From assembly GCF_019459675.1 (NCBI RefSeq), contig NZ_JAIBFH010000435.1:1-40599 (forward strand): a stretch of DNA of 40,599 bases, read 5' to 3'. Both the position numbers and the translations under genes were made by a program. Source of the stretch: Arenimonas sp. (GTDB taxonomy: Bacteria > Pseudomonadota > Gammaproteobacteria > Xanthomonadales > Xanthomonadaceae). Below are positions 1 through 40,599 of the stretch, in pieces; within the stretch, counting starts at the first letter, position 1; every line of letters begins with the position of its first letter. Under the pieces are notes generated by a model. It was given only the letters and a program-made list of their open reading frames with translations, was not told where the DNA came from and did not search any database.

Positions 1-2333
1 CCGCCGCCGCGGCGCGCCCCGAAGGCGGGGCGGTGCTGGTGCTCGGGCAGGCCGGGCCGTAGACGTCGCCGGTAAAGGGGGGAGCGCTTCAGGGGCAGGC
101 CAACGGCGCCGCGCTGGCGGCGTGCGCCGTGCCGCGCGAGGAATGGGGCCCGTGGTTCCAGGCGCTGGTGCGTGAACTGGCCCACGACCGCCCGCTGCCG
201 GCGGCGCTGTTTTCAGCAGCGCTGGCGGAAAACCGACGCTGGGAAGGCCCGGACCGTCCGCTGGCGAATCTGCCGGCCCCGATCGTGGTCGGCGACGCTG
301 ATTTCCTGCTCAACACCAGCCGCATCTCGATGGCGGCGCAAGTGCTGGGGCACGCGTTGAACGAGATACCGCCCGATCTACTGCGGCCGACGCCGGAGCT
401 GAGTGCGCAGCTGGGTTTCAACGGCCTCGGTACGGTGGGCGACGCCTTTGCACGCCGCGTCGAAGGCTTTACCTTCCGCAATGAAGAGGGCGACGCTACC
501 GCCCTGGTGCGCATCCGGCGCGAGGTAGAGCAGCAACAGGGCGCACCCATCCCCGGCCCCGTCCGCAATTTCAGCCATGCCCCGCCGGTGGAGTTCGCCG
601 AGACATCGCCGCCGGACGAAGGCCTCGCCCCCGCGCCACCGCCAGGCAGCGAAGACGCGCCGGCCGCGGCCGGTGCCGAGCCTCACGAAGACGCGGCGCT
701 CCCCAAGCGCCACGTGCAGGCGAAGCTGCTGCAGCACGACGGCCACGACGTCAGCGACCAGCCCATGGCGCCTGCCCAGGCCTACCGCCTGCGCCTGCAT
801 ATCGGCTCGCGCTCGCAGGGCGTTCGCATCGTCGCCAGTGCCGCGCTGGACGAATCCGAACTGCCACAAAGCGAAGACGGCCATCCGTTGGCCATCGCCT
901 ACATCCCGCTCTCGCGACTTGACGAAGATGACGCCGGGCCGCCGGCACCACAGCGTGCCGAGCTGAAGCTGCCGGCATCCGGCGACAGCACGCCCGTCGA
1001 GTTCGCACTGCAGCCGGGACGAGACCCCACACGCTTTCGCGCACGCATCGTGGTGATGTTCGCCAACCGCGTGCTGCAGACGCTGCTGCTTGATGCCAAT
1101 GCCACCGGCCTGCTGCAGCTGCAGGAAGAGAACGCCTACCAGCCAACGCTGGCGCCGGACCCCAAGACCCGTCCGGCGCAGATTGCGTTCGTCATCAACG
1201 ACGATCTGCAGGGCCGGCCCGGCCTGGCGACGCTCACACTCGACTCGTCGTCGTTCCTGGACAGCGGCAGCCTTGCGGCTGAAATTGCCGCCATCTCGGT
1301 CATGATGGAAGAAGCCAACAGGGATGCGATGGGCACCACGCCGGCGTTTGACGATGAGGACGCGGTGCGGCGGCTGCGCGGGCTTGCCATGCACGGCTCG
1401 GCCTTGCTGGCGGAAGTGCAGCGTGCGCACGGGGTCGCGCCACTCGCGGCATCAACGCACGTGCAGCTGGTGGAAGCCGTAGCCGAGGCCTTCTTCCCCA
1501 TTGAGTTCCTGTACGACGGCGAGCCGCCGCTGCCCGACGCCACGCTTTGCCCGAACGCCCGCGCCGCCCTGGACGACCCTGCCGTGCACGCCGGCTGTCC
1601 ACATGCCGCCAGCGAAAACCACGTGTGCCCGGCGCAGTTCTGGGGCCTGCGCAAATGCATCGAACGGCTGCCGGCCCGGCCGCCCGCGGCCCGGCAGGCA
1701 GACGCAGGCGGGGCGCCGCTACCGGAGTCGGCCCCCGCCGGACGGCTCGGCCCGTTCCAGCGCGCGCGGGTCGCCGCGAGCAAGATCGCGCGCGCGCAGA
1801 TGGACGCGCAAACCGGACTTCCCGCCCGCGTGCGCGCTTCGGTACCGCAGGTGACCGTGGCCACTGACTGGAAAGACTGGAGGCGGCAGGTCAGCGCGGT
1901 GTCCCCGGACCTGATGATCCTGCTTCCGCACTCGCTGATACTTGCCGACGTGCCCAATATGGCGGCCCTGGAAATATCGCTTTCCGAGCTTCCGTCCAGC
2001 AGCATCCGCACTTCTTACGTACGCGGCACCCTGGCGCCGGGCCCGGTGGTGCTGCTGCTGGGCTGCAGCACGGCCCTGACGAAGGCGCCGTTCCTGAACT
2101 TCGTCAGGCAGTTCCAGCAGGCCGGTGCGCCGGTGGTGGTGGGTACGCTGGCCATCATCCACGGCACGCAGGCGGCGGCGATTGCCGCGCGCTTCCTGGA
2201 CATGATGGACGCCAACGCTGCGCCGCGGCGCTTCGACGAAGTGCTGCTCGACTTCAAGCGCCGACTGCTCGGCGAAGGGCACCAGGGCGTGCTTTCGTTG
2301 ATCAGCTACGGCCACGCGTCCTGGGAAATATAG
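1..2333 (+). CDS. CHAT-domain (caspase-like clan CD) protease, multidomain, probably 5'-truncated
   Basis: ORF 129-2333. The C-terminal ~390 aa have CHAT hallmarks: His in MILLPHS (codon 1929-1931), Cys in VVLLLGCST (2064-2066), then FVRQFQQAGAPVVVGTL and the end LISYG. Also FFPIEFLYD and FWGLRKCIER motifs, and a central beta-rich domain (YRLRLHIG...FRARIVVMFANRVLQ) resembling TCAD7. The same frame is open from base 3 except for a TAG at 60-62, and GTG129 has no clear RBS, so the true start is probably upstream of the window. Confidence 0.8.
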
Positions 2334-2343
2334 GAGACACCTG

Positions 2344-3456
2344 ATGTTGCGTATCCACATGCTGCATGCCGACCACGGCGACTGCCTCTGGGTAGAGTAC
2401 GGCGAAGCTGACGCGCCATCGCCGAAGCGGATCCTGATTGACTGCGGCACCGAGCGCACCTACCGCGAGCACCTGAAGGCGAAGATCGAACAGACGGTTG
2501 CGGCCGAAGGGGGCGTGCGGTTCGAGCTTTTCGTGGTCACCCATGTGGACTCCGACCATATCGGCGGCGCGCTGCGCTTCCTCGACGACTGCGCGGCGCC
2601 CGATAGCGGGGTGGATATCGGCGAAGTCTGGTTCAACGGCTACAAACACCTCGACAACCATTCGCCCTACGAGCTGGGCGGCGCCCAAGGCGAACTGCTC
2701 AGCGAGCTTCTGCTGCGGAGCGACTGGGACTGGAACACCAGTTTCGGAACCCGTGCGGTGATGGTCCCGGACGAGGGCGACCTGCCGCAGGTGGATGTCG
2801 CGGGAATGCGGCTCACGCTGTTGTCGCCGGACTTTGCCCGGCTGCAGAAGCTGAAGCCTGAGTGGGCGGAGAACGCCCGCAAGAACGGCCTGACGGCGGG
2901 CGGCCGATTGCCCGAAGACGAAGCCGTGCTCAACGACGGTTGGCTGGGCGAAGACCAGTCCGGTGCAGTGGATGATCTGGCCGCCTCCGTTTTCATCCAG
3001 GATTCGGCCAAGGCCAATGGCTCCAGCATTGCCTTCATAGCCGAGTACGACGGCGAGCGGGTGCTGTTCGGCGCCGACGCGCACCCGTCCATGCTGCTGC
3101 AAAGCGCACGCCGCGAGCCGCTCGCCGATCTCGAGACCGTCGAATTGGCGGCCTTCAAATTGCCACACCACGGCAGCCGCAAGAACGTCTCGGTGGCGAT
3201 GCTGGAACGGTTTCCGGCCGCCCATTACCTGGTGTCCACCACCGGCCAGCAGTTCATGCATCCGGACGCGCCGGCCATTGCGCGCGTGGTGCACACGGCC
3301 AGCGGCCGCGGCGCCTGCCTGCACTTCAACTGCCGCAGTGACTACAACGTGCGCTGGGATGACGCCGATTGCCAGGACGAGTACGGCTACAGCGCCGTCT
3401 ACGGCGAGGACGGCACGGGCCTGGTGGTGGAAATCGAGACGGAGAGTGACCCATGA
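2344..3456 (+). CDS. MBL-fold metallohydrolase, ComEC/Avs1a-like (putative nuclease)
   Basis: Motifs HGDCLW, ILIDCG, THVDSDHIGG, VWFNG, NGSSIAF, LFGADAH, KLPHHGS, STTG..FMHP. GGAG RBS lies directly at the stop of the upstream gene. Confidence 0.9.
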   Translation: MLRIHMLHADHGDCLWVEYGEADAPSPKRILIDCGTERTYREHLKAKIEQTVAAEGGVRFELFVVTHVDSDHIGGALRFLDDCAAPDSGVDIGEVWFNGYKHLDNHSPYELGGAQGELLSELLLRSDWDWNTSFGTRAVMVPDEGDLPQVDVAGMRLTLLSPDFARLQKLKPEWAENARKNGLTAGGRLPEDEAVLNDGWLGEDQSGAVDDLAASVFIQDSAKANGSSIAFIAEYDGERVLFGADAHPSMLLQSARREPLADLETVELAAFKLPHHGSRKNVSVAMLERFPAAHYLVSTTGQQFMHPDAPAIARVVHTASGRGACLHFNCRSDYNVRWDDADCQDEYGYSAVYGEDGTGLVVEIETESDP

Positions 3457-4526
3457 AACGCCTGATCCTTTGCGCCGATGGCACCTGGAACATCCGTGAC
3501 CAGCTCGACGAGAAGTCGGGCAAGCGCCGGCCCACCAGCGTAACCAAGCTGGCCCGTTCGGTGCGCGCGCGCGGACGCGACGGCGTGGACCAGGTGGTGT
3601 TCTACCTGGACGGCATCGGTACCAACGGCGGCATGGACAAGCTGACGGGCGGTGCGTTTGGCCGCGGCATCGAAGACAACGTGCGCGAGCTGTATCGTTT
3701 CCTGGTCTACAACTATGTGCCGGGCGACCAGCTGTTCCTGTTCGGCTTCAGCCGAGGCGCCTTCACCGTGCGCACGCTGGCGGGCTTCCTCAATGCCGTG
3801 GGTCTGGCCGGAAAGGACGACGACTATTACGTGCCCGAGCTGTACGCCATCTATGACAAGTCCCTCAGCGCCACCGATCCGCGATATGCGAGGGTGAAGC
3901 AGCAGTGCGAGGGCATCCGGCCGGCGCCACCGATCCGGATGATCGGCGTCTGGGACACCGTCGGCGCGCTCGGTGCGCCGGGCGTGCTGGGCAAGTTCAT
4001 CCATCCGGGCAAATACAAGTACCACGACGTCAGCCTGGTGCCGCAGATCGAGAATGCCTTCCACGCCATGGCCATCGGCGAGCGCCGCAAGGCCTTCGCA
4101 GTGAACCTGTGGCAGCGGCCGGCCGGCTGGACCGGGCATCTGGAACAGGCGTGGTTCGCGGGCGTGCACTGCGGGGTGGGCGGCGGCTATCGGCCCGACG
4201 GGCTGTCCAACGAGGCGCTGCACTGGATGGTGGAGAAGGCCGAAGCACTCGGGCTGGAAGTGGACAGCGATTACCTCGCGCATTTCCGCCCCTGCTTCAA
4301 CTCCGAGCACCACGAGTCCTTCGACGTCAAGTACCGCCTGATGGGCGAGCACGTACGCCCCATTGGCGCCGCGCGCGACAGCGGTGAACTGCTGCACCAG
4401 TCGGTGCTGGACCGCATGGCGCACGCGCCCAGCGCCTACCGCCCCGCGAACGTGCCGGACCCGGCGTCGACCGCCGCCTTGCCGGTGTGCACCACCACGC
4501 GCCTGCCCCGCGGCACCCCCTGCTGA
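3453..4526 (+). CDS. DUF2235 / Tle1-like alpha/beta-hydrolase (putative phospholipase)
   Basis: LILCADGTWN, YLDGIGT, GFSRG nucleophile elbow (3744-3758), IGVWDTVGALG, HAMAIGERR, WFAGVHCGVGGGY. ATGA overlap with the MBL gene. Confidence 0.92.
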   Translation: MKRLILCADGTWNIRDQLDEKSGKRRPTSVTKLARSVRARGRDGVDQVVFYLDGIGTNGGMDKLTGGAFGRGIEDNVRELYRFLVYNYVPGDQLFLFGFSRGAFTVRTLAGFLNAVGLAGKDDDYYVPELYAIYDKSLSATDPRYARVKQQCEGIRPAPPIRMIGVWDTVGALGAPGVLGKFIHPGKYKYHDVSLVPQIENAFHAMAIGERRKAFAVNLWQRPAGWTGHLEQAWFAGVHCGVGGGYRPDGLSNEALHWMVEKAEALGLEVDSDYLAHFRPCFNSEHHESFDVKYRLMGEHVRPIGAARDSGELLHQSVLDRMAHAPSAYRPANVPDPASTAALPVCTTTRLPRGTPC

Positions 4527-4619
4527 TCGCCTCCCTGACGCCATCTTCACCTCGCCCTTCCCGGCGTTGGACTACTTTCATTGATGGCCCGACGCGGGCC
4601 GAACCAAGGGAGCAGCGTC

Positions 4620-5819
4620 ATGAAGAAGCACCAGAATTCGTGGGTCCTGGGCGTGTCCATCGCGCTGTTGGTGGGCTGTGGCAACGCCAGCGACGCCGGG
4701 CAGGCTGAGGTGGCGCCCGCCGTGGCGACGCCCGCCGCCACCGATGCGTCGCCGGCCATGACCACCGCCAGCGGTTTCGACACCACCGAGGTGATGCAGT
4801 TCGACGCGCCTTGGGCGATGACCTTCCTTCCGGACGGGCGTCTGCTGGTGACCGAGAAGTCCGGCGCCCTGCGACTGTTCGACCCGGCCAGCGGCCGGGC
4901 CGGCGACATCTCCGGCGTGCCGGCGGTGGTGAATCGCGGCCAGGGCGGCTTCGGTGACGTGTTGCTGCACCCGCAGTACGCCAGCAACGGCGCGGTCTAT
5001 ATCAGCTACGTGGAAGCGGGCGACGATGGCAAGACCGGTGCCGTCGTGGCACGCGGCACGCTGGCGCTGGACGAGCAGGGCGGCGGTGCACTCACGGACG
5101 TGGAAACCATTTGGGTGCAGAACCCCAAGCAGGAAGGCGACGGCCACTTCGGCCACCGCATCGCCTTCGACGGCGAAGGCAAACTGTGGATCAGCTCCAG
5201 CGAGCGCCAGAAGTTCGACCCCGCGCAGGACATGACCGGCAACCTCGGCAAGATGCTGCGCCTGAACGACGACGGCAGCGTGCCTGCCGACAATCCGTTC
5301 GCCGATCGCGATGACGTGGGCGCACAGGTGTGGTCGCTCGGCCATCGCAATATCCTGGGCCTGGCCTTCGACGCGAACGGCCAGCTGTGGGCGCACGAGA
5401 TGGGCCCCAAGGGCGGCGATGAGCTCAATCGCATCGAAAAGGGCGCGAACTACGGCTACCCGATCGTTTCCGATGGCGACCACTACGACGGCCGCCCGAT
5501 CCCCGACCACGACACCCGGCCCGAGTTCGCCACGCCAGCCGTCACCTGGACCCAAGTGATATCGCCGGCCGGCTTCGTGATCTACAGCGGCGACCTGTTC
5601 CCGGCCTGGCGGGGCAATGGCTTCATCGGCGGCCTGTCGTCGAAGGCCTTGGTGCGGATTGCCTTCGACGGCGAGGGTGCCAGTGAAGCGCAGCGCTACC
5701 CGATGGACCGGCGCATCCGCGAAGTGGAGCAGGGTCCCGATGGCGCGCTGTGGCTGCTCGAAGACGGCGGCACCAAGGGCGAAGGCTGGCTGCTGAAGCT
5801 GACGCCGACCGGCGCCTGA
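4620..5819 (+). CDS. PQQ-dependent aldose sugar dehydrogenase (YliI/Sdh family), lipoprotein
   Basis: Lipobox LVGC; PWAMTFLPDG, GQGG, HFGHRI, GHRNILG, HEMGPKGGDELN, NYGYP, RIREVEQGPDG. AGGGAG precedes ATG4620. Confidence 0.92.
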   Translation: MKKHQNSWVLGVSIALLVGCGNASDAGQAEVAPAVATPAATDASPAMTTASGFDTTEVMQFDAPWAMTFLPDGRLLVTEKSGALRLFDPASGRAGDISGVPAVVNRGQGGFGDVLLHPQYASNGAVYISYVEAGDDGKTGAVVARGTLALDEQGGGALTDVETIWVQNPKQEGDGHFGHRIAFDGEGKLWISSSERQKFDPAQDMTGNLGKMLRLNDDGSVPADNPFADRDDVGAQVWSLGHRNILGLAFDANGQLWAHEMGPKGGDELNRIEKGANYGYPIVSDGDHYDGRPIPDHDTRPEFATPAVTWTQVISPAGFVIYSGDLFPAWRGNGFIGGLSSKALVRIAFDGEGASEAQRYPMDRRIREVEQGPDGALWLLEDGGTKGEGWLLKLTPTGA

Positions 5820-5913
5820 GGCGCAGCGCCGGCAGCTTTCCCGGCGGCTGGTATTGGGACGCATCAGTCGCCCACCGCCGTCGCGACCGGTGCGTTCTAT
5901 GCGAGCCTCGCGG

Positions 5914-6882
5914 TCAGGGACATCCCGCTTCGCGCGCGCTGAACAGCGCGCTCATCCGGGCCAGCACTTGCCGCAACGCCGGCGCCATCGCCTCACCGTC
6001 CACGACTTCCCCGTCCTGGCCAATCATCAGCACCTGTGCCAGCAGGCTTTCAGGCGAGTCCGCGCCTACGCGCAGCAGGCTGTGGGTGCGGGTCTCGGGT
6101 TCCAGCACGCCGCACCACACGGGCAGCTTGGCCTGCAGCTCGGGCACGGTGCCGGCGATGCGCAGCGTGATGCGGCAGGTGAACGGCTCGTAGGCGATGC
6201 CGCGCTCCAGGCGCGCAGCGACGTCGTCGGGCACCGGGCGCGGTACGAACGCGTCGCCTGCGTGCGGCGCGCCTTCGATGCGATCCACGCGGAAGCTGCG
6301 CCAGTCGCGGCGGTCGCTGTCCCAGGCGATCAGGTACCAGCGGCGGCCGAAGTTGGCCAGGCGCAGCGGCTGCACGTCGCGCTGGCTGGTTTCACCCGCG
6401 TGCTTTCGATAGCGGAACTGCAGGCGGCGGTGGTCCCGACAGGCCGTGGCCAGTTCACTGAGCAGGCCGGCGTCCACCAGCGCCGGGCCGTTGCGCAGCG
6501 ACAGCGTGACCGCATGCAGCGCGGTGGCGCGGCGGCGCAGGCGCTGGGGCATCAACTGGTCGAGCTTGCCCATCAGCCGCAGCGCCGTGGCCTCGATGCC
6601 GCCGACGCTGGCGCTGGCCGCGCGCAGGGCAATGGCCAGCGCCCCGGCCTCTTCGTGGTGCAGCACCAGCGGCGGCAGGACGGCGCCGCGGCCCAGCGCA
6701 TAGCCGCCGCCCACGCCCGACGAGGCTTCCACGGGATAGCCGAGCTCCCGCAATCGGTCGACGTCGCGGCGCACCGTACGCGCATCCACCCCGAGTTCCG
6801 CCGCGAGGTCCGCGCCGGGCCAGTGCCGCCGCGACTGCAGCAGGCTGGCCAAGCGGAGCAGGCGGGCGGAGGTGGACAGCAT
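5914..6882 (-). CDS. HTH-WYL-WCX transcriptional regulator (YafY family)
   Basis: N-terminal HTH (LAAELGVDARTVRRDVDRLRELGYPV), GGGY, WYLIAWD, WRSFRVDRI. Confidence 0.95.
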   Translation of the reverse strand: MLSTSARLLRLASLLQSRRHWPGADLAAELGVDARTVRRDVDRLRELGYPVEASSGVGGGYALGRGAVLPPLVLHHEEAGALAIALRAASASVGGIEATALRLMGKLDQLMPQRLRRRATALHAVTLSLRNGPALVDAGLLSELATACRDHRRLQFRYRKHAGETSQRDVQPLRLANFGRRWYLIAWDSDRRDWRSFRVDRIEGAPHAGDAFVPRPVPDDVAARLERGIAYEPFTCRITLRIAGTVPELQAKLPVWCGVLEPETRTHSLLRVGADSPESLLAQVLMIGQDGEVVDGEAMAPALRQVLARMSALFSAREAGCP

Positions 6883-6892
6883 TGCGGCAGAC

Positions 6893-6926
6893 TATCGAGG
6901 ACAGTAAATGTCCGCAATCCTCGATA
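6893..6926. promoter_or_regulatory. Palindromic operator between the divergent WYL regulator and GST genes
   Basis: GGACA-GTAAA-TGTCC dyad (6899-6913), overlapped by the TATCGAGGA...TCCTCGATA inverted repeat. Confidence 0.6.
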
Positions 6927-6960
6927 CCTTTCCCTACCCCCATCAGCCCAAGGAAAAGCC

Positions 6961-7602
6961 ATGACCACGCCCGCGCTCACCCTGTATCACAACCCCAGGT
7001 CCCGCTCGGCCAGCGCGCGCGTGCTGCTCGAGGCGCTGGGCGTGCCCTACGAAGTGAAGCTCGTGGACTTCGCCGCCGGCCAGACCCGCACGCCCGAGTT
7101 CCTGGCCATCAACCCCTTGGGCAAGCTGCCCACCCTGGTGCACGACGGCGCGGTGGTCACCGAACAGGTGGCCATCACGATCTATCTCGCCGACCGCTTC
7201 CCGGCCGCCGGCCTCGCGCCCGCGTTCGACCATCCGCAGCGCGGCCCCTACCTGCGCTGGCTGGCCTTTTATGCCGCCTGCTTCGAGCCGGCGCTGATGG
7301 ACCACGCCTTCAAGCGCGCGCCCATCGACCCCGCCACTGCGCCCTGGCGCGACTACGACACGGTGATCGAAACCCTGGTGGCGCAGCTGTCGCGCGCCGA
7401 CTACCTGGTGGGCGACACGCTCACCGCCGCCGACCTGCTGTGGGGCACAGGACTGCGCTGGACCACCGAGTTCGGCATCGTGCCCAAGCTGCCGGTGATC
7501 GTGGCCTACCTCGAACGCGTGGCCGCGTATCCAGCCGTGATCCGCGCCGCCAGCCTCGACGCCGCCTTGACAGCGCAGATCGACCCGCCCGCCGCTCCTT
7601 GA
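6961..7602 (+). CDS. Glutathione S-transferase family protein
   Basis: LYHNPRSRS, EFLAINPLGKLPTL, EQVAITIYLAD, YLVGDTLTAADL. AAGGA RBS before ATG6961. Confidence 0.95.
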   Translation: MTTPALTLYHNPRSRSASARVLLEALGVPYEVKLVDFAAGQTRTPEFLAINPLGKLPTLVHDGAVVTEQVAITIYLADRFPAAGLAPAFDHPQRGPYLRWLAFYAACFEPALMDHAFKRAPIDPATAPWRDYDTVIETLVAQLSRADYLVGDTLTAADLLWGTGLRWTTEFGIVPKLPVIVAYLERVAAYPAVIRAASLDAALTAQIDPPAAP

Positions 7603-7726
7603 GCTCAGCACCTGCTGCGCCGGAGCGAGGTCAGTTTCAGTTCTCGGCGGCTGTCGCCCCGCTCGGATTGCAGCTCGAGCGGGCAGGGCTCATATTCCCG
7701 GGAGCCCCCCGCGGAGTCACTCGTCC

Positions 7727-8866
7727 ATGCGCCTGCCAAAGCTGCGTCACCTTGCCCTTGCCGTGTCGCTTGCCGTCGCGGCGGGCTGTGCGTCGGCGCC
7801 TGTTGCGCCCTTGGAGTCGTCTGCGGCTGCCGCGGCGCCGGTGGCGGCCAGCGTCGACGTGGGCGAGATCGCGGGGGCGCCGTACCGCATCGACATTCCC
7901 GCCAACTGGCAGGGCGACCTGCTGCTGTACGCGCGCGGCTACGTGCCGCCCGGCACGCCGCGCGAAAGCGCAACCGATCGCAACGCAACCGACGAGTGGG
8001 CGCTGGCGCAGGGCTACGCCATCGCGCGCAGTGATTACGCGGCGCTCGGCTGGTCGGTCGCCGAGGCGGTGGAAGACAGCGAGCGGCTGCGCGCGCACTT
8101 CGTTGGCCGGCACGGCGCGCCGCGCCGCACTTTCCTGATGGGGCATTCGATGGGTTCGCACATCGCGCTGGCGGTGCTGGAGCGCTACCCGCAGCATTAC
8201 GCCGGCGCACTGGCGCTGTGCGGCGCCAACGGGCCGGCGGCAGAACTCTTTGGCGACCACCTGATGCCAGCGGTGGTGGCGTTCGACTATTTCTTCCCCG
8301 GCGCGATGGGCCTGGCGCCGGGCGGCCTGGCCGATCCGGCGTCGCCGGCGTGGCCGGACATGGAGGCCATGGAGCGCGCGCTGCAGGGCAACGAGGCCAT
8401 CGCCCGCCGGCTGGCCGAGCGCTTCGACATTCCGCGAGACGGCCTGGCTGGCGGCGTAATGATCCGCTACGCCGTGCTGCACGAACTGATTCAGCGCGCA
8501 GGCGGCTTCCCGGTGGACAACCGCGACGTGCGCTACACGGGCTTGGGCGATGACGCCGCGTTCAACGCCGGCGTTCGCCGCTACGCCGGCGACCCCGCCG
8601 CGATGGCGTACGCCGCCCGCCATGCCGCACTCACCGGCGCCGCACCGCGACCGGTGGTGATGATGGACAACCACGCCGACCCCACCATTCCCACCGAAGT
8701 GACGCGGCGCTACGCGGCCCTGGCCACGGCGGCCGGGCAGGGCGCGAACGTGGTGGTGCTGCCCGCGCAGGGCCAGGGCCACTGCGAATTCACCGCCGAA
8801 CACCAGCAGCAAGCCATGGCGACGCTGGCCGGCTGGGTGGACAGCGGGTCGCGGCCCGCGCCTTGA
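7727..8866 (+). CDS. Exported alpha/beta hydrolase (lipoprotein)
   Basis: Signal peptide with lipobox AAGC; GHSMG nucleophile; candidate Asp (ADPTIP) and His (GHCEF); GGAG RBS. Confidence 0.85.
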   Translation: MRLPKLRHLALAVSLAVAAGCASAPVAPLESSAAAAAPVAASVDVGEIAGAPYRIDIPANWQGDLLLYARGYVPPGTPRESATDRNATDEWALAQGYAIARSDYAALGWSVAEAVEDSERLRAHFVGRHGAPRRTFLMGHSMGSHIALAVLERYPQHYAGALALCGANGPAAELFGDHLMPAVVAFDYFFPGAMGLAPGGLADPASPAWPDMEAMERALQGNEAIARRLAERFDIPRDGLAGGVMIRYAVLHELIQRAGGFPVDNRDVRYTGLGDDAAFNAGVRRYAGDPAAMAYAARHAALTGAAPRPVVMMDNHADPTIPTEVTRRYAALATAAGQGANVVVLPAQGQGHCEFTAEHQQQAMATLAGWVDSGSRPAP

Positions 8867-10176
8867 CGGGACCCACTAATCCCAAGGCCATCACCGACAT
8901 CTGCGGCCTGAACTGCGCTGCGCCACTGTCGGCCGAAGACCTGCACCGGGCCTGCTTCTGCCTGGCGGTGGATCCGGCGCAGCTGCGGGCGCATCTGGAC
9001 CGCGTGCTGGCCGCGCACGGCACGTCGGCGCCGCTGGCCCAAACCCACCCGCACCTGTTCGCGGCGCTGCCGGTGTTCGTGCCGGCGGCCAGCGTGCGGG
9101 CGATGGAACATGTGGTCAGCGCGATCGAAGTCGCCGTGGCCACGCCGGCTTATCGCAACGCGGTGCGCGCCTGGGCCCCGGACATCGCGGTGCTCGACCC
9201 GGGTTCGCCCGGCGGCCTGCTGGGCCTGGACTTCCACCTCGGGCCCGACGGACCGCGCCTGATCGAGATCAACACCAACCCCGGTGGCGTGATGATCAAT
9301 GCGCTGCTGGTGAAGGCGCAGCAGCTGTGCATGCCCGCGCTGAGCGCGCCCGCGGTCGCCGTGGCCGACGTGCAGGACGCGGCGCTGGACGTGCTGATGG
9401 CCGAATGGGACGCCCAGTCCGGTGGCCAGCGCAAAGGCCTGGTGGCGATCGTGGACACAGCGCCCCGGCAGCAGTATCTGTACCCGGAGTTCGTGCTGTT
9501 CCAGGACCGCTTCCGGGTGCGCGGCATCGAGGCGGTGGTGTGCGACCCGGCGGAACTGTCGTATGCCGACGGCCAGCTGCGGCTTGGCGACCGCGCGATC
9601 GGCTTCGTCTACAACCGCTGCACCGATTTCGCACTGGCCGAACCGGCCTCCGCCGCCCTGCGCGCCGCTTATCTGGACCGCGCCGTGGCCATCAGCCCGC
9701 ATCCGTGGAGCCACGCGCTGTACGCCGACAAGCGCAACCTGCGCCTGCTGGGCGACCGCGACTTCCTCGAGGCCGCTGGCGTCGGCGCTGAGGATGTGGC
9801 CTGCCTGACGCAGTGCGTGCCGCACACCGAAGTGATGACCGAGGCGAACCGCGACCAACTCTGGCAGCGCCGCAAGCAGCTTTTCTTCAAGCCGGCGGGC
9901 GGCTTCGGTGGCCGCGCCAGCTATCGCGGCGACAAACTCACGCACAAGACCTGGCAGCAAATGGCCGGCACCGACTACGTGGCGCAAGCGCTGGTGCCGC
10001 CCAGCCAGCGCCATCTGAGCGAGGGCGACGTGCCGCTGAAGGTGGACATCCGCTGCTACGCCTACCGAGGCAAGCCGCTGCTGTTCGCCGCGCGCACCTA
10101 CCAGGGGCAGACCACCAACTTCCGCACGCCGGGCGGTGGCTTCGCGCCCGTGCTGACGCTGGTGGATCCGGCATAG
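8863..10176 (+). CDS. Circularly permuted ATP-grasp (glutathionylspermidine-synthase-like) amide ligase, substrate unknown
   Basis: GLDFH...PRLIEINTN, VYNR, ADKRNL, FFKPAGGFGGR, YVAQ, KVDIR, AARTY, GGG match the CP-ATP-grasp pattern. TTG start overlapping the upstream stop (start uncertain). Confidence 0.75.
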   Translation: MTGPTNPKAITDICGLNCAAPLSAEDLHRACFCLAVDPAQLRAHLDRVLAAHGTSAPLAQTHPHLFAALPVFVPAASVRAMEHVVSAIEVAVATPAYRNAVRAWAPDIAVLDPGSPGGLLGLDFHLGPDGPRLIEINTNPGGVMINALLVKAQQLCMPALSAPAVAVADVQDAALDVLMAEWDAQSGGQRKGLVAIVDTAPRQQYLYPEFVLFQDRFRVRGIEAVVCDPAELSYADGQLRLGDRAIGFVYNRCTDFALAEPASAALRAAYLDRAVAISPHPWSHALYADKRNLRLLGDRDFLEAAGVGAEDVACLTQCVPHTEVMTEANRDQLWQRRKQLFFKPAGGFGGRASYRGDKLTHKTWQQMAGTDYVAQALVPPSQRHLSEGDVPLKVDIRCYAYRGKPLLFAARTYQGQTTNFRTPGGGFAPVLTLVDPA

Positions 10177-10248
10177 AAGCACCCGCGTGGCCAATGAAGG
10201 TCTACTGAGCATGGGCGCGCGCGCCTGTGCCCTGCGCAACAAGCTGCG

Positions 10249-10683
10249 CTACCACACGCGCTCGGATGCGGTTGCCGCATTTTTTCTTGACGCCACGATG
10301 GCGGCGGCGGCCGTCGTCGGCAGGCCGACCAGCAGCGCAGCGCGGAACCACGGCGGGAAGTCCTCGCCCATCGTCCACACGGCCCAGACGGCCGCCGCCA
10401 TCAGCACGCTTGCGAGGCCCACCGCAACGCGGCGCGGCCACAGCGGTGAAAGGCGTGCCGGCAGCCACGTGGCGGCAAACACCGACGCCAGCAGCCAGCC
10501 CATGTCCCAGGCCAGCCGCGGGTTGCCTCCGGCGGGCAAACGCAGGGCCGCCGCCAGCGTTCCACCCAACCAGTTCAGGGTAGGGAGGCAGGCCAGGGCA
10601 ACAGCGAGCACGGCCGTTGCTTGCAAAACGAGTCGCACACGGGCGAAGGCCATCGGGGGTGACCAGGCAAATTCGATGGGCAA
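10249..10683 (-). CDS. Hypothetical integral membrane protein (about 4 TM)
   Basis: Four hydrophobic segments; DFPPWF loop. Start uncertain. Confidence 0.6.
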   Translation of the reverse strand: MPIEFAWSPPMAFARVRLVLQATAVLAVALACLPTLNWLGGTLAAALRLPAGGNPRLAWDMGWLLASVFAATWLPARLSPLWPRRVAVGLASVLMAAAVWAVWTMGEDFPPWFRAALLVGLPTTAAAAIVASRKNAATASERVW

Positions 10684-10717
10684 CAGTAACCAAGAACGCC
10701 GTCAGTTTGCCGATGGG

Positions 10718-10897
10718 TCAGCTGATCAGCGGGTCGGCGTACGGGTGGGCGCCGTCGGGCTGCGCCACGGCGCCGGGCTCGTCGATGCTGCCGGGCGCAG
10801 CGTCGGCGGCGGAGTCGGCCGGAGCCTGTGCCTGGAACTGCGGCGTGTCGATCGGCTTCGAAGCGGGGCGCACCTCGTCATGGAAGCGATATTCCAT
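10718..10897 (-). CDS. Possible small acidic, Pro/Ala-rich protein (59 aa)
   Basis: ATG10897 to TGA, MEYRFHDEVRPASKPIDTP..., GC-rich codon usage, co-oriented with the downstream membrane gene. No recognisable family. Confidence 0.35.
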   Translation of the reverse strand: MEYRFHDEVRPASKPIDTPQFQAQAPADSAADAAPGSIDEPGAVAQPDGAHPYADPLIS

Positions 10898-11200
10898 CCC
10901 CGAATTTCTGTACTTTTCCACAGCCTTGCCCCCCCGACCAGCCGGACTTGTTGGCCAAGGATGCAGGCTCCTGCAAGCATTGGATGTACGCTTGCGCACC
11001 CAGAGCGCCAGCGCGCTTCCCAAGCCTGCCGCCGTCCCAGAGGAACGAGGAACGGGGTCAGGTTCACTTATCGTGGCCTCCCCACCCACGCAGCCCGGCC
11101 CTCACCGCACCTTTGACCCACGTCAAGGCGCTGTCGCACAGGCGGCGTAGGGTTCCCGGTGAATCGCCCCGTTCAGGGCGTCGCTTCCGAGAACGCGGCC

Positions 11201-12223
11201 ATGAAGCATTTCCTAGACACCCAGGATTTCTCACGCGGCGAGCTGCTGCGGATGATGGCGCTCATCGGCCTGCTCAAGCGCGCCGACAAGCAGGGCGCGC
11301 TGCCGCCGCTGCTGGCGGGCGCGTCGCTGGGCATGATCTTCGAAGAGCCGTCCACCCGCACCCGGGTGTCGTTCGAAGTGGCCATGACCAAGCTCGGAGG
11401 CCACGCGTTGTACCTCAAGCCCGGCGAAATCCATCTGGGCGAACGCGAGAACATCAAGGACACCTCGCAGGTGATCAGCCGCATGGTGGACGCCATCGAG
11501 GCACGAACGCTCAAGAACAAGACCCTGCTGGACCTGGCCGCCAACGCCACCGTCCCGGTTATCAACGGCCTCACGGACTACAACCACCCCACCCAGGTGG
11601 TGTGCGACGTGTTCACGATGCTCGAGCACAAGCTGCCCGAGAAGGAACTGTCTGACCTGCGCGTGGTGTTCATCGGCGACGCCACCAACGTGTGCGCCTC
11701 GCTGCTGATGATGTGCACGCGCATGGGCATGCACTTCACCCACGTGGCGCCGCCGAAATACCAGGCGCCGGAAGCCTGGCAGCGCATCGGGCGCGAGAAC
11801 TGTGCGGTGTCGGGCGGCAGCCTCACCATCAGCGATGACCCGGTGGCGTCCGTGCGCGACGCCGATTTCATCTACACCGACCTGTGGTGGTGGGTGGGTC
11901 AGGAGGCCGAGATCCCCGAGCGCCGCGCCGCCTTCATGCCGCGCTACCAGGTGAACCTGGCGCTGTTCGAAGCGGCCCCGCCGCACGCCAGGATGATGCA
12001 TTGCCTGCCGGCCAGCCGCGGCGTGGAGGCTACCGACGCCGTGCTCGACCACCCGCGCTCGATCATCTACGACCAGTCCGAGAACCGCCTGCACACCGAG
12101 AAGGCCATCCTGGTGACCTTCATCCACCCGCGCCTGCGCAAGCCGCCCGAGGCCCTCAGGCAGTGGCACGCCGGACAGATCCATTCCTTCCTCAGCGAGC
12201 CCGCGCTCGAATCCGCACCCTGA
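11201..12223 (+). CDS. ptcA: Putrescine carbamoyltransferase-like transcarbamylase (AguB/PtcA)
   Basis: STRTRVSFE, NGLTDYNHPTQ, HCLP. FIGDATNVC and NCAVSGGS resemble PTC. Lacks the OTC SMG motif and has a C-terminal extension. First gene of an agu operon. Confidence 0.8.
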   Translation: MKHFLDTQDFSRGELLRMMALIGLLKRADKQGALPPLLAGASLGMIFEEPSTRTRVSFEVAMTKLGGHALYLKPGEIHLGERENIKDTSQVISRMVDAIEARTLKNKTLLDLAANATVPVINGLTDYNHPTQVVCDVFTMLEHKLPEKELSDLRVVFIGDATNVCASLLMMCTRMGMHFTHVAPPKYQAPEAWQRIGRENCAVSGGSLTISDDPVASVRDADFIYTDLWWWVGQEAEIPERRAAFMPRYQVNLALFEAAPPHARMMHCLPASRGVEATDAVLDHPRSIIYDQSENRLHTEKAILVTFIHPRLRKPPEALRQWHAGQIHSFLSEPALESAP

Positions 12224-12248
12224 ACCCCCCGCACCGCCGGAGACTCCG

Positions 12249-13679
12249 ATGAACGCAAACAGCGCCAGCGCCGCCAAGCCAACGCCCCACGCCCAGGAGG
12301 GTCGCGGCTTCAAGCGCGTCCTGGGCCTGCTGGACATGACCCTTTTCACGGTCTGCGCCATCCTGGTGATCGACACCCTGGCCGCCTCCGCGGCCATCGG
12401 CCCGTCGGCCATGACCTGGTGGTTGATAACGCTGGTGCTGTTCTTCATTCCCTACGCGCTCATGACGGCCGAGCTGGGCGCCGCCTACCCGCGCGAAGGC
12501 GGCATCCAGGGCTGGATCCGCAAGGCCTACGGCGACCGCTGGGCGGCGCGCGCCACCTGGTGCTACTGGATAAACGTGGCGCTGTGGATGCCGTCGGTGT
12601 ACATCCTGTTCGCGGGCATGTTCGCGCAGATGTTCTGGCCCGAGATGGGACTGGGCGCGAAGATCGCGATGGCGGTGGTGCTGTCCTGGCTGACGGTGGG
12701 CTTTGGCATCCTGAGCCTGGAAGTGAGCAAGTGGATCCCGAACATCGGCGCGGTCATCAAGGCCGCGATCATGCTGCTGATCGGCGGCGGTGGCATCTAC
12801 TACGTCACGCAGAACGGCACCGCGAACGAATTCACCGTGGCGACGCTGACGCCGCAGCTGGGCGCCAGCCTCGCCTTCCTACCGGTCATCGTCTACAACT
12901 ACCTGGGCTTCGAGCTGATGTCGGGCGCCGGCGAAGAAATGAAGAACCCGGCGCGCGACGTGCCGCGGGCGGTGATCATTTCCGGCGTGTCCATCGCGGC
13001 GTTCTACCTGCTGGCCACGTTCGGCATCCTGGCCGTGCTGCCGCAGGCCGACATCGGCCTGGTCGAGGGCCTGCTGGACACCGTGGCCAAGATTTTCGGT
13101 GATTCCGCCGCCGGCAAGGCCCTGGTGACTGCGGTGGGAATCGGTGCGCTGTACACGTTCTTCGCCAACATGGTCACCTGGTCGCTGGGCGCCAACCGCA
13201 CGGCGCAGGCGGCTGCGGCGGACGGCGAACTGCCGGCGTTCCTGGGCGTGCTGCACAAGCGCCACAAGACGCCGGTGGGCGCCTTCCTGGCGATGGGCGT
13301 GGTGGGAACGGCCGTGATCTTCGGCTACGGCTTCCTGGCGCAGTCCACCGAGGACCTGTTCTGGAGCCTGTTCGCGTTCAGCTCGATCATCTTCCTGCTG
13401 CCCTACCTGCTGCTGTTCCCGACCTTCGTGCGCCTGCGTCGCATTGATCCGGGCACGCCGCGACCGTATCGCCTGGGGGGTCCGACGGCCTGGCTGTGGC
13501 TGCTGGCCACGGTGTGCGTGCTGTTCATCCTGCAGGCGATCGTGTTCTTCGTGTGGGTGCCGGGCGAGCCGATTGACTGGACGGCGGCCGGCCCGATCAT
13601 CATCGGCGTCGTGGTGACCCTGGCGCTGGGCGAGGTGCTGGTGCAGCGTCATCATCGCCGGCGCGGGCAAACGCCGTGA
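12249..13679 (+). CDS. aguD: APC-family permease, probable agmatine/putrescine antiporter
   Basis: About 12 TM segments; [40 protein letters not shown]....EEMKNP. Lies between ptcA and aguA. Confidence 0.85.
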
Positions 13680-14779
13680 CCCGCACCCTGGCCAGCACCC
13701 CGGCCGCCGACGGCTTCCGGATGCCGGGCGAGTTCGAGCCGCACCAGGGCACCTGGATGCTCTGGCCCGAGCGCCCCGACACCTGGCGCTGGGGTGCCAA
13801 ACCCGCGCAGGCTGCCTATGCCGAAGTGGCGCGCGCCATCAGTGCGTTCGAGCAGGTGACGATGTGTGTTTCGCCCGGCCAGTTCGCCAACGCCCGGCAG
13901 GTGCTGCCCGAGGCCGTACGCGTGGTCGAGATGACCAGCAACGACGCCTGGGTGCGCGACTGCGGCCCGAGCTTCCTGATCAACGACGCGGGCGAAGTGC
14001 GCGGCGTGGACTGGCGGTTCAATGCCTGGGGCGGGCTGGAAAGCGGCCTGTACTCACCGTGGGACCAGGACGACCTGGTGGGGCAGAAGATCCTGGAAGT
14101 GGAGAATGTGCCGCGCTACGCCGCGCCACTGATCCTTGAAGGCGGCTCGATCGAGGTGGACGGCGACGGCACGCTGCTCACCACCCGCGAATGCCTGCTC
14201 AACCACGACCGCAATCCCGACCTGACGCCTGACGAGATCGAAGCCAAACTGGGCGAATACCTCGGCATCCGCAAGATCATCTGGCTTGAGAAGGGCGTCT
14301 ACAACGACGAAACCGAAGGCCACGTGGACAACCTGGCGCGCTTCGTTCGGCCGGGCGTGGTGATGCTGGACTGGACCGACGACACCGCCGACCCGCAGTA
14401 CCCCATCAGCCTGGACGCCTTCCAGCGGCTCAGCCGGGCCACGGATGCGCGCGGGCGCAAGCTGGAGGTGATCAAGCTTCCCCAGCCCGGCCCGCTGCAC
14501 ATGACCCAGGACGAGTCGCGCGGCGTGGACGTGGTGGAAGGCACGCTGCCGCGCGAGGCGGGTCTGCGGCTGGCGGCGTCGTACGTGAACTTCTACGTGT
14601 GCAACGGCGCGGTGATCATGCCGCTGCTGGACGAGCGCACCGACGCGGCGGCGGCCGGTCTGATCCAGCGCGCTTTCCCCGATCGCCGGGTCATCGGCGT
14701 GGCGGCGCGGGAAATCCTGCTCGGCGGCGGCGACATCCACTGCATCACCCAACAGCAGCCCATGGCCGGGCGGCGCTGA
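13676..14779 (+). CDS. aguA: Agmatine deiminase
   Basis: [61 protein letters not shown] with the catalytic Cys. GTGA overlap with aguD. Confidence 0.97.
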
Positions 14780-14792
14780 GCCGGGAAGGCGC

Positions 14793-15728
14793 TTACCACC
14801 AGGACAAGTCCGGTTCGTCCGATGCGCTGTCGGGCACGATCCAGGTGCCGGCGTTGCCGGCCAGGATGGCCTCGAGTTCGGTGATTGATCCGATCGCGGC
14901 GCGCTTTCCCGCCTTGGCCATCGCCACGGCGGAGGCCACTTTGGGCCCCATCGAGCCCGTCGCGAAGGCATGCTGCGCCAGGCCGCGCGGGGTTGCCCGC
15001 TTCAGGGCGCGCACCTGCGGCGTGCCGAAATCCGTCATCACCGCGGCCACGTCGGTCAGCATCACCAGGGCATCGGCGCCGAGTTCGATGGCCAGCAGCG
15101 CGCTGGCGGCGTCCTTGTCGATCACCGCTTCCACGCCGCAGAGCCGGCCGTCGGCATCCATCGCCACCGGGATGCCGCCGCCCCCGGCGCAGATCACCGT
15201 CACCTGCGCCTCGGCCATGCGCTTGATCGCCGGCAGGGCCAGTATGCGCAGTGGCGCGGGCGAGGCGACCACGCGGCGCCAGTGCGCACCGTCCGGTGCA
15301 ACGGTCCAGCCTTTTTCAGCCGCCAGCGCTTTGGCTTCGGCCTCCGGGTACACCGGGCCAATGGGTTTGGCCGGGCTGGCGAAGGCCGGGTCGCGCGAAT
15401 CCACCACCACCTGCGTGAGCAGGGTGGCGAACTGGCGGCCGGGCAGCTGGTTGATCAATTCCTGTTCCAGCACGTAGCCGATCATGCCCTCGCTTTCGGC
15501 GCCCAGGACGTCGAGCGGAAACGCTGGCCGTGCGGGATCCGCCATCGCCTGCAGCGCCAGCAGACCCACCTGCGGGCCGTTGCCGTGGGTCAGCACCACG
15601 TCGTGCCGGCGGATCACCGGCGCCAGGCCAGCGGCCGCGGCGGCGATGTTGGCGCGCTGCAGCGCGGGGTCGGGCGGCTGGCCGCGCTTGAGCAGCGCAT
15701 TGCCGCCCAGTGCGATGACGAGATTCAT
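14793..15728 (-). CDS. arcC: Carbamate kinase
   Basis: VIALGGNALL, THGNGPQVG, EGMIGY, KPIGP, WRRVVASP, GGGGIP, EAVIDKD, GSMGPKV. Confidence 0.96.
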   Translation of the reverse strand: MNLVIALGGNALLKRGQPPDPALQRANIAAAAAGLAPVIRRHDVVLTHGNGPQVGLLALQAMADPARPAFPLDVLGAESEGMIGYVLEQELINQLPGRQFATLLTQVVVDSRDPAFASPAKPIGPVYPEAEAKALAAEKGWTVAPDGAHWRRVVASPAPLRILALPAIKRMAEAQVTVICAGGGGIPVAMDADGRLCGVEAVIDKDAASALLAIELGADALVMLTDVAAVMTDFGTPQVRALKRATPRGLAQHAFATGSMGPKVASAVAMAKAGKRAAIGSITELEAILAGNAGTWIVPDSASDEPDLSWW

Positions 15729-15830
15729 TTCGGGCGACACTCCAGCAGGGGTCGGCGTTTGATTTCGCGCCCGTGCCCCGTCGCTGTCAAGGCGGCCGCG
15801 GCATGCCGCCGGCGCGGGGCGCTCCAGCGC

Positions 15831-18005
15831 CTAATCGTCCACCGCCATGCGTCGCAGCCGCAGCGCGTTGGCCACCACCGAAACCGAACTCAGGCTCATC
15901 GCCAGCGCGGCGAACATCGGGCTCAGCAGCAGGCCGAAGGCGGGATACAGCACGCCCGCGGCCAGAGGCACGCCGACGGCGTTGTAGACCAGGGCGAAGC
16001 CGAGGTTCTGCTTCATGTTCGCCACGGTGGCCTCGGACACCTGGCGCGCCCGCAGGATGCCGCGCAGGTCGCCCTTCACCAATGTCACCTGGGCGCTGGA
16101 CATCGCCACGTCGGTGCCGGTGCCCATGGCGATGCCGACATCGGCCGCGGCCAGCGCAGGGGCATCGTTGATGCCGTCCCCGGCCATGGCCACGCAGCGG
16201 CCGTCCTTCTTGAGTTGGGCCACCAGGTCGGCCTTGTCCTGCGGCCGCACTTCGCCGTGCACCTCGGCTATGCCCAGGTCCTTCGCCACGGCGCGGGCGG
16301 TGGTTTCACCGTCGCCGGTGGCCATGATCAGGCGCATGCCTGACGCCTTCAGCGCCTCAATCGCGGCCGGCGTGGAGTCCTTGATCGGGTCGGCCACGGC
16401 CAGCAGCCCGGCCAGCGCGCCGTCGGTGGCCAGGAACATCACGCTGGCGCCCGCCTTGCGCAGCCGCTCGGCGTCGCCGGTGAGCGCCGAGACGTCCACC
16501 TTGTCGGTGTCCATCAGCGCGGTGTTGCCCAGCGCCAGGGTCTTGCCGTCGACACGGCCGCGCACGCCGATGCCGGACGTCGACTCGAAATCCTCCGCCT
16601 TGGCCAGCGACAGCTTGCGCGCGTTCGCTTCGTTGACCAGCGCCTCGGCCAGTGGATGTTCGCTGCCCTGGTCGAGGCTGGCGGCCAGGCGCAGCACCGC
16701 GTCGGCGTCCTGCCCGGAGGCCGCGACCACTTCGCGGAAGGCGGGCTTGCCGGCGGTGAGCGTGCCGGTCTTGTCCACGATCAGGGTGTCTATCTTGCGC
16801 AGGGTCTCGATCGCCTCGGCGTCGCGGAACAGCACGCCAAGATTCGCCGCGCGGCCGGTGGCCACCATGATCGACATCGGCGTGGCCAGCCCCAGCGCGC
16901 AGGGGCAGGCGATGATCAGCACCGAGACCGCGTTGAGTACGGCGTACACCCACGAAGCCTCCGGCCCGAAGAATCCCCAGACCAGCAGCGTCACGACGGA
17001 AACCGACAGCACCGCCAGCACGAACCAGTACGACACCCTGTCGGCCATCCGCTGCATGGGTGCGCGCGAACGCTGGGCCTTGGCCACCAGCTCGACGATC
17101 TGGTTGAGCAGCGAACCGGCGCCGATCCTGGTGGCCTTGATCACCAGGCTTCCGGAGGTGTTGAGGGTGGCGCCGATCACGCTGTCGCCTACCTGTTTGC
17201 CCACGGGCATGGACTCGCCGGTAAGCATGGACTCGTCGATGCTGGACTGGCCTTCGACCACTTCGCCGTCGGCCGGCACCTTTTCGCCGGGCCGCACCCG
17301 CAGGCGGTCGCCGACCTGCACCTGGTCCAGCGCGACGTCTTCTTCAGTGCCGTCCTCGCGCAGCCGGCGCGCGGTCTTGGGCGCCAGGTTGAGCAGGGCT
17401 TTCATCGCCGCCGAGGTTTGCGAGCGCGCCTTGAGCTCCAGCAGCTGCCCGAGCAGGGTCAGCGACACGATCACTGCGGCGGCTTCGAAGTACACGCCGA
17501 CCCGGCCATGTTCCTGGAACGAGGCGGGGAAGAAGTCCGGCACCAGCGTTGCGGCAATGCTGTAGGCGTACGCTGCGGACACGCCGGTCATGATCAGCGT
17601 CCACATGTTGAGGTTGCCGCTGCGGATGGAGGCGACGCCGCGCACGAAGAACGGCCAGCCGGCCCACAGCACCACGGGCGTGGCCAGCACCAATTCCAGC
17701 CAGGTGCGCACGTCGCTCGAAAGCCACGACCAGCTGTGCCCGAACATCGCCAGCACCAGCACCGCCGCCGACAGCGGCAGCGTGAACCAGAAGCGGCGGC
17801 TGAAGTCGCGCAGCTCGGGGTTGTCGTCGTCAGCGTCGGACGGCATCACCGGTTCCAGCGCCATGCCGCAGATGGGGCAGGTGCCGGGGCCTTCCTGGCG
17901 GATTTCGGGGTGCATGGGGCAGGTGTAGATCGCGCCTGGAGGTGCGGGCGCCGGGCTTGGCCTGCTGGCGTCGTGCGAGTGGCAGGCGTGCGGGTGCGGA
18001 TCCAT
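15831..18005 (-). CDS. copA: Copper-translocating P1B-type ATPase
   Basis: N-terminal YTCPMHP..CPICGM metal-binding domain, TGES, CPC, DKTGT, SEHP, GDGIND, YN and MSLSS. GGAG before ATG18005. Confidence 0.95.
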
Positions 18006-18082
18006 CGCGTTCTCCGGAAAGGGCATGTCGCCGTGAGTCTACGCGTCTGCCCTTGAGCGAGCGTTTTGCGGGAGCATCGAAG

Positions 18083-18111
18083 CTGACGTGGCAACGTGTT
18101 GCACAGGTCAG
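18083..18111. promoter_or_regulatory. Dyad in the copA/nitroreductase divergent region; possible MerR/CueR-type operator
   Basis: CTGAC..GCAAC-GT-GTTGC..GTCAG inverted repeat. On the minus strand it begins CTGACC, resembling a -35 element. Confidence 0.4.
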
Positions 18112-18215
18112 TGTCCGGCGCAGGCTTTGGCGGCGATGTGCGCTGGCGCACTTAGAGCAACAGCATGGGATGCACGCTTCAGCTAAAGTAGGCCGCACCC
18201 CACGCCGGCTTGGCC

Positions 18216-18893
18216 ATGTCCAATTCCCCGACCCAGCCTTTGTCCCCGCCGCCCGTCCTTGACGATTCCGAACGCCTCGCCCGTGCGGCGGCGTTCGCCG
18301 ACCAGATGGTGCGCCGACGCACGGTGCGCGATTACGCGCCCACGCCGGTGCCGCGCGAAGTCATCGAAGCCTGCCTGCGTGCAGCGGCCAGTGCGCCCAG
18401 CGGCGCGAACCAGCAGCCCTGGCACTTCGTCGCCATTTCCGACCCGGCCCTGAAGCACCGCATCCGCGAGGCTGCAGAAATGGAAGAGCGCGAGTTCTAC
18501 CAGCGGCGCGCGCCCGACGAATGGCTCAAGGCGCTGGCCCACCTGGGCACCGACGCCGAGAAGCCCTTCCTGGAAATCGCGCCTTGGCTGATCGCGGTCT
18601 TCTACGAGCGCACCGGCCCGGAAGTGGAGGGTCACAAGGCCAAGCGCTACTACCCGCACGAATCCACCGGCATCGCCTGCGGCATGCTGATTGCCGCGCT
18701 GCATGACGCAGGCCTGGCAACGCTCACGCACACCCCCAGCCCGATGGCCTTCCTCAACGAACTGCTGGGTCGTCCCCGCAACGAAGTGCCCTACCTGCTG
18801 CTGGTGGTGGGGCATCCGGCGCCGGGCTGCCGCGTGCCGGCGATCGAGCGCAAAGCGCTGGCGGATGTCGCCACCTTCCTTTCCTCGCTCTGA
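18216..18893 (+). CDS. Nitroreductase-family flavoprotein, iodotyrosine deiodinase (IYD)-like
   Basis: [26 protein letters not shown] lid, [26 protein letters not shown]. Confidence 0.85.
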
Positions 18894-18987
18894 CCAACGC
18901 AGCCAACCTGCGGCCATCAAGGAAATCGGCGGCCTGTCCGCAGAACCACGCGTTGCGGGGCTGCGGAAGCGCGGACAGTAGCGCTGC

Positions 18988-19485
18988 TCAGGACAGCGCC
19001 GACGTCTCTTCAAACGGCATTCGCGTGCCGCCCACCGCGACTATCCCGGCGCCGGCGGCATTGAGATGTTCTTCGTCGCCATCGATCACTACAAGGATGC
19101 GACCGGACTCGACTTCGGCCTCGAACTTGCGGCGCACCGGATCAGGCAGGGCCGATCCCATCATCGCCGACGACCACGTGCCGGCCAGTGCGCCCACCGC
19201 CGCCACGGCGGCTGCGCCGACCAGGGTCATGCCGATCGGCGGAATGGCCACTGCGATCAGCCCGGCCACCAGGCCGGTGGCGCCGCCCACGGCGGCACCC
19301 TGCAGCGCGGCAGGCGCGAAATCGGTGCGGCTGTCGAGCATCCCCTCGGGGATGGCGTCCAGTTCAATGTCGTGGCGTGCGATCAGGGCGATGCCGTCTT
19401 CGGCAATGCCGGCGCGGCGCGCGGCGCCAACGGCTTGCGCGGCTTCGTCCAGGGTGTCGACCAGGTAGACGTGTTTGGTGTTCAT
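18988..19485 (-). CDS. Hypothetical membrane protein with glycine-zipper hairpin (general-stress type)
   Basis: GAAVGGATGLVAG...GALAG hydrophobic hairpin; C-terminal GRILVV; AGAGG RBS. Confidence 0.75.
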   Translation of the reverse strand: MNTKHVYLVDTLDEAAQAVGAARRAGIAEDGIALIARHDIELDAIPEGMLDSRTDFAPAALQGAAVGGATGLVAGLIAVAIPPIGMTLVGAAAVAAVGALAGTWSSAMMGSALPDPVRRKFEAEVESGRILVVIDGDEEHLNAAGAGIVAVGGTRMPFEETSALS

Positions 19486-19602
19486 GGCGGTTGCCTCTGC
19501 GCGCGGATGAAAAGCCAGTGTGCCGTTGTCGTCTTTACGGCAGCGTGAACTGCCTTTACGGCGGACGGGTCGAGCGCCCCGGCCGCCGGAAGGCAGGGTG
19601 AA

Positions 19603-19791
19603 CTATTTGTCGTTGCGGCTTGCGTCGCGCGCTTCATCAGCCGCTTCGCCAATGTTGCGCTGTGCCTTGCCGATGTTCTTTTCGATTTTGCCGGCAACTT
19701 CCTTCGACTTGTTGCCGGTGACCTTGCCGGCCAACTCCTTCACGGTGCCCTTGACCTGGCGCGTGGCGCCTTCGGTTCTGTTCTTGTCCAT
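19603..19791 (-). CDS. CsbD family general stress protein
   Basis: MDKNRTEG..QVKG.VKE..GK.TGN....AGK.EK..GK.Q; AAGGAG RBS. Confidence 0.93.
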   Translation of the reverse strand: MDKNRTEGATRQVKGTVKELAGKVTGNKSKEVAGKIEKNIGKAQRNIGEAADEARDASRNDK

Positions 19792-20081
19792 GGGTTTCTC
19801 CTTTCTGGCTGCGGGGGTGTGCAGCAAGCCCGAGTATCCGCAGCGCGGATGTATGAGAACGCAACGGCGCGCCGCCAGGAACGCTGGCGCAGTGCACGGT
19901 TTTTTCTCAAAGCCCGGCATCGCTCATCCTGCAATGCGCAACGCCCAGGCGCGGCAGGGGCTCATGCGCAATGCAGTGCCACGGTCACTGCAAACTGCCG
20001 GCCTGAGGATTTTTTGCAGGCCCCTGCCGCCCCCGACGCCCCGCTGGCTGCCAGACCCTTCGGTTGGTTAATATCCGGCCA

Positions 20082-21365
20082 ATGAAGTACGACGACGCCG
20101 AATACTGCTTCCTGAACTTTGAAACCGACCTGCCCAATGAGGCAGGCGGGACTCATGCCGGCATGTACCTGGCGTGGGCCGCGCTGAAGGGGCTGCTGGA
20201 CCCGGGTTTCGACGAAGCCACGCTGGCGCCGCTTCGGGCGCGCCAGATTACCGGGTCGCAGCTTTTCTTCGACAAGTGCGACGGCAAGCTGCTGGACGAC
20301 GACCTCAGCGACGTCGGCGACGCGTTTACCGCCAGCTACTACGCCTCGCACTTCCATGCCGACTACCAGCAGGTGTTCCGCGGCGACATGCCCGATGGCG
20401 GCGAAACCACCGACGGCTTCTGCGGCGTGCCCGACACTTGGGAGAACTTCGACCGGTTGGCGCCGGTGCTGGATGAGCGCTTCGAGCATTGGCGCCGTGC
20501 GCGTCTGGCCGCTGTCGCGCCGCCGCCGGCCGCCCCTGCGCTGGCGCCGCGGGCCCTTCCCGAAGACCCTGCCGACGCGGTGCACAAGGTCCGCGCCCGC
20601 GCCCAGGGCGGCGACGACGGGGCCTGGTTCGACCTTGGCGTGGAATACATCACCGGCCAGCGCGTACCCCAGGACATGGCCAAGGCCGCCGATGCCTTCA
20701 CCCGTGGCGCCGAGCGCGGCGACGTGGAATGCCAGTTCAATCTTGGCGTGTGCTTCCAGCACGGTGATGGGCGGCCGCAGGATGCGGCGCGCGCGCTGCA
20801 CTGGTTCAGCCAGGCGGCCAACGGTGGGCATGGCGAAGCTACGTTCCAACTGGGGCAGGCGTATCGAAACGGCAGCGGCGTGCCGCAGGACCTGCTGGCC
20901 GCCAATGCGCTGATGCTGCTGGCGCAGTCGCGTGGCTCGGCCGATGCCCGAAAGGCCGGCATCACTGCGGGCACGCTGCTGGATGCGACGTTGCTGCTGG
21001 ACCAGATCCGTCAGCCGCACCAGCTGCTGCCCACGCTGGCGCAGCGACGCGGATCCGCGGCGGCTCCCGGCCGGGCCGGCGAGGGCCGCGTCGGCGGTGC
21101 GCCAGTAATCGCGCTGCTGGTCGGCGCCGGCAGCTTCATCCTGCTGCTGTTGGCCACGTCCTTCGCCAAGGGCACGGCCCTGCAGGCGCTGGCCTTGCTG
21201 CTGGGCGCGGTGTCGGCCTTCGGTGCCTACCGCTGCAGCCTGGGCCTGGGGAAGTCTGGCCCGGTGGCGATGCTGCTGGGCGTGCTGGCCTTCGTGCCGG
21301 TCCTGGGCTCGTTCGTTTGCCTGGGGCTTTTGCTGCAGATTTACCGGCAGCACCGGCCAGGCTGA
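20082..21365 (+). CDS. Sel1-like repeat membrane protein with an N-terminal conserved domain of unknown function
   Basis: N-terminal KYDDA..HAGMYLAWA..CDGKL...YY domain; about 3 Sel1 repeats (CQFNLG..FQHGDGRPQD..AL.WF.QAA..G); 3-4 C-terminal TM helices. Confidence 0.8.
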   Translation: MKYDDAEYCFLNFETDLPNEAGGTHAGMYLAWAALKGLLDPGFDEATLAPLRARQITGSQLFFDKCDGKLLDDDLSDVGDAFTASYYASHFHADYQQVFRGDMPDGGETTDGFCGVPDTWENFDRLAPVLDERFEHWRRARLAAVAPPPAAPALAPRALPEDPADAVHKVRARAQGGDDGAWFDLGVEYITGQRVPQDMAKAADAFTRGAERGDVECQFNLGVCFQHGDGRPQDAARALHWFSQAANGGHGEATFQLGQAYRNGSGVPQDLLAANALMLLAQSRGSADARKAGITAGTLLDATLLLDQIRQPHQLLPTLAQRRGSAAAPGRAGEGRVGGAPVIALLVGAGSFILLLLATSFAKGTALQALALLLGAVSAFGAYRCSLGLGKSGPVAMLLGVLAFVPVLGSFVCLGLLLQIYRQHRPG

Positions 21366-21506
21366 GGCTTGCGCCGGACCATAACGGCCGGCATGTCGCC
21401 GGGCGATTGAGTGGACGGCTACGCGGATGTGAAGGGACTATTTCTGATTGTCCGGTCCGGATGCGGCACTTAGACTCCCGGGACCATTTGCCCCCACGGA
21501 TCCCGC

Positions 21507-24500
21507 ATGTCGAGCTGGCGCAAGCTGCACCTCCCGTCCACGGCATGGCTGGCCGCTGCGCTGCTGCTGGCCTTGGCCGCGGTTCCGGCCCGCGCCGCGG
21601 GCGAACGCCATGACCTTGCCTACGCCTGGAGCGTGGCGACGATCGACAGCGGCTTCGGTCAGCGCGAATGGGTGGAATCCGGTGATTTCGACCTCGATGG
21701 TCGCCTTGACCTGGTCACCCTGGCCAACAACTGGACCGACGTGCGGCTGGTGTTCCTGTTCCAGCGCGCCGACGGGCAGGCGCCTGAGCCGCAGGAGTTC
21801 GTGCTGTCGGCGCTTTCGCCCGGCAAGGCAGTGGTCGGGCTGGCCACGGCTGACCTGAACCGGGACGGCAGGCCGGAAGTGCTGGTGTCCACCACCCAAG
21901 GCTTGGTGGTGGCGCGTATCGGTGCCGGCCGCACTTTCGCCAACACCAGCTACCAGGCCGACCGGCGCGTGGCGCTGTCGCCGCCGGTGGCCATGGACGT
22001 TGACGGGGACAGCCATGTTGACGTGGTGCAGAGCGAGCGCTCGGACGCTGGCAACACGCCGGCCGAGATCGTCATCCGGTATGGCGACGGCACTGGCGCG
22101 CTGCCGCGCACCCGCATCATCCCGACGGGCAAGAGCCGCTTCTTCCGCCTCGAGGCGGGCGACATCAACGGCGACGGTGCAGTCGATCTGGTCGGCCTGC
22201 TCTCGCCGCAGTTCCCCATGGCTGCGTATCCGGTCGCCATCCTCTTCGGTGACGGTACGGGCGGCTTTGCCGGCCCGGACACGTCGGCGGCTCGTCGCAA
22301 CTATTCCGACGTCGCCGTCCTCGATTTCAACGGCGACGGCCGCGACGACGTGATGATGGCCAACCCGTCGTTCACCGAGTTCTTCTCTTCGTCCGTGCTC
22401 ACTGAAAGCCATGTGTTCGTGCAGGATGCCGGCGGGCAGCTGTCTGCCCCCGTTCGCATCGCGCTGCCGGCGCGTGCGCGCACTTTCGACTACGTCGACC
22501 TCGACGGCGACGGCCAGCGCGACCTGGCCAACGTGTCCAACAATGAGCGGGCGCGCATCGGCATGCGCCTGAATCGCGCCGGGAATTTCGAACCGCTGCG
22601 CGAGTTCGCGGTGTCAGATTCGCCCGCCACCTTCGGGCCCCAGTCGACGTTCGGGCGGGACAGCGTCGTGTATGGCGATTTCAACGGTGACGGCATCACC
22701 GATGCCGCCGTGGCCGGTTTCGACGGGCGAATCGTGCTGATGGCGGGCCGCCGCGTCCCGTGGGCCACCAACGTCAGTCCACCCGGCGCGCCCCGGGCCG
22801 TGACGGCGGTGTTCGAAGGTCTGGGCACCTTCGTAAGGGTCGGTTTCCAGCCGCCCGCTTCGGACGGCGGAAGCCCGATCACCCGTTACGAAGTGGTGGG
22901 TGACCCTGGCGGTGCCGTGTTCGATCCGTCTTCCGAAAGTGACCCGCTTTCGCTCTCGCGCCGGGTGGCTGGCCAGGTGAACGGGGGCCAGTATCGGTAC
23001 TTCGTGCGGGCTTACAACGCCGCTGGCCCCGGCCCGCTTTCCCAGGCATCGGGCGTCGTGCAGGTGCTCACCCTGCCGACGATGCTGGCCGGCGTGGCGC
23101 AGGTCCGCGAGCCCGACAGCGGCACCCGGATTCTTCGCTTCCGGCTCGAGGTGAATGGCGAAGTCCTGGCGGGCGGCGCCAGTTTCGACGCCAGGACCGT
23201 GGACGGCACGGCGCAGGCCGGCCTGGACTACGAGCCGCTCACCCTGACCGGCATCCGCATCCCCGAGGGCGGGAATTCAGCCACCGTGGACGTCACGGTG
23301 CTGGCCGATGACCTCGTGGAGTCGACGGAATTCCTCAGCCTGCAGATCAGCAACACGGTGGGGCTGCGAAGCGTGGGCAGCTTCGGCGGCGCCATCGAAG
23401 ATTCGGACGGCCCGCCCGATCCTCCGACGCTCCGGGTGGGTGAAGCGTCGGTGCTGGAGGGCAACAGCGGGAGCACGGTTCTGCGCTTCCCGCTTTCCCT
23501 GTCGGCGGCCGCGGCCAACAACGTCACGTTCAATGCGGCCACCCGGGATATCAGTGCTACCGAAGGTGTCGACTACACGGGCGTGAGCCGCCAAGTGGTG
23601 ATTCCGGCGGGCCAGGTCGCAGGGTGGTTCGACGTGCCGGTGACGCCGGACGTGGAGGACGAATTCGATGAGGCCCTTGTCCTGGACTACACCAACGTGG
23701 TCGGGGCTTACACCCTCTCCGACCAGGCCATCGGCAGGATCCTTGATGACGACGTGGACCGTGGCAACGTGTCCGAGCCGTTCCTGGCCGAAGCCGAGAA
23801 AGGATATGTGGACATCGAACGGCCAGCGCTCTTCGCGGAGACTGCGCTGTTGAGCGGCACCCAGATGATCGTGCCCGGCTCGCGCCAGGCCGTGCTTGCC
23901 CAGGACCCGACCCCGCTGCTGCCGTTTGATTCGCTGTCCGGCGGCGTCACGTGGACTTCCGTGGCGGTGCCGGCCAACCCCACCGCCACGGCGGTGGAGG
24001 TGCGCGTGCTGGCTGTCGCGGAATCCGCCACCGTGGGCAGCCTGTCGCTGTTCGTCGGCCCCGGCAACACGCCGTCCGCCGGCGCGGTCGCCTGCCGCAG
24101 GGACAGTGGCCTGGCGCGCGACCTGTGCGAGCTGGTGCTGCGCCGCGAGCCGTTCGCGCCGGAAACGCGCTACTGGGCGTTGGTGCAGAATACGCGCGCC
24201 GGCGGCACCGGCACCGACCTGATCGATCTGGAACTGGGCGCGGTGGCCATGGTTCCGGTCAATCGCGAGCTGGTGGCCAGCGCCCAGGCCCGCATGTCGG
24301 GCATGCTTGTCCCGATTCGGCTCGGCTGGGACATTCCGAGCCTGCTGCCGGGCGAGCGTCGCCTGGGCTACCTGATGATCGCCTCGGCGCCCGGCCAGAT
24401 GATCTACAACGAGCCGATCCGCCTTCATCGCAACGGCGCCATCGACGCGCCGCACGTGCTGGCGCCGGGCGAGCGGCGCGACGTGCGTCTGGCGGCGGGA

Positions 24501-25565
24501 GATGCGCAGGAGCGCATTGTGTTCGACGTGCCGGTGAACGCGCAGTCGGTCACCTTCACGTTGGAAGGGCAGGGCGAAGTCAGCCTGTTCGCGTCGCACA
24601 GCGCGCAGCCGTCTTCCCCGACGATCGCGCCGGCACCGGCGCGTGGGTTGGCCGACGCGGTGTCGTCGCTTCCGGGCGCGGCCCAGTCCATCACGCTGTC
24701 GGGTTCGCAGCTCAAGAAAGGTCGCTGGTACCTCACGCCGGCCAACCGCAGCGCGACGCCCGCTTCGGTGACGCTGAGCGCGAGGGTGGTGCCGCAGGGC
24801 GCGCGGCCGGCGTTCCGCCCGGGCCACTACTTCAACCCGGCTCGCCCTGGCCACGGTCTGTTCCTGGATTTCGCGGGCGACCAGTGGCTGATGGTCTGGT
24901 ACACCTACCTGCAGGACGGCACCGCCACCTGGTACTACACCCAGGCGCCTGCGCCCGCCGCCGACCAGGCCCAGTGGCCCGTGGACCTGCTGCGCGTCAG
25001 CCGCGGCGAAACCACGCGCGCGGTGCGCGTCGGCTCGGCCACGCTGACCGTGCTTGAGGGCGCGGCGGGTGTTTCTCCCAAGCTTGCGTTCGGCTACAAC
25101 CTCGACGGCGATGCCGGGTGGGAAACGCTTACGCGCCTGGGCGACGACCAGTGCCCGATGATGGCCGGGCAGAGGCTCGATGCCAGCGGCCACTGGTTCT
25201 CGCCGGAGGAACCGGGCCATGGCTTCAGCGCGCAGATCCTGCCCAACACGGAAATCTACGCGGCCTATGTCTACGACGAGAACGGCTTCCCGCGCTGGCT
25301 GATCGGGCAGAAGGACTACCAGCCTTCGGTGACGGCGGTGACCCTGCAGATGCTCGAGGGCTTCTGCCCCACGTGTCCGCTGGTGCCACTGCAGTCCAGG
25401 TCGGTGGGCGTGCTTACGCGCACGCTGGGCGCGTCTGCGGTGGAGGGTGGCCAGCCCGCCATCACGTCCATCGCGGTGGATGCCGTCTACGAACCCATCT
25501 TCTGGGGCGAGTTCGTGGCCGACAGGCCGATCTTCCGCCTGTCCGCACGCAAAGGCTGCGACTGA
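21507..25565 (+). CDS. Large secreted FG-GAP/VCBS + FN3 + 2x Calx-beta protein
   Basis: Signal peptide; about 7 DxDxDG repeats (GDFDLDG, ADLNRDG, GDINGDG, DFNGDG); FN3 (PPASDGGSPIT.Y, Y..VRAYNAAG.GP.S); two Calx-beta domains (TVDGTA.AG.DY, EGNSG...DEFDE); two C-terminal repeats. Confidence 0.88.
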   Translation: MSSWRKLHLPSTAWLAAALLLALAAVPARAAGERHDLAYAWSVATIDSGFGQREWVESGDFDLDGRLDLVTLANNWTDVRLVFLFQRADGQAPEPQEFVLSALSPGKAVVGLATADLNRDGRPEVLVSTTQGLVVARIGAGRTFANTSYQADRRVALSPPVAMDVDGDSHVDVVQSERSDAGNTPAEIVIRYGDGTGALPRTRIIPTGKSRFFRLEAGDINGDGAVDLVGLLSPQFPMAAYPVAILFGDGTGGFAGPDTSAARRNYSDVAVLDFNGDGRDDVMMANPSFTEFFSSSVLTESHVFVQDAGGQLSAPVRIALPARARTFDYVDLDGDGQRDLANVSNNERARIGMRLNRAGNFEPLREFAVSDSPATFGPQSTFGRDSVVYGDFNGDGITDAAVAGFDGRIVLMAGRRVPWATNVSPPGAPRAVTAVFEGLGTFVRVGFQPPASDGGSPITRYEVVGDPGGAVFDPSSESDPLSLSRRVAGQVNGGQYRYFVRAYNAAGPGPLSQASGVVQVLTLPTMLAGVAQVREPDSGTRILRFRLEVNGEVLAGGASFDARTVDGTAQAGLDYEPLTLTGIRIPEGGNSATVDVTVLADDLVESTEFLSLQISNTVGLRSVGSFGGAIEDSDGPPDPPTLRVGEASVLEGNSGSTVLRFPLSLSAAAANNVTFNAATRDISATEGVDYTGVSRQVVIPAGQVAGWFDVPVTPDVEDEFDEALVLDYTNVVGAYTLSDQAIGRILDDDVDRGNVSEPFLAEAEKGYVDIERPALFAETALLSGTQMIVPGSRQAVLAQDPTPLLPFDSLSGGVTWTSVAVPANPTATAVEVRVLAVAESATVGSLSLFVGPGNTPSAGAVACRRDSGLARDLCELVLRREPFAPETRYWALVQNTRAGGTGTDLIDLELGAVAMVPVNRELVASAQARMSGMLVPIRLGWDIPSLLPGERRLGYLMIASAPGQMIYNEPIRLHRNGAIDAPHVLAPGERRDVRLAAGDAQERIVFDVPVNAQSVTFTLEGQGEVSLFASHSAQPSSPTIAPAPARGLADAVSSLPGAAQSITLSGSQLKKGRWYLTPANRSATPASVTLSARVVPQGARPAFRPGHYFNPARPGHGLFLDFAGDQWLMVWYTYLQDGTATWYYTQAPAPAADQAQWPVDLLRVSRGETTRAVRVGSATLTVLEGAAGVSPKLAFGYNLDGDAGWETLTRLGDDQCPMMAGQRLDASGHWFSPEEPGHGFSAQILPNTEIYAAYVYDENGFPRWLIGQKDYQPSVTAVTLQMLEGFCPTCPLVPLQSRSVGVLTRTLGASAVEGGQPAITSIAVDAVYEPIFWGEFVADRPIFRLSARKGCD

Positions 25566-25670
25566 TCCACGGGCCGACCGCATGCCAAGGGGTCTGCGGC
25601 CACCTGTGATCTTGTAAGCCACCGGGCGATCGAGCACAGTCCGGGGATCGAACTGGCCCAGGAGCGGCAC

Positions 25671-27689
25671 ATGCGTTTTGCATCAGGAATGGCGGTGTTG
25701 CTGTTGATCCCGGGCCTGGCGCTTGCCGCCACCACCGAAGAAAAGTTCAGCGTGGTGACCGGTGGCAACAAGGTCGGCCATCTGGTGGCTAGGCACGACG
25801 GCGACAGGGTCACGATTGAATTCGACGTCAAGAACAACGGCCGCGGCCCCACCATCGCCGAGACGCTGCAGCTCGACGCCGGCGGCCTGCCCACGCAGTG
25901 GACCATCACCGGCGCCACCACCTTTGGAAGCAAGGTGGACGAGCGCTTCGCGCTGGCCGACGGCCAGGCCGCCTGGAAGGACTCCGTGGGCGAGGGCAGC
26001 GCCAAGGTCACCGAGCCCAGCCTTTACATCGGCCAGGCCGCCAGCCCTTGGTCGCTGGGGCTTTATGCCCGGGTACTGCTGAAGGACGCCAACCGCACGC
26101 TGCCGGCCCTGCCGGGCGGTGAAGTGCGGGTGGTCGTGGGCGAACCGCTGTCGGTAACCGACGGCAAACAGGCCATCACCGTGCGCGTGCACGCCGTCAG
26201 TGGGTTGGAGTACGCGCCTGACTATGTGCTGCTGGACGAAAAGCAGGCCCTGTTCGCGGTGGTTTCACCGGGCAGCGTGGTGGTGCGCGAAGGCTTCGAG
26301 GGCGAACAGGTGCGTCTGCGCCAAATGGCCGCCGACCTGAGCACGCAGCGCCTGGAACAAATACAGAAGCTCACCGCGCACCGCTACGGCGCGCCGGTGC
26401 GCTTCCGCAACGTGCGCATCTTCGATCCGCAGGAGCTGGCGCTGTCGGCGCCGGTCAGCGTGGTGATCAACGGCCGCCACATCAGCAGCATCCAGTCCAT
26501 CGACAGTGCGGTGTCGCCGGGCGAGGTGCTGGTGGAGGGCGAGGGCGGCACCCTGGTTGCCGGGCTGTACGAAATGCACGGCCACACCGGGCAGGAAGGT
26601 GCGCTGCTGAACGTCGCGGCCGGCGTCACCACGGTGCGCGACATGGGCAACGACAACGCGGTGCTGGACGCGCTGATCGCCCGCATCGAGGCCGGCGCCA
26701 TCGGCGGCCCGCGCATCCACCGCAGCGGCTTCATCGAGGGCAAGAGCCCGTTCAATTCCAACAACGGCATCCTGGTCGACAGCGAGGCCGAGACCCTGGC
26801 CGCCGTGCGCTGGTACGCCGCGCGCGGCTACGGCCAGGTGAAGCTGTACAACAGCATGAAGCCCGAATGGTCGGCCATCGCCGCCACCGAAGCCCATCGC
26901 CTTGGGCTGCGCGTGGCGGGCCACGTGCCGGCCTTTTCCAACGCCGATGCGATGGTGGATGCCGGCTACGACGAGCTCACCCACATCAACCAGATCGCAC
27001 TGGGCTGGGTGATCAAGCCCGAAGAAGACACGCGCACCCTGTTCCGCCTGACCGCCCTCAAGCGGCTGGCCACGCTGGACCTGCAGTCGGCGCCGGTGCA
27101 GCGCACGCTGGCCCACATCGCCGACCGCAAGGTGGCGGTGGAGCCCACCATCGCCATCCACGAGAACCTGCTGCTCAACCGCGGCGGTGCCGTGCCGCAG
27201 GGTGCGGTGGACTACATCGACAACCTGCCGGTGGGTGAACAGCGCAGCGCGCGCCAAGGCTGGGCCGACATGTCCGCGCCCGGCGATGCCGAGGCGTACG
27301 CCGTGGCCTACACCAAGCTGATGGACACGCTTCGGCAGATGCGCGAGCGCGGCATCCTGCTGATTCCGGGCACCGACCTGGGCGGCTCGTTCACCTTCCA
27401 TCGCGAACTCGAACTGTTCAACCAGCTGGGCTACACGCCGGCCGAAGTGCTGCGCCTGGCCACCTGGGACATGGCCATGTACCTCGGCCAGAACCAGAGC
27501 ACGGGCTCGATCGAGAAGGGCAAGCTGGCCGATTTCTTCCTGGTGCCGGGCGACCCCACCGCCGACCTCAAGGCCATCAAGACCATTCGCGCGGTGGTGA
27601 AGGACGGCACGGTGTACTACCCGTCCGAGATTTACCCGCACTTCGGTATCAAGCCTTTCGCCACCGCTCCCAAAGTCACGCTGCCATAA
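25671..27689 (+). CDS. Secreted metal-dependent amidohydrolase family protein
   Basis: Signal peptide; GLYEMHGH, GVTTVRDMG, VKLY, GHVP, THINQ, PGTD, GSIEKGKLAD; AGGAG RBS. Confidence 0.9.
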   Translation: MRFASGMAVLLLIPGLALAATTEEKFSVVTGGNKVGHLVARHDGDRVTIEFDVKNNGRGPTIAETLQLDAGGLPTQWTITGATTFGSKVDERFALADGQAAWKDSVGEGSAKVTEPSLYIGQAASPWSLGLYARVLLKDANRTLPALPGGEVRVVVGEPLSVTDGKQAITVRVHAVSGLEYAPDYVLLDEKQALFAVVSPGSVVVREGFEGEQVRLRQMAADLSTQRLEQIQKLTAHRYGAPVRFRNVRIFDPQELALSAPVSVVINGRHISSIQSIDSAVSPGEVLVEGEGGTLVAGLYEMHGHTGQEGALLNVAAGVTTVRDMGNDNAVLDALIARIEAGAIGGPRIHRSGFIEGKSPFNSNNGILVDSEAETLAAVRWYAARGYGQVKLYNSMKPEWSAIAATEAHRLGLRVAGHVPAFSNADAMVDAGYDELTHINQIALGWVIKPEEDTRTLFRLTALKRLATLDLQSAPVQRTLAHIADRKVAVEPTIAIHENLLLNRGGAVPQGAVDYIDNLPVGEQRSARQGWADMSAPGDAEAYAVAYTKLMDTLRQMRERGILLIPGTDLGGSFTFHRELELFNQLGYTPAEVLRLATWDMAMYLGQNQSTGSIEKGKLADFFLVPGDPTADLKAIKTIRAVVKDGTVYYPSEIYPHFGIKPFATAPKVTLP

Positions 27690-27738
27690 GGTTGCGCGCC
27701 GGCTTGCGAAGCGTATTGCCGGTCTTGCGCTGGCGGCC

Positions 27739-28590
27739 TCAGGACGCCAGCCGCGCCACCACGAAATCGATCAGCGCGCGCAGCCGCGCCAGGCGCCGCA
27801 GGTCGCGGTGATAGCCCAGCCAGGTGTCGCGGCCGGGCGGGTCTTCGCCCAGGTCCAGGCGCTCCAGACCAGGCAGCCGGGCGCCCAGCGGGCGCGGCAG
27901 CACGCACACGCCGGCCCCCTGCAGGCATAGCCGCGCCTGCACGTCGCGGTTGTTGCTGCGCAGCGCTACGTGCGCGTGCGGCAGCAGCGTTTGCAGCCAG
28001 CTGTCGTCGGGCGCGCCCGAGAACGCCGAGTCCAGTGCGATCAGCGCCGTGCCGCGGCCGTCGCCACGCTCGGGCCGGGGGGCGCCCGCGCGCTGGTAGG
28101 CGGCGTAGGGAATGTGCATCAGCCTGCTGGCCACCACGTCGGGCTCGGTGAAGCGCCGGATGCGGAAGGCCAGGTCGGCTTCGCGGCGCGACAGGCTGAG
28201 GAAACGCGCATCGGTGATCAGTTCCACCATCACGCGCGGATGCAGGCGCGAGAAATCCGCCAGCACCGGGGCCAGCAGGGTCACGCCGAACCAGTCCGAG
28301 CTGGTCACGCGCAGCGGGCCCTCGAGCTGCTGGGCCTGGCCTGCGAGTTCCCGTTCGATGGCCAGCGCCTCGGCCTCCATGCGCTCGGCGTGGCGCAGCA
28401 CCGCGCCGCCCTCTTCGGTGAGCACGAAGCCCTCGGCGGTGCGGCGGAACAGCGGGTGGCCGATGGCCGCTTCCAGCGCACGCAGGCGGCGGCCCATGGT
28501 GGGCTGGGTCTGCGCCAGCGTGCGGGCGGCGGCGCCCAGCTTGCCCTCGCGGGCAATGGCCAGGAACACACGCAGGTCGCTCCAGTCCAT
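27739..28590 (-). CDS. LysR-family transcriptional regulator
   Basis: MDWSDLRVFLAIAREG.L.AAA..L...QPT.GRRL..LE; LSRREADLAFR. Confidence 0.95.
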   Translation of the reverse strand: MDWSDLRVFLAIAREGKLGAAARTLAQTQPTMGRRLRALEAAIGHPLFRRTAEGFVLTEEGGAVLRHAERMEAEALAIERELAGQAQQLEGPLRVTSSDWFGVTLLAPVLADFSRLHPRVMVELITDARFLSLSRREADLAFRIRRFTEPDVVASRLMHIPYAAYQRAGAPRPERGDGRGTALIALDSAFSGAPDDSWLQTLLPHAHVALRSNNRDVQARLCLQGAGVCVLPRPLGARLPGLERLDLGEDPPGRDTWLGYHRDLRRLARLRALIDFVVARLAS

Positions 28591-28611
28591 CGCGCATTCC
28601 GTGCCGAAAGT

Positions 28612-28629
28612 CCATGCAATTATGCATGG
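28612..28629. promoter_or_regulatory. Inverted repeat, likely LysR binding site
   Basis: CCATGCA-ATTA-TGCATGG, 22 nt upstream of the LysR start, in the divergent intergenic region. Confidence 0.55.
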
Positions 28630-28754
28630 GCATCGTGCCGTTATGGCGGTATCCATGCTTCGATGCCGCCGATACCGTGGCCGTGCCGACGCCACCGTGC
28701 CGGCGCGTGCCGCCGCGATCCGGCGAAAGGAAACCCAAGGTGTCGACAGGGAAG

Positions 28755-29642
28755 ATGATCGGCCGAATGTTGAAGCACGGCCTGCTGGGCCTGCTGATGG
28801 TGGTGGCGGCCGTGCTGCTGGTCCGCCAGGGCCTGGTGCCGCTGGCCGCGGCGGCATTCGCGCCGGAGCCGGCGACGCTGAGCCTGCTGCGCCGCACCGG
28901 CATTTTCCTGGCCGTGCTGCTGGCCTACGCGGCGTGGCGGCGCTGGGTGCTGCCGGGTCCCGCGCCGGACCTGCGTTTTCGTCCGCTGGCGGTGATGGCC
29001 GGTGGCCTGGGCGGTGCGGCGCACATCTCGGTGGTCACGCTGGCGGGGTTCGCCGCCGGGTACTACGTGGTGGTGGCGGCGCCGGGCGGCTCGCCGGCGC
29101 TGCTGGGCGTGGCGGGCCTGATCCTCATCGCGGCCTTCATGGAAGAAGTCGTCTACCGCGGCGTGCTGTTCGGCACCCTGGAAGACGGGCTGGGCAGCAC
29201 TGCGGCGATGTGGCTGCAGTCGCTGGTGTTCGCGGCGATGCACCTGTCCAACGCGCCCGCCAGCAACATGGAGCTGGCCACCACGATGGTCGCAGGCACG
29301 CTGATCGGCGCCCTCTGGACCGCGCTGTATGCGTGGACGCGCAGCCTGTGGGTGGTGACGGCGCACCACGCTTTCTGGAACTTCGCCATCATCCTCACCG
29401 GCCTGCCGCTTTCTGGCATCAGCGACTGGCGCGCGCTGGCGCCGTTCGAGAGCGCCTATCGCGGCCCGGGCTGGCTGACTGGCGGCGTGTTTGGTCCCGA
29501 AGACGCGTTGCTTTGCCTGGGCGTGGTGGCGATATCGCTGGCCGTTTTCATCCGCCTGGCCAAGCGCAGCGGGCGATGGTTGCCGGCCAGGGTCGGGCGC
29601 GGCGTGCACGGCGCCCCGGCCCCGGTGCGAGCTTCGGCCTGA
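28755..29642 (+). CDS. CPBP (CAAX/Abi) intramembrane glutamic endopeptidase
   Basis: EEVVYRG, FAAMH, HHAFWN, WLTGG.FGPE; multiple TM segments. Start could instead be 28767. Confidence 0.88.
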   Translation: MIGRMLKHGLLGLLMVVAAVLLVRQGLVPLAAAAFAPEPATLSLLRRTGIFLAVLLAYAAWRRWVLPGPAPDLRFRPLAVMAGGLGGAAHISVVTLAGFAAGYYVVVAAPGGSPALLGVAGLILIAAFMEEVVYRGVLFGTLEDGLGSTAAMWLQSLVFAAMHLSNAPASNMELATTMVAGTLIGALWTALYAWTRSLWVVTAHHAFWNFAIILTGLPLSGISDWRALAPFESAYRGPGWLTGGVFGPEDALLCLGVVAISLAVFIRLAKRSGRWLPARVGRGVHGAPAPVRASA

Positions 29643-29686
29643 GCCCCGGCTTGTGTTGTGCGGGCTTCGCATCCACCTTGAAAGGC

Positions 29687-31162
29687 ATGGACGACTCCCT
29701 CCCGGCCGCCGGCGCGCTGCCTTTCGAACACACCTACGCAGCCCTTCCGGCGAAGTTCTGGCAGCGCGTGGACCCCACGCCGGTGAAGGCGCCGCGCCTG
29801 CTGGCGTTCAACGATGCGCTGGCCGCGGAGCTGGGCATCACCCGCGGCGATGATGCCGCCGACGTGTTCGCGGGCAACAAGGTTCCGGTGGGCGCGCTGC
29901 CGCTGGCCATGGCCTATGCGGGCCACCAGTTCGGCCACTTCGTGCCGCAGCTGGGCGACGGCCGCGCCATCCTGCTGGGTGAATTGATTGATCGCCACGG
30001 CCAGCGCCGCGACCTGCAGCTCAAGGGCGCGGGCCCCACGGCGTTCTCGCGCAACGGCGACGGCCGCGCCGCGATCGGACCGGTGCTGCGCGAGTTCCTG
30101 ATCAGCGAAGCCATGCATGCGATGGGCCTGCCCACCACGCGCTCGCTGGCGGCGGTGGCCACCGGCGAGCACGTATTCCGCGAGGGGCCGGTGCCCGGCG
30201 CGGTGCTGGCGCGCGGGGCGGCCAGCCACGTCCGCGGGGGGACGTTGCAGTTTTTAGCGGCGCGCCGTGCTACCGACGGCGTGCGCCAGCTGGCCGACTA
30301 CGTCATCGCCCGCCACTACCCCGAAGCGGCGCACGCGCCGCGGCCGTACCTGGCCCTGCTCGAAGCCGTGGCGCGCCGGCAGGCGGCGCTGGTGGCGCAG
30401 TGGCAGCACGTGGGCTTCATCCACGGGGTGATGAACACCGACAACACCACGCTGTCGGGCGAAACCATCGACTACGGCCCCTGCGCCTTCCTGGACGACT
30501 ACGACCCGGGCAAGGTGTTCAGCTCGATCGACCGCGCCGGCCGCTATTCGTTTTCCAACCAGCCGGCCCTGGTGCGCTGGAACGTGGCGCGCCTGGCCGA
30601 GACGCTGCTGGCGCTGATCGACGCCGATGGCGAGGTGGCGCTGGCCGAGGCCAGTGCGGTGATCGAGGCAATGCCTGCATGGTCGGAGGCGTCGTGGCTG
30701 GACGGCATGCGCGCCAAGCTGGGCCTGTCGAGCGCCGAAGACGGCGACCAGGCGCTGGCGCAGGACCTGCTGGAGGCCATGCGCGCCGTGGCCGCCGACT
30801 ACACGCTGGTGTTCCGCGCGCTGGCCGAGGCTGCGCAAGGTCGCGAACCCGAGGGCCTGCTGGCCCTGCCGCGCTCGCCCGCGTTCGACGCGTGGCGGGC
30901 GCGCTGGCGGCACCGCCTGGCCAGCGATCCGCGCACGGCCGCCGTGCGCGCCGCGGCGATGCGCATGGCGAACCCGGCCGTCATTCCGCGCAACCACCGC
31001 GTGCACGAAGCCCTGGTCGCCGCCGAGCAGGGCGACCTGGCGCCGTTCGAAGCGCTGCTGGCCGCCATCCGCCGGCCCTGGGACGACACGCCGGCATCGC
31101 GTCCCTTCATGGTCCCGCCCGAACCCGGACAGCGCGTGCTGCAGACCTTCTGCGGTACCTGA
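29687..31162 (+). CDS. selO: Protein adenylyltransferase SelO (YdiU)
   Basis: YAGHQFG...PQLGDGRA, QLKGAG.T.FSR.GDGRA, GFIHGVMNTDN, IDYGP, IPRNH, C-terminal TFCGT. Confidence 0.95.
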   Translation: MDDSLPAAGALPFEHTYAALPAKFWQRVDPTPVKAPRLLAFNDALAAELGITRGDDAADVFAGNKVPVGALPLAMAYAGHQFGHFVPQLGDGRAILLGELIDRHGQRRDLQLKGAGPTAFSRNGDGRAAIGPVLREFLISEAMHAMGLPTTRSLAAVATGEHVFREGPVPGAVLARGAASHVRGGTLQFLAARRATDGVRQLADYVIARHYPEAAHAPRPYLALLEAVARRQAALVAQWQHVGFIHGVMNTDNTTLSGETIDYGPCAFLDDYDPGKVFSSIDRAGRYSFSNQPALVRWNVARLAETLLALIDADGEVALAEASAVIEAMPAWSEASWLDGMRAKLGLSSAEDGDQALAQDLLEAMRAVAADYTLVFRALAEAAQGREPEGLLALPRSPAFDAWRARWRHRLASDPRTAAVRAAAMRMANPAVIPRNHRVHEALVAAEQGDLAPFEALLAAIRRPWDDTPASRPFMVPPEPGQRVLQTFCGT

Positions 31163-31309
31163 GGCGCCAGCCCCATGCATTGACCGAACGCCAGGGCATC
31201 GCGGCGGGCGTCGCCCCGGGGCCGCAGTTGATGCAGGTCAATGGTCGCCGGCGCGCGGCCGCGCAGACTGGGGCTCAGACCCCATCGGCCCATTGGCCAG
31301 AGGAACACC

Positions 31310-31807
31310 ATGATCCGCTACGTATCGGGCGACCTGCTCAAGAGCCAGGCCCAGGCCATCGCCCACGGCGTTGCTCCCAACGATGATTTCGGCCAGGGCC
31401 TGGCCCATTCCCTGCGCGAGCAGCAGCCGGCGATGTACAAGGACTTCCGCCACTACTGCCAGACCCAGCATCCCAAGGCCGGCGGTCTGTGGACCTGGGC
31501 CGGTGCGCAGGGGCCGCGCATCGTGGCGCTGTTCACCCAGGAAGGCAGCTACGACCACGGCGCCAAGCCGGGCAAGGCCTCCGCGGCCAATATCAACCAC
31601 GCGCTCAAAGCGCTGGTGGCCGAAGCCGCACGCGAAGGCTGGACCAGCCTGGCCCTGCCGCGCCTGGCGACCGGCGTGGGCGGCATGGACTGGAGCGAGG
31701 TGAAGCCGCTGTTGGAACACCACCTGGGCGAGCTGGCGATCCCGGTGCTGGTGTACGAAACCTTCCACGCCGGCGAACAGGCCGATGAGCCGTTGACTGC
31801 GGCCTGA
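31310..31807 (+). CDS. Macro domain protein (Poa1p/TARG1/DarG-like branch)
   Basis: IRYVSGDLL, AIAHGV...FGQGLA, SLALPRLATGVGGMDW.EV..L; AGGA RBS. Confidence 0.88.
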   Translation: MIRYVSGDLLKSQAQAIAHGVAPNDDFGQGLAHSLREQQPAMYKDFRHYCQTQHPKAGGLWTWAGAQGPRIVALFTQEGSYDHGAKPGKASAANINHALKALVAEAAREGWTSLALPRLATGVGGMDWSEVKPLLEHHLGELAIPVLVYETFHAGEQADEPLTAA

Positions 31808-31830
31808 CCGGCAACCGTTCAAGGCAGAAC

Positions 31831-31863
31831 GCCCGGCTGCAGGCGCCTGCACCGGGCTTTTTG
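31831..31863 (+). terminator. Rho-independent terminator after the macrodomain gene
   Basis: GCCCGG-c-TGCAGGCGCCTGCA-CCGGGC hairpin followed by TTTTT. Confidence 0.7.
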
Positions 31864-31920
31864 CATTGTTCCGACAGGTATGGCGTGCGCAAGGGGCGTT
31901 TGATCGCGGCTTTGCGGGCT

Positions 31921-31936
31921 TGGCATGCAACGTGCA
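31921..31936 (+). promoter_or_regulatory. Sigma-54 (-24/-12) promoter of the DUF3309 gene
   Basis: TGGCATGCAACGTGCA: GG-N10-GC, about 35 nt upstream of ATG31970. Confidence 0.6.
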
Positions 31937-31969
31937 GTGGGTTAATCACCCAACCAAGGAGTTCCATCC

Positions 31970-32128
31970 ATGTCCCTGTCCATGATCCTGCTGATCGTCC
32001 TCATCCTGCTGTTGGTCGGTGCGCTTCCGACCTGGGGCCACAGCCGGAGCTGGGGCTACGGCCCGAGCGGCGGCCTGGGCCTGGTGGTGCTGATCATCAT
32101 CGTGCTGTTGGTGATGGGTCGTATCTGA
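31970..32128 (+). CDS. DUF3309 family small membrane protein (52 aa, not in the ORF track)
   Basis: MSLSMILLIVLILLLVGALPTWGHSRSWGYGPSGGLGLVVLIIIVLLVMGRI; AAGGAG RBS. Confidence 0.92.
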   Translation: MSLSMILLIVLILLLVGALPTWGHSRSWGYGPSGGLGLVVLIIIVLLVMGRI

Positions 32129-32169
32129 CCCGCTGGTGATGCGCCCCCAGAGGCGCACGTCAAACCCTG

Positions 32170-32199
32170 AGGGGCGGCCATGGCCGCCCCTTTCTTTTT
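32170..32199. terminator. Terminator hairpin between the convergent DUF3309 and DUF3297 genes
   Basis: AGGGGCGGCCATGGCCGCCCCT palindrome followed by TTCTTTTT. Confidence 0.8.
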
Positions 32200-32220
32200 G
32201 CAACGCCATCGCCCGACGGC

Positions 32221-32472
32221 TCAGCCGGTGGGCGCGCTGTCCAGGAACCACACTTCCACTTCGCCGCTGGTCTTGATGGTCATGGCGTTGGCGTGGCGGT
32301 CAAGCGACTTGCCCACGGGCAACCGTACCCAACCTTCGGAGATGCAGTATTCCTCGACGTTGTTGCGCTCGACGCCCTTGAAGCGCACGCCGATGCCGCG
32401 TTCGAGCACGGCGCCGTCGTAGAACGGGCTGCGCGGGTTGACGGAAAGGCGGTCGGGAAGCGTGGTGCTCAT
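32221..32472 (-). CDS. DUF3297 family protein
   Basis: LPDRLS.NPRSPFYD...LERG.GVRF.G.E..NVEEYCISEGW. Confidence 0.9.
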   Translation of the reverse strand: MSTTLPDRLSVNPRSPFYDGAVLERGIGVRFKGVERNNVEEYCISEGWVRLPVGKSLDRHANAMTIKTSGEVEVWFLDSAPTG

Positions 32473-32531
32473 GGCGGGATCCTTGGCGAGAGGGCGACAT
32501 GATAACGCGCCGTCGAGGTTAGACTTGCGGC

Positions 32532-32912
32532 ATGAGCCAGAGCGCACTCAACGTACTGGGCCGCCCGCTGCTGCCCTGCGGCACCGAGCCGATGACGGGT
32601 TATTTCCGCGACGGCTGCTGCCGCACCGACGCCAGCGACCGCGGGCTGCACGTGGTGTGCGCAGTGATGACGTCCGAGTTCCTGGCGTTTTCGCTGCACC
32701 GCGGCAACGACCTTTCCACGCCGCGCCCGGAGTTCGATTTCCCTGGCCTGCGTCCGGGGGATCGCTGGTGCCTGTGTGCGAACCGCTGGCTGGAGGCGTG
32801 GATGGAGGGCAAGGCGCCGCGCGTGGTGCTGCAGGCCACGCACCTGAACGCTTTGGGCGTGGTGACGCTGGACCAGCTGCGGCAACTGGCCGTGGACTCC
32901 TCCCTCCCCTGA
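32532..32912 (+). CDS. DUF2237 family protein
   Basis: NVLG..L..C..EPMTGYFRDGCC, H.VCA, GNDLSTP.PE..FPGL.PGDRWCLCA.RW. Confidence 0.93.
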   Translation: MSQSALNVLGRPLLPCGTEPMTGYFRDGCCRTDASDRGLHVVCAVMTSEFLAFSLHRGNDLSTPRPEFDFPGLRPGDRWCLCANRWLEAWMEGKAPRVVLQATHLNALGVVTLDQLRQLAVDSSLP

Positions 32913-32919
32913 GATGCCT

Positions 32920-32962
32920 TGCAAAATGCATGGCCCGGCCCTGGGGATTCATGCAAACTGCA
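32920..32962. promoter_or_regulatory. Paired TGCA-N3-TGCA sites (candidate upstream activating sequence)
   Basis: TGCAAAATGCA (32920-32930) and TGCAAACTGCA (32952-32962), upstream of a sigma-54 promoter. Confidence 0.5.
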
Positions 32963-33017
32963 ATGTAAGTTGCCCGCAGCAAGTGGGGCCGCCCTAGCCT
33001 GCAGGCCTGCGTGGGGG

Positions 33018-33033
33018 TGGCACGGGCCTTGCA
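33018..33033 (+). promoter_or_regulatory. Sigma-54 promoter of algB
   Basis: TGGCACGGGCCTTGCA, an exact TGGCAC-N5-TTGCW consensus. Confidence 0.8.
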
Positions 33034-33063
33034 CCGTCTTCGGCACCCCCCTTGGAGTTTCCC

Positions 33064-34431
33064 TTGGCCGAATCCGTCTCCAGCCCCATAGGTCGAATCC
33101 TCGCGATCGACGACGACGCTCGACTGCTCGAGAGCTTCGGCATGTGCCTCGAAGGGGCCGGCTATCGCGTGTCCACGGCCGCCACGCTGCAGGCGGGCAT
33201 GAAGCTGGCCGCCGCCCAGCCGTTCCACGTGTGCCTGCTTGACCGGAACATCGGCCACGAGTCGGGCATGGACGGGCTGCCGCGGCTGCGTGAGCTGGCG
33301 CCGCAGATGCGCATCATCATGGTCACGGCCCACTCGCGGGTGGACGATGCGGTGAAGGCGCTGTCGGAAGGCGCCAGCGATTACCTGGTGAAGCCCTGCT
33401 CGCCCGAGCAGCTGCGCATCGCGGTGGCGCGCCAGATGGACACGATGCGCCTGCTCGACAAGATCGAGCGCCTGGAGCGCGAAGTCGAGCCCAGTGCGGC
33501 AGTGGACCTGAAAAGCAAAAGCCCGGCGATGGCGCAGGTGCTGGCGATGGCCCGGCAAGTGTCCGCCACCGACGCCAACCTGCTGCTGCTGGGCGAAAGC
33601 GGCACCGGCAAGGGCGTGCTGGCCAACGCCATCCACCAGTGGAGCCGGCGCGCACAGGCGCCGTTTGCCACCATCAACTGCCCGTCGCTTTCGGCCGAGC
33701 TGATGGAAAGCGAACTGTTCGGCCACGCCAAGGGCTCGTTCACCGGCGCCACCCAGAGCACGCAGGGCCGCGTCAGCAACGCCGACGGCGGCACGCTGTT
33801 CCTGGACGAGGTGGGTGATTTCCCGCTGGCGCTGCAGCCCAAGCTGCTGCGCTTCATCCAGGACAAGGAATACGAGCGCATCGGCGACCCGGGTACGCGC
33901 CGAGCCGATGTGCGCATCATCTCGGCGACCAACCGCGATCTGGAAGGGATGGTTGCGGACGGGAGCTTCCGGCTGGACCTGCTTTACCGGCTCAACGTGA
34001 TCAGCCTGACGCTGCCGGCGCTGCGCGACCGGCCCGAAGACCTCGAAGACCTTGCGCTGGGCTTCATCGGCCGCTACGCCCGCAGCTACCACCTGCCGGC
34101 CACGCGGCTGGCGCCCGAAGCACTGGCGCGCATGCGCGCCTACCCCTGGCCGGGAAACGTCCGCGAACTGCAGAACGTGATGGAACGCGCGGTGATCCTG
34201 TGCACGGGCGAGGTGATCACGTCCGAGCAACTGGCGCTTGGCGCGCAGAACACCGTTGGCGGCGACGCCGCACCCGCCGCGGTGGCGGGTGCACCCATGA
34301 CCATCAACCTGCTGGAGCGGCGCCACATCGAGGCGGTCCTGGCCGCCAGCGAAACGCTGGATGCCGCCGCGAAAACGCTCGGTATCGACGGGTCCACCCT
34401 GTACCGAAAGCGCAAAGCCTACGGAATCTGA
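33064..34431 (+). CDS. algB: Sigma-54-dependent NtrC-family response regulator, AlgB-like
   Basis: REC domain (IDDD, LLD, VTAHS, KPCSP.QL); AAA+ domain (GESGTGK, INCPSL.AELMESELFGH..GSFTGA, FLDEVGDFP..LQPKLLRFIQDKEYER); Fis-type HTH AAKTLGID.STLYRKRK. These match the Pseudomonas AlgB pattern as I recall it. TTG33064 follows GGAG; alternative start 33052. Confidence 0.88.
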   Translation: MAESVSSPIGRILAIDDDARLLESFGMCLEGAGYRVSTAATLQAGMKLAAAQPFHVCLLDRNIGHESGMDGLPRLRELAPQMRIIMVTAHSRVDDAVKALSEGASDYLVKPCSPEQLRIAVARQMDTMRLLDKIERLEREVEPSAAVDLKSKSPAMAQVLAMARQVSATDANLLLLGESGTGKGVLANAIHQWSRRAQAPFATINCPSLSAELMESELFGHAKGSFTGATQSTQGRVSNADGGTLFLDEVGDFPLALQPKLLRFIQDKEYERIGDPGTRRADVRIISATNRDLEGMVADGSFRLDLLYRLNVISLTLPALRDRPEDLEDLALGFIGRYARSYHLPATRLAPEALARMRAYPWPGNVRELQNVMERAVILCTGEVITSEQLALGAQNTVGGDAAPAAVAGAPMTINLLERRHIEAVLAASETLDAAAKTLGIDGSTLYRKRKAYGI

Positions 34432-34489
34432 AGGAACGACCGCCCCATGCGTGATGCCCGGGCGGGATTCGCAATCTGGAGTGAGGGAC

Positions 34490-35035
34490 GTGCAGCACTT
34501 TGAAAAGCCCAACCATCGATCCGGCGGCGCCACGCGCTCTGCCGTGGAAGTGTTGAAGCCCAGGCTGCTGTCTGGCGTGCTGCTGGCCGTATGGGTGCTG
34601 GCCATCGTTGTCGCCGGCGCCGCCGCGGGGCTGCTGTTCCCGCCCGGTGAGTGGTACCAGCAGTTGGCCAAGCCAACCTGGAACCCGCCGTCGTGGGTGT
34701 TCGGCCCGGTCTGGACGACGCTTTACGTGCTGCTGGGTATTGGCGCGTGGCTGGTGTGGCGCGAGCCGGCCATATCGGCCGAAGAACGCCGGGGCGCATG
34801 GATAGCTTTCGCCGTCCATGCGGTGCTCAACCTGTCCTGGACTGCGCTGTTCTTCGGGCTGAAGCAGCCGGGCCTGGCCTTCGCTGAAATCTGCCTGCTG
34901 TGGGTGGCGCTGCTCTGGATGACGCTGCGCTTCGGCCGGGTGCGCCCGCTCGCGGGCTACCTGCAGGTGCCGCTGGTGCTTTGGGTAAGCTTCGCGCTGG
35001 TGCTCAATGGCACCATCTGGCTGATCAACACCTGA
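34490..35035 (+). CDS. tspO: TspO/MBR tryptophan-rich sensory protein
   Basis: WYQQLAKP.WNPP.WVFGPVWTTLY, LNLSW..LFFG, AGYL..P...W.SFA..LN. Start uncertain. Confidence 0.9.
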   Translation: MQHFEKPNHRSGGATRSAVEVLKPRLLSGVLLAVWVLAIVVAGAAAGLLFPPGEWYQQLAKPTWNPPSWVFGPVWTTLYVLLGIGAWLVWREPAISAEERRGAWIAFAVHAVLNLSWTALFFGLKQPGLAFAEICLLWVALLWMTLRFGRVRPLAGYLQVPLVLWVSFALVLNGTIWLINT

Positions 35036-35067
35036 CCCAGGCCTGCTTCGAGAAACTAGGGGAATCC

Positions 35068-37212
35068 ATGCCGAATCGGCCCGCCACGTTCCGTTATCGG
35101 GTTTATAGCGGCCTGCTGTTCTTTTCCGTCCTTGTGATCCTGGGCACGTCGATACTGTCGCTGCGCACCACGGGCCAGCTGCAGGAGTCGGTGTCGGTTG
35201 CCAGCCACACCGAACAGGTCATCACCCATGTGCATGAATTCTGGGGCGTGGTGGGGAACAGCGAATCCAACGGCCTGCGCTACATCTTTACCGGCGAACC
35301 GCGGTTCCTGGAAGCCTTCCGGACCGACATAGCCGCGATCGACAAATCGTTGAAGCAGCTGACAGCGCTGACGGCCGACAATGCCCAGCAGTCCACCAAG
35401 GTGGACGAGATACGGCGGCTGCACATGGAGCGCGTGGGTTTCGGCACGGCCACCATGGAACTGAAGTCACAGGAAATGGCGGGCAATGCCGCCGCTGGCC
35501 GTGCGGTGAGGGAGCGCCTGGCGAGTGGTGCCGGGGGTACCCTCCGGGAAGACCTGCGGTTGGCAACGGACGCCCTGTTGACCGAGGAGCGCGCACTTCT
35601 GGTGGCACGCAGCCAACAGCGCAACCAGATGATCCGCCAGAACTGGGCCACCGTGCTGATCGCCAACAGCCTGGCGCTGGTGGCCGGCATGGTGGGCTAT
35701 TCCGCCACGCGGCGCATGCAGCGAAACTCACTGGAAGCCTTCCGTGCCGACCTGCAGGCTGAGCAGGCGCGCCGTTCAAGCCAGGACAAGTCTATTTTCC
35801 TGGCCAGCATGAGCCACGAAATCCGCACCCCGATGAATGCCATTTTCGGCTTCACCAACCTGCTCGAGGAAACCGTCACCGACCCCACCCAGGCCGAATA
35901 CCTGGCCTCGATCAAGAAGAGCAGCCAGGCGCTGCTTTCGCTTATCAACGACGTGCTGGACCTGTCGAAGATGGAGGCCGGCAAGTTCGAGTTGCGCGAA
36001 GAGCCCACCGAGCTGCACGAGATCGTCGACCAGACCCTGGTGATGTTCCGGCAGACCGCTGACGCCAAGGGCATCTACCTGCGCGCCGAATACGAAGGCC
36101 GTGCCGAGCAGCCGCTGCTGGTTGACCCGGTGCGCCTGCGCCAGGTGCTGATCAACCTGGTGGGCAACGCCATCAAGTACACCGAGAAAGGCGGTGTGAT
36201 CGTTTACATCTGCTGCGTGCCAAGCGAACTGGACGGCCACTGCGACCTGAAGATCGACGTGGTGGACACCGGCACGGGCATCGCGCCCCACCAGCTGGGC
36301 CTGATCTTCGATCCGTTCGAACAGGGCGACAATCCCGACGGCAAGAGCCGCGAGGGTACCGGCCTGGGGCTGAGCATCGCCCGCCGGTTGGCCACGCTGA
36401 TGGGTGGCGAGCTGGGCGCGCAAAGCAAGCTGGGCGAGGGCTCGCGGTTCACCATGAACATGCCGCGCCGCGCGCTGCATCTTTCCTCCGTCAGCCAGAA
36501 GCCGACGGCCGGGGCGGAGGTTGATTTCGACCGGCTGCCGCCGCTGGAGGTGCTGGTGGTGGACGACGTGGCGTGGAACCGCGACCTTGCGCTGGCTTAC
36601 CTGAGCGGAAGCCATCACACGGTGCGCGAGGCAGGTGACGGTGTCGAGGCGCTGGAAAAAATAAAGGAAAAGGCGCCCGATGTGGTGTTGATGGACCTGC
36701 GCATGCCCCGCATGTCGGGCGAGCAGGCGATGTTGAAAATAAAGTCCGACCCCCAAATCGCCCAGCTGCCGGTGATCGCGGTTACGGCGTCCAGCATGCG
36801 GGAGGATGAGAGTGCGGTGCGCCGGCGTTTCGACGGTTTGGTCCGCAAACCCTATTCCAAGGCCGACCTGTTCGAGAGTCTGGCCAGGCACTTCCCGGCC
36901 AAGCCGCTCGCGGCGGCAATGCGCACGTCCGAAGCGGCGTCGCCGGAATTGCCGGGCCCGCGCGTGCGCGACGAGGCGGCCCTGGCCAGCTTCCAGCGGT
37001 TGCTGGACCAGCGCATGGCCGGCATGCGTGCGTCCTTGCGCATGCGTGAGATCAGCCATGTGGCCACCGAGCTGGCGGAGTTGGCGGAGGCCCTGCAGTG
37101 GCCGGCGCTGGCCGCACACGCGCAGGCACTGGCGGGCGCGGTGGATCGCTTCGACGTGCCGGAGGTAAAGCGTTTGCTCGACGCCACGCCTCAGCCTGGG
37201 GATATGCCATGA
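35068..37212 (+). CDS. Hybrid sensor histidine kinase (TM-CHASE3-like-TM-HisKA-HATPase-REC)
   Basis: Two TM segments flanking a periplasmic helical sensor (SESNGLRYIFTG.P.FLE); FLASMSHEIRTPMN, NLVGNAIKYT, DTGTGI, GTGLGL; REC VVDD..LMDLRMP..KP. Confidence 0.92.
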   Translation: MPNRPATFRYRVYSGLLFFSVLVILGTSILSLRTTGQLQESVSVASHTEQVITHVHEFWGVVGNSESNGLRYIFTGEPRFLEAFRTDIAAIDKSLKQLTALTADNAQQSTKVDEIRRLHMERVGFGTATMELKSQEMAGNAAAGRAVRERLASGAGGTLREDLRLATDALLTEERALLVARSQQRNQMIRQNWATVLIANSLALVAGMVGYSATRRMQRNSLEAFRADLQAEQARRSSQDKSIFLASMSHEIRTPMNAIFGFTNLLEETVTDPTQAEYLASIKKSSQALLSLINDVLDLSKMEAGKFELREEPTELHEIVDQTLVMFRQTADAKGIYLRAEYEGRAEQPLLVDPVRLRQVLINLVGNAIKYTEKGGVIVYICCVPSELDGHCDLKIDVVDTGTGIAPHQLGLIFDPFEQGDNPDGKSREGTGLGLSIARRLATLMGGELGAQSKLGEGSRFTMNMPRRALHLSSVSQKPTAGAEVDFDRLPPLEVLVVDDVAWNRDLALAYLSGSHHTVREAGDGVEALEKIKEKAPDVVLMDLRMPRMSGEQAMLKIKSDPQIAQLPVIAVTASSMREDESAVRRRFDGLVRKPYSKADLFESLARHFPAKPLAAAMRTSEAASPELPGPRVRDEAALASFQRLLDQRMAGMRASLRMREISHVATELAELAEALQWPALAAHAQALAGAVDRFDVPEVKRLLDATPQPGDMP

Positions 37213-38291
37213 AGACGGGCTGCAGCGCCATCGTGATGGTGGTGGACGACCAAGAGGCGAACGTGCGCACCGTTGGCGGTCTGCTGGTGCGCGCCGGGTT
37301 CGACGTGGTGCCCTGCTTCAGCGGCCAGGAGGCCCTGGACCGCATGGCGGCCGGCCTTCCCGACCTGGTGCTCCTGGACATGCGCATGCCGGTGATGGAC
37401 GGTTTCCAGGTGCTGGAGCGGCTGCAGGCCGACGAAGCAACACGCCAGCTGCCGGTGATCTTCCTCACCGCCGACCACGAGCGCGAATCGCTGGTGCGGG
37501 CCTTCGCCAGCGGCGCGGTGGACTATGTCACCAAGCCCTTCGTGCCCGGCGAGCTGCTGGCGCGCGTGCGCACGCACTGCGAGCTTAAGTTGTCGCGCGA
37601 CCGTCAGCAGCAGCTCGCACGGGAACGCCAGGAAAGCCTGGAGTTGATCGCGCACGACCTGCGCAACCACTTCACCAACGTGATGTTTGCCAGCGAACTG
37701 CTGGCGGCGGGCGGCCTGGCCGACCAGCAGCGCGAGCGTCTTGCGGCGTCCATACGCAGTTCGGCCGATGCCGGGCTGCTGTTCCTGCAGGCGGTGCTGG
37801 ACCAGGCCGCGGGTGAAGTGCAGGGCCTGGCCCTGGAGCCACTGCCGGCCTCGCAGGTGTTCCAGGACGCCGTGGACGTGATGGCCGTGCAGGCGGCGGC
37901 CAAGGGCATGCGCTTCGAGCTGGATCTTGATCCACGGCTGCTGGTGCGCGGCCAGCGCGACGCCGTGGGGCACGTGCTGCAGAACCTGATTTCCAACGCC
38001 ATCAAGTACGCGCCCGGCGGCAGCGTGGTGACGCTGTCGGCGCAGGCGCACGACAACAATGCGCGGCTGCGGGTGCTGGACATGGGGCCGGGCGTGTCGG
38101 ACCTGGAGCAGGCGTCCCTGTTCCAGCGCTTCGTCACGCTGTCCAGCCAGCCCACCGGAGGCGAAACCGCCACCGGGCTCGGGCTGGCCCTGGCCAAGCA
38201 GAAGTCGCGCGCGCTCGGTGGCGACCTCTGGTACGAACATCGCGCGGGCGGGGGTGCCTGCTTCACGCTGGAGTTGCCGCGCGTGCCGTGA
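37209..38291 (+). CDS. Cytoplasmic REC-histidine kinase hybrid
   Basis: N-terminal REC (VVDD, LLDMRMP, DYVTKPF); AHDLRN H-box; NLISNAIKY, DMGPG, TGLGL. ATGA overlap with the upstream kinase. Confidence 0.92.
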   Translation: MKTGCSAIVMVVDDQEANVRTVGGLLVRAGFDVVPCFSGQEALDRMAAGLPDLVLLDMRMPVMDGFQVLERLQADEATRQLPVIFLTADHERESLVRAFASGAVDYVTKPFVPGELLARVRTHCELKLSRDRQQQLARERQESLELIAHDLRNHFTNVMFASELLAAGGLADQQRERLAASIRSSADAGLLFLQAVLDQAAGEVQGLALEPLPASQVFQDAVDVMAVQAAAKGMRFELDLDPRLLVRGQRDAVGHVLQNLISNAIKYAPGGSVVTLSAQAHDNNARLRVLDMGPGVSDLEQASLFQRFVTLSSQPTGGETATGLGLALAKQKSRALGGDLWYEHRAGGGACFTLELPRVP

Positions 38292-38317
38292 GCCCGCCTG
38301 CCCCCCCGCCATGAGGA

Positions 38318-38345
38318 AGGGCGCGCCTTGCGGCGCGCCCTCTTT
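38318..38345. terminator. Terminator between the convergent kinase and entericidin genes
   Basis: AGGGCGCGCC-TTGC-GGCGCGCCCT followed by CTTT. Confidence 0.7.
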
Positions 38346-38369
38346 GCCTCAAGGCCTGGAAAGCGCCCC

Positions 38370-38522
38370 TCAGTTCTTGGCGTCTTCCGCCGTTTCTTCG
38401 ATCACTTCACCGGCTTTCTTGACGTCCTGGCCAGCGCCCGAAATGGTGTTGCAGGCGGTGAGCGAGCCGAGCGCGAAGCCCAGCAGAGCGAGGGCAGCGA
38501 AAGTGCGCAGCGTGGTCTTCAT
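38370..38522 (-). CDS. Entericidin A/B family lipoprotein
   Basis: LTACNTISGAGQDVKKAGE.IE; AAGGA RBS. Confidence 0.92.
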   Translation of the reverse strand: MKTTLRTFAALALLGFALGSLTACNTISGAGQDVKKAGEVIEETAEDAKN

Positions 38523-38608
38523 GGTGATTCCTTGGCGTGGTGGAACGTGGAGAGGCTTTCTGGATCCCGGGTAGGGGATCGGCCGTGGCCGATCCTGTCC
38601 AAAACAAC

Positions 38609-38624
38609 TACAAGAAGCGTGCCA
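38609..38624 (-). promoter_or_regulatory. Sigma-54-like promoter of the entericidin gene
   Basis: Minus strand TGGCACGCTTCTTGTA: perfect -24 element, -12 reads GT instead of GC. Confidence 0.5.
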
Positions 38625-38644
38625 ACCTTGCCCTGCACGCACTG

Positions 38645-38689
38645 TGCGCAATGCACGCGTCATTCGATCACAGCGACTTGCGAAATGCA
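38645..38689. promoter_or_regulatory. Paired TGC-N5-GCA sites between divergent sigma-54 promoters
   Basis: TGCGCAATGCA (38645-38655) and TGCGAAATGCA (38679-38689). Confidence 0.5.
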
Positions 38690-38775
38690 CGACGCCCGGC
38701 CGGGCCGCCGTGCAGCGTGCACGTCCGCCGCCGCAAGGACGGCGCGACAGCCCTTTGGCAAGGGCCCGGGGCGGT

Positions 38776-38791
38776 TGGCACAGGACTTGCT
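38776..38791 (+). promoter_or_regulatory. Sigma-54 promoter of the lipoprotein/PA2169 genes
   Basis: TGGCACAGGACTTGCT, exact consensus. Confidence 0.8.
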
Positions 38792-38880
38792 GTCTGTTCC
38801 ATGACGTCGCTCTGCGACTCCGTGACGCCCTCATCCTTTGCGGCGCCGCGAATACCTACCCCCCAAAGCGGAGTTTCCCC

Positions 38881-39330
38881 ATGAACAAGCTCACCCTTTC
38901 CGCCCTGTCGTTCGCCATCGTGCTCGGCATGGCCGGCTGCCAGCCCGAAACCCCGGCCGAAACCCAGCAGGACGTTGCCGAGGCGCGCGTTGACGCCAAT
39001 GAAGAAGTCCGTGATGCGCAGCTTGACGCCAACCAGACCGCCCTGGACAACAACGCCGACATCTCCGACGAGATGGCGACTGGCGACGCCAGTGACGTGA
39101 GCGATGCCCGCGTCGACGCCACCGAAGACACTGCCGAAGCCCGCCACGACGTGGCGATGGCCAAGGCCGACGGCGAGCTTTCCATCGCCAAGGAGCGCTG
39201 TGACGGCGTGGCCGACGTGGACCGTGATGCCTGCAACGCGGCTGCGGACGCCGAGTACGAAGCCGCCAAGGCTGCGGCCACGGCCGACCTGGATGCCGCC
39301 AACGCCAACGCCGAGGCGATGAAGCGCTGA
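38881..39330 (+). CDS. Acidic Ala/Asp-rich helical lipoprotein
   Basis: Lipobox MAGC; repeated DV.EAR.DA motifs; Cys pair ERCD...DAC; GGAG RBS. Confidence 0.85.
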   Translation: MNKLTLSALSFAIVLGMAGCQPETPAETQQDVAEARVDANEEVRDAQLDANQTALDNNADISDEMATGDASDVSDARVDATEDTAEARHDVAMAKADGELSIAKERCDGVADVDRDACNAAADAEYEAAKAAATADLDAANANAEAMKR

Positions 39331-39421
39331 GCCCTCGGGCTTTCAGCTGAAACCGGTGCACGGCCGCGCGCCGTGCACCGATGCCGGGCCCAGCGCCCGG
39401 CCCCCCCAATGGAGAAACCAG

Positions 39422-39868
39422 ATGACCCAGAATAAAACCGCCGCCAGCATCAACGACCTCGTGGAAGCCCTCAACGACGGTGTTGCCTTCTATGACCACG
39501 CCGCGGGCGAAGCCAAGGAAGCGGGCCACAAGCAGCTGTTCCTCGACATGAGCCGCATCAAGCGCAGCATCGCCACCGACCTCAAGTCGGAAGTGCTGCG
39601 CCAGGGCGGTGAGCCGGCCAATGACAGCAGCTGGCTGGGTGAATTCCGCCAGGGCTACGCCGACCTCAAGGCGAAGATGGTGAAGGACTCGGACGGCGCC
39701 TACATCGACTCGCTGGAAGCCCAGGAAGACCGCGTGCTGCACGCCTTCCGCGATGCCGTGGACGCTGACCAGCCCGTGCGCGTGCGCGAAATCGCCGCCA
39801 AGTACCTGCCCGAAGTGCAGGGCATGCATGACCGCATGCGTGCGCTGAAGCTGGCCAAGAAGGCCTGA
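39422..39868 (+). CDS. PA2169/DUF2383 family four-helix-bundle (ferritin-like) protein
   Basis: NDLVEALNDG..FY..AA, V...GGEP, LEAQEDR...AF, HDRMR.LK; GGAG RBS. Confidence 0.88.
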   Translation: MTQNKTAASINDLVEALNDGVAFYDHAAGEAKEAGHKQLFLDMSRIKRSIATDLKSEVLRQGGEPANDSSWLGEFRQGYADLKAKMVKDSDGAYIDSLEAQEDRVLHAFRDAVDADQPVRVREIAAKYLPEVQGMHDRMRALKLAKKA

Positions 39869-39944
39869 TCATCGGGCCTCCGGGCCGCCCGTCCCGCCGT
39901 GTATGCGGTGGATCGGCGGCCCGGCAGGCCACGAAGCAAGACAC

Positions 39945-39976
39945 AAAGACCGGCCAATTGGCCGGTCTTTTTGTTT
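39945..39976 (+). terminator. Rho-independent terminator
   Basis: AAAGACCGGCCAATTGGCCGGTCTTT perfect palindrome plus TTGTTT. Confidence 0.85.
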
Positions 39977-40108
39977 GGCCGCGGGAAAACAGGCGTTTTT
40001 TGCCAATTTGGGCTTGGCGCGGCGGCCAACTTGGCCTACATTCGCACTGCCGGAGGGTTTTCCAGGCACCCCAACCACCCAATCAAGCAACAACGGGAAT
40101 ATAAAAAC

Positions 40109-40492
40109 ATGGCTACCAAGAAAGCTGCTGCAAAGAAGAAGGCTGCCCCGAAGGCCGCCGCCAAGCCGGCCGCCCCGAAGGCGATCAAGGAAGCGCTGAC
40201 CAAGTCCGGTCTTGTCGCCCACATCGCCGAAGGTACCGGCGTTGCCGCCAAGGACGTCCGTGCGGTGATGGCTGCCCTCGAAGGCGCCGTGCACGGTTCG
40301 GTCAGCAAGAAGGGCGCGGGTTCGTTCACGCTGCCGGGCCTGCTGAAGATCTCGGTCGTCAACGTGCCGGCCAAGGCCAAGCGCAAGGGCATCAACCCGT
40401 TCACCAAGGAAGAGCAGTGGTTCGCCGCCAAGCCGGCCTCGGTCAAGGTGAAGGTCCGCCCGCTCAAGAAGCTCAAGGACGCCGCGGCCTGA
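40109..40492 (+). CDS. HU-family histone-like DNA-binding protein with a Lys/Ala-rich N-terminal tail
   Basis: MATKKAAAKKKAAPK tail; LTKS.LV..IAE, FTLPGLLKI, RKGINPFT.E, AKPAS..VK.RPLKKLKD. Confidence 0.92.
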   Translation: MATKKAAAKKKAAPKAAAKPAAPKAIKEALTKSGLVAHIAEGTGVAAKDVRAVMAALEGAVHGSVSKKGAGSFTLPGLLKISVVNVPAKAKRKGINPFTKEEQWFAAKPASVKVKVRPLKKLKDAAA

Positions 40493-40599
40493 TCCAGGCC
40501 CGCGATCCCGTCGGCGCCTGCGGCGAGGGGGAGCAAAACCACGGGGTGGGGGCGCCGCAGCGGGCCCCCCCGGGTTTATTTGGGGTGGGGGGGGGGGGG

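Follow-up and report, generated by a model that had tools for sequence, protein, structure and literature searches.

The locus at the start of the window (the whole 40,599-nucleotide stretch of Arenimonas sp. DNA that was analysed) raises the question of whether its three genes, encoding a caspase-like protease, an MBL-fold nuclease and a DUF2235 hydrolase, form one protease-gated unit, and whether such a unit is already known. By analogy with published systems, the operon probably acts as an abortive-infection switch of the Canu kind, with a protease that would gate an MBL DNase. The anatomy of the locus, its intact catalytic residues, the near-universal pairing of protease and MBL and the conserved loops of the nuclease are matters of observation.

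Three co-oriented open reading frames occupy the + strand (Table 1), with 10 nt between genes 1 and 2, where AGGAG overlaps the gene 1 stop, and an ATGA overlap (3453-3456) between genes 2 and 3, whose products are 370 aa and 357 aa long. The original prediction had described the same co-orientation, gap and overlap, and the coordinates bear it out. It had also called the catalytic residues apparently intact, and these were found in all three genes: the His and Cys of gene 1, HVDSDH and KLPHHGS in gene 2, and GFSRG, together with WDTVG and GVH, in gene 3. The predicted lack of a signal peptide in the MBL and DUF2235 proteins agrees with a crude hydrophobicity check of genes 2 and 3, in which none was seen. 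A promoter and terminator scan gave results at chance level.

Table 1. Features of the three-gene operon, in window coordinates.
Feature	Position	Strand	Basis
CHAT/separase-type cysteine protease (gene 1), ~1000 aa, 3' three quarters	1..2333	+	40% identity to residues 292-1058 of the open reading frame of relative G017
Predicted dead N-terminal CHAT/separase-like module, tail	3..540	+	structure model of G017 residues 1-385
In-frame TAG	60..62	+	sense read (G at 60) in runs X1, X2 and X3, two studies
Linker, Pro/Ala-rich, low confidence	541..704	+	sequence; pLDDT <50 for G017 388-466
All-beta domain, likely Ig-like, no Pfam name	705..1130	+	strands only in model
Live separase/Csx29-like module	1173..2333	+	fold match; His 1929-1931, Cys 2064-2066
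Putative gated MBL-fold pro-nuclease, CanC-like (gene 2)	2344..3456	+	profiles; 40% identity to a C14-partnered Canu nuclease
Gating loop 1, Leu111-Gly112, predicted cut site	2674..2679	+	[LM]G in 61/61
Gating loop 2, Leu201-Gly202, predicted cut site	2944..2949	+	[LM]G in 60/61
Stand-alone DUF2235/Tle1-like alpha/beta hydrolase (gene 3)	3453..4526	+	PF09994, 254 bits, 1.7e-75

Gene 1 is truncated by the contig start, where about 215 codons are absent, and the missing 5' part was found on no other contig of the same genome. The protease family profile aligns from position 15-24, across one TAG, and the frame is open from 63. This in-frame stop had gone unmentioned in the original prediction. 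The first 109-132 contig bases show 9, 9 and 18 differences from X1, X2 and X3, respectively, and the X1 and X2 pieces adjoining the contig end show 0 differences from the contig; the sequences compared are contigs, not raw reads, and could represent a sister strain. Judging from these comparisons, the TAG is most likely a consensus or assembly error of the contig end. That the operon is a pseudogene in its own genome, as the stop codon present in the assembly would have it, is highly improbable given the sense codon in three runs and the error-rich contig end.

The Pfam CHAT match to gene 1 is weak (18.5 bits against a cut-off of 24), yet membership of the caspase clan was confirmed by a fold search (VIA), whose Z scores for the live module were 18.0 with Csx29 and 17.3 with separase. 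All 149 aligned homologs keep the equivalents of its catalytic His and Cys, and the module carries three conserved Cys, at 1548, 1596 and 1626. Neither the TCAD7 profile nor PF00656 matched the protease, whereas the CanA proteins of loci L006 and L011 do match PF00656. For the N-terminal part, the model of G017 residues 1-385 has a pLDDT of 95, and its VIA top 10 consists of separase, gingipain, Csx29 and DdvA (Z 9.3-6.6). At the positions equivalent to the catalytic pair, His occurs in 13 of 149 sequences and Cys is outside the five commonest residues. When the profiles of the N- and C-terminal modules were compared, the register came out right but the probability, 1.8%, was not significant; Foldseek returned nothing at E 0.001 or better for the N-terminal model, and its atlas matches were all <0.9; the dead-module assignment is made because of the VIA scores of 6.6-9.3 with a consistent top 10. 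Structure models thus predict a protease in which a separase-like module is present twice, once dead and once live. Six uncut proteases of 690-780 aa are without the dead module, which is therefore not essential across the family. Look-alikes of the beta domain in the atlas belong to other CHAT, gingipain-like and TIR proteins, with no family named, and the linker contains no conserved Leu-Gly that would hint at self-cleavage.

The original prediction had placed any sensor gene beyond the contig start. In the complete relative G017, however, the gene upstream of the protease is divergent, with no co-oriented gene and no sensor gene upstream, and the part missing from the window is the N-terminus of the protease itself. 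Pfam and PADLOC gave no TPR, SAVED or Cas match on the protease or on 21 aligned relatives, and there was none among the 23 other window proteins scanned.

Gene 2 has PADLOC matches to LmuA (1e-64), Avs1a (3e-43) and RTasMBL. The Avs1a likeness originally proposed stands as homology and falls as an equivalog assignment, since the NCBIfam Avs1a model scores 214 bits against a cut-off of 420. The metal ligands H67, D69, D71, H72, D245, H275, H276 and H306 are present in 61 of 61 relatives. Both gating loops carry the [LM]G pair almost without exception among the same 61 dereplicated MBLs (Table 1), whereas windows of equal size taken from other parts of the proteins carry it in 6% (loop 1 comparison) and 12% (loop 2 comparison). 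When aligned by eye, loop 1 coincides with KaeCanC G104 and HamM I118-G119, and KaeCanC G189 lies in the same loop as Leu201-Gly202; in KaeCanC, the glycines of both gating loops are needed for defence (PMC12799240).

The MBL gene lies directly downstream of the protease gene in 84 of 87 loci, two of the remainder ending at a contig edge and one being without an MBL. An independent search of 400 class genomes yielded five non-self MBLs, of which four are beside a CHAT protease and three beside a lipase. In a quick tree, two C14-partnered Canu MBLs, L006 and L011, which represented CanC, fall within the radiation of these MBLs, and an AU test went against holding the long-CHAT set together (p 0.046). 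Protease and MBL distances are correlated at 0.65, as would be the case for any neighbouring genes inherited together.

The protease would cut both Leu-Gly loops of the MBL, probably at the Leu/Gly bond by homology with HamM I118/G119, and the split MBL would become a non-specific DNase and bring about cell death, as in published relatives. As there is no separate sensor gene, the trigger would be read by the protease itself. Its architecture suggests that the dead N-terminal module and the beta domain most likely sense the trigger, and that they would either keep the live module inactive or promote oligomerisation. The DUF2235 protein would act as an accessory, in a slot that is filled by patatins elsewhere.

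The idea of a caspase-like protease gating an MBL nuclease, put forward in the original prediction, gains support from the pairing, the paired Leu-Gly loops and a published mechanism (PMC12799240, PMC12642450). The accompanying view that the combination is unnamed does not hold for the core, as the protease-nuclease pair appears on sequence grounds to be essentially Canu, or a caspase-clade MBL. Canu is a caspase-nuclease anti-phage system published in 2025, with Klebsiella aerogenes CanABC as prototype; its protease CanA, which requires CanB, is 390 aa long, is C14/MALT1-like and carries an Ig fold at the C-terminus (Tuck et al., PMC12799240). Shared with Canu are a caspase-clan protease with intact His-Cys and a beta-sandwich domain, whose gene precedes that of a gated MBL nuclease retaining its metal ligands, two gating insertions and a conserved Gly in both loops; Canu-type nucleases also nest among the relatives of the window MBL. 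In contrast to CanA, the window protease is a CHAT/separase-type protein of about 1000 aa with a predicted dead N-terminal module, has no BLAST similarity to CanA (best E 0.16), and carries its beta domain ahead of the catalytic module. No CanB-like gene is present at the window locus, and in most loci no gene lies between protease and MBL; this call is based on gene order, because the phmmer search for CanB was insensitive and missed the CanB of L011 itself. The window-type loops read D/G-x-L-G, whereas those of Canu read L-E-x-x-G, and a lipase often flanks the window-type pair but not CanABC.

Evans et al. (PMC12642450) described a caspase-associated MBL clade 2 and a caspase-activated alpha/beta-hydrolase zymogen, the MBLs tested being of the trypsin clade only. 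As in those systems, the window MBL adjoins a caspase-like cysteine protease, and their hydrolase activated by double cleavage is a precedent; that hydrolase differs in being cut at Arg/Gly. The text of Evans et al. mentions none of CHAT, patatin and DUF2235, and the main text by Tuck et al. does not use 'CHAT', but the figures of the former and the figures or supplement of the latter may show such loci. No description of the CHAT, MBL and lipase combination was found in the literature searched.

A homologous gated MBL is also shared with AVAST type 1 (Avs1a-b-c), HamMAB and the Lamassu and DRT trypsin-MBL modules. AVAST type 1 itself was rejected, the Avs1a score being below the equivalog cut-off and the genes downstream encoding the DUF2235 protein and then a GSDH-family protein instead of Trypsin-STAND. 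Csx29/TPR-CHAT of type III-E CRISPR, SAVED-CHAT, DdvA and separase resemble the live module in fold and the dead module more weakly; unlike them, the window protease has no TPR, SAVED or Cas part and carries two tandem modules per chain. The gene 3 product shares its catalytic domain and Ser-Asp-His triad with the Tle1/TleB type VI secretion phospholipases, as given in excerpts of PMC12421835, but it is far shorter than the solved relative (779 aa) and has no VgrG or immunity neighbour. TssB (PF05591) and VgrG (TIGR03361) were not found in the 99.7% complete genome, with a positive E. coli control, which speaks against a role as a Tle1 type VI secretion effector.

The predicted DUF2235 assignment was confirmed by its Pfam profile (Table 1), and the triad of Ser100 (3750), Asp168 (3954) and His239 (4167) is invariant in 20 of 20 sequences. 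A lipase gene, patatin or DUF2235, adjoins the pair in 12 of 27 well-flanked loci and is missing in 13, against a background in the window's own genome of one weak patatin and one DUF2235 in total. On the protease tree the slot undergoes eight state changes, including a swap between patatin and DUF2235 within one clade of 100% support. The lipase slot is recurrent, swappable and optional. The DUF2235 protein is probably an optional accessory lipid-ester hydrolase, and it is somewhat favoured to add membrane damage or a lipid signal.

In the model of the original prediction, one protease activates two zymogens by cleavage, so that DNA and membrane are destroyed together. Two unrelated lipase folds with intact active sites recur beside the pair, DUF2235 is present in all six carriers in the genus, a caspase-activated alpha/beta-hydrolase zymogen has been published (PMC12642450), and in the window clade a G-x-L-G just after the catalytic Asp of DUF2235 resembles the clade's MBL loop 2. 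Against this, no shared cut motif was evident by eye among the patatins, DUF2235 has no gating insertion relative to unassociated homologs, a copy with no CHAT gene near it (L111/L134) shares the G-x-[LI]-G motif (12 of 15 versus 1 of 23), and the lipase is so often missing. It is doubtful that the protease cuts the DUF2235 protein, and the two-zymogen model as a whole is unlikely. Placing the lipase upstream in the pathway, where it would sense membrane damage or release a protease-activating lipid, would suit the usual place of the patatin gene immediately before that of the protease (10 of the 11 adjacent patatins in 61 dereplicated loci), the interchange of two folds of the same expected chemistry and the lack of any other sensor gene, but a lipase is lacking from about half of the well-flanked loci and no lipid-binding domain was identified in the protease, making this order of events quite improbable.

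The same biochemistry might serve a stress or kin-conflict cell-death module with a non-phage trigger. The enrichment in defence islands is weak, with one clear classical defence neighbour in 19 loci scanned (131 of 190 flank proteins scanned); what flanks the loci more often is another CHAT gene or a TPR, trypsin, nSTAND1 or KAP gene, and within the genus the operon keeps one stable chromosomal neighbourhood. Since the tested protease-MBL pairs in the cited literature all defend against phage and locus L012 lies inside a type I restriction locus, such a trigger is held to be distinctly unlikely. Very unlikely, too, is that the DUF2235 gene has nothing to do with the pair, whether as a passenger or as an orphan lipase of type VI secretion. 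Of 23 non-self DUF2235 hits in 301 order-level genomes, 22 are more than 1.5 kb from any MBL or CHAT gene, and the DUF2235 of the window clade may represent a single gain, but TssB and VgrG were not found in the genome, the protease tree shows at least two gains of DUF2235, a further one lies beside a different CHAT family (L103), and the gene is under purifying selection (dN/dS 0.07-0.23) and concordant in 6 of 6 genus carriers.

The core of the favoured Canu-like switch is no surprise, because a protease-gated MBL nuclease has already been published. Added here is a branch that has no sensor gene and whose separase-type protease is predicted to contain its own dead duplicate; its cut sites are predicted exactly, possibly for a Leu-Gly-specific protease, and two unrelated folds have repeatedly occupied its lipase slot. 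The three genes offer a system for asking by what means caspase-clan proteases detect infection when there is no separate receptor, and whether one protease licenses two effectors. In the boldest form, which is speculative and unlikely, the locus would be a self-contained death switch, with the dead module as sensor or decoy for its live twin and a Leu-Gly protease firing both the DNase and an exchangeable lipase, whichever of the two unrelated folds it has. The cFLIP/caspase-8 pair follows a similar logic and serves as an analogy for a dead module paired with a live twin. If this were true, a large branch distinct from CanABC would be involved, as the protease profile at E 1e-30 or better reaches up to about 1475 clusters at 50% identity.

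With only two to three candidates scored per genome, the protease profile was found in none of 400 other phylum genomes and none of 250 genomes from the phylum to which G1034 belongs, and in 2 of 299 from the rest of the family, so that it is rare in the genomes searched rather than absent. No relatives were found in viral contigs. Within the genus the operon is patchy (6 of 83 genomes). Transposases occur at loci L023 and L071, and the operon's neighbours in the window are ordinary genes.

The window opens contig C368 of its own genome (G000), and the three co-oriented genes, with 10 nt between the first two and an ATGA overlap between the last two, were found as originally described. The proposed families were recovered for gene 2 (MBL) and gene 3 (PF09994, 1.7e-75), and the CHAT match of gene 1 was weak. 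Gene 2 matched the PADLOC models LmuA (1e-64) and Avs1a (3e-43), with an NCBIfam Avs1a score below the cut-off. An in-frame TAG was observed at 60-62 of gene 1, within homologous sequence. Position 60 is G in three public runs (contigs, not raw reads), which come from two studies, and the contig end is rich in differences (9, 9 and 18 over the first 109-132 bases; 0 in the adjoining pieces of runs X1 and X2); this TAG was therefore read as a probable contig-end error.

Genes of the operon at the contig start
Gene	Product	Start	End	Strand	Basis
1	protease		2333	+	ORF
2	MBL		3456	+	ORF
3	DUF2235		4526	+	ORF

The complete operon in the relative G017 encodes a 1014-aa protease, MBL and DUF2235. 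An Arenimonas metalli protein is 97% identical to this protease, which makes Arenimonas the likely genus. The gene upstream is divergent, therefore no separate sensor gene precedes the protease; beyond the contig start, where any sensor gene had been expected, the missing part is about 215 N-terminal codons of the protease gene rather than a sensor gene. A profile built from 21 relatives retrieved 1475 clusters with E-values of 1e-30 or lower, whose architecture need not be common to all. His878 and Cys925 were invariant in 149 aligned full-length proteases, as were Cys756 and Cys784, and Cys774 was conserved in 140. In the protease model (pLDDT 81), the C-terminal half matched Csx29 at Z 18.0 and separase at Z 17.3. 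When the first 385 residues were modelled in isolation (pLDDT 95), their top ten matches were separase, gingipains, DdvA, Csx29 and SAVED-CHAT (Z 9.3-6.6), and the His-Cys dyad was absent at equivalent positions, the register coming from inspection by eye and from a profile alignment that did not reach significance. Because the N-terminal part matches separase-type folds but lacks the dyad, the predicted order is an inactive (dead) module followed by a linker rich in Pro, then an all-beta domain and an active (live) module. The dead module was present in 36 of the 38 loci having at least 300 residues ahead of the beta domain; 22 further loci were shorter or cut, and six uncut proteases were without it. 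At L082:2633-5518 and L106:9635-12949 an unrelated region replaces the dead module, possibly a sensor swap.

The MBL family has been reported as a pro-DNase that cleavage of two loops opens, with G104 and G189 required in KaeCanC, the nuclease of Canu, whose loci are defined with a caspase upstream of the nuclease (Tuck et al., PMC12799240). The corresponding loops of the window MBL contain Leu111-Gly112 and Leu201-Gly202. In a set of 61 relatives, dereplicated at 88% identity, [LM]G occurred in 61/61 (loop 1) and 60/61 (loop 2); the frequencies in control windows were 6% and 12%. Eight metal-site residues were invariant. The likely course is that a trigger would relieve the protease or make it oligomerise, that the protease would then cut both Leu-Gly loops, and that the cut MBL would be the released DNase; the trigger, the cutting, the activity as a DNase and any protection from phage are all inferred.

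The operon is proposed to work similarly to Canu, but mapping onto this described system held for the nuclease and gene order and failed for the CanA type and CanB of the prototype. The available portions of 10.1101/2025.07.28.667249, 10.1101/2025.09.30.679545, PMC13069673 and 10.1101/2025.09.03.673762 do not describe this gene combination; a caspase-associated MBL clade is reported by Evans et al. (PMC12642450). Canonical-looking Canu loci (C14 caspase, 446-aa gene, MBL) were observed at L006:7501-11101 and L011:9296-13165, with loop motifs L-E-x-x-G-[AS]. In a quick tree of 72 MBLs, the MBLs of these two loci nested within the long-CHAT set (AU test p 0.046, borderline), as did the MBLs of L103, L104 and L105, partnered with other CHAT families. 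At L103:6791-11060 (-), ordered DUF2235, MBL, protease, and L104:10514-13515 (+), the partner of the same gated MBL is a different protease, CHAT-TPR-S. At L105:7273-11205, patatin and MBL converge on another CHAT protein; because Arg/Ser-rich loops replace Leu-Gly there, a different cut specificity is suggested. A second, distant MBL-fold gene was found in the operons at L051:3237-4916, L067:3868-5151 and L070:3098-4174.

Conservation of the protease-MBL neighbourhood was borne out. From 215 metagenome matches the best 80 were taken and joined by 7 genome loci, a set ranked by similarity to G017 and including near copies; of these 87 loci, the MBL lay within 2.2 kb downstream of the protease in 84, a contig edge intervened in 2, and it was absent in one, L035:3058-9310, which lies behind TPR-CHAT and trypsin genes. 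At L039:8486-8977 a PIN-domain gene separates protease and MBL. When 400 class genomes were searched independently for the MBL, there were 5 non-self matches, 4 adjoining a CHAT protease and 3 a lipase. Within the genus, the MBL was found in 6/83 genomes with DUF2235 directly behind it in the same 6; a seventh DUF2235 is distant and on its own. Across the genus the operon occupies a single chromosomal neighbourhood, and four pairs indicated purifying selection (dN/dS 0.11-0.33 for MBL, 0.07-0.23 for DUF2235).

In the 27 dereplicated loci flanked by 1.5 kb or more on each side, patatin was directly upstream in 8, DUF2235 downstream in 3 and upstream in 1, patatin near but not adjacent and co-oriented in 2, and neither lipase in 13; one query was used per lipase family, so others could escape, and the families were confirmed. 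With a single weak patatin match and a single DUF2235 in the own genome, chance adjacency is unlikely. Lipase state changed 8 times over 34 labelled rows of the protease tree, where L046 (patatin) and L050 and L062 (DUF2235) form one 100% clade. Activation of the lipase by cutting, as originally suggested, has a parallel in a caspase-activated alpha/beta-hydrolase (PMC12642450), but DUF2235 carries no insertion relative to unassociated homologs among the matches listed, and its G-x-[LI]-G motif follows the subfamily, not the protease. Its triad is that described for TleB (PMC12421835), 22/23 homologs live elsewhere, and searches of G000 for TssB and VgrG found neither. At window 4077-4085, AIGERR is the reading in DUF2235 and in L021, its closest relative, where nearly all homologs have [AS][IL]DE. 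At L134:6077-8226 the gene immediately after an outgroup MBL is a DUF2235 with 58% identity to that of the window, and no protease was identified within 16 kb. At L135:1036-8512 (-), DUF2235 is first in a co-oriented run with HNH-ATPase, a second HNH-looking ORF without Pfam match, phosphoesterase and phosphatidylserine decarboxylase.

Enrichment in classical defence islands was weak: with PADLOC run on 131/190 proteins flanking 19 loci, the one clear case was L012 (type I restriction and reverse transcriptase), and weak cases were L038, L047 and L051. Pfam neighbours at several loci were other CHAT, TPR, trypsin, nSTAND1, KAP, PIN and transposase genes. Because defence neighbours are few and the other window genes ordinary, we infer a defence role from homology and patchy presence, not from neighbourhood. 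These other genes include a glutathione S-transferase gene divergent from a WYL/HTH regulator (5917-7599), a 437-aa ORF (8863-10176) without Pfam match at 1e-5, with a counterpart in G017 and, by eye, an ATP-grasp ligase look, an agmatine-deiminase-type cluster (11159-15740: carbamoyltransferase, amino-acid permease and deiminase, with a carbamate-kinase-like gene on the opposite strand), and a stand-alone Macro-domain gene adjoining selO (31310-31804).
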